This document shows, one piece after another, positions 1-64,000 of a stretch of 64,000 bases of DNA. The stretch covers positions 1,216,001 through 1,280,000 of the forward strand of contig CBDCFN010000016.1 in NCBI GenBank assembly GCA_965216315.1, given 5' to 3'. This stretch comes from a bacterium (GTDB taxonomy: Bacteria > UBA10199 > 2-02-FULL-50-16 > JAJFLM01). The notes under the pieces were generated by a model, which was given only the letters and a program-made list of their open reading frames with translations, was not told the origin of the DNA and did no database searches. A program made the position numbers and the translations under genes. The first letter of the stretch is position 1. Each line of letters opens with the position of its first letter.

Positions 1-144
1 TCAGGCTGTCACATCGGGGTGTGTCCGCCCTGTACCGCGGTGAGAGGCTACGAACAAGCCGACCTGATCGATGGGATTGAAATCGTGGGGGCCTCGGCCA
101 TTTGGAACCGCGTCAAAGAGGGTGCGGTCATTTTAAGTTACTAA
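1..144 (+). CDS. 3' end of a probable DsrE/DsrF-like protein (partial)
   Basis: Frame 1 reads SGCHIGVCPPCTAVRGYEQADLIDGIEIVGASAIWNRVKEGAVILSY*. The CxxC..RG...DLIDG pattern is typical of DsrE-family C-termini. Confidence 0.6.
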   Translation, partial: SGCHIGVCPPCTAVRGYEQADLIDGIEIVGASAIWNRVKEGAVILSY

Positions 145-169
145 GGCAATTAAAAGGGCCGCTTAATCG

Positions 170-1633
170 CTAATACCGGATCAGCGAACAGCCACCGCTA
201 CTCGCTTCGTCGCCGGTCCCACCGTCACCCGTCGGCGTGCAGACGGAGGGCTCGCCGGTACAGTCAAAGTCCGCCTCCACTTGGCACGTGGCATCGCAGC
301 CGTCACCCGCTGCGGTGTTGCCATCATCACAGACTTCCCCGGCGTTGGTGTTGATTGAGCCGTCGCCACAGGCCGTGACCTCGTCGGCACCCATGTCGGG
401 GGCGGAGCCGAGCGTACGCGGGTCACCGTCAATATCTTCAGTCGGAAGTTCAGGTGCGGCCGGATCTCCCTGGTCGATGAGCGGCGAGGTACTCTGGAGG
501 TGCAAGTCTCCCGCGCTGGCATCGACAAAAAGCGGGTCAACATCGAGATTATTCATTGAGCTGATGGTCGAGGTGCAGCTTCCACTGTTACAGTCTTCCG
601 AGAGATCTGAATAATTATTATTATGTATCGTGACGGTATTACCGATATTATTCGCATCATCGTCGCTGTTGAAAATGTCAATGTCGCCACCGGAAGTTGT
701 GGCCGTATTTCCCCAGGCGATATTATTATAAATGTCGATATGTTGACTGTCGGCAGTGCTGAACGCTCTTAATCCGCCACCGAGATTGGAACTATTGTCG
801 TGAACCGTATTGTGCGTGAACACTGCCGTTCCACCGGTCCCGAATAACATACCGGCCAATCCGCCACTGCTATTGTCGGCCGAATTTCCAAAGGCGATAT
901 TATTGATTAGCGTCGCCGAGCCGGTATCGAAGGTGAGCATACCGGCCCCTCCGCCGTTATTGCCGGCATGGTTGCCATCAAAGATATTATTTTCAAGTGT
1001 TACCGAGCCGCTTGCGAAGCCAAGAAAAGCAGCTCCGCCACCGTTATTGTCGGCATCATTGCTCACGAAGTTATTGTGGCGGATAATTCCGGCGCCATCA
1101 TTGGTCAGCACGCCGAGGCCCCCGCCGTTATTGGTGGCTTTGCCGCCGGTGAAGCTACAGTGTTCAACTGTGACTGGCGCCTGCGTGGTGCCGATCAGTA
1201 AATTGCCACCATTGTTGGCTCCGCTGCCATCAACAAAGGAAATATGACGCACGGTGGTACTAGCCGCAGAATCATCAGATAGGCCGGACGTTATAATGCT
1301 CAGTCCTCTCGCGAGCATTCCGCCGTCGATTATCGTCTGACCGACGCCGGCCCCTTCGATGGTCAAGGCAAAGTTTTCTTCCGACAAGGCGGTCGCATCA
1401 GCGAGATAGCTGAAAGTTGCACCCGACGCATCGTAAGTCCCCGCCGCGATATTGATCGTATCCGCCTCGTCATTATCTTGTGCTGCGGTGAGGGCGGATT
1501 GCAGATCGCAGTCGTTATCCGTGCAGTCATTATCCGAAGTTTCAGTGACCGTAAAAGTCGCTGCGTGGGACGGAATGGCTGCCCATGCCATGACGGCACA
1601 ACCGAAAAAAAACGTTGCGATAAGTTTAAGCAT
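170..1633 (-). CDS. Secreted/surface beta-helix protein with Pmp-like GG repeats, a choice-of-anchor-Q-like segment, a Myxococcus Cys-rich repeat and a C-terminal GGCSLIRY motif
   Basis: Signal peptide (SHA-ATF); repeated NNGGG motifs; DPLFVD..GDLHLQSTSPLIDQG...DIDGDPR...PDMGADE; CGDG...EVCDDGNTAAGDGCDATCQVE. Confidence 0.75.
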   Translation of the reverse strand: MLKLIATFFFGCAVMAWAAIPSHAATFTVTETSDNDCTDNDCDLQSALTAAQDNDEADTINIAAGTYDASGATFSYLADATALSEENFALTIEGAGVGQTIIDGGMLARGLSIITSGLSDDSAASTTVRHISFVDGSGANNGGNLLIGTTQAPVTVEHCSFTGGKATNNGGGLGVLTNDGAGIIRHNNFVSNDADNNGGGAAFLGFASGSVTLENNIFDGNHAGNNGGGAGMLTFDTGSATLINNIAFGNSADNSSGGLAGMLFGTGGTAVFTHNTVHDNSSNLGGGLRAFSTADSQHIDIYNNIAWGNTATTSGGDIDIFNSDDDANNIGNTVTIHNNNYSDLSEDCNSGSCTSTISSMNNLDVDPLFVDASAGDLHLQSTSPLIDQGDPAAPELPTEDIDGDPRTLGSAPDMGADEVTACGDGSINTNAGEVCDDGNTAAGDGCDATCQVEADFDCTGEPSVCTPTGDGGTGDEASSGGCSLIRY

Positions 1634-1777
1634 GATAGGGCCCCTCCCCGGCGGTGAATTTATGTCGCGCTATTGTAGCAGAGGGCACAAAGGCAGAGCA
1701 ACACCGATTCCTCCCCATTTTCTCCAGTCATAACATACCTTGACAGCTCAGCCCGTTTTCTTGGATAAGAACCCCCT

Positions 1778-2872
1778 ATGACCGAAAAACGCGTCTATAA
1801 TTTCTCTGCCGGGCCCGCGACGCTGCCGCTGCCCGTGCTCAAACAAGCCCAAGAGGAATTTCTTTCCTATCAGGGCAGTGGGATGTCGGTCATTGAGATG
1901 AGCCATCGTTCCAGTTGGATTAGTGAGGTCTTTGAGCGGGCGGAGCAGAACCTGAGAACTCTCCTCAAGGTTCCGGATGACTATGATGTCTTGTTTCTGC
2001 AGGGCGGGGCGCGCCTGCAGTTCGCGATGATCCCGATGAACTTCTTAAACGACGGGCAGTCCGCGGATTACATCCTGACCGGGTCGTGGGGGAAGTATGC
2101 GCTCAAAGAAGCCAAGGGGATCGGCAAGGTCCGTCTGGCGTGGAGTGGCGAAGAAGACAATTTTAATCGGGTGCCGGCCGATGACGAACTGGATCTCGAT
2201 AAACAAGCGGCCTACGTGCATTACACCTCCAATGAAACGATTCAGGGCGTTGAATTCAGTACGGAACCTGCCTGTGCGGATGTGCCGTTGGTCTGTGACA
2301 TGTCCTCCGATTTTATCTCGCGACCGATCGATGTAAGCAAATACTCCCTGATCTACTCCGGAGCGCAAAAGAATGCCGGTCCGGCCGGCGTGACGATGGT
2401 CATCTTGAGAAAAGAACTCAAGGATCGCATTAAGGACGGCCTGCCGCAGATGCTCGACTATCGCGTCCATGCGGAGAAAAAATCGCTCTACAACACGCCG
2501 CCGGTCTTTTCCGTCTACATCGTCAGCCTCGTGACGCAATGGCTCTTAGATGAATTTGGTGGCCTTGATAAGGTCCAGGAGTTCAATCGAAAGAAGGCGG
2601 ATCTACTCTATAAGGTGATCGATGCGAGTGGCGGCTTTTATCGCGGGCACGCGGTCGAAGAAAGCCGTTCGCTGATGAACGTCGCCTGGCGTCTGCCGAG
2701 TGAAGAGTTGGAGCAACAATTCATCGCGGAAGCGAAGGCGGTCGACCTGCTCGAACTCAAGGGTCATCGGTCGGTCGGGGGCATTCGGGCCTCGATCTAT
2801 AATGCGATGCCGCTGGAAGGGGTTCAGGCCCTGACGGCTTTCATGCAGGCGTTCCAGCAAAAGAACGGCTAG
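1778..2872 (+). CDS. serC: Phosphoserine aminotransferase
   Basis: YNFSAGPA, EMSHRS, GAQKNAGP (PLP lysine), NTPP, GHRSVGGIRASIYNA. Confidence 0.97.
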   Translation: MTEKRVYNFSAGPATLPLPVLKQAQEEFLSYQGSGMSVIEMSHRSSWISEVFERAEQNLRTLLKVPDDYDVLFLQGGARLQFAMIPMNFLNDGQSADYILTGSWGKYALKEAKGIGKVRLAWSGEEDNFNRVPADDELDLDKQAAYVHYTSNETIQGVEFSTEPACADVPLVCDMSSDFISRPIDVSKYSLIYSGAQKNAGPAGVTMVILRKELKDRIKDGLPQMLDYRVHAEKKSLYNTPPVFSVYIVSLVTQWLLDEFGGLDKVQEFNRKKADLLYKVIDASGGFYRGHAVEESRSLMNVAWRLPSEELEQQFIAEAKAVDLLELKGHRSVGGIRASIYNAMPLEGVQALTAFMQAFQQKNG

Positions 2873-2924
2873 TCCTCATCTTGACATCCCCGAGAATACA
2901 GGCTTTATTGGCGTCCTTCTTATT

Positions 2925-5806
<2,882 letters not shown>

Positions 5807-5870
5807 CAGACCCCCTCTCTTCCGCTATAACTTCCTTGAATGATTAGAGAAATTCCGGCATCATAGCTTT

Positions 5871-6944
5871 ATGCCCAAGACGGATGTCGCCTCCTTTAAA
5901 GTCAAATATCTGCAGATCCTCGACGCGGAAGGCAAATTGCTGGATGCCGCGCCCCCGGAGCTTTCGCCGGACCGCATGAAAGAGCTGTTTCGGATGATGG
6001 TTCTGATCCGCGAGTTGGATCGCCTGGCCGTTAATTACCAGCGCCAGGGTCGCATGGGGACCTATGCGCCGGTCGAGGGTCAGGAGGCCTGCCAGGTCGG
6101 GAGCGTGGCGGCGATGACGGATGATGACTGGGTTTTCCCGGCCTTTCGTGAGCAGGGCATGTTTTTGATGCGTGGGTTACCGATGCGGGCGATGTTGCTC
6201 TATTTCATGGGATGTGAAGAAGGGAATCGCGTTCCGGAGGGCAATAACACCTTTCCCGTCTCCGTTCCCGTCGCGTCGCAGATTCCTATCGCTGTCGGTT
6301 GTGCGATGGCGCTGAAATTGAAGAAACGACCCGGCGCGGCAATCACCTATTTTGGTGACGGCGCGACCTCGGAGGGTGATTTTGCAGAGGCACTTAATTT
6401 TGCCGCTGTTTATAAGACTCCCAATCTCTTTATCTGCCAAAACAATCAATGGGCCATCTCGGTACCGCGTTCCCTGCAATCCGCCTCTCAAACCTTGGCG
6501 CAAAAGGGAATCGCCTGTGGAGTAGAATCACTTCAGGTCGACGGGAATGATTTGCTAGCCGTATATGCCGCATCAAAAGCCGCGTTAGAGCGAGCTCGCA
6601 AAGGAGAGGGCGCTACATTTTTAGAGTTGGTAACTTATCGCCGACGCATGCACACGACCGCCGACGATCCCAAAAAATATCAGGATGAGAAAGAGCATGA
6701 AGAGCGCTTGAAGAACGATCCGGTACAGCGCTTCGGAAACTTCTTAAAGGATCACGGCATCATTGATGATGATTTTCAGGAAAGTATTCGGGCGGAAGCG
6801 GAAAAGACGATGAAAACCGAGTATGCGGCGGCGGAGGAGATCGCGAAGGGGATGAGTGTTGAGGATATTTTTAAGTACACTTACGAGCAGATGCCGGAGC
6901 ATTTGCGGAGACAACTGGAAGAGTTGAAGTCTTATGGCGATTGA
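5871..6944 (+). CDS. pdhA: 2-oxoacid (pyruvate or branched-chain) dehydrogenase E1 alpha
   Basis: RQGRMGTY, GDGATSEGDF...QNNQWAIS TPP motif, HTTADDP. Confidence 0.88.
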   Translation: MPKTDVASFKVKYLQILDAEGKLLDAAPPELSPDRMKELFRMMVLIRELDRLAVNYQRQGRMGTYAPVEGQEACQVGSVAAMTDDDWVFPAFREQGMFLMRGLPMRAMLLYFMGCEEGNRVPEGNNTFPVSVPVASQIPIAVGCAMALKLKKRPGAAITYFGDGATSEGDFAEALNFAAVYKTPNLFICQNNQWAISVPRSLQSASQTLAQKGIACGVESLQVDGNDLLAVYAASKAALERARKGEGATFLELVTYRRRMHTTADDPKKYQDEKEHEERLKNDPVQRFGNFLKDHGIIDDDFQESIRAEAEKTMKTEYAAAEEIAKGMSVEDIFKYTYEQMPEHLRRQLEELKSYGD

Positions 6945-7929
6945 TTGGGACAAAGAACAAAAGAACATGGTTGAGGCGATCAACCAGGCGCAGTACGTCG
7001 CCCTCAAGGAGGACGCGGATGTCGTCGTCTTAGGAGAGGACGTCGGGGTCGATGGGGGGGTATTCCGGGCGACGGATGGTTTGATCGATGAGTTCGGCAA
7101 AGACCGCGTCATGGATACGCCGCTGGCGGAGGCGGCTATCGTCGCGACGTCGATCGGGATGGCCTTGGCGGGACTGAAACCTATTTGTGAAATTCAGTTT
7201 TCGGGTTTTATCTACCAGGCCTTTCATCAGATCGAGCAGCAAATGGCGCGGATTCGCCAGCGGACGCGCGGACGTTTCCATGTGCCGATGGTTTGTCGTG
7301 CGCCCTATGGCGGCGGGATACGGGCCCTCGAGCACCACTCCGAGAGTCGCGAGGCCTATTTTGCCCACACCCCGGGTTTGAAGGTCGTGATGCCCTCGAC
7401 GCCTTACGATGCGAAGGGTTTGTTGTTGGCCGCGGTGAAGGATCCGGATCCGGTCATTTATTACGAACCGAAGCGACTGTATCGGGCCTTTCGTGAGCAG
7501 GTGCCGAGTGGTTGGTATGAGGTCCCGATTGGCAAGGCTAAGCTGTTGCGCGAAGGCAAGGATCTGAGCCTGATTACCTGGGGGGCCTGCGTCGGCAATT
7601 GTATGGAAGCCGCCGAAGAATTGGCTGGGGAGGGCGTTAAGGTGGAAGTGATCGATGTCCGGACGATATCCCCCTTGGATTCGGATATGTTAGTCGAGTC
7701 GTTGAAGAAAACGCAACGCGCGGTGATTGTGCACGAAGCCAACCGCAGCTTTGGGCCGGGAGCCGAGATTATTACACGTCTGCAGGAGGAGGCCTTTCTC
7801 TACTTGAAAGCGCCGCTCCGTCGGGTTACAGGCTATGACGTGCACGTCCCGTATTTTGTCTTAGAAGAGGCCTACCTTCCCAGTACGCCCAAGGTGTTAC
7901 GGGCGGTGCGGGAAACTCTGGCATTTTAA
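6934..7929 (+). CDS. pdhB: 2-oxoacid dehydrogenase E1 beta
   Basis: GEDVGVDGGVFRAT, DTPLAE, EIQFSGF, EHHSES. Confidence 0.88.
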   Translation: MAIDWDKEQKNMVEAINQAQYVALKEDADVVVLGEDVGVDGGVFRATDGLIDEFGKDRVMDTPLAEAAIVATSIGMALAGLKPICEIQFSGFIYQAFHQIEQQMARIRQRTRGRFHVPMVCRAPYGGGIRALEHHSESREAYFAHTPGLKVVMPSTPYDAKGLLLAAVKDPDPVIYYEPKRLYRAFREQVPSGWYEVPIGKAKLLREGKDLSLITWGACVGNCMEAAEELAGEGVKVEVIDVRTISPLDSDMLVESLKKTQRAVIVHEANRSFGPGAEIITRLQEEAFLYLKAPLRRVTGYDVHVPYFVLEEAYLPSTPKVLRAVRETLAF

Positions 7930-7954
7930 TACTGTTTGTCATTGCGAGGAGCAC

Positions 7955-9211
7955 ATGAGTCTAGAATTTAAATTCGCCGACTTAGGTGAAGGCATCACTG
8001 AAGGAGAACTGGTCAAGTGGCTGGTCAAGGTCGGTGATCAGGTCAAAGAACATGATCCCGTCGCCGAAGTGGAGACGGATAAGGCTATCGTCGAAATTCC
8101 ATCTCCCTATAGTGGGGCCGTCGAAACCTTGAACTATGCGGAGGGCGACGTCGTCCATGTCGGTGATGTATTGATGACATTTACGGGAGCCGGTGAGGCG
8201 GCTGCCGCGCCCGCTGAGCAGGAGGCACTGCCTGAAGTAGCGGAAAAAGAAGCCGCGTCGCCAGCCGTACCGACCCCAACGCGTCCCTCCGGGATGCACT
8301 TACCCGCGTTAGCGAGTCCGCACACGCGGCGCTTAGCCCGCGAACTTGGGGTTGATATTGAACAGATCAAAGGAAGCGGTACGGGCGGCCGCGTCACCGA
8401 CGAAGATGTCCGTCGCGGACAGGAGACGGAACGAAGCGAAAAGGCGGCCGTCAAACACATCATCAAGTCCTCCGCGGATGAGGCCTTGAGTGTGGAGATG
8501 TTTTCCAAGTGGGGTGAGATCGAGCGCAAGCCCTTGAATAGTACCCGCCGCCATATTGCTCAGCACATGGTCCAGGCCCAGTTATTGACGGCACCGGTCA
8601 CGCATATCGATGAAGCGGATGTGGGCGATTTGGTCGATGTTCGCATGCAGATGAAAGAAAAGGCGGCAAAAAAGGGCGCCAAGCTCACCTATCTTCCCTT
8701 TATGATTCGTGCGGTTCAGACCGGTCTGCGAGATTTCCCTACCTTGAACGCGACGATCTTGGGCGACGAAATTATTTATAAGAAATATATCAATATTGGT
8801 TTTGCGGTCGAGACCGAAGAAGGCTTGTTGGTTCCGGTAATCAAGAATGTGGCGGACAAATCCTTGTTGGATCTTGCCGTTGAGTTGCAGGAATTGTCCG
8901 ACCGGGCGCGAAGCCGCAAGATCGATTTAGCGGACCTGAAGGGGAACTCCTTTACGATCACTAACTTGGGAAGCATCGGGGGTCGTTATTTCACGCCGAT
9001 CATCAATTACCCGGACAGTGCGATTCTAGGTTTTGGTCAAAGCTATGAAAAGCCGGTGGTGCGGGATGGTCAAGTCGTTGTCAGGCCGGTGATGAGTCTC
9101 AACCTGACCTTCGATCATCGTATCGCCGACGGCGCGACGGCCGCGCAATTTGTCAACCACGTCAAAGAACGGCTTGAAGATCCACAAGTGTTATTCATGG
9201 ATATAGATTGA
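7955..9211 (+). CDS. pdhC: Dihydrolipoamide acyltransferase E2 (one lipoyl domain)
   Basis: ETDKA lipoyl lysine, ASPHTRRLARELG E3-binding segment, DHRIADG catalytic motif. Confidence 0.9.
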   Translation: MSLEFKFADLGEGITEGELVKWLVKVGDQVKEHDPVAEVETDKAIVEIPSPYSGAVETLNYAEGDVVHVGDVLMTFTGAGEAAAAPAEQEALPEVAEKEAASPAVPTPTRPSGMHLPALASPHTRRLARELGVDIEQIKGSGTGGRVTDEDVRRGQETERSEKAAVKHIIKSSADEALSVEMFSKWGEIERKPLNSTRRHIAQHMVQAQLLTAPVTHIDEADVGDLVDVRMQMKEKAAKKGAKLTYLPFMIRAVQTGLRDFPTLNATILGDEIIYKKYINIGFAVETEEGLLVPVIKNVADKSLLDLAVELQELSDRARSRKIDLADLKGNSFTITNLGSIGGRYFTPIINYPDSAILGFGQSYEKPVVRDGQVVVRPVMSLNLTFDHRIADGATAAQFVNHVKERLEDPQVLFMDID

Positions 9212-9279
9212 CTATGACGGCTGTATGCAGCGCATACGGATTCCATAAGGAAGGGGTTACAGTTCGCGACAGCGGACGT

Positions 9280-9306
9280 CCTAGGGGAAACCTCGTTTCC
9301 CCTGGG
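9280..9306. repeat. Intergenic hairpin (REP-like or attenuating stem-loop)
   Basis: CCTAGGGGAAAC-CTC-GTTTCCCCTGGG, a 12-bp stem between E2 and E3. Confidence 0.5.
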
Positions 9307-9380
9307 AAATATGTGGAAGTTGCAGAAATGAATGAGATTTACGTGCATTGCGTAGCAATGCCCATGAGGTCAATGTAGCT

Positions 9381-10793
9381 GTGGTTATGGGCGATATCCA
9401 GGAAGGGGTCGATGTCGTCGTCATTGGGGCGGGACCCGGCGGCTATGTCGCGGCGATACGTGCGGCCCAGCTCGGACGTGAGGTCCATCTCGTCGACTCC
9501 CTCGATCGTTTAGGCGGTGTCTGTCTTAATTGGGGCTGTATTCCTTCAAAGGCCCTTATTCACGTGGCCAATTTTTTTAATGATTTAGGTGCTGCCGGTG
9601 ATTTTGGCGTCAATATCGAGCAGAGTTCACTGGATTCTCAAAAGATGCAGGAGTGGAAAGAGGGGATTGTTGACCGTCTCTCCAAAGGTATCGGCCAGTT
9701 ATGTAAGGATAACGGCGTAACGGTTCACAAGGGAACGGCGCATTTCACCAGTGACAAGTCACTCGCTATCGATTCCGGCGATCGACTGGCCTCTTATCAT
9801 TTTAAAAACGCGATTATTGCGACGGGCTCGACTGAGATTGAGATCCCTGGCCTGGCCTTTGATGATAAGAAAGGAATCGTGTCCTCCCGCGGAGCCCTCA
9901 GTTGGACGGAAGTTCCACAACGCTTGGTCGTCGTCGGTGGAGGCTACATTGGTATCGAACTGGGTACGGTCTTCGCCAAGTTTGGCAGCCAGGTGACGAT
10001 TGTCGAGGCCCTCGATCGTATCTTGACCGGCATGGATCCCGATATCGTTAAACCGGTGGAGCGTAAACTTAAAAAACTTGGCGTTGACGTGCGGCTTAAT
10101 GCCAAGGCCGAGTCGTTTACGGATAAAAAGTTAATGCTCGAAGGTGGCGAGATGGTTGAAGCCGACAAAGTCTTGGTGGCTGTGGGTCGTAAACCGAATA
10201 CGGCCTCACTTGAGCTCAACAGTGCCGGAGTGGAACTCGACGAGAAAGGCTTTATCAAGACCCAACCCAATGGACAGACCTCTTGTTCGCATATCTATGC
10301 GATCGGTGATGTGGCCGGCGGGATGCTGCTCGCACATAAAGCAAGTGCCGAAGGAAAAGTGGCGGCCGAAGCGATCTGTGGTCAGGCCGCGGCCTTGGAT
10401 AGTCTGGTGCCGGCGGTTATCTTTTCGGACCCTGAGATTGCTAGCATTGGTTTGAATGAACACGAGGCACGTACACAAGGTTACCAGGTTGAAACCGGTC
10501 AGTTTCCTTTTGCAGCGCTAGGACGGGCGATGGCGGCCCATGCGACGGATGGTTTTGTTAAAGTCGTGTCCGATGCCCAAAGCCGGCGTCTGTTAGGTTT
10601 TCAAATCGTCGGGGGTCATGCCTCGGAATTAATTGCGACGGCGACGCATGCCCTCGAAATGGGGGCCTTATCCGATGACCTGGAACTCGTGATCAATACC
10701 CACCCGACCTTCGCCGAAGCGATTGGGGAGGCGGTGGAGTCGATTTACGGCAAGGCGATTCATCTTTCGCCGCGCAAACAGAAGCGTACCTAA
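9381..10793 (+). CDS. lpdA: Dihydrolipoamide dehydrogenase E3
   Basis: GAGPGGY, GGVCLNWGCIPSK redox disulfide, HPTFAE. Start placed at GTG 9381 (MVMGD); the ORF track start is 9348. Confidence 0.95.
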   Translation: MVMGDIQEGVDVVVIGAGPGGYVAAIRAAQLGREVHLVDSLDRLGGVCLNWGCIPSKALIHVANFFNDLGAAGDFGVNIEQSSLDSQKMQEWKEGIVDRLSKGIGQLCKDNGVTVHKGTAHFTSDKSLAIDSGDRLASYHFKNAIIATGSTEIEIPGLAFDDKKGIVSSRGALSWTEVPQRLVVVGGGYIGIELGTVFAKFGSQVTIVEALDRILTGMDPDIVKPVERKLKKLGVDVRLNAKAESFTDKKLMLEGGEMVEADKVLVAVGRKPNTASLELNSAGVELDEKGFIKTQPNGQTSCSHIYAIGDVAGGMLLAHKASAEGKVAAEAICGQAAALDSLVPAVIFSDPEIASIGLNEHEARTQGYQVETGQFPFAALGRAMAAHATDGFVKVVSDAQSRRLLGFQIVGGHASELIATATHALEMGALSDDLELVINTHPTFAEAIGEAVESIYGKAIHLSPRKQKRT

Positions 10794-11521
10794 TCTTGTT
10801 TGGATAATTTTTCCGTAACTTGAAGCGCATTCCGACACAATCCCCGAATGATCCGCACTTCTTGTGAGGTGGGGCGTGCCCGATTAAAGAGGCGCCGCAG
10901 GATACGCGGGATGCGGTCGCGGTTTTGGGCGTCGAAATACTTCACGGCTTCATACAGTTCATCGAGGTGGTTGTACATTCCTTCGAGTTCATCGATGGAG
11001 GCCTCATCGGCCGGAAAGGAGGTCTCGATTTCAATCTGGCCCCGGCTGATTTCATAGAGAGCGACGAGGACGGCAGCGGAAAGGTTAAGCGAGGGCACTT
11101 GTTCAGAAGTAGGGATTTGGACGAGCTGTTGGCAGGCATCGGCCTCGCGCGTCGTGAACCCGCGTTTTTCGGGGCCAAAGACGAAGGCGACGCCGTGATC
11201 GCTCTTGAAATGTTTGTGGGTCGTGGTCGCGAGATCTTCCATCGAGAGGAGCTGGCAGCGGTGCCGGCCGAGACGGCGCGTGAAACCGACGGACCAGTGG
11301 CAACCACTGAGCGCGGCTTCGAGGCTAGAAACGGTTTGAGATTTTTCCAGAATGGGATAGGCGGCCATCGCCATGGCCTTGGCGTCGCTGGCAGTCGTGT
11401 CCGCTTTCGGGCTGACGAGGATCAGCTCCTCATAGCCCATATTGCCCATGGCGCGGGCAACGGAACCGAGATTGCCGGAAAACTCCGGTTCGATCAGCAC
11501 TATCCGTAGCGGTTGGCCCAT
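10790..11521 (-). CDS. trmJ: TrmJ/LasT-family SPOUT RNA methyltransferase
   Basis: GNLGSVARAMGNMG, VFGPEKRG, SLNLSAAV, EVRIIRG. Confidence 0.85.
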   Translation of the reverse strand: MGQPLRIVLIEPEFSGNLGSVARAMGNMGYEELILVSPKADTTASDAKAMAMAAYPILEKSQTVSSLEAALSGCHWSVGFTRRLGRHRCQLLSMEDLATTTHKHFKSDHGVAFVFGPEKRGFTTREADACQQLVQIPTSEQVPSLNLSAAVLVALYEISRGQIEIETSFPADEASIDELEGMYNHLDELYEAVKYFDAQNRDRIPRILRRLFNRARPTSQEVRIIRGLCRNALQVTEKLSKQD

Positions 11522-11545
11522 GGGGCCTTCTAGCCTAGATAGTTT

Positions 11546-11671
11546 TTAAAGGAAAGTTCCAAGGTCGGAGGGATTGAAATCAGTCTCGATTTCCTGATTC
11601 AGGCGCTCAAATGAGCTTTCCCTCTCCTCAGATGCGCCTTGGTTAGGCTGCATTAAGCAATTCATCGTCAT
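11546..11671 (-). CDS. Possible 41-aa small protein
   Basis: AGGAAGGA SD-like word directly before ATG; ORF reads MTMNCLMQPNQGASEERESSFERLNQEIETDFNPSDLGTFL; fills an intergenic gap. Confidence 0.35.
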   Translation of the reverse strand: MTMNCLMQPNQGASEERESSFERLNQEIETDFNPSDLGTFL

Positions 11672-11763
11672 ATCCTTCCTAGCACCCAGTTCCAGTTGAT
11701 CTTTTGCTTAATGGATATTATCGGTAGCGCTTACTTTCGAGTTTCCTGAGAGGAGAGAGGATT

Positions 11764-13308
11764 ATGGAATTACAGCAAATGAAACGGCTCAACGGGACCG
11801 ACTTCATGGGGGCGGATGAGGATTTTTTGCCGCTGCTTCAACAACTTGGTGCGGACTCCGCACTCGTAGCGAAGCTGCAAAATTTTTCCGCTCGCGTCTC
11901 GACGGATTGGGATGCTTGGGCCGAAGAGGCGGCCTTGCAATATGAAGGGCCGTGGCTGGAGAGCTATGATGCACAGGGCCATGCCATCGAAAAAGTCTGT
12001 CTTCCCCCTCCGACGCGTAAAATCCGCGAAGAGGTCGTTGAGGCGGGGATCTTTAACAATAATTCCTATGTCGAACAGTATGCCAAGGTCTATTTGCTGG
12101 CCCACATCGGTGAGGCCGGCGTCGTCTGTCCCTTGGCCTGTACGGAGGGCCTGATCCGCGCGGTTCGCGAAGTCGGTTCGGATTTTCTGAAGGAGCGCTA
12201 TCTTCCGCAAATTCTCTCATCCAAAACACCGTTGGCCGGTGCGCAGTTTGTTACCGAACAGGATATGGGTTCGGATGTGGGGGCGTTAACGTGCCAAGCC
12301 ACGCCCGATGGCGAGGGGCAGTGGCGTCTGACCGGTGAAAAGTGGTTTTGCTCGGCGATTGACGAATTTTTTCTGATCGCGGCGCGGCCTCAAGGCGGTG
12401 CGGAGGGAACCCGCGGCGTGGGTATTTTTCTGATGCCGCGCGTTGTAGATGGAAAGCCGAATGGACTCCGCATTAAGCGACTCAAGGACAAGATCGGGAC
12501 ACGTAACCTGCCCACGGCCGAGATCGAACTCGAAGCGGCGATGGCGTACAACATTGGTCCGGTTGAACAGGGTTTTGCGAGCCTGATGAACTACGTCATC
12601 AATACCTCTCGCGTCATGAATGCGGCCAGCGCTCTCGGGATGATGGCGCGGGCCTGCTTAGAGGCCGAAAACTACGCGCGGCAACGTAGTGCCTTTGGGA
12701 CTAAAATCGGAAATTATCCGATGGTCAAAGAAAGTCTGAGTAAGATGCGCGCGATCCTGGCCGCGAAACGCGCGCTTTATTTTCAGCTCTTGGCCCGCAT
12801 GGATGCCAACCCGATTCAGGATTTGCGGAGCGAGGAAGCTTATTGGCAACGCTTTTTGATCAACCTTTGTAAATATAGAACGTCGATCGGCGCGACGGAG
12901 TGTGCCCATGAAGCCATTTTGCAATTCGGTGGTAATGGGACGATCGAAACCTTTTCGATTTTGCCACGGCTCTATCGTGACAGTCTGGTGATCGAGACCT
13001 GGGAGGGGACGCATAATACCTTGAGTCTGCAGATCTGCCGGGACTCGGAGCGCTTTTCATTTAAGTCCCATCTCGAGGAAACTTTTAAGGATGCTGAAAA
13101 CTCAGTCCAAGCAGCGTGGCAAGAGACCGCACCGCTGGTCGACTCAATGAAAGATCCCACGTGGGCCAGTCACCATGCGCGTCACATGCTCGATCGTTTG
13201 GGGTCATTGTTGGAACTTAATGCCTTGAGCCAGAGTCCTTCGAAAGAATTATTCGCGCGATATAAACAGCAAATTGAGCCTTTCCTCCGTCCTTTTGACT
13301 CGTTATAG
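11764..13308 (+). CDS. Acyl-CoA dehydrogenase family protein (AidB-like)
   Basis: CPLACT, TEQDMGSDVG, GEKWFCS, LKDKIGTR, GGNG, WEGTHN. Confidence 0.85.
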   Translation: MELQQMKRLNGTDFMGADEDFLPLLQQLGADSALVAKLQNFSARVSTDWDAWAEEAALQYEGPWLESYDAQGHAIEKVCLPPPTRKIREEVVEAGIFNNNSYVEQYAKVYLLAHIGEAGVVCPLACTEGLIRAVREVGSDFLKERYLPQILSSKTPLAGAQFVTEQDMGSDVGALTCQATPDGEGQWRLTGEKWFCSAIDEFFLIAARPQGGAEGTRGVGIFLMPRVVDGKPNGLRIKRLKDKIGTRNLPTAEIELEAAMAYNIGPVEQGFASLMNYVINTSRVMNAASALGMMARACLEAENYARQRSAFGTKIGNYPMVKESLSKMRAILAAKRALYFQLLARMDANPIQDLRSEEAYWQRFLINLCKYRTSIGATECAHEAILQFGGNGTIETFSILPRLYRDSLVIETWEGTHNTLSLQICRDSERFSFKSHLEETFKDAENSVQAAWQETAPLVDSMKDPTWASHHARHMLDRLGSLLELNALSQSPSKELFARYKQQIEPFLRPFDSL

Positions 13309-13315
13309 TGCTGTC

Positions 13316-14353
13316 GTGGAAATAAAACAGCTTTCGGATCCCGACTTTGAAGAAATCTGGCAGATAGAAGATGCGAGTTGTTCGCTGACGGCCTTTGTGG
13401 CGATTCATAGTACCAAACTAGGTCCGGCCATTGGTGGCGTGCGGCTGCGCGCCTATGCGGATCAGGCCGATGCGGTGACGGAAGTTAAACGTCTCGCCGA
13501 GGGGATGACTTATAAAGCGGCCATTGCAGGACTAAAGTATGGCGGCGGCAAAGGCGTGATCATGTTACCGGCAGGTGAGTTCGATCGCAGGGCACTCTAT
13601 CAGGGCTTCGCTGAGCTCATCAACCATCTCCAAGGTCGTTATATTTCCGCGATCGATGCGGGGACTCAACTGGAAGATGTTGCAGAGATGAAGCGGCATT
13701 CTCAATGGGTCGGGGGCGCACCTGAATCGGCCGGAGGATCCGGCGATCCGTCGCCGATTACGGCGCGCGGCGTGCTCGCCGGTATCAAGGCGGCGGTCGA
13801 GGAGGCGTTGGGGAGCGACTCGCTCTCGGGGGTGAGGGTTGGGGTGCAAGGGCTGGGTTCCGTCGGGTCACGGCTCGTTGAGCTCCTGAATCAAGCAGGG
13901 TGTACCGTCTGGGGAACGGATATCGATCCGCGTCGTATCTTAACGCTCTCGGCGCAGACGTCGTTGCATTCGGTTATCCCGGAACAGCTCTTGGCACAGG
14001 ATCTCGATGTCTTATCTCCATGCGCCTTGGGAAGTGTGTTAAACGAACAAAGCATTCCGGAACTTCAGTGCCGCATTGTGGCCGGTGCCGCCAATGACCA
14101 GCTTTCGCACCGAGAAGATGCCCAGCGTCTCCATGAGCGGCATATCCTTTATGCTCCGGATTTTGTCATCAATTCGGGCGGGCTTATTCATATTGCGGTG
14201 GAATTAGCCGGCGCTGCAGAGGCTAAGGCCCTCGAACAAGCGGATGCGATTGGTGAGACTTTACGAGAGATCTTTCAACGGTCCAAATCCGAGCATATTA
14301 ATACGCATGAAGCGGCACTAGCGGAGGCCAAAAGACGGATTAGCTCAGTATAG
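13316..14353 (+). CDS. Glu/Leu/Phe/Val dehydrogenase (leucine dehydrogenase-like)
   Basis: HSTKLGPAIGGVR, GMTYKAA, GGGKG, GDPSPITARG, GLGSVG. Start placed at GTG 13316 (ORF open from 13274). Confidence 0.88.
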   Translation: MEIKQLSDPDFEEIWQIEDASCSLTAFVAIHSTKLGPAIGGVRLRAYADQADAVTEVKRLAEGMTYKAAIAGLKYGGGKGVIMLPAGEFDRRALYQGFAELINHLQGRYISAIDAGTQLEDVAEMKRHSQWVGGAPESAGGSGDPSPITARGVLAGIKAAVEEALGSDSLSGVRVGVQGLGSVGSRLVELLNQAGCTVWGTDIDPRRILTLSAQTSLHSVIPEQLLAQDLDVLSPCALGSVLNEQSIPELQCRIVAGAANDQLSHREDAQRLHERHILYAPDFVINSGGLIHIAVELAGAAEAKALEQADAIGETLREIFQRSKSEHINTHEAALAEAKRRISSV

Positions 14354-15311
14354 CCATTTCTCGATTCCATCTTTTTATCAGACGCATGACGGCTCCGTAG
14401 GAAACACCGGGGCGTTTAACAATGGCAATTCCGTTGTTTCGCCACCGATATTCCATGAATCTGTTTTTATATCGAGGCCAGATCTCCTTTAAGACCTTCT
14501 TTTGTTCGCGCGTGGGCCGTTTTCTGAAGTAAAGGCGAATTGTTTTCCGGCGGACGTAATCGAGGCGATAGAAATGCGTATAGAAATTAGAAATAATTTT
14601 AACCGCATTAGCAGGCTGGCGGACGATGCTAATTAAATGGAGGTCTTCACGATCGATATAGCCCGCTTTGACCGCATGATGCATGTCTTGCTTCAGATGG
14701 GTGGGATCACGTGATAAATAGATGATCGGCATTAACGGGGCCTTACCTGTCTGGATCAGTGTCAGCATTTCAAAGAGTTCATCACGCGTTCCCCAGCCGC
14801 CCTCGCAGGCAATAAAGGCTCGAGATAGTGAGGCGAAGAAAAATTTTCGTACCATAAAATAGTGGAACGTAGCGCCGGTTCCGACCCATGGATTTTCGCC
14901 CTCTTCGAAGGGGAGGGTAATGCGGAGGCCTAACGAATATTTTTTTAATAGCTGCTGATAGAGGTCTGAGTTTCTGATGTCATGTTCTTTGACCGCCTTC
15001 TTGCTACGAATAACATGATCGGCAATCGCATCGGCGACCCCCTGATTGGCGGCTTGCATCACTCCTTGGCTGGCGCCCGTGATCACGGAGAAGCCGGCAC
15101 GAAATAATCTTTGTCCCAATTCATAGGCGCGTTGATAAGGCGGGCTGTCCGGTTGGGCGCGGGCAGAACCAAAAACCGATACGACCGGGATATCAGACTT
15201 GCGCAGGTGACGGAATTGATCAGCAGCATAGAAGTACTCTAGGAGAACTCTCAAGCCACGCAAATGGGGTGCTTTGCCTTCTTCGATGTAGCGAGTCAGA
15301 TGCTCTTTCAT
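14340..15311 (-). CDS. LOG-family (TIGR00730-like) nucleotide phosphoribohydrolase
   Basis: VSVFGSAR, ITGASQGVMQAANQG, LPFEE, FHYFMVRKFFF, GGWGTRDELFE. Confidence 0.8.
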   Translation of the reverse strand: MKEHLTRYIEEGKAPHLRGLRVLLEYFYAADQFRHLRKSDIPVVSVFGSARAQPDSPPYQRAYELGQRLFRAGFSVITGASQGVMQAANQGVADAIADHVIRSKKAVKEHDIRNSDLYQQLLKKYSLGLRITLPFEEGENPWVGTGATFHYFMVRKFFFASLSRAFIACEGGWGTRDELFEMLTLIQTGKAPLMPIIYLSRDPTHLKQDMHHAVKAGYIDREDLHLISIVRQPANAVKIISNFYTHFYRLDYVRRKTIRLYFRKRPTREQKKVLKEIWPRYKNRFMEYRWRNNGIAIVKRPGVSYGAVMRLIKRWNREMAILS

Positions 15312-15420
15312 TCGATGTCTATTGTACGACAAGACTTGATTCGGGGCAATTGTTCAAGGTGACAGCGTAGTGACTCATTAGGGATTGTATGTTGGGATTT
15401 CATAGGATATAACCGTAGCG

Positions 15421-16200
15421 GTGAAACGAACGATTATCAGCGTCGCTTTGTTGATTTGGCCAGCACTCCTGCACGCCGGAACGGTGATGGAGCTTGAACT
15501 GGTCCGGCCGGGGCACATGAGTGAATTTCATAAGAGCTATTTTGATAAGGATCGCTTGCGCGTTGATATCAACCCTCAGCATGCGGTTATCTTTCGGCAG
15601 GATAAAAGCGCACTCTGGATCCTGGATAGAGAGAAAAAGTCATATATGGAGATTACGGAGGCCTTTCTCAATACTGTTTCCCAAAAGATGGCTCAGGCGC
15701 AGGGAATTATGATGAAGCGCATGGAAAATATGCCACCGGAACAACGTAAGGCGATGCAGAAGATCATGGGCAATAAATTGCCTTTTTTCCCGCAGCAGAA
15801 AACCGTGAAACCGACCTTTAACAAGGTGGCGACGGCTGTGGCCTGTTCGCAATGGACTTGTGATCAGTATGAAGAAAAGCGTGGCAATGAGAAAAAACGT
15901 GATGTGTGGGTTGCAACCTCCAGTGCACTCGGCATCGATGATACGGTGTATCAGTCCATGCGCGCGTTCGCCGGGTTTACGGCGAAATTAACGGACAAGG
16001 CGCTGACCGCTATGGGAGAAACGCCTGTTACGATGATAATGGATCTGGGGGGATTTCCGGTCAAGCAGACCTCTTATCAGGGCGATGGTCAGGTGAAGAT
16101 GGAGAGTCAGCTGAAATCCATTAAGACAGTTTCTTTGACTGCCGATACCTTCGAGCTCCCTGCGGGTTATGCGAAAAGGTCAATGCCTCAATTAAAGTAA
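15421..16200 (+). CDS. Secreted DUF4412-like protein
   Basis: Signal peptide; KKSYME; MENMPPEQRKAM; C-terminal FELPAGY. Confidence 0.6.
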   Translation: MKRTIISVALLIWPALLHAGTVMELELVRPGHMSEFHKSYFDKDRLRVDINPQHAVIFRQDKSALWILDREKKSYMEITEAFLNTVSQKMAQAQGIMMKRMENMPPEQRKAMQKIMGNKLPFFPQQKTVKPTFNKVATAVACSQWTCDQYEEKRGNEKKRDVWVATSSALGIDDTVYQSMRAFAGFTAKLTDKALTAMGETPVTMIMDLGGFPVKQTSYQGDGQVKMESQLKSIKTVSLTADTFELPAGYAKRSMPQLK

Positions 16201-16248
16201 GCCCGTTCGATTCTTGAAAAAATAGGATAAATCTGGTTATTAGGCTCC

Positions 16249-17841
16249 GTGGCGAGTGAAGTTTATCGAACAAATCGCGCCAGTGGCTCGTATGATGTCA
16301 TTGTTATCGGTTCCGGTATTGGCGGCCTGGGCGCGGCCGCGCTTTTGGCTCGGGCGGGGAAGAAAGTCCTGGTGTTGGAAAAACACTATGTGGCTGGAGG
16401 CTTTACGCATACCTTCAAGCGACCCGGATATGAGTGGGACGTTGGCGTGCATTACATCGGGGAGGTCCATCGGCCTCGATCTATCCTGCGGCGCATTTTC
16501 GATGATATTTCAGATAAAAACCTTAAATGGGCACCCATGGCGCCCGTCTATGATCGCGTGATTATTGATGGAGATGAGTATTTATTTGAACAGGGAGTCA
16601 CTAATTTCAGGAAGCGAATGGTCGCGGCCTTTCCGGCGGAAGAGCAAGCCATTGATCAGTATATCCGCCTTGTTCACGAATCCGCGGGGTCTGCCCAGGG
16701 CTTTTTTGGTGAAAAGGCGATGCCTCCCTGGCTGGCGCGCATGTTACGACCCCTGAAGACGCGCAAGTTTCAGCGCTTATCGGACCGCACCACATGGGAT
16801 GTCATTTCTTCCCTTACAAAAAATCCAAAATTGATCGGTGTACTGACGGCTCAGTGGGGTGACTATGGTTTGCCGCCTAAAGAAAGTAGTTTTGCAATCC
16901 ATGCAATGGTTGTGAAGCATTACTTTGACGGCGGCAACTATCCTGTCGGTGGCTCGGCAAGCATGGTGGAGACAATTGAGCCGGTTATTGAAGGCTGCGG
17001 TGGTAAAATATTGGTAAAGGCCGGGGTGGAGAAGGTTCTCGTCAAGCAAGGCAAGGCTATCGGCGTTCGCCTTGAGAATGGCGATGAAATTTTAGCGCCG
17101 TTGATTGTCAGTGATGCAGGCGTGCCGAATACCATTGGGAAATTGCTTGATCGAGATGTTGCTGAGACGACCGGGTTATTAAAAAAACTGACGCGGGTAA
17201 AACCTTCACTGGGGCATATTTGCCTGTATCTGGGTTTTAAGGAAAGCGATGAAGCCTTAGGCCTGCAGAAAACCAACTACTGGATTTATCCAGATTATGA
17301 CCATGATGCCAATGTAGCGCGCTATAAAAACGATCCCGAGGCTCCCTTGCCGATTGTTTATATCTCTTTTCCCTCGGCCAAAGACCCGGCTTGGAACGAC
17401 AGGTATCCCGGGCACGCGACGGTTGAGGTGCTGGGTTTTACCCCCTATGAGTGGTTTCATCAGTGGGAAGAGACGCAGTGGAAAAAACGAGGAGATGATT
17501 ATGAGGGGTTTAAGCAGAAATTATCAGATCGCCTCTTAGAGAAACTCTATCAGTATGAACCTCAGTTGAAGGGAAAAGTCGATCATGCCGAATTATCGAC
17601 ACCGCTTTCAACGCGCCACTTTTGCAACTACGATCGTGGTGAAATTTATGGGATAGATCATACGCCGGCCCGTTTCCGGCAGAACTGGTTGCGTCCGCAC
17701 ACGCCGATAAAAAATCTCTTCTTAACGGGGCAGGATATCGCGACTGATGGCATAGGTGGGGCCCTGTTCGGGGGGGTGCTCGCAGCGAGCGCCATCCTGC
17801 GCCGCAATGTCATTAAAGACATTCTCCAGCGCACCGCCTAA
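16249..17841 (+). CDS. FAD-dependent oxidoreductase, phytoene desaturase/retinol saturase family
   Basis: IGSGIGG, WDVGVHYIG, STPLST, NLFLTGQD. Confidence 0.85.
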   Translation: MASEVYRTNRASGSYDVIVIGSGIGGLGAAALLARAGKKVLVLEKHYVAGGFTHTFKRPGYEWDVGVHYIGEVHRPRSILRRIFDDISDKNLKWAPMAPVYDRVIIDGDEYLFEQGVTNFRKRMVAAFPAEEQAIDQYIRLVHESAGSAQGFFGEKAMPPWLARMLRPLKTRKFQRLSDRTTWDVISSLTKNPKLIGVLTAQWGDYGLPPKESSFAIHAMVVKHYFDGGNYPVGGSASMVETIEPVIEGCGGKILVKAGVEKVLVKQGKAIGVRLENGDEILAPLIVSDAGVPNTIGKLLDRDVAETTGLLKKLTRVKPSLGHICLYLGFKESDEALGLQKTNYWIYPDYDHDANVARYKNDPEAPLPIVYISFPSAKDPAWNDRYPGHATVEVLGFTPYEWFHQWEETQWKKRGDDYEGFKQKLSDRLLEKLYQYEPQLKGKVDHAELSTPLSTRHFCNYDRGEIYGIDHTPARFRQNWLRPHTPIKNLFLTGQDIATDGIGGALFGGVLAASAILRRNVIKDILQRTA

Positions 17842-17889
17842 TCGCCGTTAATATCTTCCTGTATATCTGTTACTATACTCACATTAACT

Positions 17890-18909
17890 ATGTTCTTGAT
17901 GAGAAACGCCAGGCGCAGCGATCTGGGAGATCTGCACAAACTCAGTTATGAACTCAAATCGATGAATCTGCCGAGTCAGAAGGCCGATTTGAGCCGAATG
18001 ATTACGCGTTCGGAGCAGAGTTTTAAGCGTTTCTGGGGCCGTAACAAGGAACATGCGCAGTATGTCTTCGTGATGGAAGATACGGATACCGGCAAGGTCA
18101 TTGGTTCGAGTAAAATATTTGCCCGGCATGGAACCGAGAAAAAGCCCCATTTATACTTTCAGGTAATAGAAGAGAAAGTCAGGTCGAAGACGCTCAATCT
18201 GGAGTTTGATCGGAAGTCGTATCGCTTTAAGTCGGATACGCGGGGGTGTACGGAGGTCGGCGGACTTATTTTGTCGCCGCGTTATCGTGGGCATCCGGAT
18301 CAACTTGGCAAGCAACTCTCATATATAAGATTTTTATTTATGAAGGTGCGTCCGGGAAGCTTCATGAAAAAAGTTATCGCGGAGCTATTGCCACCGCTGC
18401 GTGATGGCCGGTCAAGTCTTTGGGAGTTTTACGGGAAAAAGTTGACGAGACTGGCTTATCACAAGGCGGATCTACTCAGTTATAAGAATAAAGAATTTGT
18501 CATGCGGCTTTTTCCACGCGCGGATCTCATTCATGATGTGCTGCCCGCAGAGGTGCAGGCAGATATGGGGCAAACCGGAGCCGAGTCAACCGCAGCTCGC
18601 GCTCTCTTGTCGAAAATTGGCTTTCGCTATGCCCATCAGGTGGATCCCTTTGATGGGGGACCTCATTATACGGCGGTGCGTGACCAGATTCAGATTTATC
18701 GTCAGGCGAAGCAGCTAAGGTTTGGTGGGATACTCAAATATCCAACAAAGCAGCGTCGAATGATCTTGGTAGAGCGCGGTGCTGAAATCAGATGCTTGAC
18801 AGCCGTCAGTCAGATTCGACATGGTTATATATATATCCAACCGGAGGCAGCCGAGTTGTTGAAATTGCGTCGTGAACAGGTAGTTTTTGCCTATTTAATG
18901 AGGACTTAG
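17890..18909 (+). CDS. astA: Arginine N-succinyltransferase
   Basis: NLPS, YVFVMEDT, GCTEVGGLILSPRYR, GKQLSYIRFLF, VDPFDGGP. Confidence 0.85.
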   Translation: MFLMRNARRSDLGDLHKLSYELKSMNLPSQKADLSRMITRSEQSFKRFWGRNKEHAQYVFVMEDTDTGKVIGSSKIFARHGTEKKPHLYFQVIEEKVRSKTLNLEFDRKSYRFKSDTRGCTEVGGLILSPRYRGHPDQLGKQLSYIRFLFMKVRPGSFMKKVIAELLPPLRDGRSSLWEFYGKKLTRLAYHKADLLSYKNKEFVMRLFPRADLIHDVLPAEVQADMGQTGAESTAARALLSKIGFRYAHQVDPFDGGPHYTAVRDQIQIYRQAKQLRFGGILKYPTKQRRMILVERGAEIRCLTAVSQIRHGYIYIQPEAAELLKLRREQVVFAYLMRT

Positions 18910-20349
18910 ATGTTGAACTTCAAGGGAGCTTACGTCAACGGGCGTTTCGCCAAGGCGAAGGAGAAAGGTCTCCAAGAGAAGCGGGATCCCGGTAATTTGG
19001 ATCAGGTTATTGGCGAGTGGACGGCGACGCCTGAGCAGGTGGATCCGGCGGTTGAGGCCGCGGGCAAGGCTAAGAAACAATGGTTTCGCTTGCCGGCGAA
19101 AGAACGCTATCAGCACTTGATTGGGCTGCAGAGCGTTTTCAAGGAACGGGCCGGTGAGTTGGCGCAGATAATCTCGGCCGAGATGGGGAAGATATTACCG
19201 GAATCCGAAGCGGAGGTTGCGGCTTCGATCAGAAAAATTGATGTGACCCTGTCGGAAGGCATGAAGCTGGTTGAGGAGACGCGGCAGGGTTCGAATGGAT
19301 ACTCTACGCGCTATCATCCGCGCGGCGTGCTGGCCATACTAGGCCCTTTCAACTTCCCCTTGCATTTACCCAACGGACAATGGGTGGCGGCCTTGGCGAC
19401 CGGTAATACGGTTATATTTAAGCCATCGGAGTTAACACCTTTTACGGGTCAGTTGATCGCCGAATGTTTTCACCAGGCGGGTTTTCCTCCGGGAGTTTTT
19501 AATTTGGTTCAAGGTGCCGGCGATGTGGGGGCCCAGCTAGCGAAGCACGCTGATATCCAAGGAGTGATTTTTGTCGGTTCTGATGCAACGGGACATAAGA
19601 TTGAGCATGCCATCAGTGCTGATTTGAATAAGATTTGTGTGCTGGAGATGGGAGGCAAAAATGCCGCGATTATTTTTGAAGATGCTCCCATTGACAAGGC
19701 GTTGACGACGTGTACGGCTAGTGCGCTCAGCACGACGGGACAGCGCTGTAATGCCTTGAGTCGCATTATTATCCACGAAGATCTGGTGACGGACTTTACA
19801 GTGGAGCTTTCCAGTCGCGTTCTTGAATGGATATCAGGACATTACACGGATAAAGCGGCGATGATGGGGCCTTTGGTATCAGAGGCCGCGTTAAAGAAAT
19901 TTCTTAAATATCAAGAGAAGGCCAGCAAAGAAGGTGCGCGGAGTGTGCTCAAAGGGCGCGCGATCAGCAAACATCCTCCCGGTTATTATGTCTTGCCGTC
20001 GATACATCGTATCGATTGGCAGGGACCTGGTAAGGATAGAAAAGGCTATCGCTATGACGAAATATTCGGTCCCGATATCGCCATTTATACCTTTAAGAAA
20101 ACCGCGGAGGCCATCGCGATGCATAACGATACCCGTTATGGTCTGGTGGCCTCTGTATTTACTAAGAAGAAAAACGTTTTTGAGAGGATGTACCGTGAGT
20201 TAGAAGTGGGAGATTTGCGCTGGAATAAACCGACGATTACGGCCTCGGGCATGCTGCCTTTTGGGGGCGTCAAGGCGAGTGGCAACAATCATCCCGCCGG
20301 TCTCTTCAGTCCGCTTTATTGCACCTACCCGGTCGCCATACAAATGTAG
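18910..20349 (+). CDS. astD: Aldehyde dehydrogenase, succinylglutamate-semialdehyde dehydrogenase-like
   Basis: GPFNFPLHLPNG, KPSELTP, LEMGGKN, GQRC, PFGGVKASGNNHP; directly follows astA. Confidence 0.8.
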   Translation: MLNFKGAYVNGRFAKAKEKGLQEKRDPGNLDQVIGEWTATPEQVDPAVEAAGKAKKQWFRLPAKERYQHLIGLQSVFKERAGELAQIISAEMGKILPESEAEVAASIRKIDVTLSEGMKLVEETRQGSNGYSTRYHPRGVLAILGPFNFPLHLPNGQWVAALATGNTVIFKPSELTPFTGQLIAECFHQAGFPPGVFNLVQGAGDVGAQLAKHADIQGVIFVGSDATGHKIEHAISADLNKICVLEMGGKNAAIIFEDAPIDKALTTCTASALSTTGQRCNALSRIIIHEDLVTDFTVELSSRVLEWISGHYTDKAAMMGPLVSEAALKKFLKYQEKASKEGARSVLKGRAISKHPPGYYVLPSIHRIDWQGPGKDRKGYRYDEIFGPDIAIYTFKKTAEAIAMHNDTRYGLVASVFTKKKNVFERMYRELEVGDLRWNKPTITASGMLPFGGVKASGNNHPAGLFSPLYCTYPVAIQM

Positions 20350-20364
20350 TATATTTAATCACTA

Positions 20365-20441
20365 GGCGGGTCCTGCCGCATACGCAATCCTTTTGCTGCG
20401 TCTAAAAACGACGTTCAAAAGGATCGCTCGCGTCACCCGCC
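20365..20441. repeat. Long imperfect intergenic hairpin
   Basis: Nested inverted repeats GGCGGGT/ACCCGCC, ATCCTTTTG/CAAAAGGAT and CGTC/GACG. Confidence 0.5.
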
Positions 20442-20456
20442 GCAAGTGAGAAATAT

Positions 20457-21386
20457 ATGAAAATCTCTCGACACGTATTAATGGGGGATCCCGCCTGTTT
20501 TCAGATCAAGCACGGTGTCAACCCGCACACGCGCAATCGCTGGGGAATGCGAAAAAAGGTCGATCGCGTCAAGGCACGCGAGCAATGGCAGGGAATGAAA
20601 GAGACTCTGGAGTCTTACGGGATCAAGGTCCATGTGATTCCGCCGCATGAAGAGCTGCCGGGCTTGGTATTCCCGGCGAACGCCGGCTTTGTCCCTCAGC
20701 TGGATGAAGCGCTTGCTTTAAGTGATCGCGATTTCGTATTGGCGCGCTTGAATCAGGCGCGTCGCCAGGAAGCTATCGTCAATGAAGTGGTGGCGCGGGA
20801 ACTTGGAATGAACTTACATCATGTGTTGGGTCAGTTTGAGGGGCAGGCCGATCTCATTCAGTGGGGCGATCGCTATCTTTTTACCCACGGCCGCCTCATA
20901 ACGCCTCATTTTACGCTTCGTCTCGGGTTTCCACCGTGGCGTCGGGTCTACGGCTTCCGGTCGGACGTGAAGGCGTTGGGAGAAATCGAGCGCTGGATTC
21001 CTATAAAGCGGACGCTTAGCTTAGAACTCTGCGATGAACGTTTTTATCACGGCGATACCATACTTTATTCGATTGGCCCCTCGAGAGAGTATTTGCTGCT
21101 TTATCGGAAGGGACTCATGCAGGCGTCGCTGCGAAAGTTAGGCGATGATCAGCATATTATCCCTTTAAGTGATGCCGATGCGCTGGCCTATGCGGCGAAT
21201 TCATTTCAGGTGATGGTGCAAGGGCAATGTACTCTCTTTATGCCGCTGGGCATCTCGGCCGCCTTACGCCGGGAGATAGAAGCTCGGGAGGTTCAGGTCG
21301 TGACGCTTGATGTCTCCGAGTTTCTCGAGAAGGGGGGTGGATCGGTTAAGTGTATGGTCGGCGATCTCGGTCAGGCCCCTCCTTAG
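20457..21386 (+). CDS. Pentein (amidinotransferase/DDAH/arginine dihydrolase) superfamily enzyme
   Basis: NPH, LVFPANAG, FEGQAD, FYHGDT, C-terminal KGGGSVKC catalytic Cys. Confidence 0.8.
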   Translation: MKISRHVLMGDPACFQIKHGVNPHTRNRWGMRKKVDRVKAREQWQGMKETLESYGIKVHVIPPHEELPGLVFPANAGFVPQLDEALALSDRDFVLARLNQARRQEAIVNEVVARELGMNLHHVLGQFEGQADLIQWGDRYLFTHGRLITPHFTLRLGFPPWRRVYGFRSDVKALGEIERWIPIKRTLSLELCDERFYHGDTILYSIGPSREYLLLYRKGLMQASLRKLGDDQHIIPLSDADALAYAANSFQVMVQGQCTLFMPLGISAALRREIEAREVQVVTLDVSEFLEKGGGSVKCMVGDLGQAPP

Positions 21387-21406
21387 ATGTATCGAAAGTA
21401 TACATC
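21386..21406. promoter_or_regulatory. Palindromic operator upstream of the kinase-activator gene
   Basis: GATGTAT-CGAAAGT-ATACATC; related copies at 25809 and 26108. Confidence 0.6.
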
Positions 21407-21433
21407 CTATCTTCAGGGTGATATGCTAACCCT

Positions 21434-24400
21434 GTGAAAAAGAAGCTGATCTCGGATCGATATGAAATTATTAAAGAACTCGGACGAGGTGCCGGTGGAG
21501 TCACCTATCTGGTTCAGGATCGAAATGATCCCGATTTACCCAAAGCGCTTAAAATCATTAACGCTGAGTCCCAGGACGAAGCGCTCCGCCTTGCCTTCCG
21601 TCAAGAATGTCAACTGCTCAAAAAACTTTCTCACCCGAATATTGCCTGCGTTCTTGAGAGTGGAGCCGACGAAGACAGTCTTTATTACACGACAGAATAT
21701 GTGGAGGGCGAGGATTTTGTGAGCGCCTGCCGGGAGCGCGACTGGAATGCGGTCTTCTCCCTGATCGTACAGGCCTGTTGGGGGCTGGACTATCTCCATA
21801 AACAAAAAGTCATCCACCGTGATCTGAAACCGGCTAACATACTCGTCGGAAAAATTCACGAATCCGACAAGACGCTGGAGATGGAAAGCGTCCGGCTTAA
21901 GATAATTGATTTTGGATTGGCACTGAGTGCGGCGCAGCAGAGTCATGCGATGGAGACGGCGGGGACGCTCGGTTATATGGCACCCGAAGTCCTTGCGGGC
22001 GATGCCTATGACGGTCGAGCGGATCTCTACTCCTTAGGGGTTGTTCTCTACGAAATGGCTTTAGGCCGTTTACCGACGACAAAAACAACTAACTTTTCCG
22101 AATATCTGCAGGCTTTGCATCAACATCGAGTCGATATGGCGCCGCTACACGATAGTGATGAAATTCCCGGGGGGATTGTCAGTATTATCGAAAATTTAGT
22201 GATTGCTGACCCCGAAAAACGTCTTAAATCGGCACGCGAGGTCATCAAGTTACTCAATAAACGTGAGGATGAGTCATTTACCCTGACAGTTCCATCAAGC
22301 GAGACGAAGGGAAGAAGTCAGGCAAAGCGTAAGAAGGCTCCGATAAAACGTGCCACATCAAGTCAAACCGCATCAGCCCAAGAGAAAGTTGATAGTTTGC
22401 TGTCAATGATAAGGAGTGGGCGGCAACAAGAGGCTCGGGATTACATAGAAAACGAATTAGGATCGTTTGATGCGGAAAAAGATGCCGGTTTGGTCGAAGA
22501 ATTCTATGGGGCTGCGGGCCACGTTCTGACGGAGCAGGGTCAGTTTGATCAAGTGCATGATCTTATCAATAAAATGGAGAAACATCCGGCGCTTCGCGGT
22601 AAGGTTTCTATCGAGCAATTGATACTAGCCGTCCAATTGGCTTACCGGGAAGGGAAATTGGATGAGGCGAAGAAAAAACTGGGCGCAGTGACAGCCAAAC
22701 AGCTCAAAAAAGCTTCGTTGCAACAACAGACGCGCGTCGAGACGTATCGAGGTCTCGTATTGCAGGGCTTAAAGGAATTTGATGAGGCCGTGAAGGCTTT
22801 TGAGCGTGGGGCGGCGATGGCGGCTGAAAGTGGGCGCAAAGATCATCAGGTCGGCTTGCTCGCGAATGCCGCAACGCTTTATTACGATCAGGGTCAGTGG
22901 GGTCAAGCTTATGAGATGTATTGCCGGGCCGAAAAACTCGCCCGTGCCGGCACGAATACGCCTCTGCTCGGGACGATCCTCAATAACTTAGGCAATCTTT
23001 ACTTGTATTTCGGGCGTCAAAAGCAGGCCGAGCAGGCCCTGGAAGAATCTTTGCATATTGCGGAGGAACAGGGCCTTTCCGAATTGATCGCTTATAATCG
23101 ATACCTGCTCTCAACCGGAGAAATCGGGAAGGGCAATAGAGAAAAGGTTGCCGATTACTTAAGGCAGGCCTTGGAGTATGCCCGTGGTCTCGGGGGGTCT
23201 CAGGCGCTTTTTCAGGCGCGTCTTGCCGAGGCGTATTTTCATTTGTCGCAAGATGATTTCGAGGCCTGCAACGAGGACCTCCGTCTCTTGAGGGAGTGTG
23301 CCGGTGAAACGGGGCAGGCGGCATATGACTTGCAAGTAGACTGGTTTGAGGCGCGGTTTCGCATTCAGGAAAATAGTTTTGCTGATTATCCTGTGGCGGA
23401 TTGGTTGCAAGCCGTTCACGATGATGTGGTGAAACGACAGCTCCCTAACAGTCTGTGGCAGGTACTCAAGGATAAAGGCGATTTAGCGAAGGCGTTGGGG
23501 AATGAAGCTGAGGCTCAACAGGATTACCAGCGGGCCTTGGAAGTCATCGAAGAGCTAAAAGCGCGCGTGCCGAAAAAGTATCAGGAGAGCTTTATGCGAG
23601 ATCGCAAAAAAGAAAAAATACGTCGCTCACTTGAATTATTAAAGCCGTCAGAAACGGCAGAACCTGCCGAACCTGCGGATAAGAGTGATGTGACTTTTTC
23701 CTTTAAACGTTGGGCCGAGATTAATCGACGTCTCCTTATGCAATACGATATCGACCAACTGCTGGAGGAAATACTTGATACGGCATTGCGCATTACCGAT
23801 GCTGAACGTGGTTTTGTTATCCTTTCGGACGAACAGAACCTTGATATTAGAGCGGCACGCAATTTTGATAAACAAACGTTGAATCCGGATGCGGAGGAAT
23901 TCTCCTTTACGATCGCGCGCGATGTTATGCGTAAGGGTGAGAGCACAGTCAGCTTAGACGCGGCAGCCGATGAACGCTTTGCTGAGGCGCGCTCGGTGCA
24001 TTCACTGAAAATTCGTTCCGTGCTGTGCGTCCCGCTTCATTTAGGTCAGCGGACGGTGGGGCTCATTTATCTCGATAACCGTTATCGCCCGGGTGTTTTG
24101 ATCAATGAACATATCGAATTGATCGAAGCCTTGGCGGACCAAGCCTCCTTGACGCTGGAGCATGCGCGTCTGCATCGGGAGAATAAGGAGAAGATCGAGG
24201 AGCTGCAGTTAAACAAGCAACTCATCGAAAAGCTCAATGAACGCCTTGAAAAAGATCTGAGTGATACATCAGCCCATTTGGATGCCATGCGCGAAAGTAT
24301 GAAACGCGAACACGAAGAGATTAGCCTGCGCTATAGCTATGACAATATTATTGGAAAGAGCCCGGGGATTAAGAAAGTTCTTTCCGTGATCGACCGTGTC

Positions 24401-25312
24401 GTTGAAACGCACAGTCCGGTATTCATTTGCGGAGAATCAGGGACTGGTAAGGAGCTGATAGCGCGCGCATTTCATTTCAATGGCCCTAGAAAAGGCGGAC
24501 CCTTTATCGCGGAGAACTGCGCGGCCCTGGCGGATAATTTATTGGAGAGTGAGCTGTTTGGGCATGTGCGCGGGGCCTTTACAGGTGCGGAAAAAGATCG
24601 GGCGGGCCTGTTTCAAATGGCGCATCGAGGCACTTTGTTTCTGGATGAAGTCGGGGACATGTCCTTGGCGATGCAGGCCAAGTTGCTACGTGTCTTGCAA
24701 GAGGGTGAAGTGAGAAAGGTGGGCGGCCGGGATTATCAGAAGGTCGATGTCCGGGTGATCGCTGCGTCGCACAAGGATATTCGCAAGATGGTCACAACCA
24801 AGGAGTTCAGGCAGGATTTGTACTACCGCTTGAATGTCGTGCGGGTTGACCTGCCGCCTCTGCGCGATCGGGGTGAAGATATCTTGCTCCTGGCGGATTA
24901 TTTTCTGAGTCAGCAGGCGGAAGAGGCAGGTAAGCGGAAGCCACGCTTGAGCAAGGGGGCGATTCGAGTGTTATTGGATTATTCGTGGCCGGGGAACATC
25001 CGCGAATTGCAGAATGAGATGCAGCGTCTACTCATATTGGGTGCCGACGTGATTAGCCCTTCATTATTGAGTCCTCAGCTGATTGAGGGGGTTCAGTCAC
25101 AGCGCCAGCGTATCAAGGATGGTGGCTTAGAGGCGATTATCGCTCCGATCGAGAAGCAGGCGATTCTCGAGGCCTTGCAACGCTGTCGCGGAAATAAAGT
25201 CAAGGCGGCGCAACTCTTAAAGATTGGGCGCCGAACATTATATATGAAGCTCAAAGAGCATAATATCAGTCCCCATTGGGGCAAGGCGAGTGCCTCGGCG
25301 GCGCATTCATAG
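21434..25312 (+). CDS. Ser/Thr kinase - TPR - GAF - sigma54 AAA+ - Fis-type HTH enhancer-binding protein
   Basis: GRGAGG, ALK, HRDLKPAN, DFG, APE; TPR-like helices; GAF (AERGFVIL...SVLCVPL...IYLDNR); GESGTGKE, GAFTGA, LFLDEV, WPGNIRELQN; NKVKAAQLLKIGRRTLY. Confidence 0.93.
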   Translation: MKKKLISDRYEIIKELGRGAGGVTYLVQDRNDPDLPKALKIINAESQDEALRLAFRQECQLLKKLSHPNIACVLESGADEDSLYYTTEYVEGEDFVSACRERDWNAVFSLIVQACWGLDYLHKQKVIHRDLKPANILVGKIHESDKTLEMESVRLKIIDFGLALSAAQQSHAMETAGTLGYMAPEVLAGDAYDGRADLYSLGVVLYEMALGRLPTTKTTNFSEYLQALHQHRVDMAPLHDSDEIPGGIVSIIENLVIADPEKRLKSAREVIKLLNKREDESFTLTVPSSETKGRSQAKRKKAPIKRATSSQTASAQEKVDSLLSMIRSGRQQEARDYIENELGSFDAEKDAGLVEEFYGAAGHVLTEQGQFDQVHDLINKMEKHPALRGKVSIEQLILAVQLAYREGKLDEAKKKLGAVTAKQLKKASLQQQTRVETYRGLVLQGLKEFDEAVKAFERGAAMAAESGRKDHQVGLLANAATLYYDQGQWGQAYEMYCRAEKLARAGTNTPLLGTILNNLGNLYLYFGRQKQAEQALEESLHIAEEQGLSELIAYNRYLLSTGEIGKGNREKVADYLRQALEYARGLGGSQALFQARLAEAYFHLSQDDFEACNEDLRLLRECAGETGQAAYDLQVDWFEARFRIQENSFADYPVADWLQAVHDDVVKRQLPNSLWQVLKDKGDLAKALGNEAEAQQDYQRALEVIEELKARVPKKYQESFMRDRKKEKIRRSLELLKPSETAEPAEPADKSDVTFSFKRWAEINRRLLMQYDIDQLLEEILDTALRITDAERGFVILSDEQNLDIRAARNFDKQTLNPDAEEFSFTIARDVMRKGESTVSLDAAADERFAEARSVHSLKIRSVLCVPLHLGQRTVGLIYLDNRYRPGVLINEHIELIEALADQASLTLEHARLHRENKEKIEELQLNKQLIEKLNERLEKDLSDTSAHLDAMRESMKREHEEISLRYSYDNIIGKSPGIKKVLSVIDRVVETHSPVFICGESGTGKELIARAFHFNGPRKGGPFIAENCAALADNLLESELFGHVRGAFTGAEKDRAGLFQMAHRGTLFLDEVGDMSLAMQAKLLRVLQEGEVRKVGGRDYQKVDVRVIAASHKDIRKMVTTKEFRQDLYYRLNVVRVDLPPLRDRGEDILLLADYFLSQQAEEAGKRKPRLSKGAIRVLLDYSWPGNIRELQNEMQRLLILGADVISPSLLSPQLIEGVQSQRQRIKDGGLEAIIAPIEKQAILEALQRCRGNKVKAAQLLKIGRRTLYMKLKEHNISPHWGKASASAAHS

Positions 25313-25348
25313 ACCGAAAAGTCGCTGAGCTGATATAATTGAGGCGAT

Positions 25349-25822
25349 GTGAGCCATTTATTGTCGAAAATAGCGTTAGTTATTATTTTAAGCCCCTTCT
25401 TATTAGCACCTGGTGCCTGTCCCAGTGAACAGGCCGCGGTAGAGGACTCAGTCAATATTCAAGAGAGTGATGTTGCGACGGAACAAAACGTATCCGCAGG
25501 GACACGTCCGCCGAGTACGGAAGCGGCCGGGCCGGTCACTCCGGTTGATCCGGATCTGCAGGAGGCCTTAGAGGAGTGGCAGGAAGAGCAAGAAGAGAAG
25601 CAACGGCAACGCGCTGAGGCGATAAAAGAACAAGAGACAGTGGTTCGAGGGGATATAGAGGGCGTCAGGCTTCCGGATGACGCCGCGCCGATACGTCGTG
25701 AAGAGAGTGAGAAGTGTCCTATTGAGTATGAAGGGGAACCAACCGAGATCTCATGCGAGCTCTTGCGTCGTCTCCGCGAAGCGATGCAGCACAAGGCGAT
25801 CCCGATAATTGACTCGAATTGA
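25349..25822 (+). CDS. Acidic putative lipoprotein (paralog 1)
   Basis: Hydrophobic N-terminus ending LLAPGAC; C-terminal CPIEYEGEPTEISC. Confidence 0.6.
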   Translation: MSHLLSKIALVIILSPFLLAPGACPSEQAAVEDSVNIQESDVATEQNVSAGTRPPSTEAAGPVTPVDPDLQEALEEWQEEQEEKQRQRAEAIKEQETVVRGDIEGVRLPDDAAPIRREESEKCPIEYEGEPTEISCELLRRLREAMQHKAIPIIDSN

Positions 25823-25827
25823 TACAT
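25809..25827. promoter_or_regulatory. Degenerate enhancer (UAS) copy
   Basis: TTGACTCG-AAT-TGATACAT, centred 104 bp upstream of the GG of the promoter at 25921. Confidence 0.45.
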
Positions 25828-25920
25828 ATTGGCCCCTCGATCCCTTTATTTCCCCATTCATCTATCCCCGTATTTAGATAATTATTTAATAATTTCAAAT
25901 AGATAAATAATAAGGCTTAT

Positions 25921-25936
25921 TGGCACGCCATTTGCT
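25921..25936 (+). promoter_or_regulatory. Sigma54 -24/-12 promoter P1
   Basis: TGGCAC-GCCAT-TTGCT with GG-N10-GC spacing, preceded by an AT-rich IHF-like tract. Confidence 0.85.
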
Positions 25937-25946
25937 CTACTCTAGG

Positions 25947-26025
25947 GCAGCACACTACACACACTACGCACCCAACACACGGGACGAATGGCTGGCGGCG
26001 CAACGCGGCCAGCCATTCGCTCCTA
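25947..26025 (+). ncRNA. Candidate sigma54-dependent small RNA 1
   Basis: No ORF after P1; CA-rich unstructured 5' part, then a 12-bp perfect stem CGAATGGCTGGC/GCCAGCCATTCG. Ends are approximate. Confidence 0.55.
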
Positions 26026-26107
26026 TCCTCTCCAGTCATAGCCGCATAATCTAGTTCACTCGCTATGCGAATTCATGCGAATTGGCGCGCTAAGAGTCCG
26101 GTCAATT

Positions 26108-26128
26108 TATGTATCGATCCGATACATA
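26108..26128. promoter_or_regulatory. Perfect palindromic enhancer (UAS)
   Basis: TATGTATCG-ATC-CGATACATA, centred 103 bp upstream of the GG of P2. Confidence 0.7.
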
Positions 26129-26191
26129 CTGGGGTTTTTCAGCGGCGATGTTATCAAGTTCGTGCGAAAGGAATGATAAAATATTAAATAA

Positions 26192-26204
26192 TATCAATAA
26201 GTTA
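26192..26204 (+). promoter_or_regulatory. IHF site
   Basis: TATCAA-TAAG-TTA matches WATCAA-N4-TTR and lies between the UAS and P2. Confidence 0.6.
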
Positions 26205-26219
26205 TAAAATTTCGGCTAT

Positions 26220-26235
26220 TGGCATGGCTCTTGCT
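26220..26235 (+). promoter_or_regulatory. Sigma54 -24/-12 promoter P2
   Basis: TGGCAT-GGCTC-TTGCT with GG-N10-GC spacing. Confidence 0.82.
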
Positions 26236-26245
26236 CTCTAGGGAG

Positions 26246-26323
26246 GGACAATACGCTTTCATGCCCCTATGAAAGGTCGGATGGCTGGTGGCAATGAGGT
26301 CGCCAGCCATTTCGACCTCTTTC
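26246..26323 (+). ncRNA. Candidate sigma54-dependent small RNA 2 (or structured leader)
   Basis: Long hairpin GAAAGGTCGG-ATGGCTGGTGGC...GTCGCCAGCCAT-TTCGACCTCTTTC with G-U pairs; shares the ATGGCTGG/CCAGCCAT core with sRNA 1. Confidence 0.5.
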
Positions 26324-26368
26324 GGTGAGACGCCGCGAGGGGATAATGGTATAGTAGTGAGTAGACCC

Positions 26369-26854
26369 ATGAAGTTATCTAAAATTCAGTTATTATGCTT
26401 CAGTATCATCCTCCTCTCCGGTTCAGGGCTTGTCGCTTGTAAAGGTCAGTTTTCAGCGTTGCAAGGAACCGGCGTTGAAGTCGATGAGGGCGCGGATACC
26501 TCCATCGAAGGTGACGTCGGTGATGACACCGGTTTAGGCGGTGGGCCCGGCATTGATGGAGGAACCGATTCCTTTATTCCCGAAGACCCGGCCAGTGAAG
26601 GGACACCGGAACGTCCGGGTGCAACCAATCCTTCGATTCCGCGCGATCATGGCGACTTTGCGCCGTATATCCCACAAGATATGCCTAACGAGATGCGCAT
26701 GGCTGATCCGGATAGCGGGAAGGACGATGATGCACCCGCACCGGACAATGAAGAAGAGCCCGTCAACTGCGTGATTAAGTTTGGCGAAGACGGCGAGGAG
26801 ATTCCCTGTCCGCGCTTTAATGAAGTGAAGCAGTATCAGGAATTTACCGAATAA
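26369..26854 (+). CDS. Acidic putative lipoprotein (paralog 2)
   Basis: Start placed at ATG 26369 (MKLSKIQ); lipobox LVAC-KGQFSAL; EGTPERPG; C-terminal CVIKFGEDGEEIPC. Confidence 0.7.
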   Translation: MKLSKIQLLCFSIILLSGSGLVACKGQFSALQGTGVEVDEGADTSIEGDVGDDTGLGGGPGIDGGTDSFIPEDPASEGTPERPGATNPSIPRDHGDFAPYIPQDMPNEMRMADPDSGKDDDAPAPDNEEEPVNCVIKFGEDGEEIPCPRFNEVKQYQEFTE

Positions 26855-26863
26855 TGCAGTCCG

Positions 26864-27283
26864 ATGACGTTTCTCTTTTCAAAACACAAACTGCTTGTTG
26901 CGATTTCACTCTGCGCGATGAGTTTGCTCGCCTGCCGCGGTGAATTTAGTGCGCTGACTGATGGACTGCAGGAGGCTGGAGACGGGACAACTTTAGGCGA
27001 TTCGGAAGTTGTGTCGGATAATCCGGCGCAACATGAAGGCACTCCTGAGCGACCCGGCATGCCGAATCCGCTCCCGCTTACCGATGATGAACATGATCTT
27101 CCCGAGCGTCCCGAGCATAACGCCCCAACGGAAGCGCTGGATGATACGAAGTACGACGATGAGGGGGAAGAACCGGAGCCGAGTGAAGAGGAAGAGTGTT
27201 TTCTGATGATTGACGGTGTTGAGACCAAGATTCCCTGTGAAGAATCGGCGCAACACATGCAACGCCCGGTGCTTTCAAAGTGA
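26864..27283 (+). CDS. Acidic putative lipoprotein (paralog 3)
   Basis: Lipobox LLAC-RGEFSAL; EGTPERPG; C-terminal CFLMIDGVETKIPC. Confidence 0.7.
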   Translation: MTFLFSKHKLLVAISLCAMSLLACRGEFSALTDGLQEAGDGTTLGDSEVVSDNPAQHEGTPERPGMPNPLPLTDDEHDLPERPEHNAPTEALDDTKYDDEGEEPEPSEEEECFLMIDGVETKIPCEESAQHMQRPVLSK

Positions 27284-27297
27284 AAACGTGCGACCTA

Positions 27298-27960
27298 TTA
27301 CCCAAGCGTTCGCTTGGCAGCAAACTTATCCCGGCTCTTAATCGGAAGAATGTGCGTTTCTTTTGTTGGATCTAACTTAGGCTTAGTTCCAAAGACGATG
27401 TCCCAAAAAGGAGAGCTCACGCCGAAATAGTTGTCGCTGTCCTTAAAGTGATGAATCGAGTGATACTGTTTTAAATATTTTCCCAGTCGGGTCTTGGGGC
27501 GACCATGATGCGAGAAATAATGAATCCATTCATAAATAAGATAACCGACGGCCAGTCCCGCGCCCCATAGCATCGTGAATGCAAGGCTCTGGCTGACAGC
27601 CCACACGAGCAGCAAAAAGATTGCGTATAGGGGAATGGCCATGATGATAGGGGCGACGACATAGTCGGGGGCATTAGGAATTTCATGATGGAGGCGATGA
27701 AAACCAGAGGTCATGAATTTCCACGGTTCTTTTTCCGTATCGATGTGAAATGAAAACCGGTGCAGGAGATATTCAATCAGTGTCCAAGAGAAGAACCCCG
27801 TGAATAGTGACACGACGGCGTTGGAATACGTCATCGTGCTGTATCGAAGGGTGAGGGCCGTCATGAGGACGGCAGTACTCCCAAATACGACTATGGGAAC
27901 CCAGAAAGGTGACTTGCCCATCTTAAGATACTCTTCCGAAGTCATGTGCGTTCCTTTCAT
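27298..27960 (-). CDS. Fatty acid hydroxylase/sterol desaturase family (FA2H-like)
   Basis: His boxes EYLLHRFSFH, HRLHH, YEWIHYFSHH, HSIHH; FGVSSPFWD. Confidence 0.88.
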   Translation of the reverse strand: MKGTHMTSEEYLKMGKSPFWVPIVVFGSTAVLMTALTLRYSTMTYSNAVVSLFTGFFSWTLIEYLLHRFSFHIDTEKEPWKFMTSGFHRLHHEIPNAPDYVVAPIIMAIPLYAIFLLLVWAVSQSLAFTMLWGAGLAVGYLIYEWIHYFSHHGRPKTRLGKYLKQYHSIHHFKDSDNYFGVSSPFWDIVFGTKPKLDPTKETHILPIKSRDKFAAKRTLG

Positions 27961-27973
27961 TTAGGCTTGCCAA

Positions 27974-28044
27974 TAAGTAACCTATCAGTTACTTAATCTA
28001 GCGAGATAGGATTGGGCTGTCAATATTAATTAACCGTTCAGTTA
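27974..28044. promoter_or_regulatory. Two putative TetR operators in the divergent intergenic region
   Basis: TAAGTAAC-CTATCA-GTTACTTA (27974-27995) and TAAC-CGTTCA-GTTA (28031-28044). Confidence 0.6.
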
Positions 28045-28073
28045 CTATATAGACATAAGTTATTGACATTATT

Positions 28074-28727
28074 ATGGTAAATGAAAGCAAAAAAACGCGG
28101 ACTCGAAATCCGGAGCAGACCCGGGCCCATATTCTGGCCCAATCGACCGGGCTGTTTGCCGCGAAGGGTTTTGAGGGGACGACGATCAGTGAAATCGTAG
28201 CGGCCACGGGATTTAACAAACGAATGATCTACCATTATTACGGGGATAAAAAGGGCCTCTATCGCGCCATCTTCGTTCACGAATGGGCCCAGCTCAAGGA
28301 GTCGTTTGATCGCGCCTTTCAACAGCGCATCGAGGAGGCCAGTGAAAAACCGGTGGATAGCCGGGAGCTCGTGCAGGATGCCCTGTCTATTTTCTTCGAT
28401 TTCATTGCATCCAACCAAAACTTTGTCCGTCTCATGATGTGGGAAGGCCTGGAAGGTGGCGAGATTTCGCGAAGTATTTGGAAAGAGGTAAGAGGTCCGC
28501 TCTATATCCAAATGGAGTTCTTAATTAAACAGGCCCAATCAGAGGGGAGTCTGGATTCGCAATTAGACCCCGCCCATCTCGTCATCAGCTTTATGGGGGC
28601 GATTAGCTTCTATTTTGCCTATGCCTCAACGATGGAGGACATACTGGGTGAGGATGCCTTGACCCCTCAGGCCTTAAAAAAACGAAAATCACAGTTATTG
28701 CGCCTGATGGAGAATTTGCGTTCATAA
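28074..28727 (+). CDS. TetR/AcrR family regulator
   Basis: RNPEQTRAHIL...FAAKGFEGTTISEIVAATGFNKRMIYHYYGDKKGLY. Confidence 0.92.
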   Translation: MVNESKKTRTRNPEQTRAHILAQSTGLFAAKGFEGTTISEIVAATGFNKRMIYHYYGDKKGLYRAIFVHEWAQLKESFDRAFQQRIEEASEKPVDSRELVQDALSIFFDFIASNQNFVRLMMWEGLEGGEISRSIWKEVRGPLYIQMEFLIKQAQSEGSLDSQLDPAHLVISFMGAISFYFAYASTMEDILGEDALTPQALKKRKSQLLRLMENLRS

Positions 28728-28751
28728 GCGGACTCCTATAGGCTTGATGCG

Positions 28752-29258
28752 ATGAAGGAACTCATTTCTCAACAGGAGATTCAGGCGCGCGTCGAGGCGT
28801 TAGCGCGAGAAATTTCACAAGACTTGCAGAACAAGCCTACGGTGATTATCGGCGTCCTCAAAGGAGCCTTCGTTTTTATGAGTGATTTGGTGAGGCAACT
28901 GGACCTGCCGGTCCATTGCGACTTTATGCGGGTCTCGAGTTATCGAGGGACAGAATCTACGGGTCAGGTTCAGTTGGACCTTGATTTGAGTCAGTCTATA
29001 CAAGATAAGCATGTCCTCCTCGTTGAGGACTTGATTGATACCGGGACGACCTTGGAGTTTTTGCTGGAGCATTTAGGAAGCAAACGGCCGGCATCGATTC
29101 GTGTCTGTGCATTGCTCTACAAAGACGTGAATCCTCGGATTCGCCAGTCGATTGACTATGTCGGGTTTACCATTGGCGATGAGTTCGTCATTGGTTATGG
29201 AATGGATTTTGATGGTTTATACAGGTCGCTTCCCTACATTGCCGCCCTCCCGTCATAA
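28752..29258 (+). CDS. hpt: Hypoxanthine phosphoribosyltransferase
   Basis: GVLKGAFVF, VSSY, VLLVEDLIDTGTTL, FVIGYGMD. Confidence 0.95.
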   Translation: MKELISQQEIQARVEALAREISQDLQNKPTVIIGVLKGAFVFMSDLVRQLDLPVHCDFMRVSSYRGTESTGQVQLDLDLSQSIQDKHVLLVEDLIDTGTTLEFLLEHLGSKRPASIRVCALLYKDVNPRIRQSIDYVGFTIGDEFVIGYGMDFDGLYRSLPYIAALPS

Positions 29259-30687
29259 CGGTTTTGTCTCCAAACAGCTCGTTTTTTTGTTTGCCATCTT
29301 GATTGGCGCGGCACTTGGCATGCCGGCACGACTTGAGGCGGGGATCTTTCGGCAATCGGTTCCCGATAAAGAGTTGCCGCCTGTCGTGCCGCGACCCGAC
29401 TATACGCGCAATCGACCTGAACTCCCGGAATTGATCTTAAAAGAGAAGGCGGAGGGGCGTTATGTCACGGGTCTTCCATTAATTGGTTGGGATCCTGATG
29501 CGGGGTTTAAATTTGGGGGTATTTTTAACCTGTTCGACAACGGTCCCAAAGAAGATCCCTACTTTCGTATCAGTGAATACAGTCAACTTTTCTCCGTCTT
29601 GGCCTTGGGGAGTACCGGAGGTGTCGTTAAAGTCCTGGCGGCTTACGACCAACCTTATATCTTTGATTCCCCGTGGCGTATTCGTGGGGCTCTCTATTTT
29701 GGGCGCGATCCGGGGGCAAACTATTTCGGTATTGGTAATGACAGTTTGAATCTGACTTTTCCGGGGTCGGCGCAGAGTTTCAGCAAGTATGATGATTACA
29801 GAAATGCGCTTGATCAAGAGAGTGGGGGCTTCACATTTGCACGCTACGATCAATTCAAAAGCAGGCGAATTGAGTTATTAGGGTCTGCCGAATATGACCT
29901 TGTCGGTGGGTTGCTGCGCCCTTTGATCGGCTTTAAAGTGTCGCGTGTCTCCGTCGGTGATTTTACCGGGGAGACGGTCAACGCAATCAATGCTGCCGGG
30001 CAAAAAGTAAGGGCGATTCAGCGAAATACGCATTTGCAAGATGACTGTCTTGCCGGCCGGGTTGTCGGTTGTGGTGGCGGCTGGGACAATTATCTTAAGC
30101 TGGGCATTGTCTTTGATACGCGTAATTTTGCTCCCGATCCAAGTTTGGGATTGATGACGGAGCTGACTTCAGAACTCTCCCATAAACTCTTGGGCTCTTC
30201 ATTTAATTATGGCCGACTCACAGCGAGTGGGCGCGCCTTTTGGAAACTTTTTGACTGGCGCAAGCAACAAGCTGTTCTTGCCGGACGTCTCATTTATTCA
30301 TGGCAATTCGGAGATATTCCGTTCTACTCAATGAATCAGTTGGCCTTGACGGATGGAGATGTAGAGGGTCTGGGCGGGTTTAGTACCTTGCGCGGTTTTC
30401 ATGAAAATCGTTTCATCGGGCCGAGTTCCGTTTTGGCGAATATTGAGCTTCGTTGGAGTTTCATTGATTTTACCATCCTACACCAACACATTAAGCTGAT
30501 GGTGACACCGTTTCTCGATACGGGCCGTGTCTTTGAGGATGTGGGTGAAACTTCTTTTGGAGGTTGGAAAACCGGGGGTGGGGCCGGTCTGCGCGTCGCT
30601 TGGAACCTTGCGACGATTATGAGTCTGGACTTTGGCGTCAGCTCGGAAGGGACGACACTCTTCATGGAGCTGGGGCACCAGTTTTAA
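29152..30687 (+). CDS. Omp85/BamA-family outer membrane beta-barrel protein (start uncertain, probably further downstream)
   Basis: GLGGFSTLRGFHENRF, NIELRW, FLDTGRVF, C-terminal ELGHQF. Confidence 0.75.
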   Translation: MTMSGLPLAMSSSLVMEWILMVYTGRFPTLPPSRHNGFVSKQLVFLFAILIGAALGMPARLEAGIFRQSVPDKELPPVVPRPDYTRNRPELPELILKEKAEGRYVTGLPLIGWDPDAGFKFGGIFNLFDNGPKEDPYFRISEYSQLFSVLALGSTGGVVKVLAAYDQPYIFDSPWRIRGALYFGRDPGANYFGIGNDSLNLTFPGSAQSFSKYDDYRNALDQESGGFTFARYDQFKSRRIELLGSAEYDLVGGLLRPLIGFKVSRVSVGDFTGETVNAINAAGQKVRAIQRNTHLQDDCLAGRVVGCGGGWDNYLKLGIVFDTRNFAPDPSLGLMTELTSELSHKLLGSSFNYGRLTASGRAFWKLFDWRKQQAVLAGRLIYSWQFGDIPFYSMNQLALTDGDVEGLGGFSTLRGFHENRFIGPSSVLANIELRWSFIDFTILHQHIKLMVTPFLDTGRVFEDVGETSFGGWKTGGGAGLRVAWNLATIMSLDFGVSSEGTTLFMELGHQF

Positions 30688-30740
30688 ATCAGTAGAAAGG
30701 TCTTGTCATTTCAATGGCTTAGCGCTTATCATCGTTCACC

Positions 30741-33700
30741 ATGCGGGCTCTGGTTGAATTCTTTCTCAAGCGTAAACTCGTCGTTAATATCCTTTTAATC
30801 GCAATCTTGATTCTTGCCGCACAGTCGATGCGTACGGCGACACGGAATATTTTTCCCGAGGTCGATTTGTCGACCATGCTCATCACAACAGTCTACCCAG
30901 GGGCATCTCCAAAAGACGTGGAGCAAAATGTCACACGTCTGCTCGAAGAGGAACTAGAAGGAGTTACCGGCATAGACAAGTTTACTTCCGTCTCAGCGGA
31001 AAACAGTTCTGTAATCATTGTCAACGTAGATATCGATTATCCGGATCAGGATGAGGTGAAAGACGAGGTGCGACGGGCGGTTGATCGCGTGACTGATTTA
31101 CCTGAAGAGATCGATGAGCGTCCCCAAGTTGTTGATCTGAAGTCATCTGAGTTGCCGATCCTGGTCGTCGGTGTCTTTGGTGAAGCGGATTACGCGACTT
31201 TAAGGCGTACGGCGAAGCTCATTGAACGGGACCTGAGGAATATTAAAGGAGTGGCTAAGGTCGATAAGTACGCCTATCGTGATAAGGAGTTCCAGGTCGA
31301 TCTAGATCCGGTCAAGCTGGTTGAAAATTACGTGGCCCTCAATGACATCCTCTTTGCCATCGATAAGCGTAATGTGCGCTCTACTGGTGGCAGTCTGGAG
31401 TCTTTTCAAACCCAGCGCAATATTCTGACATTATCAGAATTTGAGAATACGGATCAGATTCGCGATGTCATCGTTCGATCGACTTTCACCGGTGAAAACC
31501 TTCGAGTCAGAGATGTTGCCGATGTTCATGAAGGCTTTGAGGATGAAACGATGCGTACTGGCTTCAATGGGGAGCGCGGCATTTCACTTGTCATTAAAAA
31601 ATCATCGTCAACTGACATAATCCGTTTGGTAAAGCGGGTCCAAGAATATGTCGAGACGAGGCAAGGGATGATGCCGGACGGTGTCAAAATTCTCGCAGTC
31701 AATGATTCCTCCGTCATTGTGCAAAATCGACTTAGCATAGTGATGATCAATGGCATTGTTGGCTTTATCGTCGTTATCGCTGTGCTTATTTTCTTTTTGA
31801 CCTTCAGAACGTCTTTCTGGATCGCGATGAGCATTCCCAGCGCCTTTGGCGTCGCGCTTATTTTAATGCCTGCTTTTGGTGTCGATATTAATGCGGTCTC
31901 ATTGGCAGCGATGATCACTGTATTGGGTATGCTGGTCGATGATTCGATCGTTGTGTCTGAGAATGTCTATTACTACCGAACGGTTAAAGGCATGAATGCT
32001 TATGATGCCGCGCTTAAAGGGACCATGGAGGTCTTTAAGCCGGTCTTGGCCACGATTATGACCACGGCACTTGCCTTTGCGCCTCTCCTCGTCATGACAG
32101 GAGTAATGGGCCGCTTTATTTTTGTCATTCCTGTCGTCGTTATCGCGGCACTCTTTGGATCATTCATCGATTGCTTCTTTATTCTACCCAATCATTTATA
32201 TCATTCGACGGCGAACTTGGGTGCGAGCGAACAGGGATGGCGCGGTCGTTTATTTGAAACGATTGTTAAGCCCTATAAGGTGATCTTGGCGCAGGTATTG
32301 CGCTGGCGCTATGCTTTTATTGCAATGAGTCTGCTTATGTTGGTTTTTTCACTATGGTGGGGAAAGACACAAGTTGGCATGAATCTATTTCCGCCTGATG
32401 GAGCGAATAAATTTTTTGTCTATCTCGAGCTCGATAAATCGGTCACCTTTGACAAAACGGATGAGGCGGTACATCAAATTGAGACGGCTTTGAGTGAGCT
32501 GCCGAAACATGAAGTGGACTACTATACTGCACGTATTGGCACGGATCAGTCCGATCCCTTAATGGTGCAAACGGGTGGTGAGGAAAACCTAGCCTATCTC
32601 GAAGTAACTTTATCTCAGATATCAGAGCGGGATCGGGAAGCCGATGAGATTATGGCTGAAGTACGCAATAAAGTGGAGAAAGTGGTTCAGGCCAAAGAGC
32701 TGCGTTTTGAAGTGGAAAAGCCCGGGCCGCCGGCCGGGACACCGATTGAATTTCACGTTCACGCCGATAATGACAAAGAGCGCATGTTTTTTGTCAATCG
32801 GATGGTAGAAGATTTGAAAGTGATGAAGGGAGTCAGTGATATCTCGACGACACATAAGATCGGGCGGGAAGAGTACAAGCTTGATATCGACTATGATCTG
32901 CTGGCGGCAGCGGCACTGACGGTCAACGACGTTGCCTCGACCTTACGAATTGCCTTTGATGGAATCGATGCAACCTCGATTGTTAGGGATAATGAGGAGA
33001 TAAAAATACGCGTTCGTTTTCCAGAGCAATACCGGCGTAATGTCCGCAATGTCCTGGAACTGAATATTCGCAATGCAAATGGCAAGCTGATTCCGGTCAA
33101 GAGTTTTGCAAGTCTGGTTACGACGCGCGCGGAATCATCCATCCACCATACCGATGGGGATGTGACGACGACAATACGTGCCCAAACAGATGGTGTTTCT
33201 ATTCTTCCACAAACCGCAATCAATCGCCTGGTTAAAAAGTATACGCCGGAACTTGAAAAATATTCTGACGTGAGCTTTTCTTATGGAGGGGAGGCCGAAA
33301 AGACTCAAGAGTCGATGCAATCATTGATGATTGCCTTCATTGGCGGTTTTATCGCGATCTATCTGATTCTGACGCTCCTGTTTAATTCTCTGAGTCAGCC
33401 GGTTCTCATCTTGAGTGCGATTCCCTTTGGGCTAATCGGGGTTGTTTGGACCTTCTACTTTCATGGCCGGCCCTTTTCATTTTTAGCTCTTATTGGAGTG
33501 GTGGGCCTGAGCGGTGTTGTTGTTAATGATTCGCTTGTTATGGTGGATTTTATTAACAATGTCGTCAGGCCCAAGATCAAAGAAGTGGTCAAACCCTGTC
33601 GTGAGCTGATTCCTTTGGTCGTAAAGGGGGCGGGACGACGTTTACGGCCGGTTATCATCACGACGGTCACTACTGTTGTGGCGCTGTTCCCTACGGCTTA

Positions 33701-33884
33701 CGGAATAGGCGGATCAGATCCTTTTATTGAGCCGATGGTACTTGCAGTCGCTTGGGGGCTGGTATTTGCAACGGTGTTGACATTATTCTTAATTCCTTGT
33801 CTTTACTTGGTGAATGTAGATGTAGCAAATGCTTACAAGGCATGTATTAAGCGCATCGTCAGAAGGGGAACTGCTGAGAAATGA
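30741..33884 (+). CDS. RND efflux permease (AcrB/AcrD/AcrF family)
   Basis: 1047 aa; YPGASPKDVEQ, GMLVDDSIVVSEN, GVVVNDSLV, RLRPVIITT. Confidence 0.92.
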   Translation: MRALVEFFLKRKLVVNILLIAILILAAQSMRTATRNIFPEVDLSTMLITTVYPGASPKDVEQNVTRLLEEELEGVTGIDKFTSVSAENSSVIIVNVDIDYPDQDEVKDEVRRAVDRVTDLPEEIDERPQVVDLKSSELPILVVGVFGEADYATLRRTAKLIERDLRNIKGVAKVDKYAYRDKEFQVDLDPVKLVENYVALNDILFAIDKRNVRSTGGSLESFQTQRNILTLSEFENTDQIRDVIVRSTFTGENLRVRDVADVHEGFEDETMRTGFNGERGISLVIKKSSSTDIIRLVKRVQEYVETRQGMMPDGVKILAVNDSSVIVQNRLSIVMINGIVGFIVVIAVLIFFLTFRTSFWIAMSIPSAFGVALILMPAFGVDINAVSLAAMITVLGMLVDDSIVVSENVYYYRTVKGMNAYDAALKGTMEVFKPVLATIMTTALAFAPLLVMTGVMGRFIFVIPVVVIAALFGSFIDCFFILPNHLYHSTANLGASEQGWRGRLFETIVKPYKVILAQVLRWRYAFIAMSLLMLVFSLWWGKTQVGMNLFPPDGANKFFVYLELDKSVTFDKTDEAVHQIETALSELPKHEVDYYTARIGTDQSDPLMVQTGGEENLAYLEVTLSQISERDREADEIMAEVRNKVEKVVQAKELRFEVEKPGPPAGTPIEFHVHADNDKERMFFVNRMVEDLKVMKGVSDISTTHKIGREEYKLDIDYDLLAAAALTVNDVASTLRIAFDGIDATSIVRDNEEIKIRVRFPEQYRRNVRNVLELNIRNANGKLIPVKSFASLVTTRAESSIHHTDGDVTTTIRAQTDGVSILPQTAINRLVKKYTPELEKYSDVSFSYGGEAEKTQESMQSLMIAFIGGFIAIYLILTLLFNSLSQPVLILSAIPFGLIGVVWTFYFHGRPFSFLALIGVVGLSGVVVNDSLVMVDFINNVVRPKIKEVVKPCRELIPLVVKGAGRRLRPVIITTVTTVVALFPTAYGIGGSDPFIEPMVLAVAWGLVFATVLTLFLIPCLYLVNVDVANAYKACIKRIVRRGTAEK

Positions 33885-34381
33885 ATAAGCTGAAAATTAA
33901 TCGCGAAACACGGCGACTTCGCTCTGCTTTATACAATCCGTTTGTCGCTTATCTTATTGTTGTTGGGAATATCATCTTGATCGGAACGACAGTGGCTTTC
34001 TATTATATAGAGAAAGGTGTTAACCCGCATGTTACCAACTATTTTGATAGTTTTTGGTGGGGCGTGACGACAATCACGACAGTGGGTTACGGAGACATTA
34101 TTCCTATGACAACGGGAGGGCGCATTGTTGGCACGGTGTTGATGTATTCCGGGACGGTTCTATTTGTTTCTATTATCGGGGTGATTGTCTCCATCTGGAT
34201 GCGTGAAGAGGTCGAGCGCGAAGTGTATCCGCTCAAGCAGGATGTCGAAGAAGTCAGTCAAGAGATAGCTCCGATGGAACGAGAGCTGGAGATTCAGGAA
34301 GCGGGCCAGGAGCGCATTATTAGAATGCTTGAAAAGGTGGATAGGCGTTTGGAGAAATTAGAAAAAAAAGATAATGCCTAA
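33881..34381 (+). CDS. Two-TM potassium channel
   Basis: FWWGVTTITTVGYGD selectivity filter; C-terminal coiled coil. Confidence 0.9.
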   Translation: MNKLKINRETRRLRSALYNPFVAYLIVVGNIILIGTTVAFYYIEKGVNPHVTNYFDSFWWGVTTITTVGYGDIIPMTTGGRIVGTVLMYSGTVLFVSIIGVIVSIWMREEVEREVYPLKQDVEEVSQEIAPMERELEIQEAGQERIIRMLEKVDRRLEKLEKKDNA

Positions 34382-35546
34382 GTTGCGCTATAAAGGTGTT
34401 CTATTTTTCCTATTCTTTCTCGCCGGATTTCTTTGCTCCGGAACCCTTTGGGCAGAAGCGAGTCTTTCAATCCAAAAAGGGCCTTATCTGCTATTAAAAT
34501 CTAATGAGTTGCTCGTGCGCGTTGAAGAAAAAAATCTCAAAGCCCCCCGTCTGGAGTGGAAATTGAGAAGTGAATCTCGCAGCCTGCCGATGTTGCCGGT
34601 TCGAGGTGATCTCTGGGAAGGACGTATCACCGCAACGCATTCTCTGAAAAGCTATCAGGTTGTCGAAGGCGATGCATCGACCGGTTGGATACCGATCGCC
34701 GGTTTGAATCCGAAGGCAAAGTCACTACGTTTTGTTGCTTATGGAGACAATCGTTCGGGATACGGTAAAGGCGAGACGCATGAGCAAATTCTTCAGCAGG
34801 TCAGGCTGGAACAACCTTCATTTATCCTTAATACGGGAGATGTTGTATTTAGGGGAAATAACGAGCTTCATTGGAATAGCTATTTCAAAGAGGGCCGAGG
34901 TGTTTTCGATCGCGTTCTCCAGTTTCCTGCTATGGGAAATCATGATCGCTCGCGTAAGCATCGCTTTGCAGAATTGTTTCCCTTGGGTCGCCAGGATGCC
35001 AATTATTATGCCTTTCGTTACGGGCCGGCTTATTTCATTGTACTCGACAGCACGGAATCATACCGTCGCGGGTCCAAGCAGTATAATTTTTTAAAACAAG
35101 AGCTTGAAGCCTGGCATAAAAAGTTGCCCATCATCATCAGTTTGCATCACCCGCCCTTTAGCACCGGAAAACATGGGTCGACCCGTCAGGTCATTAAGTA
35201 TCTCGTCCCTTTATTCGAAAATTACGGGGTAGCCGTCGTGTTGGCCGGCCATGACCATAATTATCAGCGTATCGGACCCATTAATGGCGTCCTTTATATA
35301 GTGACGGGGGGCGGAGGTGGTCCGCTCTACAAGTTTGCGCCTCATCCCTTCGTCAAGAATGCTCAGCGAGAGTTCCACTATCTGCTCTTCGAGATTAAGG
35401 GGGATCACCTCCTTGGTTGGATGAAAAATAAAGTCGGTGTTGTCGTCGATGAATTTGATCTTAAATTGACTTTAACGGCGGTTCCACGTGAGAAGCGCGA
35501 GCAGTTGCCGAAGCTACCAAATTCTCGGTTTCGTTTCTTTCATTAA
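34374..35546 (+). CDS. Secreted metallophosphoesterase (purple acid phosphatase-like)
   Basis: YGDNR, TGDVV, GNHD, HHPP, GHDHNYQR. Confidence 0.88.
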   Translation: MPKLRYKGVLFFLFFLAGFLCSGTLWAEASLSIQKGPYLLLKSNELLVRVEEKNLKAPRLEWKLRSESRSLPMLPVRGDLWEGRITATHSLKSYQVVEGDASTGWIPIAGLNPKAKSLRFVAYGDNRSGYGKGETHEQILQQVRLEQPSFILNTGDVVFRGNNELHWNSYFKEGRGVFDRVLQFPAMGNHDRSRKHRFAELFPLGRQDANYYAFRYGPAYFIVLDSTESYRRGSKQYNFLKQELEAWHKKLPIIISLHHPPFSTGKHGSTRQVIKYLVPLFENYGVAVVLAGHDHNYQRIGPINGVLYIVTGGGGGPLYKFAPHPFVKNAQREFHYLLFEIKGDHLLGWMKNKVGVVVDEFDLKLTLTAVPREKREQLPKLPNSRFRFFH

Positions 35547-35681
35547 AGAAACGCTTTGTTCAACCGCCCCAATGTGGGGACTGCACACCCCAGATTTTGC
35601 TTCCGTCGAAGCGTTAAGCAAAACGGATAAATAATAATCATTTAAAAACAAATAGTTACGGACTCCATTCTCTATGGCTAA

Positions 35682-35697
35682 TGGCATTGTTATTGCA
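35682..35697 (+). promoter_or_regulatory. Sigma54 -24/-12 promoter P3
   Basis: TGGCAT-TGTTA-TTGCA, with IHF-like AAACAA-ATAG-TTA at 35646-35658. Confidence 0.7.
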
Positions 35698-35710
35698 GAG
35701 TTAAGAAGGT

Positions 35711-35959
35711 ATGAAACGCTTACTCACCGGACTTGCTTTATTCGCCTTGCTGCTGACGGGGATGAGTTCGGCCTTTGCCGCAACCGACAAACTGTCTGAG
35801 TTGCCGGAAACGAAAAAAAATTCCGTCTATGCAGAAGGAACCCTCATTCATGGTCTGATCAAGGCTCCGGATGCTCTCTCCGTTCGTTTCAGTCCAAACG
35901 TCCGTTTCGGTGTCGCACCTAGCAAGAAACAACAGGTCGCGATGAAGATTTCCTTCTAA
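35711..35959 (+). CDS. Small secreted/outer-membrane hypothetical protein
   Basis: Signal peptide ending AFA; C-terminal VAMKISF. Confidence 0.65.
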   Translation: MKRLLTGLALFALLLTGMSSAFAATDKLSELPETKKNSVYAEGTLIHGLIKAPDALSVRFSPNVRFGVAPSKKQQVAMKISF

Positions 35960-35997
35960 TTTGCGCAGAGGCGTGATTTGATAGGCTTAGGTAGCCT

Positions 35998-38900
35998 ATG
36001 GAATCGATTCAGCCCTACGAACCCAAACACAAAATCCGCGTCGTTACCGCCGCGTCGCTTTTTGATGGTCATGATGCCTCGATTAATATCATGCGCCGTA
36101 TTGTCCAGGCGACAGGGGCGGAGGTTATCCATCTAGGACACAATCGCGCGGCCCAGGAAGTCGTCGAGTGTGCGATTCAGGAAGATGCCAACGCCATCGC
36201 CCTGACATCCTATCAAGGCGGCCACACCGAATATTTTAAGTACATGTATGATCTCTTGAATGAACGGCAATGTGGTCATATCCGCATCTTTGGCGGCGGT
36301 GGCGGCGTTATCCTGCCTGAAGAAATCAAGGAACTTCATCAATATGGGATCACGAGGGTCTATTCGCCGGATGACGGTCGCGCACTCGGTCTGCAAGGGA
36401 TGATCAACGACATGTTGGAGAAGTCGGATTTTCCGACAGGGCGAGACGTGGCGGATGAGGTTGACTTGCTCGATAAACGAAATGCACGCGCGATCGCACG
36501 TTTGATCTCCGCCGCCGAAAATTATCCGGAAGAAAATCGCGATCTATTTGGCAAGATCCGGAAGCTGGCCGCAATAAAATCGGTTCCGGTGCTAGGCATA
36601 ACCGGAACGGGCGGTGCCGGCAAATCATCATTGATTGACGAATTTGTGCGCCGCTTTCTCCATGAATTTTCGGACAAGAATATTGCTATTTTATCGGTTG
36701 ATCCCTCACGCCGCAAGACAGGCGGTGCTTTATTAGGGGATCGTATCCGCATGAATGCGATCCACGATTCACGTGTTTACATGCGTTCGCTGGCAACGCG
36801 TCAGGCCAACTTGGCACTCTCCGCGCATATTGGCGATGCGATTCATATTCTTAAGGCCGCTCATTATGATCTGATTGTATTGGAAACATCGGGCATCGGT
36901 CAGTCGGATACGGAAATTACGGAACATGCGGATATCTCGTTGTACGTGATGACACCGGACTATGGCGCTGCAACTCAACTCGAAAAAATTGATATGCTCG
37001 ATTTTGCTGACGTCATTGCCCTCAATAAGTTTGATAAACGCGGCGCGGCGGATGCCCTACGGGATGTTCGTAAGCAATATAAGCGGAATAAAAAGCTCTG
37101 GGAAGGTGCGGATGAAGATATCCCCGTGTTCGCAACGATTGCCTCACAGTTTAACGATCCGGGGATGAATCGACTCTATAAGGCCCTGATGGATCATTTA
37201 GTGACCAAGACCAAGGTCGACCTTAGATCGTCTTTCGAAATAGGCACGGAGGAGTCGGAGAAGGTCTATATTATCCCGCCGGAACGCACTCGCTATCTTG
37301 CGGACATTAGTGAGACGGTAAGGCAATACAATCAACGCGTGGAAAGTCAGGCACGCATTGCCCAACAGCTCTATGGCGTGCGCCAAGCAATGGAAGTTGC
37401 GGAAGGGGACACGGATGAAACGGCTGCTGAGGGTCAAGCGTATCTGGAGAAAAAAGCCAGCCAACTTGAACAGCAGCTTGCTGACAAAAATAAGCTGATA
37501 CTTGAGCAATGGGAGGAGAAGAAAGCGGCTTATCGCGAGCCAGTGCATACTTTTCGCGTTCGCGCTAAGGATATCCAAATCACGACGCATACGGAAAGTT
37601 TATCTCATCTAGATATCCCTAAGATCGCGATGCCGACCTATAAAGCCTGGGGCGACCTTCTTAAATGGTCGCTACAGGAAAATGTTCCCGGCGAATTCCC
37701 TTATACGGCGGGTGTTTTTCCTTTTAAGCGGGAGGAAGAAGACCCGACCCGTATGTTTGCGGGTGAAGGAGGGCCGGAACGAACCAATAAGCGTTTCCAC
37801 TATGTGTCGCTAGAGATGCCGGCTAAAAGGCTTTCCACAGCCTTTGATTCCGTAACGCTTTACGGCGAGGATCCTGATTTTCGTCCCGATATTTACGGAA
37901 AAATAGGTAACGCGGGGGTTTCGATTTGTTGTTTGGATGATGCCAAAAAGCTGTATTCAGGATTTCATCTGATCGATCCCAAAACGTCGGTTTCCATGAC
38001 AATTAATGGCCCCGCTCCGATGATTGCGGCCTTCTTTATGAATGCGGCGACGGATCAGCAGTGTGAAGTCTACATTAGAGAGCAGGGGCTGGTTAAAGAG
38101 GTTGAGGCGAAAATCACAGCGCTCTATGAAAAGGATCCTAAGTTGCGCCCTCAGTATCGAGGTGAACTCCCGAAGGGAAATGACGGTCTCGGACTGTTAC
38201 TGCTGGGCGTGACGGGAGATCAGGTTCTGGAGCGCGAGGTTTACGAAAAAATCAAAGCCGATACGCTCCACAAAGTTCGCGGAACCGTGCAGGCCGACAT
38301 CCTCAAAGAAGATCAGGCCCAAAACACATGTATCTTCGGAACCGAGTTTGCCCTCAAAATGATGGGGGACATGCAAGAATATTTTATTCATAATAATGTC
38401 CGGAATTTTTACTCGGTTTCCATTTCGGGGTACCACATTGCCGAAGCCGGCGCCAATCCGATTACACAATTGGCCTTTACGCTCGCCAACGGTTTTACCT
38501 TTGTTGAGTATTACCTTTCGCGTGGGATGAATATTGATGATTTTGCTCCGAATCTTTCTTTCTTTTTTTCGAATGGGATTGATGCCGAATATGCGGTGAT
38601 TGGCCGGGTGGCCCGGCGCATTTGGGCCAAGGCGATGCGGGATAAATATGGAGCCAACGAGCGCTCCCAAAAACTCAAATACCATATTCAGACCTCCGGA
38701 CGCTCACTTCATGCCCAGGAGATCAGCTTTAATGACATCCGTACAACTCTGCAGGCCCTTTATGCGATCTTCGACAACTGTAATTCACTCCATACGAATG
38801 CCTACGATGAGGCGATCACGACCCCGACAGAAGAATCCGTGCGGCGTGCCATGGCGATACAGCTGATTATCAATAAAGAGCTGGGCTTAAGTAAGAATCA

Positions 38901-39378
38901 AAATCCTTTTCAGGGTTCTTTTGTGATTGAGGAGCTTACCGACCTGGTCGAGGAGGCTGTCATGGCGGAGTTCGATCGTATTACGGAGCGAGGCGGGGTG
39001 CTCGGTGCAATGGAGACGATGTATCAACGGAATCAGATCCAAGAAGAATCATTGTACTATGAGAACCTCAAGCTGTCGGGTGAGTATCCCATCGTGGGGG
39101 TGAACACGTTTCTTTCGAAAGAAGGCTCACCGACCGTGATTCCGAAGGAAGTGATTCGTTCGACCGATGAGGAGAAAAAAGGGCAGATTGCGACCTTGCA
39201 GGCCTTGCATCAACATCATGGCGAGAGATCCACGGTTGAATTAAAGCAGCTCCAAGAAGTCGCGGTTCACAATGGCAATATTTTTGAACAGTTGATGCAA
39301 ACCGTTAAATACGCTTCTTTAGGCCAAATTACCCATGCCCTTTACGAGGTCGGCGGGCAGTATCGTCGGAATATGTAA
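35998..39378 (+). CDS. icmF: Fused isobutyryl-CoA mutase (B12-binding + MeaI GTPase + TIM barrel)
   Basis: [43 protein letters not shown]. Confidence 0.93.
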
Positions 39379-39384
39379 AGGGAT

Positions 39385-40479
39385 TCAATAGGTGGCTAAG
39401 CTGATCGGCAAACGCCTCGGTCCCCAATCACCGGGAGGGCCTTGAAAGACACCGGCGCAGCGGGTGCCGCACTTGCGACAGTGGCCGTCATCACTGAGCT
39501 TCCATTCCCCGAGTTGATACCAGTCTCTTGAGATAAGTTTTTCACCGCATTCATGACAGTAGGTGCTGTCGCCGGCCTCGTTATGGACGTTGCCGACGTA
39601 GGCGTAATGAAGCCCGGTCTTAAGGGCGATATCACGAGCGCGTAACAAGGTAGAGGACGGCGTCGATTTTTTATCCCGCATTTTATAATCCGGGTGAAAG
39701 GCCGTGAAATGAATTGGAACGTCGGGGCCTAACTTTGTAATGATCCACTCGCACATGGCAGTGATTTCTTCCGATGAATCGTTTTCATCCGGTATGAGTA
39801 GCGTGGTGAGCTCAAACCAGACGTCGGTTTGATGTTTGAGGTATTCGAGTGTCTCGAGCACAGGTTGCAATTCTGATTTGCAGACGCGTTGATAAAAGGA
39901 CTCGGTGAAGGCCTTGAGGTCTATATTGGCCGCATCCATGTGTTGGTAGAACTCCCGGCGGGGCGCGGCGTTGATATAGCCGGCGGTAACGGCAACGGCC
40001 TTGATATCGCGCTCACGGCAGGCATCGGCGACGTCGATTGCATATTCCATAAAAATCACCGGATCATTATAAGTGAACGCGACGCTGCGACAATTCAACT
40101 CCGCTGCAACGCGGGCAATTTTTTCCGGGGAGGCCTGGTCGGCCAGGGTATCAAATTCACGCGATTTGCTGATATCCCAATTCTGGCAGAACGAGCAGGC
40201 CAGATTACAGCCGGCGGTGCCAAATGAGAGTACCGGAGTACCGGGGAGAAAATGATTGAGCGGCTTTTTTTCGATCGGATCGATGCAAAAGCCGCTGGAG
40301 CGCCCATAAGTCGTCAGCACCACTTGATCTTGATCGGCGGCGCGCACGAAGCACATACCGCGCTGGCCATTTTTCATCTTGCAGGCGCGCGGACAGACAT
40401 CACACTGGACGCGGCCGTCCGGGAGTCGGTGCCAATAATGCGTTGGCGTCGTATTCGTGATCAGGCCCACATTCTTCAT
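39385..40479 (-). CDS. amrS: AmmeMemoRadiSam system radical SAM enzyme
   Basis: CDVCPRAC, DPIEKKPLNHF, GCNLACSFCQNWDIS; adjacent to amrB and amrA. Confidence 0.92.
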   Translation of the reverse strand: MKNVGLITNTTPTHYWHRLPDGRVQCDVCPRACKMKNGQRGMCFVRAADQDQVVLTTYGRSSGFCIDPIEKKPLNHFLPGTPVLSFGTAGCNLACSFCQNWDISKSREFDTLADQASPEKIARVAAELNCRSVAFTYNDPVIFMEYAIDVADACRERDIKAVAVTAGYINAAPRREFYQHMDAANIDLKAFTESFYQRVCKSELQPVLETLEYLKHQTDVWFELTTLLIPDENDSSEEITAMCEWIITKLGPDVPIHFTAFHPDYKMRDKKSTPSSTLLRARDIALKTGLHYAYVGNVHNEAGDSTYCHECGEKLISRDWYQLGEWKLSDDGHCRKCGTRCAGVFQGPPGDWGPRRLPISLATY

Positions 40480-40556
40480 ATTTATATATGATAAACGGAT
40501 AAGGTATTGGGTCAATAGCCCTTTGCAAAGCGGCGGAAGAGGATTATTCTACGTCT

Positions 40557-41342
40557 ATGGGACGAAGAGCTGCCGCCGTAGCGGGTCAATTCTATCCAGG
40601 CGATGCTCAAGCGCTGAAACGCCAAGTCGACGGCTTTCTGGCTCGGGCCGAAGATCGCGGGTTGAGGCCGAAGGCCATCATTGGGCCTCATGCCGGGACG
40701 ATCTATTCGGGCCCTATTGCCGCCTCAGCCTATATCAACCTCCGATCGCTCCGCGGAACTATCAAGCGGGTCGTCTTGCTCGGGCCGGCTCATTACGTCC
40801 CGCTCGAGGGGTTGGCGGCAAGCACGGCGGAAGCCTTTACGACGCCGCTGGGCGAGATTCCATTGGATCAGGAGACGCTGCGGAATCTCGAAGCGTTTAA
40901 ACAAGTGAATTTTGTCGATAAGGCCCATCGACCGGAACATAGTCTGGAATTGCATCTGCCCTTTTTGCAAGAGACCCTGGGGGACTTTCAATTAGTGCCA
41001 TTGGTCGTCGGCGCGTGCGAACCTGAGGATGTTGCGGAGGTGCTTGAACAAGTCTGGGGCGGGGAGGAGACACTTATCGTGATCAGCTCGGATCTCAGTC
41101 ATTACCTTCCTTATGAAATGGCACGTCAACTCGATGGGCAGACCACACGGGCAATCGAGGAGCTCCATTGGGAGGAACTGGCGCATGATCAGGCCTGTGG
41201 TTATTATGCGGTCCGGGGGCTCTTGCAGGCCGCACGCGACCATAAAATGAAGGTGACAACCGTGGATCTAAGGAACTCCGGTGATACGGCGGGGACTAAA
41301 GAAGGCGTGGTGGGGTATGGGGCCTATCTTTTCACGGAATAA
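40557..41342 (+). CDS. amrB: AmmeMemoRadiSam protein B (Memo-like)
   Basis: AVAGQFYP, PHAG, EHSLELHLPFLQ, SSDLSHY, NSGD...VVGYG. Confidence 0.93.
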   Translation: MGRRAAAVAGQFYPGDAQALKRQVDGFLARAEDRGLRPKAIIGPHAGTIYSGPIAASAYINLRSLRGTIKRVVLLGPAHYVPLEGLAASTAEAFTTPLGEIPLDQETLRNLEAFKQVNFVDKAHRPEHSLELHLPFLQETLGDFQLVPLVVGACEPEDVAEVLEQVWGGEETLIVISSDLSHYLPYEMARQLDGQTTRAIEELHWEELAHDQACGYYAVRGLLQAARDHKMKVTTVDLRNSGDTAGTKEGVVGYGAYLFTE

Positions 41343-41919
41343 TCCGCCAAGCTCGCATGAGGAACTCGCTGACGAGGATAAGCAAGCACTTATTCACGTC
41401 GCACGTCGTTCCATTGAGCATGGATTGGAGACGGGTCATCCCTTTGTTCCGGATCCCGCAGACTATGCCCCGCCGTTGCAGGCGAAACGGGCCTGTTTTG
41501 TCACCCTGATGTCAGGAGATACGTTGCGGGGCTGTATTGGCACTTTGGAGCAAGAGATGCCATTGATTATAGCCGTGGCCCAGACGGCCTATTCAGCGGC
41601 ATTTCGAGATCCTCGCATGCCGAGTGTCCAATGCGATGAGCTTGATACGATTACAATTTCTATTTCCATTCTATCCGATCTTTATCCGTTGGTATTTGAA
41701 AGTGAAAAAGAGCTGTTAGCGAAGATTCGTCCCGGGATTGACGGACTCTTGCTCAAGGAAGGGAACCGCACGGGGACACTCTTGCCATCGGTGTGGGAGA
41801 ATATCAGCGATCCGGTCGAATTTCTGCAATCACTTAAAATGAAGGCGGGGCTCAATCCGTTCTATTGGTCCGATAGCCTTACCGTCGATTACTATACAAC
41901 GGAATCATTTTCAGGCTGA
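41317..41919 (+). CDS. amrA: AmmeMemoRadiSam protein A (AMMECR1)
   Basis: CFVTL...LRGCIG, AAFRDPR, LLPSVWE, LKMKAG. Start uncertain. Confidence 0.9.
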   Translation: MGPIFSRNNPPSSHEELADEDKQALIHVARRSIEHGLETGHPFVPDPADYAPPLQAKRACFVTLMSGDTLRGCIGTLEQEMPLIIAVAQTAYSAAFRDPRMPSVQCDELDTITISISILSDLYPLVFESEKELLAKIRPGIDGLLLKEGNRTGTLLPSVWENISDPVEFLQSLKMKAGLNPFYWSDSLTVDYYTTESFSG

Positions 41920-42417
41920 AGACGCGGAGCGAATCGCTTTGATAAAGCGATAAGGGAGTTCACTTGAGGTTGAAAGCTTCAGCTCACTCTCCTCGATGAT
42001 TTTAAAATCATTGTGTAAGTCGATTTCCGGAAAATGAGTATCACCGGCAAAGTCTCGATCAATCAGGGTGAGATAAAGAGTTTCCGTATGGGGAAGGGCT
42101 TTTGTATAGAGTTGCGCCCCGCCGATGATAAATATTTCCTCATTCTCGGCAATATCCTTTGCATGCAAAATCTCATTCAAATTATGGATAATGGACACCC
42201 CCTGTGCCTGAAATTCCTGGTTGCGGGTCAGTACGATATTGTTCCGTCCAGGGAGCGGACGCCCGATTGATTCATAGGTTTTCCGGCCCATGACAATCGT
42301 GTGGCCCATGGTTGTCTGCTTGAAATGTTTTAGATCTTCAGGGAGATGCCAAGGCAGTTGATTCTTGTTTCCGATCACCCGATTACGGGCCATGGCGACG
42401 ATGATCGCTAGTTTCAT
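41911..42417 (-). CDS. folA: Dihydrofolate reductase
   Basis: [43 protein letters not shown]. Confidence 0.96.
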
Positions 42418-43196
42418 ACTGAAATAGGGGCTTTAATGCCCGGATGAGGATCATAGTTTTCCAGCGTGAAATCTTCGAAACTGAATTCAAAAATACTACT
42501 GACCTGAGGATTGAGGGTCATCGTTGGCAGTGGACGCGGCTCTCGAGATAATTGCAACTTTGTCTGTTCGATATGATTCAGATACAGATGGGCATCTCCC
42601 AAGGTGTGAACGAAGTGACCGGGCTTAAGCCGACAAACCTGGGCCATCATCAGCGTCAGCAGGGCATAGCTCGCAATGTTAAATGGGACGCCCAAAAAGC
42701 TATCCGCACTGCGTTGATAAAGCTGGCACGAGAGGCGGTCGTCGTTGTGAACATAGAATTGAAAAAAAGCATGACAGGGTGGCAGTGCCATTTTATCAAG
42801 CTCGGACACGTTCCAGGCACTCACAATATGGCGGCGCGATTGCGGATTTTCCTGAATGTCACGGACAACTTGAGCGATTTGGTCGACGCCACCCCAGTTG
42901 CGCCACTGAGAACCATACACCGGGCCCAGGTTGCCATTCTCATCTGCCCATTCATCCCAGATGGTAACCTGGTTGTCGTTTAAATACTTGATATTGGTCT
43001 CGCCCTTGAGGAACCAGAGCAACTCGTGAATGATCGATCGAAGATGGCATTTTTTTGTGGTGACGAGAGGGAATCCAGCGGCGAGATCGTAGCGGGCTTG
43101 ATAGCCAAATAGGCTTAGCGTGCCGGTACCGGTACGATCCTGACGTTCTTCGCCATGTTCCAGGATGTCGCTGAGTAATTGCAGGTACTGCTTCAT
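42414..43196 (-). CDS. thyA: Thymidylate synthase
   Basis: Start at MKQYL (43196); [27 protein letters not shown]. Confidence 0.97.
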
Positions 43197-43281
43197 AAGG
43201 AGGCCCTCCCGATCTCCCATAGTACGGTGCTTAGCCGGGATCAAGGGGATTTCGCGCAACGTTTTGACCCTTATCGCGAGA

Positions 43282-44109
43282 ATGCCGGTCGTAATGATTT
43301 CCGCCACTTTGGCCCCATGGCTGCCTTCCACGCTGCTGGCCTCTACCGAGGCACGCTTTGTCGCCAATTTATTTACCTTTGTCGAGACAGGCGGGCATCT
43401 CGAAGCCGGCCTGTCGGCCGGCGAGGCCCTGGAAGCGTTACGAGCCGATCCCGCCATTCTATTCAGGAGCCAACGACGCGGATTGGAAGCCTCGCTTCAA
43501 GGTCTGCATCGATTCCATCAGCAGCAGACTCAAGCGTTGTTTCCGGATGATGCCAAGTGGCAACGCGGAATCACGCAGCGTCATGGCGTTGAAATGGGTG
43601 CGTATAGGGTGAGTCATTCGTTTGCTGCCGAGCAGTATCTTCACTTGTGGATGTCTGTTTTAGAGCGGGGCGTCAGTGAGTTTGTAGGCCGGCCTTCATC
43701 CTGGCAAGAAGCGAGTCGTGTTATCGAACGCTATTACACGCGTGAAAGTCCTCAATCAGCTGCAGAAATAATTGCGATGAATAGTATACACGCACGTGAA
43801 TTAGCCTGGGTGGGGCTCGAATCTATGGCTAGTGAAATTTTCAGTTCCGCCATCGCAATGATTGAAGAAATGCCCTTGCGACATCGCGTGACGTCGCTTC
43901 GTTTAGTGATTGTTAATATTGGCGCCGTCTCCTGGAGTGTCTTGCCCAGTGGTCTGGTGCAAGGACTTTTTAAGCTGTGTTCAGGTCTGGGTAGAAACCC
44001 CATCCGCCCGCAGATTCAACGTGAAATTGTTAAGGCGATCGAGACGGCCGGCTACAAAAAATTTGCCGAAATATTTTTACGTTATTTGCCGGGAGAAAGC
44101 GAAAAGTAG
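43282..44109 (+). CDS. Hypothetical protein
   Basis: Long ORF filling the gap; no recognisable motif; start uncertain. Confidence 0.5.
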
Positions 44110-44134
44110 GGGCGCAGCATGCTGCGCCCCTACT
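44105..44134. repeat. GTAG-type REP palindrome
   Basis: Perfect 30-bp palindrome AGTAGGGGCGCAGCATGCTGCGCCCCTACT between convergent genes. Confidence 0.75.
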
Positions 44135-44145
44135 GGAGATAAGAA

Positions 44146-44775
44146 TTAATCTGCATTTTCAAAGAAGAGCTCGTACTTTTCTTCAGGTTTTTTTTCTGCC
44201 TGAATAATAGGCTTTTTCTTTGGCTTAATGGGAACATCTTCTTCAATCAGCGAACGTGATTCAAAACTCGGTTCTGGGGTTGCGGCTTCCGGGGATTGAT
44301 GCATTTCTGCATAAATATCAGGCTCAATCTTGAGCTTGCCAAAAGAGAACCCTAAGTCCCAGCCTTTGCCGGTCCCGCTCAAGGTCAGGCCTACTTTGCC
44401 GTTCCATAGGGCTTGTGCACCAGCCGATTTGGAGGCACCGGCATGGGCTTCGGTTTGTGCGTAACCGCCGAGTACTTCGGAGATATCTCGGACGCGCGTG
44501 AAGCTGGCATGGCCGTTTTCAATCGCGCTCTTCCCGAAGCTTACTCCGCCTCCGTGAGTACGGAGCTTGACTCCCATACTTTGGCCGTTATCGCAGGTGA
44601 TTGTTCCCTGTCCTTTGCCGGATTTATAGAAGACCGACCAGCTCTTGAGATTAAAGGTCATGCGGCATTTGGTCTTGGTCGTGTTGTCGACCGCTGCGCT
44701 GGCGGGCTGCGGGATAAGCGAAAACGTTAAGCTGGCAACGAGTGCCAGGGTTCCCAGAAAATATTTAATTGTCAT
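44146..44775 (-). CDS. Secreted hypothetical protein
   Basis: GGAGG SD before ATG 44775; signal peptide; FYKSGKGQGTITCDNGQ. Confidence 0.65.
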   Translation of the reverse strand: MTIKYFLGTLALVASLTFSLIPQPASAAVDNTTKTKCRMTFNLKSWSVFYKSGKGQGTITCDNGQSMGVKLRTHGGGVSFGKSAIENGHASFTRVRDISEVLGGYAQTEAHAGASKSAGAQALWNGKVGLTLSGTGKGWDLGFSFGKLKIEPDIYAEMHQSPEAATPEPSFESRSLIEEDVPIKPKKKPIIQAEKKPEEKYELFFENAD

Positions 44776-45040
44776 GAGTACCTCCCTAAGTCGCGCTAAG
44801 ATACCGTTTTTCCTGAATAGTGTCAAATTTACCGCTCTCTAGCGCAGCGGCTTTATTGGGCGAAAACGGCGCTAATTGGGCTGAATATTCTGTTTTGAGC
44901 GCAGGGATCGGAGTGTCCTGTCGCGGCGGCGAGATTTTTCCTTGAAATTTGACGATTTCAATTGTAAAAACGCGGGCCTATCTAAGATTTTTTTATATTA
45001 GCGAATCACGCATCATATCTAACGAAAGGGAATTACCGTT

Positions 45041-45586
45041 ATGACAGCACTCAAAAAATTAGGTCTTGTTGGGGGAATGGCCGCGCTCTTGCTGAGCTCC
45101 GTCGCTATTGCCGGAGTTGGTGAGAACATTGTCTGGCTGGACAAGTATACTTTCCAGGTCAGTCCTTACCAAGGAACGAAGCCGGGCAAGCAGTGGGATA
45201 CCCAAAAGACGAACGACACGAATTCAAAGTATAAATTTGTCCTGCATCGCGCTGGTGCCAACCCTAAGTGTTGGTTGCACTTTGATGTGGACCCTGCAGG
45301 CAAGACCGCGCATTCTTATGCGACTCGCACGCTCAAAAGACGCTACCGGGATCGCGGCCTAACCGGGATCAGCATCCGCAAGGAAGTCATTGCCGGACGC
45401 AATACGTCTATCTTGACGGGACATGATCCACATAAAAATCATCGTTACATGGTTGGAGCATGGCGTAACCGCGAGGTTGGTATCAATCTCGAATGTGATG
45501 CCCATGTGAATGATTTTGCGGTGTATGAGCCTCAATTCCGCAACTTCATCAACTCAAGTCGTATTATCAGCGAAACGTCATACTAA
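45041..45586 (+). CDS. Secreted hypothetical protein (possibly PsbP/DcrB-like fold)
   Basis: Signal peptide ending AIA; C-terminal FAVYEPQFRNFINS helix. Confidence 0.6.
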   Translation: MTALKKLGLVGGMAALLLSSVAIAGVGENIVWLDKYTFQVSPYQGTKPGKQWDTQKTNDTNSKYKFVLHRAGANPKCWLHFDVDPAGKTAHSYATRTLKRRYRDRGLTGISIRKEVIAGRNTSILTGHDPHKNHRYMVGAWRNREVGINLECDAHVNDFAVYEPQFRNFINSSRIISETSY

Positions 45587-45607
45587 GCGACGTCGACTGA
45601 AACTTTT

Positions 45608-45660
45608 AATAGGCCACCCTGCGGCATGCTTCAATGCAAAGCGGGGTGGCCTATTTTTTT
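45608..45660 (+). terminator. Intrinsic terminator
   Basis: AATAGGCCACCC...GGGTGGCCTATT followed by a T run. Confidence 0.75.
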
Positions 45661-45670
45661 AGGGGAAGCC

Positions 45671-46447
45671 ATGTATTCAAAAATTTGTTTAATCGTGACA
45701 TTCTTTTTTTGTGTCTCATCTTGTGGCGCCTTTAATCTTTTTACCCTTGAAGATGATAAGGCGTTGGGGGCTCAGTTAGAAGCGCAGATTGCTTCCGACC
45801 CGGACAACTACCCGGTGCTTTCAGAGACAGCTTATCCGCAAGCCTATGCTTATTTGCGTGGAATAAGAGATAAGCTCTTGGCCTCAGGGGCTGTCGAGCA
45901 CGTGGATGACTTCGTATGGAAGGTTTACATCATCGAAGATGATGAAACGCTGAATGCCTTTGCGGCTCCCGGAGGCTACCTCTATTTTTATACGGGTCTC
46001 ATTAAGTTTTTAGATACGGAAGATGATTTTGCAGGGGTCATGGGGCATGAGATTGCGCATGCGGACAAGAGGCATTCCACGGACGCGCTCACCCGTCAAT
46101 TTGGCATCGGCTTGCTACTCGATATTGTCTTGGGAGGGAGCAGTTTTGGCATCATTGCCGATGTGGCGAATTCCCTCGGAGAGTTGGCCTTTAGCCGCGA
46201 TGCCGAATCGGAGGCCGATACGACGTCGGTAGCCTATTTAGCACCGACAGAGTATGCGTGCGACGGTGCGGCAGGCTTTTTTGAAAAACTGTCCGCAGAG
46301 GGGGGGAGTCGGCCTCCCGAGTTTCTAAGTACGCATCCAGATCCCGGTAGTCGAGTGGAGACAATCGGCAATAAAGCGACCGAACTCGGGTGTGACACGA
46401 CGCCGTCAGGAAATGATTACCAAGCCTTCAAAGATATGTTGCCCTAG
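45671..46447 (+). CDS. M48 family zinc metallopeptidase, lipoprotein
   Basis: VSSC lipobox, NAFAAPGG, HEIAH, FSRDAESEAD, FLSTHP. Confidence 0.9.
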   Translation: MYSKICLIVTFFFCVSSCGAFNLFTLEDDKALGAQLEAQIASDPDNYPVLSETAYPQAYAYLRGIRDKLLASGAVEHVDDFVWKVYIIEDDETLNAFAAPGGYLYFYTGLIKFLDTEDDFAGVMGHEIAHADKRHSTDALTRQFGIGLLLDIVLGGSSFGIIADVANSLGELAFSRDAESEADTTSVAYLAPTEYACDGAAGFFEKLSAEGGSRPPEFLSTHPDPGSRVETIGNKATELGCDTTPSGNDYQAFKDMLP

Positions 46448-46458
46448 GGGACTACTGA

Positions 46459-48331
46459 ATGAAGTTTGTTAAAATTGGCGGCATTATCTGTGGTGTCCTC
46501 ATCATTCTCTTATTGATTACGCCTTTCGTAATTCCGAAAAAACTGTATCTGAACTGGGCGATACAAACAATAGAGAGTAATCACCCCGTTAGTGTGACTA
46601 TACAAGATGCCGGACTGACATTGTTGCCGCAGCCACGCCTTTTACTTTACAATATTGAAATAAAGGCGCGCAGTAAGCAGAGCCATGCAAAATTCCTTAA
46701 GGCGGAAAGTCTTAACGCCAGAGCGACTTGGGCGGCTATTTTTTCACGTCGTTGGAACTTAGCGGTGAGTCTTGATACGGCAGAAATTCATTTAACTCAA
46801 TTGGGGCCGGATTATTACAATTATACGCCGCTGTTGAGTACCCGCATCGAGGCACCGGAACCCTTTTCATTGATTCCTTCCGTGCTGGCCGAAGAAGTGG
46901 GCTTATCTCAGCCCCTCGCGCTCAGGCGTCTAGAGGCAAGGCAAACAGTTGTCTATCACAAGAGCTTGCGACAGGACCCTAAAGAGTATCGTTTTGAAAA
47001 ATTGATTGTAAGAAATATCAGGCGTCAGGGACAGGTCTACAGTTTTGAAAGTTCGGTGATTGGAAAACTTGATGATGTAAGTCTTGCGGGTGATATCAAG
47101 ACGAAGGTGGGAGCTGGTAAGATTCAAATCAGCTCAAAATCTCTGAGCCTTGCAGTTCCTAAAAAAGTGGCACTCGATAAGCAAGTTGTTTCTTTAGAGG
47201 GACAGTGGTTGCGTGAGCCTGATTCATTTCGCTTAAAAGAGGGGATTTTACAATTAGGGTCTCAAACCCTGGCTGTATCGGGACTTCAGCGTGAGAAATC
47301 CCTGGAGTTTGAGCTGGCCGCCGAACGGGTGCAATTGGAATCTCTGCAGAAGTTTTTTCCAGAATTGGCTGCATTGCCCCCTATAGAGGATGCGAGTATA
47401 AAGGTTTTCTTTAAGAAAGGCCCGAAGACCTCTGGTAAACCACGTATAAGTGGGAGCATCAAGGCGAAGAAAGTAACGCTGCCTGAGCAGGTTTTTGAGG
47501 ACGTGAGTGGGAGTTTTCTCTTTGTAGCGCCGAGTCTTAAGGTCCAAGACTTTAAAGGGCGCTTATGGGGAGGTCACTTCGAAGGGATTGCCGACCTCAA
47601 GTTAGGTGAGAGCTCACCGCGCTACGACTTTGATATCAACTTGAAAGACGTCAAGGTGGAGCAAATTGATGCCATCAAGGGCTTAGTGTTGGGGACTGGG
47701 GATCTGGCCCTAAAAGCGGCAGGACAAGGGTTTGAGAAGGCCTGGGCACAAACTTTGAACGGAAAGGGGCAAGTCAATCTGAAACAGGTTCAGTTGCAGG
47801 GGCTGGCACTCTTAAAACCGCTCTTTAACGTGCCTGCCTGGCAATTAATTGAACGAGTTCCGGGGGCGATTAATCGTGAAGTCTTGGAAAATTGCGAAAG
47901 GTGCTGATAAGGTGCAGGACCTAGCCAGCACCTTTGAGATCGTCAATGGAGTGATCCAATTGCCTTCACTCAGGCTGCAATTATCTCAAGCCGAGACGGT
48001 GCTTGGGGGCGGTATCGGCCTCGATAAGAGCTTGAAACTGGAGGGAACCCTCAGATTAACTCAGGAATTTGTGGAGGCCTTAATTATCGATAGGCGTCTC
48101 AAGAAAGCCTTGCTAGGGTTGGAAAAGGAACTCATCATACCATTGAAAATTGAAGGGACTATGGAGAAGCCGGTGATACTGCCGGATAACAACTATTTAA
48201 AGCAGCGTTTTCAGGCCTACTTAAAAGAGGATGTAGAACAAGATGCACGCCAATTGATTGATGATGCTGTTAAAACCAAGAAGCTACCAACTAAAAGTAA
48301 AGTTAGGCGAATACTTAAGGGGATAAACTAA
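46459..48331 (+). pseudogene. AsmA-family protein split by a +1 frameshift near 47885 (pseudogene or sequencing error)
   Basis: ORF 46459-47907 (N-terminal anchor, beta-rich) continues in the +1 frame ORF 47849-48331, which has the AsmA-like C-terminal IPLKIEGTMEKP. Confidence 0.65.
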
Positions 48332-49335
48332 TGAGGCAAAGCTATCAAGATTGGATTAGGGCGCTTCCGAAAGCGGAGTTGCATATACACGTTGAGGGAT
48401 CACTAGAGCCCGACTTGATGTTTACGCTTGCCGAGCGCAACAACATCAAAATACCTTTTGAATCGGAGGCGGATGTAAAGAAGGCCTATCAATTCAGTGA
48501 TTTGAAATCCTTTCTAGATATTTATTATCAAGGTTGTGGCGTCTTACAGGAAGAAGAGGATTTTTATGACCTGATCTGGGCTTATTTATTAAGGGCGAGA
48601 GAACAAAATATACGTTATGCGGAAATATTTTTTGATCCCCAGGCCCATACGGAGCGAGGTGTCCCCTTTGAAAAAGTGATTAATGGCCTTCACCGCGGCA
48701 TGGTTCAGGCTAGCAGCGAGCTCGCCATGTCGTCTCAGTTGATCATGTGTTTCATGAGGAATTTGAGTGAGGATAAGGCGATGGAAACGCTGGAACAGGC
48801 ATTGCCTTACAAAAATTGGATTGTCGGTGTGGGGTTGGATTCAGGCGAAGAAGGAAATCCGCCTGAAAAATTTGTGAACGTGTTCAACAAGGCTCATGAT
48901 GAGGGTTTTTATGTAGTCGCTCATGCAGGTGAAGAGGGTCCTGTTGAGTATATCTGGCAGGCACTTGACGTTCTCAACGTCGACCGCATTGATCATGGTC
49001 TCCGCTGCCTTCAAGATGAAAAACTGGTTGATAGACTTATTAGCGAACAGATTCCTTTAACGCTATGTCCGTTATCCAATCTGAAGTTGCGAGTTGTTGA
49101 AGAGCTAAGGAGGCATCCCCTCAAGCGTATGCTAGACAGGGGGCTGTGTGTCACGATCAACTCGGATGATCCGGCTTATTTTGGTGGGTATCTGAATGAG
49201 AATATGTTGGCCTGCCAAAAGGCGCTCGGGTTGACACGTGCTGACTTTATTAAATTGGCTGAAAACGGGTTTAAGGCCACTTTTTTACCGGGCGCGCAGC
49301 GCAAGGAATATCTGAAATTATTGGCAGGAGTGTAA
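48331..49335 (+). CDS. add: Adenosine/adenine deaminase
   Basis: PKAELHIHVEG, HAGEEG, RIDHG, NSDDPAYFGG. Confidence 0.9.
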   Translation: MRQSYQDWIRALPKAELHIHVEGSLEPDLMFTLAERNNIKIPFESEADVKKAYQFSDLKSFLDIYYQGCGVLQEEEDFYDLIWAYLLRAREQNIRYAEIFFDPQAHTERGVPFEKVINGLHRGMVQASSELAMSSQLIMCFMRNLSEDKAMETLEQALPYKNWIVGVGLDSGEEGNPPEKFVNVFNKAHDEGFYVVAHAGEEGPVEYIWQALDVLNVDRIDHGLRCLQDEKLVDRLISEQIPLTLCPLSNLKLRVVEELRRHPLKRMLDRGLCVTINSDDPAYFGGYLNENMLACQKALGLTRADFIKLAENGFKATFLPGAQRKEYLKLLAGV

Positions 49336-49419
49336 GAAATTCCTCTTTAATTATCAGCTCTTTCAGAGGTTTTTTAGAGGGCTGACAAGGGGGAGATAAT
49401 GCGTTAGGCTTACCCAAGG

Positions 49420-49890
49420 ATGTCCAAATCATTGATAAGCATATTGGCGCTGGTCATGGCGCTGCCGACGATCACTTGGGCGGGCTTTTCGGTGGGGGTG
49501 CGGGCCCCGCGGCATCGCATCAATGTCGGGAGTGGTGGCGTCAGTGCAGGGCGCGGGCCCTATCGTCTTGGCGTTGGCACCGGCGGCAATGTGAATGTCG
49601 GCGCGGGACCCTATGATCTGGGGGTGGGGCCGAGTCACGTCAGTATGGGAGCCGGTGCCTACGGAATGAGCGTGCATGGCGGTAATAGTTTCAGTGTGAG
49701 CGCGGATGACTATTACCTGGGCGTTGGCAACAGTGTCACTGTCGGTGGCGAGATTGAAGACTATAACGTCGGCATCAATACGGGTGGTCAAGCTAATGTG
49801 TACAACGATAATTACCATTTCGAAGTCGATGACGGCATCAAGGCGAGCTCAACGGTAGAGGATTTGGAAATGGAAGTCGGCGTCGAATAA
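49420..49890 (+). CDS. Secreted Gly/Val-rich beta-repeat protein
   Basis: Signal peptide; ~16-17-aa repeats such as GRGPYRLGVG and GAGPYDLGVG. Confidence 0.65.
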   Translation: MSKSLISILALVMALPTITWAGFSVGVRAPRHRINVGSGGVSAGRGPYRLGVGTGGNVNVGAGPYDLGVGPSHVSMGAGAYGMSVHGGNSFSVSADDYYLGVGNSVTVGGEIEDYNVGINTGGQANVYNDNYHFEVDDGIKASSTVEDLEMEVGVE

Positions 49891-49901
49891 GTCACGTCTT
49901 C

Positions 49902-50222
49902 ATGAGATTCTTGCTTCGTCCTATTAGCGCAATTATTTCCTACCTGGGTCATCTCATGGCCTTTGCGGGTCTTGGCACTCTAATGTATCAGGGGTTTCAG
50001 TGGTACACGAGTGGCCAGTGGCCTTCTATTTCGCTCAATGACTTTCTGTGGGAGTTGAATTGGTTTATTCCGGGGCAGTTCTATGACTGGTTGGCTCAGC
50101 CGACGAATATAAGTGGCATTAATAAGATTTCCGTCTATTTATTAGGGGCTGTTCCTGCAGCCGCTTTTCTATTGATATTGGGCGTCCTCATTGCTTGGGT
50201 GATTGCACCGCTCAGGAGATGA
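49902..50222 (+). CDS. Small membrane protein (2 TM)
   Basis: Two hydrophobic segments; lies directly upstream of the RND gene. Confidence 0.55.
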   Translation: MRFLLRPISAIISYLGHLMAFAGLGTLMYQGFQWYTSGQWPSISLNDFLWELNWFIPGQFYDWLAQPTNISGINKISVYLLGAVPAAAFLLILGVLIAWVIAPLRR

Positions 50223-50226
50223 ATTG

Positions 50227-53200
50227 ATGAAAAAAATAATTGAGTACTTCGCGTCGCGGCAGTTGATCGCCAATGTTTTCTTCTGTGGGACCATCATCGT
50301 TGCGGCGATCTGTTGGCAAACAATAGGCAAGGAAGAGTTACCCGAGTTTGCGCGCGACGTGCTCAATGTCATGACGATCTACCCCGGTGCCCCGGCTGAG
50401 GATGTCGAATTATTTGTTACCAAGCCCATCGAAGAGGAGTTGAAGGGCGTTTCAGGTATCTATGACATAAAAAGCACCTCCAGCCTGGGGAGCAGTTCTT
50501 TTAGTATATCCATTGACCCGAATTACCCGGACAAAGATAAGGTCATTCAGGAAATCAAAGATGCTGTTTTACGCACGGATTTTCCGTCCGAAGTGAGGGA
50601 CATTCCGACCTTTCGACAGTTTAAATCGAGTGAGAAAGCGATTATTGATATCGCATTGATCCATAAGCAACACAGCTACCTAGATCAGCAAGCTCGATCC
50701 GAGCTGCAAAAATATGCCCTTAGTTTCGAAAATCAAATGGTGGCACTGCCGGAGGTGAGTTCCATCGATAAGAGTGGATATCTGTTGCCGGAGATTCACG
50801 TAATGATGAACCCGGATAAATTAAAGATACTTGAGACATCCATCTCGGAGATTCACCGGCAGATACAGAAAAATCATATTCGCGCGCCGATCGGTTCTTT
50901 GATGGACCGGGGCGAATCTAAAGTTACGGCGCTCAATGAATTAGATAATCAAAAAGCGTTGGAAAATATGGTCGTGAGGGGGACTTATGAGGGGCCTGCG
51001 CTTAAGCTTGATCAGATAGCTGATGTTAAACTGAGCTTTGAGCGTTCCAATAGCATACTCAAGGTCAACGGTCACGAAGCAATTATCTTGAATGTCAAGA
51101 AGAGTGTCTCTGCAGACATATTGTCGGCAAAGGAGGCACTTATGAAGTTCATTGAGCAGCACCGGACGACGAACTCCGACTCGCCAGTGGAAATTATTCT
51201 AATGGATGATGAGTCGTATGATGTGACCAACCGACTTGCGATCATTCTCACTAACGGACTTTTAGGCTTTATCCTCGTGCTACTCGTCCTGTTCTTATTC
51301 TTGGAACCAAAATATGGATTTTGGGTAGCCATGGGGATTCCGTTTTCACTAGCCTTTACGACGATTTGCTTACTACTGGCCGGATACACGATCAATAATA
51401 TGACCCTGGCGGGGCTGATTATCGTGATGGGTGTCGTTGTGGATGATGCGATCGTTATTGCAGAGAATATTCTCCGGCATCGCCGCGAAGGGTGGGTCGC
51501 GATCGATGCGGCGATCGGAGGGACGTATGAAGTTTTTAAACCGGTTTTTGCCAGTATTATAACAACCTGTGTGGCATTTGTTCCCTTGTTCTTTTTTGAA
51601 GGATTTTGGGGCCAGATCGTCAGCTATATCCCGCTTGTTGTTATTTTAATGCTCGCTGGGAGCCTGATTGAGTCTGTCTTTATCTTGCCGTCTCACTTAG
51701 TCGGCAGAACACCTTTACTGAAGAATAAGGTGAGTTCACAGAAAGATTGGTTCATGAAGTTTGAAGCTCGATACGAACGTTTTTTAGTTAAAGTATTGAA
51801 TAAGAGAATATTCGTCTTTGGAGCTTTTCTGATATTTTCAGGAGTCAGTGGCTATATTTTTTCTTTGCATATGAATTTTGCCATGTTTCCGCGCGAGGAA
51901 GCCAAGGAAATATTCATTAAGGTGACTGCCGAAGAGACATCGACTCGATTTGAAACGGCGAAGTTGATCGAACCCCTAGAGCGGATATTCCTTGATGACG
52001 AGAGTGGAGTTGTGCAGGCGGTACGGACGAGTATAGGGCATAGCCGGCGCGGAGGAGCTGTTAAAGAAAATGAGGGCTGGTTGCGTGTGGAATTACTGCC
52101 AGCGAGTCAAAGAGATGTACCATTGAAACAACTAATGGAAGGATGGGAGGCTGCCGCTAACAAGGTAGAAGGTTTCAAAAAGATAAAATTCTTTCGATCG
52201 TGGTTTGGGAGTGGCAGTGGTAGTGCAATTGAGCTGCTCGTACAAGAAAACGACGATGAGAGGAGATTGGCAATCAGTGTTTCAATCAAGGCCTTTTTGG
52301 AAAAAATCCCTTCGTTAAGTAATGTTGAGATAGAGAAACCCTTAGAGAAGAAGGAGTATTTATTTCACATTGATCAGGAAAAACTGGTTCGTTTCGATAT
52401 AGATCCGATTGCGGTGACCACGGCGCTGCGATCATTCGTTGAAGGGACCATACTTTATACGATTAATAAGGGAGATGAAGAGACGGATGTTCGTTTAACC
52501 GTACCGGATAATTATAAGACCGATTTGCTGGCACTGCTTGAGCTCAAAGTTGAGAATAAGGAGGGGCAACTGAGCTATCTTAAGAATTTTGTAACTATTG
52601 TCGAGTCCATGCGGCCGACAAATATCAGCCGCATGAACTACAAACGAACGATGACGGTTTATGGTGACATGTCAACGGATCCGGACCTAACCCCGCTTGA
52701 AATAGCCGAGCTGATGGAATCCAAGCTGTTCCCGAAGATTTACAAGGAACATCCGGGAGCAATACTACGCTTTACAGGTGAAATCGAAGAAACACGGGAT
52801 TCGCAGAATGATTTTAGAAATTCAATCATACTCGCCCTTGTAATGATTTATGCGATCCTCATTATGATGTTTAACTCTGTGTTCAAGCCTTTGATCATAA
52901 TGGCCATTATTCCGTTTGGTGTCGGGGGCGCGGCTTTTGCACTTTTTATCCATGGGTATTCGGTTTACGGCTTTTTTGCGGTCGTGGGGGCGCTCGGGAT
53001 GATTGGTGTCGTGGTCAATGACGCGATCATCATGATTGATCGACTCGGCCAAAAGAGTATCCAGGCGAGCGATCGAGAGGACTATTATCGCAAGATCGCC
53101 GCAGTAACGGCTACACGCTTTCGACCCGTCTTGGTCACGACGATCACGACGGTGCTGGCCTTGTTACCGACGGCCTATGGATTACTGGGTTACGACTCAA

Positions 53201-53322
53201 TGCTTGCCGAGATGATGCTGACGATGGCCTGGGGTCTGGTCTTTGCGACATTCATTACACTCTTGCTGGTGCCGTCGCTCTATACGCTTCAGAAAGGTTC
53301 TTTGGCCGCTACACCCGATTGA
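50227..53322 (+). CDS. RND efflux permease
   Basis: YPGAPAEDVE, GVVVDDAIVIAEN, GVVVNDAI, RFRPVLVTT. Confidence 0.92.
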   Translation: MKKIIEYFASRQLIANVFFCGTIIVAAICWQTIGKEELPEFARDVLNVMTIYPGAPAEDVELFVTKPIEEELKGVSGIYDIKSTSSLGSSSFSISIDPNYPDKDKVIQEIKDAVLRTDFPSEVRDIPTFRQFKSSEKAIIDIALIHKQHSYLDQQARSELQKYALSFENQMVALPEVSSIDKSGYLLPEIHVMMNPDKLKILETSISEIHRQIQKNHIRAPIGSLMDRGESKVTALNELDNQKALENMVVRGTYEGPALKLDQIADVKLSFERSNSILKVNGHEAIILNVKKSVSADILSAKEALMKFIEQHRTTNSDSPVEIILMDDESYDVTNRLAIILTNGLLGFILVLLVLFLFLEPKYGFWVAMGIPFSLAFTTICLLLAGYTINNMTLAGLIIVMGVVVDDAIVIAENILRHRREGWVAIDAAIGGTYEVFKPVFASIITTCVAFVPLFFFEGFWGQIVSYIPLVVILMLAGSLIESVFILPSHLVGRTPLLKNKVSSQKDWFMKFEARYERFLVKVLNKRIFVFGAFLIFSGVSGYIFSLHMNFAMFPREEAKEIFIKVTAEETSTRFETAKLIEPLERIFLDDESGVVQAVRTSIGHSRRGGAVKENEGWLRVELLPASQRDVPLKQLMEGWEAAANKVEGFKKIKFFRSWFGSGSGSAIELLVQENDDERRLAISVSIKAFLEKIPSLSNVEIEKPLEKKEYLFHIDQEKLVRFDIDPIAVTTALRSFVEGTILYTINKGDEETDVRLTVPDNYKTDLLALLELKVENKEGQLSYLKNFVTIVESMRPTNISRMNYKRTMTVYGDMSTDPDLTPLEIAELMESKLFPKIYKEHPGAILRFTGEIEETRDSQNDFRNSIILALVMIYAILIMMFNSVFKPLIIMAIIPFGVGGAAFALFIHGYSVYGFFAVVGALGMIGVVVNDAIIMIDRLGQKSIQASDREDYYRKIAAVTATRFRPVLVTTITTVLALLPTAYGLLGYDSMLAEMMLTMAWGLVFATFITLLLVPSLYTLQKGSLAATPD

Positions 53323-53777
53323 TACCGTTCATAGACAACGATAGGAATATCCAATGGGTTCAAATGTTCTTCGATTAAGGGAGAAACCTCGCTCCAATCT
53401 AAACCGCCAACACCTGTCGCCAGGCGGGGCAAGGCCAAGCTCGAAATAGCTTCTTTTTCCGCAAAGGACGCCAGGGCCTTCAGGCAATGATTCACATAAC
53501 TTAATTTTGCCTTGCCAGGATGGCTCTTTGCATTTAGGGCCGGCTCTTGCGTCATGAGATTCACAATTTGTTTTTTGGTCCCGCTCCAGGTCCAGATTTC
53601 GCCTGGCTTCGGATTGACTTGGTGGCAATAATGCCTAAAGTCCTTTACCATAGCCGGCCAATTCTCACGGAGATGTAAGGCCAAACCACTATTGAAATGA
53701 TCGTGTGGCGCGACTCCGTGTGCTAACACAGCCGCTTTGCTTAACAGAATATCTCCACTCACGAACGTAATCATCAT
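53289..53777 (-). CDS. Macro domain protein (TARG1/DarG-like)
   Basis: FVSGDIL, GLALHLRE, IVNLMTQ, LALPRLATGVGGLDW. Confidence 0.85.
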   Translation of the reverse strand: MMITFVSGDILLSKAAVLAHGVAPHDHFNSGLALHLRENWPAMVKDFRHYCHQVNPKPGEIWTWSGTKKQIVNLMTQEPALNAKSHPGKAKLSYVNHCLKALASFAEKEAISSLALPRLATGVGGLDWSEVSPLIEEHLNPLDIPIVVYERYQSGVAAKEPF

Positions 53778-53893
53778 CCACCTCGATTTTAGTTTTTCTC
53801 AATCATATTATAACAATAAGCGTGCAGCCTATTCGAAAATAGAAGTATTGACAACATTATAATAAGATGGCTTTAAGCGCTTGGTAATATATA

Positions 53894-55093
53894 ATGTCAA
53901 CGCTGATGAAACAGAACTCATGGAAAGTGTCACCTGAGTTGCTTGATGAAATGCTTCAGCTGCGCCGTCATCTCCATAAATATCCTGAACTCAGTGGCGG
54001 TGAGGGTAAGACCGCTGAAGCCATTAAAGCACAACTCGATAAGCGACGGATAAATTATCGCGACGGGCTAGCCGGGCATGGTATTGTAGCTGAAATTCCC
54101 GGGAATAAATCAGGTCCAGCCATCGCGCTCCGAGCCGATATGGATGCGTTGCCGATTCATGAAGAAACGGGCCTATCGTTCGCTTCGGTACATAAAAATG
54201 TCATGCATGCCTGTGGCCATGATGGTCATAGTAGCATGCTGCTGGGAGCGGCGGCGCTGCTGCAGGAGGAGAAAGCGTCGCTGGAGTATCCGGTGCGCTT
54301 CATCTGGCAGCCTGCCGAAGAAAAGGCGACAGGCGCCCAGGAACTTATCAAAGCAGGTGTGCTCGATAATGTAGGATTGATTTTTTCCGGGCATATCGAT
54401 CCGCGTTATCCAAGCGGTAGTCTTGTCATTACAGAAGGCCCCGTTAATGCATCCAGCGACCAATTTGTTATCTCTATTCGTGGACAGCAGGGACATGGAG
54501 CGCGTCCGCACGAAGCGACGGATGCGATTGTTATAGGCAGCCTGCTGGTAACGGCTATTCAAACGATTATTTCCAGAGAAATTGATCCTGCCGAAGCCTC
54601 GGTGATTTCTGTCGGTGAATTTAACGCCGGCTCTGCACCCAATGTCATTGCAGGTGAGGCACAGCTAACGGGTACCGTACGTGCTCAGGAAACTACAGTG
54701 AGAAAAAAACTCGAACTGGCGCTCGAACGTGTTTGTAAAGCCGTCGCGAATCTGCACGGGTCTTCAATTGAATTTCGTCTCTACCCCCGAACGCCACCTC
54801 TTATTAATAGTCCTGAAATGACTGAATTAGCTAGAGCGGCGGCGCTTAAAGTGGTCGACAATGATAAAATCGTTCCATTACTTCAGGCCAATATGGGTGG
54901 GGAAGACTTTGCCTATTATCTTGAAAAAGTTCCCGGTGCTTATATTCGCTTTGGAGCTAGAATAGATGGCGGCGATTATTCTCCGGCACACTCCAACCGT
55001 TTTGATTTCGATGAAGCTGCATTGGAAGTAGGAGCTCTGTGGTTTGCCAGCGTGGCTTTTTTAGGAGCTCAGTATCTTGCCCAACAAAGCTAG
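53894..55093 (+). CDS. M20D amidohydrolase
   Basis: RRHLHKYPELS, LRADMDALP, MHACGHDGH, QPAEE, GGEDF. Confidence 0.92.
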   Translation: MSTLMKQNSWKVSPELLDEMLQLRRHLHKYPELSGGEGKTAEAIKAQLDKRRINYRDGLAGHGIVAEIPGNKSGPAIALRADMDALPIHEETGLSFASVHKNVMHACGHDGHSSMLLGAAALLQEEKASLEYPVRFIWQPAEEKATGAQELIKAGVLDNVGLIFSGHIDPRYPSGSLVITEGPVNASSDQFVISIRGQQGHGARPHEATDAIVIGSLLVTAIQTIISREIDPAEASVISVGEFNAGSAPNVIAGEAQLTGTVRAQETTVRKKLELALERVCKAVANLHGSSIEFRLYPRTPPLINSPEMTELARAAALKVVDNDKIVPLLQANMGGEDFAYYLEKVPGAYIRFGARIDGGDYSPAHSNRFDFDEAALEVGALWFASVAFLGAQYLAQQS

Positions 55094-56270
55094 TCATAGC
55101 TGTACGGTACGTACCGCTAACGAACTCGATATTCCAGGCATTCAGAAGATGTTCCATGACAGCTATGGAGATGACTATCCTTATCACGGTTTCTATGAGG
55201 CAGCTTGGATCAAGCATGCCCTCTATAACGATAACATTGCGATGTTTGTGGCGGAAGACCCAGCGACCCATGAACTGCTTGGTTCGGCGTCTTTGGACTT
55301 TAGTGTGGGTGCCTTTACAGACCTGTTAGCAGAATTTGGGCGCTTGGTTGTTACCCCGGAAGCTCGTTGTCGCGGGGTTGGGCATGCTTTGATGAAAAAG
55401 CGTGTAGAGTATGTGGAGGACAAAATCCATATCGGAATCGTTGAGAACAGAGTCGTTCATCCCTATTCGCAAATGATTTCTCACGCTCATGGCTTTACGC
55501 CGGTGGGATTTCTTCCCCTGAAACACCTTTTCCACGCGCGTGAGAGTTTGAGCCTATTTGTGCGCTATTTTCAAGACGCCCTGAATTATCGAAAACCCGT
55601 TCCTCGGGTCATACCTGAAGTTCAACAATTGGCACAACTTGCGCTGGCAAGTCTGGGAATTGATAACGACCTTGAGGTTATGAGCGGCGCGCAACCCTAT
55701 ACACATCGAGTCCAGTTTGATTTAGAAGAACTTAAAAATAGTGTCTTGCCGGCGCTACTGCATATTGAGCGGGGAAGGCTGAGCCATCGGGAAGTCTTTG
55801 GGCCGGCGCGGCTTCATTATGGTTTTTTTCGCCTTCATGCCCGTCATGCCCAATATTTTATTGCGAGAGATCAGGCCCCTAAAGGTGAAATTGCGGGGGC
55901 CATTGGCTTTATTCGCGATAAACTGGAGAAAAGCCTTCGCATCTTCGAGCTGATAACCCCAAACGATGATGCCATTTATTTTCTACTCAAATCCTTATTG
56001 GATAAATGCCAGCAGCAGTGGGGACTGGAATATATCGAGGTTGATGTCAGCGCTTACGCGCCAAGGCTGCAACAGACCTTAATCGAGCTCGGTTTTGTCC
56101 CCGCCGCCTATCTTCCGGCCATGGCCTTCCATCAAATCGAACGGGTGGATGTAATCAAGATGTGTCGATTGCTCGTCCCGCTCGATGTTGGTGGGATTCA
56201 GCTAGCAAAGGACAATCAACGACAAATTGCAGACCTGGTAATTCAATCTATTCATGAAAAAATCCGCTAA
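55077..56270 (+). CDS. GNAT family acyltransferase (probably two GNAT-like domains)
   Basis: EFGRLVVTPEARCRGVGHALM; second module near the C-terminus (IEVDVSAY...LGFVP). Confidence 0.8.
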   Translation: MPNKASHSCTVRTANELDIPGIQKMFHDSYGDDYPYHGFYEAAWIKHALYNDNIAMFVAEDPATHELLGSASLDFSVGAFTDLLAEFGRLVVTPEARCRGVGHALMKKRVEYVEDKIHIGIVENRVVHPYSQMISHAHGFTPVGFLPLKHLFHARESLSLFVRYFQDALNYRKPVPRVIPEVQQLAQLALASLGIDNDLEVMSGAQPYTHRVQFDLEELKNSVLPALLHIERGRLSHREVFGPARLHYGFFRLHARHAQYFIARDQAPKGEIAGAIGFIRDKLEKSLRIFELITPNDDAIYFLLKSLLDKCQQQWGLEYIEVDVSAYAPRLQQTLIELGFVPAAYLPAMAFHQIERVDVIKMCRLLVPLDVGGIQLAKDNQRQIADLVIQSIHEKIR

Positions 56271-56295
56271 CTCCATTGAATTAAGGGTTAGCGGA
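56263..56295. terminator. Probable bidirectional terminator between the GNAT gene and the tRNA
   Basis: TCCGCTAAC...GTTAGCGGA stem between convergent transcripts. Confidence 0.5.
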
Positions 56296-56317
56296 CTTTA
56301 TTGAGTCATTATATATG

Positions 56318-56390
<73 letters not shown>

Positions 56391-56394
56391 GTAA

Positions 56395-56470
56395 TAGGGG
56401 CTAGCGTCGCCCCCTCCGGTCGGCAAAGCCGCCGGAGCCTCCCCCTCTCGTTCGCATTACTCACTAGGGG
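56395..56470. repeat. 76-bp interspersed element, copy 1
   Basis: 70/76 identical to the reverse complement of 58900-58975. Confidence 0.85.
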
Positions 56471-56537
56471 GATTTCCTCAAAGGAGACAGCTACTTAAGG
56501 GATTAGGGTGGGGTTTGGCAAGGGCTTTTTGTTGGAC

Positions 56538-56647
56538 TTATCCACAGCTCGTGCCCAGGAAAAAATCGGCAAAGAATCAAATCAAGTAAAATCAACTTTC
56601 TGCTGCCTGTGATTATGTTGAAAAAGTTATCCACAGCTTGTGGATAA
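56538..56647. promoter_or_regulatory. DnaA box cluster
   Basis: TTATCCACA at 56538 and 56627 and TGTGGATAA at 56639, followed by an AT-rich tract. Confidence 0.75.
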
Positions 56648-56800
56648 AAAAAGTAGCAATTTTTTTATAAGTAATTTCAGTGGATTAAAAAAATGTGAAT
56701 TTTGGCTATTGTCGATTTTGCTTTTTCGTAGTTTAACCCTGTTCATCAAGACGACATAGACATATAATCCTTGATAAAGCTTTTAGCAGGATCTTTGAAA

Positions 56801-57378
56801 TTCAATCTATCGTTTAGGGAAGAACCTGAACTGCCACTTGTTGGCGTCAGTAAGTGACTTCGAATCAATTCGAATCTGCAGCCAAGAGCTTTTCGTGAGT
56901 TAAGCTCTCTGTGGAGGGTCCGGAACCAGGGTTGACGATGTCGCTGAACAGCAAGTCGTAAGCAGGCACAAAGGTCATAATGGAGGAAGCAGCCGAAAGG
57001 TGACTTCACATCCGTTATCTCGATAAACTCTAAAGACCAGCGAGCGAGTATTCTTCGGGAGACTCAGGAGCAAGGTCATAAGAGTGGGGATCTGGAAGCA
57101 GAGACTAAGAGATGATGGAAAAAGCCATAGAGGCCCCTGGAAACCCCATAAGAGGACAGACAAGCAAAGTTTCCGGATCCAAGGAGGCAGAACTTGTCGG
57201 CGCCCATGGACGGCAAAAATCCCTGAAGCTGAGGCGGCCGGGTTAGAACTTGGGTATCCGCTCAAGCCGCTCGGAGAAACCCAACAGCAAGAGGGAATGG
57301 GAGCCTGAAAGGGCCACCGCCAACCATGAGTGTTACGCCACTCTAGAGGGGAGTAAGTTCTCTGAACGATAGATTGAA
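56801..57378 (+). ncRNA. Large (~580 nt) highly structured non-coding RNA candidate of unknown class
   Basis: 21-bp closing helix 56801-56821/57358-57378; many nested helices with G-U pairs; GAAA, GUGA and cUUCGg loops; no credible ORF; terminator directly after. Confidence 0.8.
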
Positions 57379-57419
57379 CGCAAAAGCCCGAATCGAAAGG
57401 TTCGGGCTTTTGTGCGTTT
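57377..57419 (+). terminator. Intrinsic terminator of the large RNA
   Basis: AAAAGCCCGAATC-GAAA-GGTTCGGGCTTTT-GTGCGTTT. Confidence 0.85.
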
Positions 57420-57437
57420 ATCAAAGGAGCTTTCCAA

Positions 57438-57531
57438 TTAAATCCCTCCTAGCCTCCCTTTACAAAGGGAGGGACATCAAGTGGCAACCGTTATCTCCCC
57501 CTTTTGTAAAGGGGGACTAAGGGGGATTTAA
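57438..57531. repeat. REPIN-like inverted pair of palindromic units
   Basis: AAATCCCTCCTAGCCTCCCTTTACAAAGGGAGG and its inverted near-copy CCCCCTTTTGTAAAGGGGGACTAAGGGGGATTT. Confidence 0.75.
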
Positions 57532-57947
57532 GCTGAGAGCGCCTTCGCCCTACGATACCAGGTAAAGGCGATGCCGAGTATTCCCATCAGGAGAGCATAG
57601 ACGAGAATACCGAGGAAGAGGACGCCGGATTGGGCGCCCTTGACGAGCTCGGAGTTCGGATCCTTAAAACAGACGGCGCAGGCCCATACAGAGCGACTCA
57701 GTAGCGGTGAAAACATGACGCTCAGGACAGTCAGGGCGAGGACCGCCTCGGGGAGCCGACGCATCTTTTGGCGGAACCAATAGCCGTAGAATGCCAATAC
57801 GACGATCATGACGACAGCGATGACACCGAGCCAAAGATGATTCGCGTCGCCGCTGCTCCGGTAACCCTGGAGACCCCACAGTGCGAGGATAATCGCGACG
57901 GTCAAGGAGCAACAGATAAAGAAGATGTGAAAGGCTTTAAGATTCAT
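57528..57947 (-). CDS. Membrane accessory protein of the oxidase operon with a CxxC motif
   Basis: About four TM segments; ACAVCFKDP; last gene of the cox operon. Confidence 0.6.
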   Translation of the reverse strand: MNLKAFHIFFICCSLTVAIILALWGLQGYRSSGDANHLWLGVIAVVMIVVLAFYGYWFRQKMRRLPEAVLALTVLSVMFSPLLSRSVWACAVCFKDPNSELVKGAQSGVLFLGILVYALLMGILGIAFTWYRRAKALSA

Positions 57948-57952
57948 AACCC

Positions 57953-58252
57953 TTATAATGCCAAATCGGAGTCATTAAGCACAGGAATTGCGAGGCAGAC
58001 CGCAAAGAAAAAGATCGTGAAGCCCAGAACCCAAAAGACCAGGCCACGTTCGGAGATGAGGTGCATAAAGTAGGTTGCCACGAGTCCGGCCTTAATGCAG
58101 GCGACGAAGAGGGCGACGATAATGGCCATGGTCATATTAAGGTCCAGATAACTGACAGCCACGGTTACAACCGTCAAACCGGCCAGGGCTGCAAAGACCG
58201 CCATATAGATCTTAATGTGCTTGTTTATCTCTTCTGCGGTATGTCCCGCCAT
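57953..58252 (-). CDS. Cytochrome c oxidase subunit IV
   Basis: VFAALAGLTVVTV, KAGLVATYFMHL. Confidence 0.85.
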   Translation of the reverse strand: MAGHTAEEINKHIKIYMAVFAALAGLTVVTVAVSYLDLNMTMAIIVALFVACIKAGLVATYFMHLISERGLVFWVLGFTIFFFAVCLAIPVLNDSDLAL

Positions 58253-58267
58253 CGAAACCTCCGTGTG

Positions 58268-58867
58268 TTACAATAAATATAAAGACGGAAATAGAAAAAT
58301 CCAGACGATATCGACAAAATGCCAATATAATCCTGATGACTCCACTCGTCCCAAATACATTTCAGGATTTGATTTCCAGAGCTTAAAACCAGGCAGCAGC
58401 AAATAGGCATTGATGATAATGCCGCCAATGACGTGGAGCCCGTGGAGTCCCGTGATAGTGAAGTATATCCCGTAAAAATTATGGGTCGACGGCAGCAGGC
58501 CATGATGAAATTTCGCTGAATATTCAAAGTATTTAATGACCAAGAAAGCGAAAGAAAGCAGCAGGGTCAGGGTCATAAACATTTTGTATCGACCCACTTT
58601 TTTCAACGCTAAAGACGCCCATGCCATCACGATAGTCACACTGGAGCCGATGAGTACCATCGTGTTCAGGGTGGCGAGCGGAACATTGAGACCGGTTTCA
58701 TGGTGAGAGGGCCACGAGGGATCGCCGGTTCTTAACAGGATATAGGCCGAGAAGAGGCCCCCAAATAGCATGACTTCAGAGGCCAAAAAGAGCCAGGTGC
58801 CTAGCTTCGCGTTGGTCATGCCCGTTAAGGGGTGGGGATGATCTATGTACTTAATTAGCGCTGACAT
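58268..58867 (-). CDS. coxC: Cytochrome c oxidase subunit III
   Basis: WLFLASEVMLFGGLF, TGLHGLHV, GLYWHFVDIVW. Confidence 0.92.
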   Translation of the reverse strand: MSALIKYIDHPHPLTGMTNAKLGTWLFLASEVMLFGGLFSAYILLRTGDPSWPSHHETGLNVPLATLNTMVLIGSSVTIVMAWASLALKKVGRYKMFMTLTLLLSFAFLVIKYFEYSAKFHHGLLPSTHNFYGIYFTITGLHGLHVIGGIIINAYLLLPGFKLWKSNPEMYLGRVESSGLYWHFVDIVWIFLFPSLYLL

Positions 58868-58899
58868 ACCTTCAAACTCCTTCTACTTTCGTTATCCTA

Positions 58900-58975
58900 C
58901 CCCTAGTGAGCAAAGCGAGCGAGAGGGGGAGGCTCCAGCGGCTTTGCCGACTGGAGGGGGCGACGCCAGCCCCTA
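58900..58975. repeat. 76-bp interspersed element, copy 2
   Basis: Inverted copy of 56395-56470; its end supplies the TAG stop of subunit I. Confidence 0.85.
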
Positions 58976-60694
58976 CGGATGATACTGGGGCCAGTAATCG
59001 GCTTCATGACCCGGTACGCTGTATTCATACGGACCTCTAAAGACCTTGGGAGATCCGATAAAGTTGCCATGGGGCGGTGGGGTCGGCGTGTTCCATTCCA
59101 AGGTCGTGGCTTGCCATGGGTTGTCCGACTCGACCTGTTTCCCTTTCTTAATGCTTATGAAGAAATTGATGATAAAGAAGATCTGGGCGAGCCCTAACAA
59201 CCACGCACTGTAGGACATAAAGACGTTGGTGCCCTGAACCGCTTTAGCGGTCTCATAAAGGGTCGGGTCATAAAGGCGCCGGTTAACTCCGGCAAATCCT
59301 TGAATAAACATCGGCATGAAGATGCCGTTCATTGCAATAAAGGAGAGCCAGAAGTGTATTTTGCCCAGGGTACTGCTCATGAATCGCCCCGTCACTTTGG
59401 GGAACCAGTAATAGATTCCGGCAAAGAGGGCAAAAATGGTTCCCGGGGCGACGACGTAGTGAAAGTGGCCAATGACATAATAGGTGTCATGAAAATGAAT
59501 GTCGGAGGCGGCAAGACCTAAAGGAAGACCTGTCAGGCCGCCGATAGCGAACATGGGTAAAAAGGCCAGGGCAAAGAGCATTGGGACGTTATAGCGGATC
59601 GAGCCTCCCCAGAGGGTAATCAAGAGGACCGTTAAAATGATAACCGAGGGAACGGAGATAATCATCGTCGTCGCCTGGAAGAAGTTACTCATCGTTGTCC
59701 CCATACCCGTGATAAACATGTGATGAGCCCAGACAACGAAGGACATGAAGCCGAGGAAAAAAACGGAATAGACGAGTGTTTTGTAGCCGTAGAGTGGTTT
59801 CCGCGTATTGTTTGCGATGATTTCCGAGATGATACCCATGGCCGGAAGAATCAAGACGTAAACCTCCGGATGCGCTAAAAACCAAAAAAGGTGCTGCCAT
59901 AGCAGCGGGCTGCCGCCACCGGCCGCCTCGATCGGCGCCCCTCCGACGACGAGTCCGCTGGGCATAAAGAAGCTCGTGCCCGCGAGTCGGTCCATGAGCT
60001 GAAAGATGCCGGCGGCTTCGAGCGGTGGGAAGGCCAACAGGAGTAGAAACGAGGTGACAAATTGCGCCCAGACTAAGAACGGTAAGCGCATAAAGCTCAA
60101 ACCTTCAGCCCGGAGATGGATAATGGTTGCGAGTATGTTAACTGAGCCCAAGAGTGACGATGTAATCAGGAAGACCATGCCAATCAGCCAAACGGTTTGC
60201 CCGGTCGTCGCTATATTGGAGAGCGGGGGATAGGAGGTCCAGCCTGAGTTGGCGGCACCACCCGGAACAAAAAATCCAATGAGCATGACGACGCCGCCGA
60301 CGAAATAGACCCAATAACTCATCATGTTAAGTTTGGGATAGGCCATGTCCGGAGCACCGATTTGCAGCGGAACGAGATAGTTCCCAAAGGCCCCGACGGC
60401 CAATGGCACGACCCCTAAAAAGATCATAATCGTGCCGTGCATCGCGCCGAGTGAATTATAGAACTCCGGCAACATGACGCCGCCCGGCATAGAGGTCTCG
60501 CTAAAGAGCCCGCCGATAAGTGGAATCGGTTGGTAAGGATAAGCCAATTGCCACCGCATCAACATCATGAGGCAGAAGCCAAAAAAGAGGAAGCAGAGCG
60601 CCGTGATCCCGTACTGAATGCCGATGACCTTGTGATCGGTAGAGAAGATGTATTTTTGAATAAAATTCAATTCGTGATGATCGTGCTCACTCAT
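58973..60694 (-). CDS. coxA: Cytochrome c oxidase subunit I (A family)
   Basis: STDHKVIG, HGTIM, WFLAHPEVY, WAHHM, GHFHY. Confidence 0.96.
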   Translation of the reverse strand: MSEHDHHELNFIQKYIFSTDHKVIGIQYGITALCFLFFGFCLMMLMRWQLAYPYQPIPLIGGLFSETSMPGGVMLPEFYNSLGAMHGTIMIFLGVVPLAVGAFGNYLVPLQIGAPDMAYPKLNMMSYWVYFVGGVVMLIGFFVPGGAANSGWTSYPPLSNIATTGQTVWLIGMVFLITSSLLGSVNILATIIHLRAEGLSFMRLPFLVWAQFVTSFLLLLAFPPLEAAGIFQLMDRLAGTSFFMPSGLVVGGAPIEAAGGGSPLLWQHLFWFLAHPEVYVLILPAMGIISEIIANNTRKPLYGYKTLVYSVFFLGFMSFVVWAHHMFITGMGTTMSNFFQATTMIISVPSVIILTVLLITLWGGSIRYNVPMLFALAFLPMFAIGGLTGLPLGLAASDIHFHDTYYVIGHFHYVVAPGTIFALFAGIYYWFPKVTGRFMSSTLGKIHFWLSFIAMNGIFMPMFIQGFAGVNRRLYDPTLYETAKAVQGTNVFMSYSAWLLGLAQIFFIINFFISIKKGKQVESDNPWQATTLEWNTPTPPPHGNFIGSPKVFRGPYEYSVPGHEADYWPQYHP

Positions 60695-60700
60695 CTTGTA

Positions 60701-61519
60701 TTAACCTTTCTTAGCTGCCTCGGGTGAGCCCTCTGGCTCGCTGGGAGCTTCCGTTTTGGCTGGCTCCTCTAAATTCAGGTAGCTCGTTTCTTCTTTGAGC
60801 CAGGCTTGATATTTTTCATCTTCTTCAATGACGACAAATCCTCGCATGCGCGAATGCCCCAAGCCGCATAATTGAGCGCATTGGATGTCAAACTGTCCGG
60901 TCTGGGTCGCTTCAAACCACATAGGAATATCCAGGCCCGGAATCGCATCCTGTTTGACCCGCAAGACGGGGACCGAAAAGCTGTGAATGACGTCAATTGT
61001 CGATAAATGCACGATAACGGGTTTATTGACCGGAAAATGGAACTGATTGACGGAAATAATATCGTCGCGTCCGGCGGGATCCTTACGATCGACGCCAATC
61101 GGGTTATCACCGGTGATCAGTTCGACCTTCGTGGGTCCGAATTTGCCGTCCAGCCCCGGATAATGGATGTTCCACGCAAATTGCTGAGCGACGACGCGAA
61201 CGACCGTGGCCTTGTTTTCCTCCGGAAAGTCCGTTTTCAATTTAGACCAGACGGGAAATGAGAGTCCGACCAACAAAAAAACCTCGAAGAGAACAACGCC
61301 CACTTCGAGGTACTTTGGAAACTTACTGTGCGCCGATTCATAGCTGGCTTTATGTCCTTGGCGCTGTCGAAACCGAACCAAACAGTATAGAAGGTAGATT
61401 CCCCAGCCAACGAACAGGGCGACCATAAAGACGTGAAGGACGATAATCAGGTTGTCAATTGCAGCGCCGTGCGTCGAGATGTCAGGTGGTAAGCCCCAGC
61501 CATATTTCGCTTCTGTCAT
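60701..61519 (-). CDS. coxB: Cytochrome c oxidase subunit II (CuA, no fused cytochrome c)
   Basis: DVIHSF, KQDAIPG, CAQLCGLGHSRM. Confidence 0.94.
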   Translation of the reverse strand: MTEAKYGWGLPPDISTHGAAIDNLIIVLHVFMVALFVGWGIYLLYCLVRFRQRQGHKASYESAHSKFPKYLEVGVVLFEVFLLVGLSFPVWSKLKTDFPEENKATVVRVVAQQFAWNIHYPGLDGKFGPTKVELITGDNPIGVDRKDPAGRDDIISVNQFHFPVNKPVIVHLSTIDVIHSFSVPVLRVKQDAIPGLDIPMWFEATQTGQFDIQCAQLCGLGHSRMRGFVVIEEDEKYQAWLKEETSYLNLEEPAKTEAPSEPEGSPEAAKKG

Positions 61520-61624
61520 AGGAAATGCATCCTTAAAAAAAGTGATGAAAAGCTAAATAAACCCTTTAATTTCATGAAGGTGCCTCCACGTAGCATAGAC
61601 ATTTGCGAGGCGTCAAGAAGAGAT

Positions 61625-61653
61625 CTGAGCTAGATCATATTGATCCAGCTCAT
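61625..61653. promoter_or_regulatory. Tandem FNR/CRP-like boxes forming an inverted repeat
   Basis: CTGAG-CTAG-ATCAT and TTGAT-CCAG-CTCAT between the divergent cox and haem-synthesis operons. Confidence 0.5.
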
Positions 61654-61739
61654 GGCGGCACCTGATCTGCGTGGGTGCAAGTTGACAGGGTTGTTGCGGC
61701 GGTGCTAGACCGGCGAGACACGAAACTCTAGAAAATTCT

Positions 61740-62630
61740 ATGCAATCCACCGACTTATTATCGATTTCCCATCCGCGACATCAAGTTGTTACGCACTTGA
61801 TAGAACTCACCAAGCCGCGCCTGACATTTCTCGTTATTTTTACGACTTCCATTGGCATGTGGCTCGCGCCGCAGAGTCTCTCCTTGGGGCGTATCATTAT
61901 AACCTTGGTCGGCATGTTGGCTGCGGTTGGGGGAGTCAATGCCCTTAACATGTATCTTGAACGCGATGTGGATGCCTTGATGGAACGAACTCGGACGCGG
62001 CCGCTGCCTGCGGGCCGAATGGCACCTCGAACCGCACTGGCTTTTGGACTCATTGTTGCCGCGGCAGGCGTCGTTCTCTTGGCCTGGGGTGTCAACCTGA
62101 TCTCAGGACTCATTACCTTAATAGCCGTCGTGAGTTATGTGATGCTTTATACACCGCTCAAACAATTTACCCCGTCGGCGCTCTATGTCGGTGCCGTGCC
62201 GGGGGCCTTGCCGCCGCTGATTGGGTGGGTCGCGGCAACGGGACGGGTCGATTTGCCGGCTTTAGCGCTCTTTGCCACGATGTTTTGGTGGCAAATCCCT
62301 CACTTTCTGGCCATTGCCTTGTTTCGACACCGTGATTATGAACGCGCCGGCATCTTGACCTTGCCGGTCGCCAAGGGTATTGCGCGGACGAAGTGGCATA
62401 TTCTGTGGGGTGTCCTCTGTCTTATTCCAACGAGTGTGGCCTTGGTTCCACTCCAGGCGGCCGGTACCTTATATTTAGTAACGGCGTTGTTAATGGGCGG
62501 GTTGTTTCTAGTTGTGAGTCTGCAGGGTTTTAGCGTCACCTCGATGGAGCGTTGGGCTCGCCGGCTTTTTATCGTGTCATTGTTGTACTTGACGGTTGTT
62601 TTTACGGTTCTCTTTATCCCCACCGCCTAA
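61740..62630 (+). CDS. ctaB: Protoheme IX farnesyltransferase (haem o synthase)
   Basis: LTKPR, NMYLERDVDALMERTRTRPLP, YTPLK, WQIPHF. Confidence 0.95.
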   Translation: MQSTDLLSISHPRHQVVTHLIELTKPRLTFLVIFTTSIGMWLAPQSLSLGRIIITLVGMLAAVGGVNALNMYLERDVDALMERTRTRPLPAGRMAPRTALAFGLIVAAAGVVLLAWGVNLISGLITLIAVVSYVMLYTPLKQFTPSALYVGAVPGALPPLIGWVAATGRVDLPALALFATMFWWQIPHFLAIALFRHRDYERAGILTLPVAKGIARTKWHILWGVLCLIPTSVALVPLQAAGTLYLVTALLMGGLFLVVSLQGFSVTSMERWARRLFIVSLLYLTVVFTVLFIPTA

Positions 62631-63055
62631 TGGCTGAATGGCTCCCTCATCTCAATGCAACACTGAACGGCGGGAGTGCCCTCTGTCTCATCGGTGGCTG
62701 GTGGGCCATCCGTCGCCGCGCGATTACGCAGCATCGTCTATTGATGATGACGGCATTGTTTTTCTCTATTGTATTTCTCATCAGTTATTTGATTCGTTTT
62801 TATCTGACGGGAACGCATCGTTATCAAAGCGATGGTTGGGATCGAATCGTTTATTTGGTGATACTTGGGACGCATACGCCTTTGGCCGCTTTCGTTCCTT
62901 TCTTGGCGGCGCGAAGTATTTATCTGGCGATTAAAGAGCGCTTCGAGGCGCATCGCAAATGGGCTCGCATTACCTTGCCGATCTGGCTCTATGTTTCACT
63001 TACCGGGGTTACTATCTATTACATGCTCTATCACTACTCAGGGAGTGCGTCATGA
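62630..63055 (+). CDS. DUF420 family membrane protein
   Basis: LPHLNATLN, HRLLM, HRKWARITLPIWLYVSLTG; start at ATG 62630 overlapping the ctaB stop. Confidence 0.85.
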   Translation: MAEWLPHLNATLNGGSALCLIGGWWAIRRRAITQHRLLMMTALFFSIVFLISYLIRFYLTGTHRYQSDGWDRIVYLVILGTHTPLAAFVPFLAARSIYLAIKERFEAHRKWARITLPIWLYVSLTGVTIYYMLYHYSGSAS

Positions 63056-63918
63056 TTAAAAGTCTGGCCTGGGTGACACTTTCACTGACTTTTTGTCTGA
63101 TGCTGTTGGGGGGCGTCGTGCATAGCACCGGATCAAGCCTGGCCTGTCCTGATTGGCCGCTATGTTACGGTCAAGTGATGCCGGAGATGAAGGGTGGGGT
63201 GGCGATTGAGCATAGCCATCGTCTCTTAGGGGCCAGCGTCGGCTTGTGTACACTTCTGCTGATGATTGCCGCGTGCCGGAAATCGAATCCAGATCGAGTC
63301 GTCAAACGTTTAAGTATGCTCGCCCTGGGTTTAGTGATCTTCCAAGGGGTGCTCGGGGGGCTGACGGTCATTTATCGTTTGCCCACTGCCATTTCAACCG
63401 CCCATCTTTCTACGGCGATGATCTTTTTTTCTATAATTCTTTGGATTGCCCTGCGCGCCACATTTAATACACATCGAAGAACCCAGCCTTACGCGAAATG
63501 GGTGATGCTGGCGACCGTAAGCGTTTATGCGCAAATCGTATTGGGTGCCTTAGTGCGACATACCGGCGCGGGTATTGTCTGTCCGGATATCCCGTTTTGT
63601 TTCGGTCAGGCCTGGCCGCTCGAGCTGCATCCGACAACGCGATTGCATATGTTGCATCGCTATCTGGGGATTGCCGTGGCGGCAGTTGTCTGTGTGTCGG
63701 CATTTCAGACGCTTCGACAGGTTGTCGATTCATTGGCGATTCGCAATCTCGCGGTAACGGCAATTGTCCTCGTCTGTTTTCAAATTGTCTTAGGTATCAT
63801 GAGCGTGCAAACGAGTTTAGCGACTCCGATGATTACGGCGCACCTGGGAACCGGTGCGCTCATCTTAGCGTCTTTATTAGCCCTTATCTATTTTAAGTCC
63901 CACCCGGGCGTTGAATGA
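63052..63918 (+). CDS. ctaA: Haem a synthase (COX15/CtaA)
   Basis: GSSLACPDWPLC, EHSHR, TAHL, HMLHR; start at ATG 63052. Confidence 0.9.
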   Translation: MIKSLAWVTLSLTFCLMLLGGVVHSTGSSLACPDWPLCYGQVMPEMKGGVAIEHSHRLLGASVGLCTLLLMIAACRKSNPDRVVKRLSMLALGLVIFQGVLGGLTVIYRLPTAISTAHLSTAMIFFSIILWIALRATFNTHRRTQPYAKWVMLATVSVYAQIVLGALVRHTGAGIVCPDIPFCFGQAWPLELHPTTRLHMLHRYLGIAVAAVVCVSAFQTLRQVVDSLAIRNLAVTAIVLVCFQIVLGIMSVQTSLATPMITAHLGTGALILASLLALIYFKSHPGVE

Positions 63919-64000
63919 CACGCCGCGACCGCATTATTAAGAATATCCGTTTCTTCTGGATTACAACGTATTATTTAGGGGTCTATTACCTGATTAATCT
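63915..64000 (+). CDS. 5' end of a probable membrane protein (partial)
   Basis: ATG overlapping the ctaA stop; MTRRDRIIKNIRFFWITTYYLGVYYLIN is open to the window end. Confidence 0.4.
   Translation, partial: MTRRDRIIKNIRFFWITTYYLGVYYLIN

What the first reader, a model, noticed from the sequence alone, without database searches (positions are those of the whole stretch)
25861..26323. Tandem pair of sigma54-driven small RNA candidates sharing a hairpin core
Seen: two ~300-bp units, each enhancer, then an IHF-like site 29 bp before the GG, then a sigma54 promoter, then TCTAGGG and ~80 nt ending in a hairpin with an ATGGCTGG/CCAGCCAT core. Unit 1 has no ORF and a CA-rich single-stranded stretch (CACACTACACACACTACGCACCCAACACAC). 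Unit 2 keeps the stem with G-U pairs and has a competing hairpin (CTTTCAT/ATGAAAG, 26256-26275). The downstream ORF has its own TGnTATAGT -10 at 26347-26355. Known precedents for sigma54 sRNAs beside their activator are Vibrio Qrr/LuxO and myxobacterial Pxr. Inference: an undescribed kinase-bEBP/sRNA module, with the CA-rich part acting as a seed or protein sponge.
Basis: partly seen in the sequence, partly recalled or inferred. Interest (0 to 1): 0.75.

Follow-up and report, generated by a model that had tools for sequence, protein, structure and literature searches.

The report
Twin sigma-54 small regulatory RNAs
Two sigma-54 promoters beside a giant kinase-fused activator gene in an uncultured bacterium are each followed by about 80 bases of non-coding hairpin sequence that likely make small RNAs, and the first is complementary to the leaders of some genes of a second, secretion-linked sigma factor, so it is predicted to turn those genes down when the activator is on.

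Summary
Observation confirmed: two units 299 bp apart, each operator, IHF-like site, sigma-54 -24/-12 box, short single strand, strong hairpin. Not a REP, no Rfam match, no ORF with a ribosome site. The operator also lies on the promoter of the adjacent kinase-TPR-GAF-bEBP gene (3 sites in 64 kb). Such hairpin units follow 6 of 10 sigma-54 sites beside these fused activators but 1 of 89 others. Beside the orthologous activator in another family, an invariant 17-nt seed precedes a covarying terminator and pairs over the Shine-Dalgarno of effector-like genes. Here, unit 1's CA-rich strand complements words enriched in leaders of FliA-like-sigma genes (12/68 vs 76/2397; weaker in held-out promoters, 9/106 vs 72/2373). 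Unit 2 does not; it has one perfect 15-nt match over a start codon. Hfq, ProQ, CsrA and KhpB were not found, which argues against a sponge. Best reading: Hfq-free base-pairing sRNAs letting a sigma-54 programme damp part of a FliA-like, type III secretion-linked programme. No expression data. Works like Pxr/Qrr, but is neither. The scan earlier noted two paralogous units and the FliA-like regulon on other DNA of this genome.

The parts
21388..21404 (.). Palindromic operator TGTATCG-N4-ATACA just upstream of the activator gene (likely autoregulatory site)
   Evidence: one of only 3 matches in the window
21434..25312 (+). 1292-aa fused Ser/Thr kinase - TPR - GAF - sigma-54 AAA+ (intact GAFTGA) - Fis HTH activator
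   Evidence: Pfam; motifs; one of 9 fused genes plus one split pair in the genome
25349..25822 (+). Lipoprotein-like ORF 1, distant paralogue of ORFs 2 and 3
   Evidence: no Pfam or NCBIfam family
25810..25826 (.). Unit 1 enhancer (2 mismatches to the operator), overlapping the end of ORF 1
25893..25905 (+). Unit 1 IHF-like site (2 mismatches)
25921..25935 (+). Unit 1 sigma-54 -24/-12 promoter
   Evidence: score 24.3; rpoN present
25946..26027 (+). Predicted small RNA U1, about 80 nt; both ends inferred
25951..25980 (+). U1 CA-rich single strand, candidate seed; core CUACGCACC at 25964-25972 complements GGUGCGUAG
25981..26024 (+). U1 3' hairpin, followed by a C-rich tail and no U tract
26110..26126 (.). 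Unit 2 enhancer (operator palindrome)
26192..26204 (+). Unit 2 IHF consensus site
26220..26234 (+). Unit 2 sigma-54 -24/-12 promoter
   Evidence: score 24.1
26245..26323 (+). Predicted small RNA U2, about 78 nt; main hairpin 26274-26318
26259..26273 (+). U2 15-nt stretch perfectly complementary to the ribosome site and AUG of an FGE-sulfatase-domain gene at G000:C16:318968
26347..26355 (+). Extended -10-like site 13 nt before the ATG of ORF 2
   Evidence: sequence; function untested
26369..26854 (+). Lipoprotein-like ORF 2, without a clear Shine-Dalgarno
26864..27283 (+). Lipoprotein-like ORF 3, paralogue of ORF 2

Best explanation
The two units are sigma-54 promoters with a shared operator, each followed by an unpaired stretch and a strong hairpin, and they likely encode two roughly 80-nt small RNAs that the adjacent kinase-TPR-GAF activator is predicted to switch on and that would act by base-pairing, with unit 1 predicted to block translation of a subset of mRNAs made by the FliA-like sigma factor of the type III secretion cluster. 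Shown: promoter, operator and hairpin sequences; the same operator at the activator's own promoter; recurrence of such units beside these activators; complementarity of U1 to FliA-like leaders. Inferred: that this activator binds the operator (it may also repress its own gene), that IHF loops the DNA, that discrete RNAs accumulate, that the hairpin protects the 3' end (no U tract; Rho is present), and that pairing over the ribosome site represses. The two paralogous RNAs keep the hairpin and have diverged in the seed, so one signal would reach two target sets; U2's only candidate is one FGE-domain gene. Rough odds: discrete RNAs 0.75, base-pairing 0.65, U1 on FliA-like leaders 0.5.
For: Operator: 3 matches in 64 kb, at the activator's promoter and the two units; within 220 nt of 6 of 99 sigma-54 sites; related GATACA/TGTATC sites precede the RNA beside orthologous activators. 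Hairpins of -27 kcal/mol or better follow 6 of 10 sigma-54 sites within 1.1 kb of a kinase-bEBP gene and 1 of 89 others; 4 of 8 without U1 and U2, p 1e-4. The 60%-identical paralogue on C15 has a related RNA with GCACCCAAC and the GGCUGG/CCAGCC stem; 6 of 21 consensus pairs change on both sides among the three. Beside the orthologous activator in three genomes of one genus and one metagenome locus: 17 invariant unpaired nt, then a 15-bp stem with 7 compensatory pairs and a U tract. In G036 the only three perfect complements of that seed's 13-nt core are the RNA gene and two leaders, and the duplex runs over the Shine-Dalgarno (-32, -34 kcal/mol); a homologous gene in G043 has the site too. In this genome GGTGYG is in 12 of 68 FliA-like leaders vs 76 of 2397 others, 11 of 68 off the Shine-Dalgarno, reverse complement 0 of 68; 10 of 56 families; 8-9 of the 30 most enriched 6-mers are U1 complements, p 0.004 or less vs dinucleotide shuffles; 10 of 18 sites lie within -22..+12 of the start; promoter plus GGTGYG occurs 11 times here, at most 5 times in each of 92 relatives.
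Against: No transcript data. No sequence homologue of U1 or U2 in 92 other genomes of the class (one weak hit, E 0.005), and the same-family genome G001 has no unit after its orthologous activator. The motif was first seen in U1's target list, so searches are not blind; in held-out promoters the signal is weaker: 9 of 106 vs 72 of 2373 (p 0.007), 4 of 67 at a stricter cut (p 0.17), and the reverse complement is also raised, 5 of 106 (p 0.02). Against all start regions U1 beats 14 of 14 shuffles only for the best and 5th-best target, not the 20th, and k-mer tests were not significant. One search is not normalised for promoter number. U2 does not match FliA-like leaders (p 0.5); its 15-nt match has p 0.002 alone, about 0.02 over 8 RNAs. 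In the other genus only 4 of 23 scored family leaders pair at -20 or better, and 2 of the 4 are those that led to the family. Neither hairpin has a clear U tract. The -27 cut was set after seeing the data (at -20: 6 of 10 vs 8 of 89, p 4e-4).
Confidence: 0.55

Rival explanations
1. The units are 5' leaders: the sigma-54 transcript reads into the lipoprotein genes and the hairpin is an attenuator or processing/stability element; unit 1 is a stranded duplicate of such a leader.
For: U2 ends about 45 nt before ORF 2 and has a competing hairpin overlapping the stem base. At the same position in genus g27 a sigma-54-like box drives a long hairpin directly before a Shine-Dalgarno and a lipoprotein gene. 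Two paralogous units here are followed by ORFs with a Shine-Dalgarno 130-144 nt on. No U tract.
Against: Unit 1 has no ORF to lead. ORF 2 lacks a Shine-Dalgarno and has its own -10-like site. In the other genus the activator gene downstream of the RNA has its own TTGCAC/TACAAT boxes in 3 of 4 sequences and the RNA ends in a U tract. A leader gives no reason for complementarity to distant mRNAs.
Confidence: 0.2
2. The RNAs are decoys that titrate an RNA-binding protein through the CA-rich strand, as CrcZ, CsrB or GlmY do.
For: U1 repeats CACAC-like words three to four times in an unpaired strand; sigma-54 decoys beside their activators are known (GlmY, abstract start of PMC6075780).
Against: Hfq, CsrA, ProQ and KhpB not found in a 98%-complete genome. 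A decoy should carry the same words as the mRNAs, whereas leaders carry the complement and 0 of 68 carry CRCACC. U2 lacks the repeats. RapZ and other binders were not searched.
Confidence: 0.08
3. The units are decaying by-products of local duplication (promoter plus terminator-like hairpin) with no function as RNA.
For: Confined to one genome; neighbouring lipoprotein genes are tandem paralogues; strong hairpins are common as terminators.
Against: Both promoters score near the top of 99 sites, both keep operator and IHF spacing, stems change in compensatory or G-U fashion while loops and seeds diverge, and the same design is conserved in another family.
Confidence: 0.1
4. GGTGYG in FliA-like leaders is a signal of its own (extended Shine-Dalgarno spacer, protein site or DNA element), and the RNAs are real but pair with other targets.
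For: GGAGGTGYG before ATG occurs in 80 of 93 genomes of the class, including families without this activator subfamily. Held-out enrichment is modest.
Against: 11 of 68 leaders have the word away from a Shine-Dalgarno, on one strand only, and it is commonest in the genome that has U1.
Confidence: 0.07

Closest known systems
Pxr sRNA of Myxococcus/Cystobacter (PMC5568312, PMC5684412, PMC11928866; passages read)
   Same: sRNA gene downstream of a sigma-54 activator gene with its own sigma-54 promoter; tandem paralogues each with its own promoter in Cystobacter; host lacks Hfq; 3' stem needed for accumulation.
   Different: Pxr is 108 nt with three stem-loops and is driven by an NtrC-like response regulator; here about 80 nt, an unpaired 5' strand and one hairpin, a one-component Ser/Thr kinase-TPR-GAF activator, no Rfam match, and several dispersed modules.
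Qrr sRNAs with LuxO in Vibrio (PMC13501541, passages)
   Same: Several paralogous sigma-54 sRNAs under a bEBP that repress by pairing at ribosome sites and switch lifestyle programmes.
   Different: Qrr share one seed and need Hfq (recalled); here seeds diverge, Hfq is absent, and no pairing to the activator's own mRNA is predicted (ranks 1842 and 1783 of 2465).
FlmE (CJnc230) and FlmR (CJnc170) of Campylobacter jejuni (PMC11187230, passages)
   Same: sRNAs that connect RpoN and FliA regulons by pairing at ribosome sites.
   Different: FlmE is cut from flgE mRNA and raises FliA genes through flgM; FlmR is FliA-made and is suggested to lower RpoN genes. Here an RpoN-made RNA would lower FliA-like genes directly, and the sigma sits in a type III secretion cluster (SctV above cut-off, FlhA below).
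FliA attack-phase regulon of Bdellovibrio bacteriovorus (PMC3627812, passages)
   Same: A FliA-type sigma with a CCGATA -10 box reading many non-flagellar genes.
   Different: The -35 box here is (G/A)CAACT rather than TTAAG; no sigma-54 sRNA opposing that regulon appears in the passages read.

Membership tests
Pxr | Match to a curated RNA family model | tested here: not met
   No Rfam hit at gathering score in the region; best E 2.2
Pxr | Own sigma-54 promoter next to a bEBP gene | tested here: met
Pxr | About 108 nt, three stem-loops | tested here: not met
   Unpaired 5' strand and one long hairpin
Pxr | Activator is an NtrC-like response regulator | tested here: not met
   Kinase, TPR, GAF, AAA+, HTH; no receiver domain
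Pxr | Processing into long and short forms | not testable with these tools
   No RNA run listed
Qrr | Hfq in the host | tested here: not met
   PF17209 0 matches, control rings in 5 of 14
Qrr | Rfam match and LuxO activator | tested here: not met
   LuxO model 286 bits vs cut-off 800
Protein-decoy sRNAs (CsrB/RsmZ, CrcZ) | Cognate protein CsrA or Hfq encoded | tested here: not met
Protein-decoy sRNAs (GlmY) | RapZ partner and GlmZ mimicry | not tested
   RapZ not searched; no Rfam match
REP / dispersed hairpin repeat | Many similar copies through the genome | tested here: not met
   Core at 2 places; no other blastn copy; model finds only its 3 inputs
Trans-acting base-pairing sRNA (general kind) | Unpaired seed plus 3' hairpin, no coding frame | tested here: met
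Trans-acting base-pairing sRNA (general kind) | Seed complementary to ribosome sites of distant mRNAs beyond chance | tested here: inconclusive
   For: weak or against:
Trans-acting base-pairing sRNA (general kind) | Discrete transcript and seed-dependent regulation | not testable with these tools
   Needs RNA data and reporters
sigma-54 promoter with bEBP | -24/-12 box, upstream palindrome, IHF site, rpoN, GAFTGA activator | tested here: met

The most novel reading that the evidence does not exclude
This lineage runs a chaperone-free sRNA layer in which each giant Ser/Thr kinase-TPR-GAF activator carries its own sigma-54 small RNA, and the seeds have co-evolved with the leaders of the FliA-like, type III secretion-linked genes (CA-rich seed with GGUGCG leaders here, UCUUCCCC seed with GGGGAAGAUAGC leaders in another family). 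The RNAs would form a direct sigma-54-to-sigma-28 off-switch for candidate secreted effectors, a likely lifestyle switch.
Probability: 0.4. Interest if true: 0.8.

Novelty: new variant of a known kind. Interest (0 to 1): 0.66.

Why it matters
It gives the first concrete post-transcriptional circuit I could find for an uncultured lineage whose lifestyle is unknown, and links its two large regulons (about 100 sigma-54 promoters and a FliA-like regulon tied to type III secretion). It predicts named RNA-mRNA pairs testable in E. coli reporters, and adds a case of sRNAs working without Hfq, ProQ, CsrA or KhpB. Pxr's direct targets are still unsettled (PMC11928866, passages), so a Pxr-like module with readable seeds is a useful comparison.

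Tried and rejected
Rfam at gathering and E-value thresholds: nothing. REP idea: rejected. Covariance model of U1, U2 and the C15 paralogue: no new copies here, one weak hit in 92 relatives, not followed. No RNA holder listed among public runs; the 4 listed runs, laid as contigs, match the stretch with no differences and may be its source. A class-wide GCACCC word after sigma-54 boxes: matches in 42 of 93 genomes but many look like chance or tRNA. GGAGGTGYG ribosome sites as a private target mark: enriched here (12 of 30 vs 24 of 268) but present in 80 of 93 genomes. Feed-forward idea that U1 or U2 pair with genes under the same operator, or with the activator: ranks unremarkable, best 48 of 2465. 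Sigma-54-led genes as targets: 3-5 in the top 50, matched by shuffles. GGGGRAG after FliA-like promoters is not special to the other genus, so that search did not show seed-target co-variation there; it only showed 0 in this genome. In G049, 6 of 15 near-matches were fetched and none was a family leader. The unit at C16:505321 was dropped because an ORF starts 13 nt on. Small peptides in the units: no ribosome sites. Literature searches for the lineage (27 papers, listing only), lineage plus type III secretion (0), fused kinase-bEBP (3, listing only) and C-rich sRNAs without Hfq (2, listing only) showed nothing on this module; the library lacks most subscription papers, and no supplements were read.

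Full report
Setting. The window is G000:C16:1216001-1280000 of a 2.96-Mb, 98% complete genome. Relatives of the adjacent protein came from records titled Deltaproteobacteria or UBA10199, so I place the organism in the UBA10199 lineage by inference. Upstream of the finding lies a 1292-aa protein with Ser/Thr kinase, TPR, GAF, sigma-54 AAA+ and Fis-type HTH domains and intact HRDLK, DFG, APE and GAFTGA motifs. rpoN and rho are present. The three short ORFs around the units are lipoprotein-like paralogues without a known family.

Observation. The hairpin core is unique to these two places, blastn finds no other copy and Rfam has no match. Contigs of two public runs span the stretch in one piece without differences, though they may be its source.

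Who drives the units. The palindrome TGTATCG-N4-GATACA (up to 2 mismatches) has 34 matches in the genome, 14 intergenic, and 3 in the window: 30 nt before the activator's start codon and upstream of each unit. Six of 99 scored sigma-54 sites have it within 220 nt; the others precede orphan genes at C16:1295085, 1297824, 1303799 and a lipoprotein gene. Related GATACA/TGTATC sites lie upstream of the RNA beside orthologous activators in G036, G043 and G049. An operator on its own promoter is usual for bEBPs (recalled), so the adjacent protein is the likely activator; binding is untested.

A family of modules. The genome has nine fused kinase-bEBP genes and one split pair. Of 10 sigma-54 sites within 1.1 kb of them, 6 are followed by a hairpin of -27 kcal/mol or better, against 1 of 89 other sites; without the two units, 4 of 8 (p 1e-4); at -20, 6 of 10 against 8 of 89. 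The closest paralogue (60% identical) has a divergent unit sharing GCACCCAAC and the GGCUGG/CCAGCC stem; 6 of 21 consensus pairs change on both sides among the three. A model of the three finds no further copy here and one weak hit in 92 relatives. G001, of the same family, has the activator and one lipoprotein gene but no unit after them; its contig starts at the activator, so the upstream side is unseen.

What the orthologous module shows. In three genomes of one genus and one metagenome locus, a sigma-54 box upstream of the orthologous activator is followed by 17 invariant unpaired bases (UGCUAUCUUCCCCCUUC), a 15-bp stem and a U tract. All 60 cells pair and 7 of 15 pairs change on both sides; 0 of 500 shuffles reach the covariation score, with the caveat that four kin are few. 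This is the usual seed-plus-terminator layout of a base-pairing sRNA. In G036 the perfect complements of the 13-nt core are the RNA gene and two leaders, 31-32 nt before the ATG, with duplexes over the Shine-Dalgarno of -32 and -34 kcal/mol; a third leader has a near match. A G043 gene 38% identical over 196 aa has the site as well. These genes belong to a family with a shared N-terminal domain and 35-66 matches per genome, many with CAACT..CCGA(T/A)A promoters visible in their upstream DNA. Of 30 loci fetched, 23 could be scored; 4 pair at -20 or better against 0 of 26 other starts, but 2 of the 4 are those that led to the family. There is no sequence likeness between this RNA and U1 or U2 that a model detects; the link is position and design. 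In genus g27 the unit after the orthologous activator looks more like a leader, which supports the first rival.

Targets in this genome. My gene starts come from a simple script (2465 genes) and some will be wrong. Genome-wide ranking gave only marginal support for U1. Its core complement GGTGCGTA was in 8 upstream regions against 0 for the same-strand control, and GGTGYG was clustered (3 genes with 3 copies, 0.05 expected) in leaders that carried GCCGATAA. The genome encodes a FliA-like sigma (133 bits, below the 190 cut-off) inside a type III secretion cluster with SctV. With a two-box pattern, 68 genes have such a promoter (26 in the reverse-complement control, so a good part are false). 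GGTGYG is in 12 of 68 leaders against 76 of 2397, 11 of 68 when Shine-Dalgarno positions are excluded, and its reverse complement in 0 of 68. It holds for 10 of 56 families. Five of the ten most enriched 6-mers are complements of U1, and U1 beats dinucleotide shuffles (p 0.001-0.004) and random intergenic pieces. Paralogous RNAs at C16:2021666, 1072463 and C15:12573 show a similar, weaker match; U2 shows none. Ten of 18 sites lie within -22..+12 of the start; the best duplex is 14 bp over the start of C16:738472. Promoter plus GGTGYG within 6-36 nt occurs 11 times here and at most 5 times in any of 92 relatives, not normalised. Because the word was first seen in U1's target list, the fair test is on promoters held out: 9 of 106 against 72 of 2373 (p 0.007), 4 of 67 at a stricter cut (p 0.17), with the reverse complement also raised (5 of 106, p 0.02). 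So at most a minority of FliA-like mRNAs would be targets, and the match is suggestive rather than settled. U2's bases 26259-26273 are a perfect 15-nt complement of the AGGGG site and AUG of an FGE-sulfatase-domain gene; p 0.002 alone, about 0.02 over eight RNAs.

Mechanism. On a signal read by the kinase, TPR or GAF domains, the activator likely opens both promoters from the operators, with IHF bending. Each RNA would expose its seed ahead of a protective hairpin. U1 would pair over ribosome sites and 5' ends of some FliA-like mRNAs and lower their translation. Hfq, CsrA, ProQ and KhpB were not found, which weakens the sponge idea and means pairing would be unassisted or use another chaperone.

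Comparison. It works like Pxr and Qrr and fails membership of both. Tandem paralogues with their own sigma-54 promoters are already known for Pxr in Cystobacter (PMC5568312, passages), so the tandem layout is not new. RpoN-FliA cross-talk by sRNAs is known in Campylobacter, in other directions (PMC11187230, passages). New here are the one-component kinase activator, the dispersed modules with divergent seeds, and the predicted direct damping of a secretion-linked FliA-like regulon. Searches showed no paper on this module (listings only, apart from the six papers read as passages).

Verdict. Real feature; new variant of a known kind; interest 0.66. Function rests on comparative sequence evidence only.

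Noticed in passing
G000:C16:1864402 minus strand (L072): A sigma-54 box followed by a 35-nt CA-rich strand and a bidirectional terminator facing tRNA-Leu; a further candidate sRNA not next to a kinase-bEBP gene, also complementary to FliA-like leader words.
   Followed up: partly
G000:C15:131555+, C15:300434+, C15:12573-, C16:1072463+, C16:2021666+: Other sigma-54 hairpin units near kinase-bEBP genes; four carry GCACCC.
   Followed up: partly
G000:C16:1295085-1308001: Three sigma-54 promoters with the same operator 61-62 nt upstream drive orphan genes of 145, 1279 and 1400 aa with no Pfam family (the 1279-aa one scanned over 725 aa); probably the protein arm of this activator's regulon.
   Followed up: partly
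G036, G043, G049 (L198-L227): A family of 35-66 matches per genome sharing a ~190-aa N-terminal domain with varied C-termini, many under FliA-like promoters; resembles polymorphic secreted effectors.
   Followed up: partly
L029:9060-9160, L032, L036, L018, L121: Genus g27: sigma-54-like box (TTGT) then a ~75-nt hairpin with a conserved unpaired G-rich bulge, directly before a lipoprotein gene; 8 of 27 pairs compensatory.
   Followed up: partly
L077:11181 minus, L080:11493 minus: Sigma-54 leaders in which UUUCCUCAUCCUC pairs with a downstream GAGGAGGAAA-like stretch, enclosing a GC-rich hairpin; possible ribosome-site-occluding leaders.
   Followed up: no
L127:9462 minus (G027:C4): Sigma-54 box, unpaired GCCCCAACCCUUC and a terminator-like hairpin upstream of another kinase-bEBP gene; CCCAACCC is shared with the C15 paralogue RNA.
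   Followed up: no
window 21419-21436: The activator gene has a TG-n-TATGCT -10-like site 6 nt before its GTG and no Shine-Dalgarno, so it is likely leaderless; orthologues in G036 and G043 look the same.
   Followed up: partly
G000:C16:339083-360514: Type III secretion cluster with SctV and an embedded FliA-like sigma gene.
   Followed up: partly
window 17890-21386: AstA-family, aldehyde dehydrogenase-like and amidinotransferase-like genes directly upstream of the activator; link to the module unknown.
   Followed up: no

Follow-up and report, generated by a model that had tools for sequence, protein, structure and literature searches.

A bacterial RNA gene of ~580 nt, from a host in a small candidate phylum, belongs to a new class of ornate RNA that is not in Rfam, and it is a real stand-alone gene. 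Its core occupies positions 56801-57378 on the plus strand of the window, that is, the whole 64,000-nt stretch of DNA analysed here, and consists of three multi-helix domains enclosed by a 21-bp closing stem (P1), a fold which is maintained by compensatory changes family-wide. Taken together, the core and its surroundings suggest a non-coding RNA gene with a DnaA-dependent promoter, a palindromic loop through which the RNA forms a homodimer or larger assembly, and a closing stem at which it is processed; we put the probability of this combined reading at roughly 0.6. The features of the locus are, from 5′ to 3′:

56538..56546, plus strand: distal DnaA box TTATCCACA, a perfect 9-mer, 263 nt 5′ of the RNA core
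56627..56647, no strand assigned: palindromic DnaA-box pair TTATCCACA-GCT-TGTGGATAA, 174 to 154 nt 5′ of the RNA core
56709..56737, plus strand: putative promoter, with TTGTCG (56709-56714), a 17-nt spacer and TTTAAC (56732-56737)
56744..56800, plus strand: leader with a predicted start, ending in a CTCTTTGAAAA-type motif, here GATCTTTGAAA (56790-56800)
56801..56821, plus strand: 5′ arm of P1
56824..56967, plus strand: 5′ domain, consensus helices 2-8, containing a C-GNRA-G hairpin (56886-56907)
56916..56927, plus strand: hairpin GG-GUCCGGAA-CC with the hexamer UCCGGA at 56919-56924, a proposed symmetric kissing loop
56973..57135, plus strand: central domain, helices 9-18, with GAAA, UUCG and GGAAGC-type hairpins
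57137..57141, plus strand: linker CUGGA, proposed to form a pseudoknot with the hairpin loop UCCAA (57178-57182)
57144..57351, plus strand: 3′ domain, helices 19-28, conserved more strongly than the rest; covariance model R1 was built from it
57358..57378, plus strand: 3′ arm of P1, pairing with 56801-56821
57382..57419, plus strand: intrinsic terminator, with an A tract, GCCCGAA (57386-57392), an 8-nt loop, TTCGGGC (57401-57407) and a T run

P1 pairs TTCAATCTATCGTTTAGGGAA at its 5′ arm with TTCTCTGAACGATAGATTGAA at its 3′ arm and includes two G-U pairs, as the initial annotation had read it, and the minimum-energy fold leaves none of its 21 positions unpaired. On the plus strand this fold reaches -214.8 kcal/mol vs -175.7 +/- 5.9 for shuffled sequences (z -6.66; 0/100 equal it), and the minus strand gives z -3.10, with 1/100 shuffles as good. 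Covariation was assessed on a set of 43 copies of the element. RNAalifold found 137 pairs in these copies, 111 of which change on both sides. Across 170 consensus pairs, 91.0% of the cells are paired vs 75.8% in shuffles, double changes occur in 137 pairs vs 94.1, and the covariation score is 0.498 vs 0.219, each value being reached by 0/500 shuffles; controls in which the structure was slid along the alignment gave 37.9-46.6% paired and a covariation score of at most 0.143. The top 24 mutual-information pairs all lie inside the consensus structure. At the level of single helices, two-sided changes are seen in 6/7 pairs of the consensus section of P1 (56807-56813 with 57366-57372) and, within the 5′ domain, in 5/5, 10/10, 17/17, 7/7 and 7/9 pairs of helices 2, 3, 5, 6 and 7, respectively, and one pair of the central domain, 57011/57119, is UA in 22 rows, GC in 13, GU in 7 and CG in 1. 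The 3′ domain of the window scores 231.7 bits against R1. One homolog, L225, mostly lacks the 5′ domain.

Eight of the ten helices listed in the initial annotation, P1 included, are part of the covariation-supported consensus: AGAGCTT/AAGCTCT with its GUGA loop (56886-56907), GCC-GAAA-GGT (56992-57001), TCCGTTATCTC/GAGATGATGGA (57011-57021 with 57109-57119), ACTCT..GACC/GGTC..AGAGT (57028-57038 with 57074-57084), the TTCG hairpin (57047-57065), GACAAG/CTTGTC (57159-57164 with 57193-57198) and GCCT-GAAA-GGGC (57300-57318). The other two had been placed in the wrong register. CCAGGG at 56926 was thought to pair with CCCTGG at 57135, whereas in the consensus CC at 56926-27 supplies the closing pairs of the GG-loop-CC hairpin, and the partner of GGGTTG lies at 56866-56871; likewise, GCGGC at 57234 was matched with GCCGC at 57266, but GCGGC is invariant while that partner varies, and the covarying register is 57235-57243 with 57269-57276. 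The repeated AAGGTCATAA is seen at 56971 and 57064. We further propose, with moderate confidence, a pseudoknot between CUGGA and UCCAA, whose five pairs are formed in 90% of cells with two-sided changes at two of them (UA/AU and UA/GC/AU); such pairing would fit within one molecule as well as between two. An alternative pairing of the UCCGG loop with a conserved CGGAG segment was rejected, as no covariation was apparent when the alignment was inspected by eye.

The choice between an RNA and a protein gene had been framed earlier as one between covariation and codon-type conservation among homologs, and what the homologs display is compensatory change without codon periodicity: column identity is flat across the codon phases (0.748/0.762/0.755), and 33/640 indel runs are divisible by three. 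A 149-codon open reading frame does exist on the minus strand (56975-57424), with no Pfam match; the plus strand is 59% purine, which makes minus-strand stop codons rare and thus explains the frame, and we rejected it as a protein gene. That this frame is a miscalled gene is one of three readings, the others being an RNA borne by a mobile element or phage and a cis-acting leader, which even together we regard as very improbable. The patchy occurrence of the RNA in the phylum and a probable distant relative in another phylum, along with the existence of the frame itself, speak for this group. Against it, no phage or plasmid match for the element was found, the single viral-contig pattern match was rejected as not being a homolog, and the RNA is single copy in this genome among housekeeping neighbours (M20 peptidase, GNAT, cytochrome oxidase). 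In addition, a terminator ends the RNA, and the next gene lies on the opposite strand.

The terminator follows the core directly, as noted from the outset, with its hairpin and T run at 57382-57419; it was read from the sequence and is absent from the list of a simple terminator scan, and a terminator-type hairpin occupies the equivalent place in single-copy homologs. At the same position cmscan gave weak, terminator-like matches to 'Thr_leader'. A tRNA-Glu gene lies at 56317-56390 on the minus strand, ~410 nt upstream of the RNA. The initial annotation had made something of this neighbourhood, but it is not a family trait: among 29 contexts on 28 distinct contigs, the ~410-nt distance is found in this genome (G000) alone, and three others have a tRNA at ~2 kb or more. 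No conserved neighbour or protein partner was found, the largest neighbour cluster comprising 4/28 contexts from close relatives. The earlier view of a stand-alone structured RNA outside Rfam is thus borne out by the homologs, their covariation, the lack of coding signal, the RNA's own terminator and the unconserved neighbours. At more than 500 nt, with a covarying multi-domain fold and, judging from terminator and neighbours, stand-alone transcription, the element has the attributes of a large ornate RNA.

Known families were compared by running cmscan on the whole window at gathering scores, on 56400-57600 at E <=10 and on 20 homolog loci at E <=0.1. None of the 4227 models of Rfam 15 gave a credible match in the element or in the 20 homolog loci, so the suggested novelty stands. 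The covariance models of ROOL, GOLLD and OLE (RF01071) returned no row in either, and no match to the element came from group I/II introns, tmRNA, 6S, SRP or riboswitches, in line with the first impression that complete signatures of RNase P, tmRNA and introns were missing. The whole window at gathering scores yielded tRNA alone, and the sole Rfam row within the element, NEAT1_2 on the minus strand (14.4 bits, E 3.2), is at chance level. RNase P RNA was rejected as an identity: RF00010 and RF00011 are unmatched in the element, and RF00010 is found at G000:C15:160125-160568 with 224.6 bits. Literature searches returned no description of such an RNA and no published large structured RNA linked to DnaA boxes.

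BLAST found homologs in 20/93 genomes of the phylum, and R1 raised this to 37/93 (25/63 of the high-quality genomes); 15/34 metagenome loci fetched by motif are homologs as well, and the divergent members are likewise full length. R1 found nothing in 56/93 genomes of the phylum, including whole families (0/13, 0/5, 0/4, 0/4), so that these genomes either can do without the RNA or carry a version that has diverged too far. Beyond the phylum, R1 with strict filters gave 0/151 in a Nitrospirota-type and 0/151 in a Myxococcota-type sample, which for a one-phylum model does not imply absence, and 0/10 in ten single genomes under the same strict filters and with the same one-phylum training; two weak matches among 151 of a Flavobacteriales-type sample lay inside coding sequence and were discarded as false. 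Among the pattern matches listed for a loose motif, L052-055, L093 and L108-110 are homologs, which says little on distribution. A 1.2-kb RNA in a Gemmatimonadota-type clade is a probable relative.

Four metatranscriptome runs, each from a different study, yield contigs that map onto 56825-57359. The longest spans 417 nt and shows 10 differences and a depth of 77; this evidence consists of assembled contigs, many of them from relatives, from libraries that can contain DNA. The flanks 56400-56795 and 57368-57455 have zero cover in the four runs, which, the contigs including relatives, is uninformative on transcript ends. Nor can the starts of two contigs, X6 at 56825 and X7 at 56827, be read as transcript ends.

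The second line of evidence lies upstream. DnaA autoregulates the dnaA promoter, and clusters of its boxes away from the origin are known as datA and DARS in E. coli and also in B. subtilis. The sequence TTATCCACA, the textbook consensus DnaA box, occurs in perfect form 47 times in the 2.96-Mb genome, the distal box among them, and the distal box with the palindromic pair forms the sole site of the genome with at least three relaxed boxes in 300 nt. The dnaA gene carries an identical palindrome with a 2-nt spacer, which ends 4 nt ahead of its probable ATG. Relaxed DnaA boxes are present at -330..-100 in 32/35 loci of the family and a perfect box in 22/35, vs 0/35, 0/33 and 0/38 in control stretches. 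The arrangement upstream of the RNA is also fixed across the family, with one single box and one palindromic pair, the equivalent of the distal box standing 87-98 nt ahead of the pair in homolog loci. Consensus boxes are thus conserved at the promoter, as expected for a member of a DnaA regulon, and DnaA would be their predicted reader, judging from sequence; the palindromic operator could also belong to another dimeric regulator. The tight and fixed consensus boxes away from the origin resemble those of datA/DARS and of the dnaA promoter, and differ from datA/DARS and the B. subtilis clusters in that the gene they belong to encodes a large structured RNA.

The putative promoter at 56709..56737 is weak by consensus, and a sigma-70 consensus scan of the upstream region gave no match there; its TTG and TTTAA columns are conserved in an alignment of 25 upstream regions. 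Ahead of it lie an A/T-rich tract and a conserved AATCATTTCA-like block at ~56673-56682, and the boxes sit well upstream of it, not over it. This genome alone also has a perfect TATAAT at 56763-56768, an alternative -10 element. The CTCTTTGAAAA-type motif at the end of the leader is conserved directly 5′ of the closing stem in the aligned loci and is found before the inner units of arrays too.

Such a box arrangement might matter as DNA in the first place, the triad acting as a datA/DARS-like locus that titrates or recycles DnaA, with the RNA gene as a passenger or its transcription tuning DnaA occupancy; what the RNA does would then be unrelated to replication. We consider this unlikely. It would account for the densest consensus-box cluster in the genome, for the fixed spacing with an inverted pair, and for the location of the boxes well 5′ of the core promoter. 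Yet boxes and RNA gene stay together across unrelated neighbourhoods and in divergent subfamilies, as parts of a single functional unit should; selection on the structure of the RNA is strong; and the position of the locus relative to origin and terminus is not conserved. A replication origin at the locus was rejected, since contig C15 holds both dnaA and the minimum of the GC skew (326 kb) and the RNA is on C16. The RNA is located at 1.2728 Mb of C16, and the skew reaches its maximum 47 kb away, at 1.32 Mb; a conserved terminus-proximal position is unsupported, the RNA of another genome (G038) being ~500 kb from the sole sign change of its sampled skew. Sampled skew of a further genome, G027, was too noisy to read.

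The third line of evidence, on which the proposed dimer is based, is the invariant hairpin of the 5′ domain. Its loop at 56919-56924 is a palindrome of at least 6 nt in 42/62 homolog rows, in seven different words that change while staying palindromic (UCCGGA, UCAUGA, UGGCCA, ACCGGU, GCCAUGGC and others); all three intra-loop pairs have two-sided changes, and 95.3% of cells are paired. UCCGGA is the word in 32/62 rows, and 13 rows retain the CCGG core alone. Palindromes of 4 nt are frequent by chance, and the alignment of the most divergent rows is uncertain at this hairpin. From this pattern of change, the loop looks built for pairing two copies of the RNA. A comparable case is the HIV-1 DIS, a symmetric kissing-loop dimerisation site with a six-base self-complementary word in a hairpin loop; the self-complementary loop hexamer is shared, whereas the new RNA is bacterial and chromosomal and its dimer is predicted.

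Closer parallels come from large bacterial RNAs. A self-complementary covarying loop, as in OLE L9.3 and GOLLD L21a, is the sign of two RNA molecules bridged loop to loop (PMC12286853), and palindrome-preserving covariation in one loop, the criterion stated there, is what hairpin 56916..56927 exhibits. The symmetric dimer of OLE is described in the same text as including a kissing loop with a covarying palindrome, GGCC changing to GAUC or AGCU, and ROOL and GOLLD as ornate homo-oligomers held by kissing loops and A-minor contacts, with genes that frequently lie in phages and close to tRNA islands (PMC12286853). Both of these form RNA-only nanocages. The new RNA resembles OLE in its ~600-nt size class, its many conserved helices and unpaired stretches, its stand-alone chromosomal gene and the dimer-loop signature. 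The two differ in that OLE belongs to Bacillota, lies beside oap genes and works with several proteins, with no DnaA-box promoter in the literature examined, whereas the new RNA is from a small candidate phylum and has no conserved neighbour. ROOL and GOLLD are alike in size class and ornate fold, and differ in that the new RNA has no phage or plasmid match and adjoins a tRNA in 1/29 contexts only. The comparison with OLE, ROOL and GOLLD drawn in the initial annotation is thus apt as one of size and complexity, and the palindrome-preserving loop adds support to it.

OLE's several protein partners also bring to mind a monomeric RNP scaffold, in which the palindromic loop would serve as a site for a protein or act at the DNA level, and not as an RNA-RNA bridge. 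The predominance of UCCGGA suits this reading. A protein site should however keep its sequence, whereas here the word changes, at paired positions only, to six other palindromes, and no conserved neighbouring protein gene was found, so that we give such a scaffold a low probability.

As for processing, tandem arrays of 2-4 copies occur in 5/37 genomes, with a terminator after the last unit only; the locus of genome G018 has four units. Each unit of an array retains its own closing stem, which makes processing plausible. One could imagine that the RNA is itself a ribozyme, which excises itself from leader or array transcripts, perhaps as circles, with its purine-rich conserved joints as active site instead of packing contacts. 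The size, the 76 invariant columns and many conserved unpaired stretches, and the head-to-tail units each preceded by a CTCTTTGAAAA-type motif are compatible with this; but no self-cleaving ribozyme or intron model of Rfam matches, the 21-bp closing stem would be a conventional RNase III substrate, and no circle joints were seen in the RNA-library contigs, which are poor evidence for circles. Self-processing is therefore, in our judgement, a long shot.

Returning to the combined reading of a DnaA-controlled, self-assembling and processed RNA, transcription would start ~60-90 nt upstream and depend on DnaA bound at the boxes, so that the amount of RNA made would mirror the state of the replication initiator. 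The long closing stem would serve as a processing site, most likely for RNase III, whose cuts would detach the leader and split transcripts of the 2-4-gene tandem arrays of some relatives into unit-length RNAs. Two RNAs would then pair loop-to-loop via the palindromic hexamer into a symmetric homodimer or a larger assembly, as OLE, ROOL and GOLLD do. Because no conserved protein partner or neighbour was found, function is approached by analogy, and our best guess is that the RNA forms an abundant particle, acting as a scaffold or by sequestration, with a level that may be coupled to the replication cycle.

The ribosome, RNase P, group II introns, OLE, ROOL and GOLLD have each turned out to work as a machine or to form an unexpected assembly, and, to our knowledge, few bacterial RNAs this large and complex have been described. 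The present class offers three handles that are mostly missing in orphan classes: a conserved control element upstream, for which DnaA is a known protein and the expected reader, a single loop where covariation predicts intermolecular RNA-RNA pairing, and natural tandem arrays that predict processing. A covariance model and more than 60 sequences are available for structural studies. Should the DnaA link prove real, a large structured RNA would be tied to the replication cycle, for which our searches returned no published case. More tentatively, and we consider this a doubtful extension, the RNA may be one branch of a wider set of DnaA-wired large structured RNAs in many phyla, and may assemble via its palindromic loop into an RNA-only or RNA-rich particle, the amount of which would track or feed back on replication initiation; the breadth of such a set is illustrated by the host phylum and the 1.2-kb Gemmatimonadota-type relative. 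If that were true, an ornate RNA would add a new level of control to the cell cycle.

The plus strand at 56801-57378 encodes a large ornate RNA of a new class. In Rfam 15 (4227 models) the tRNA was the sole match of the window at gathering scores, a permissive scan of 56400-57600 gave no credible match within the element, and 0/20 homolog loci matched any family; literature full texts and the discovery papers (main text) likewise held no description of such an RNA. The initial annotation had proposed a stand-alone structured RNA, possibly of a new class, and this reading is upheld, save for a tRNA link and two helices, by the lack of a credible Rfam match and a fold kept by covariation. The plus strand folds at -214.8 kcal/mol, whereas its dinucleotide shuffles average -175.7 +/- 5.9 (z -6.66; 0/100 as good); the minus strand reaches z -3.10. 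On an alignment of 43 distinct copies (827 columns, 76 invariant), RNAalifold predicted 137 pairs, 111 of which have at least one sequence altered on both sides, and a fuller consensus of 170 pairs in 28 helices is laid out in window coordinates as follows.

56801-56821 with 57358-57378, plus strand: closing stem
56824-56967, plus strand: 5' domain
56973-57135, plus strand: central domain
57144-57351, plus strand: 3' domain

The closing stem can be read in the sequence as the claimed 21-bp terminal helix with two G-U pairs, AAGGTCATAA does occur twice (at 56971 and 57064), and a terminator of hairpin and T run directly follows at 57382-57419. The 170-pair consensus stands well apart from its shuffles.

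Support for the 170-pair consensus
Cells paired: observed 91.0%, shuffles 75.8%, 0/500 shuffles as high
Pairs with double changes: observed 137, shuffles 94.1, 0/500 as high
Covariation score: observed 0.498, shuffles 0.219, 0/500 as high

When partners were displaced by 1-3 columns, pairing was 37.9-46.6% and the covariation score at most 0.143, and the top 24 mutual-information column pairs all (24/24) fell within the consensus structure. Eight of the ten inner helices first described belong to it, the other two (CCAGGG/CCCTGG and GCGGC/GCCGC) being replaced by covarying alternatives. A loop-to-linker pairing of 57137-57141 with 57178-57182 is predicted with moderate support. One metagenome copy (L167) carries a 28-nt additional hairpin in the 57165-57169 loop region (alignment columns 451-478), and another genome's copy (L225) lacks most of the 5' domain, a modular variation in the family.

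A protein gene was considered for the minus-strand ORF of 149 codons and rejected: it has no Pfam match, column identity is independent of codon phase (0.748/0.762/0.755), and only 33/640 indel runs are multiples of three. Open frames on the minus strand arise because the plus strand is 59% purine. The neighbours are ordinary, with an M20 peptidase and a GNAT-domain protein on the plus strand (53894-56270 region), then tRNA-Glu on the minus strand, and a cytochrome oxidase operon on the strand opposite to the RNA. A cis-acting role was rejected, as no flanking gene is common to the 29 contexts beyond close relatives, and a mobile element likewise, as phage and plasmid collections gave no match. 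tRNA-Glu does lie nearby (56317-56390, opposite strand); as a family trait this link fails, being ~410 nt in this genome only and ~2 kb or more in three others of the 29 contexts. Between the RNA terminator and the end of the minus-strand gene, 57433-57535 forms a long imperfect hairpin. This is a dispersed repeat: contigs C15 and C16 of the genome carry ~10 near-full-length copies (79-92% identity) besides many half copies. It accounts for the microRNA-like rows of the permissive Rfam scan and does not belong to the RNA family.

BLAST with the 619 bases of the element found a single copy in its own genome and, at about 70% identity, matches in 14/61 relatives and 20/93 genomes of the class, which in the genomes covered makes up the whole phylum; a profile search showed these homologs to be full length. 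Motif scans gave 34 loci in metagenome contigs, 15/34 of them homologs, and a sole match in viral contigs that is not a homolog, while among the matches listed for a loose pattern in genome contigs were a few homologs, in records with the titles 'uncultured Nitrospirales bacterium', 'bacterium isolate UBA10199-1' and 'bacterium isolate SMAG_U1372'. R1, a 3'-domain covariance model trained on this phylum (233 positions, 50 pairs), matched 37/93 genomes and 25/63 of high-quality ones, gaining whole further families over BLAST (6/6, 4/4, 3/3, 2/2) with zero matches in others of the phylum (0/13, 0/5, 0/4, 0/4). Divergent members are also ~600 nt long and retain the closing stem ATCGTTTAGGG...CCTAAACGAT.

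Beyond the phylum, R1 matched 1/151 genomes in that of a MAG titled Gemmatimonadales (35.5 bits, E 8.4e-8), and BLAST with this region in 401 genomes added three with 1.1-1.5 kb matches (72-90% identity) and eight with short matches only. R1 scores of 42.7, 35.5, 27.6 and 19.4 bits fall at the same place in 4/4 long-match genomes. Common to all is a promoter of TTGACA-17-TATAAT type, which has DnaA-like boxes ~235 nt upstream and a strong terminator ~1.2 kb downstream. This 1.2-kb element is a probable enlarged relative of the RNA. These loci (L247-L250 in G202, G570, G434 and G469) also have a second, weak R1-like match (6.2-14 bits) 370-430 nt past the first and repeated CTCTGAAGGGGA-type motifs, which suggests that the 3' domain is internally duplicated. 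R1 matched 0/151 genomes each in Nitrospirota-type and Myxococcota-type samples, and two weak Flavobacteriales-type matches, in coding sequence, were rejected as false positives.

Upstream of the RNA, the sequence reads as follows.

56538: single box TTATCCACA
56627-56647: palindromic pair TTATCCACA-GCT-TGTGGATAA

TTATCCACA is the DnaA box, and binding here is predicted. Homolog loci keep one order: single box, palindromic pair 87-98 nt on, AATCATTTCA block, A/T tract, TTG and TTTAA blocks, read as putative -35 and -10, then a short leader that includes a small hairpin, and finally CTCTTTGAAAA directly 5' of the closing stem. Between -330 and -100, at least one relaxed box occurs in 32/35 loci, a perfect box in 22 and at least two boxes in 20; control stretches had none further upstream (0/35), downstream (0/33) or inside the RNA (0/38). 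The leader carries an insertion specific to this genome, and a perfect TATAAT inside it (56763-56768) may act as a second or alternative promoter for the RNA. The genome has 47 perfect boxes in total, and the RNA locus is its only cluster with at least three relaxed boxes inside 300 nt; G000:C16:1951081-1951511, on the same contig, is its second site with three perfect boxes inside 500 nt. A replication origin at the RNA locus was rejected, as another contig, C15, carries both dnaA and the skew minimum. On its own contig the RNA is 47 kb away from the skew maximum, a position not conserved in two other genomes by sampled skew (one, G027, noisy). At dnaA itself (L205, ~2361-2385) the same palindromic pair, here TTATCCACA-GT-TGTGGATAA, stands 4 nt 5' of the probable start ATG, from which a typical DnaA N-terminus is read; the longest ORF as called, from a GTG at 2472, probably extends past the real start. 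A palindromic pair just before the dnaA start is the classical position of DnaA autoregulation.

Part of the stretch was contained in 20 public runs, 12 of them metatranscriptomes. Four runs from four studies were mapped, and their contigs span 56825-57359, the longest being 417 nt (10 differences, depth 77), followed by 394 nt and 383 nt; assembled partly from relatives and with DNA possibly present, they are supportive of RNA expression, not proof of it. Multiple copies (2-4 each) occur in 5/37 genomes, and arrays are present in metagenome contigs as well. Units run head-to-tail ~620 nt apart; every unit has a closing stem of its own with the CTCTTT-AAAA motif ahead of it, and the terminator follows the last unit only. 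Such units with a single final terminator point to one precursor, which would be cleaved into units; the 21-bp stem suggests RNase III as a candidate cutter.

The invariant hairpin GG-[GUCCGGAA]-CC (56916-56927) presents a self-complementary UCCGGA in its loop, tallied here over 62 homolog rows.

UCCGGA: 32/62 rows
UCAUGA: 4/62 rows
GCCAUGGC: 2/62 rows
UGGCCA: 1/62 rows
ACCGGU: 1/62 rows
GGCCAUGGCC: 1/62 rows
CGGCCG: 1/62 rows
CCGG core only: 13/62 rows
4-nt palindromes, weak on their own: 4/62 rows
No palindrome: 3/62 rows, the region being absent in one

On the 43-copy alignment, both-side changes occur at 3/3 intra-loop positions and 95.3% of cells are paired. Bases adjacent in a single loop are unable to pair among themselves, so this covariation points to pairing between two molecules, and we infer that the RNA may form a symmetric dimer or larger assembly. 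The published cryo-EM work on OLE, ROOL and GOLLD (PMC12286853) makes exactly the same covariation argument for OLE L9.3 and GOLLD L21a. The predicted DnaA-box promoter and the palindrome-preserving loop are two traits that give test handles on this RNA class.
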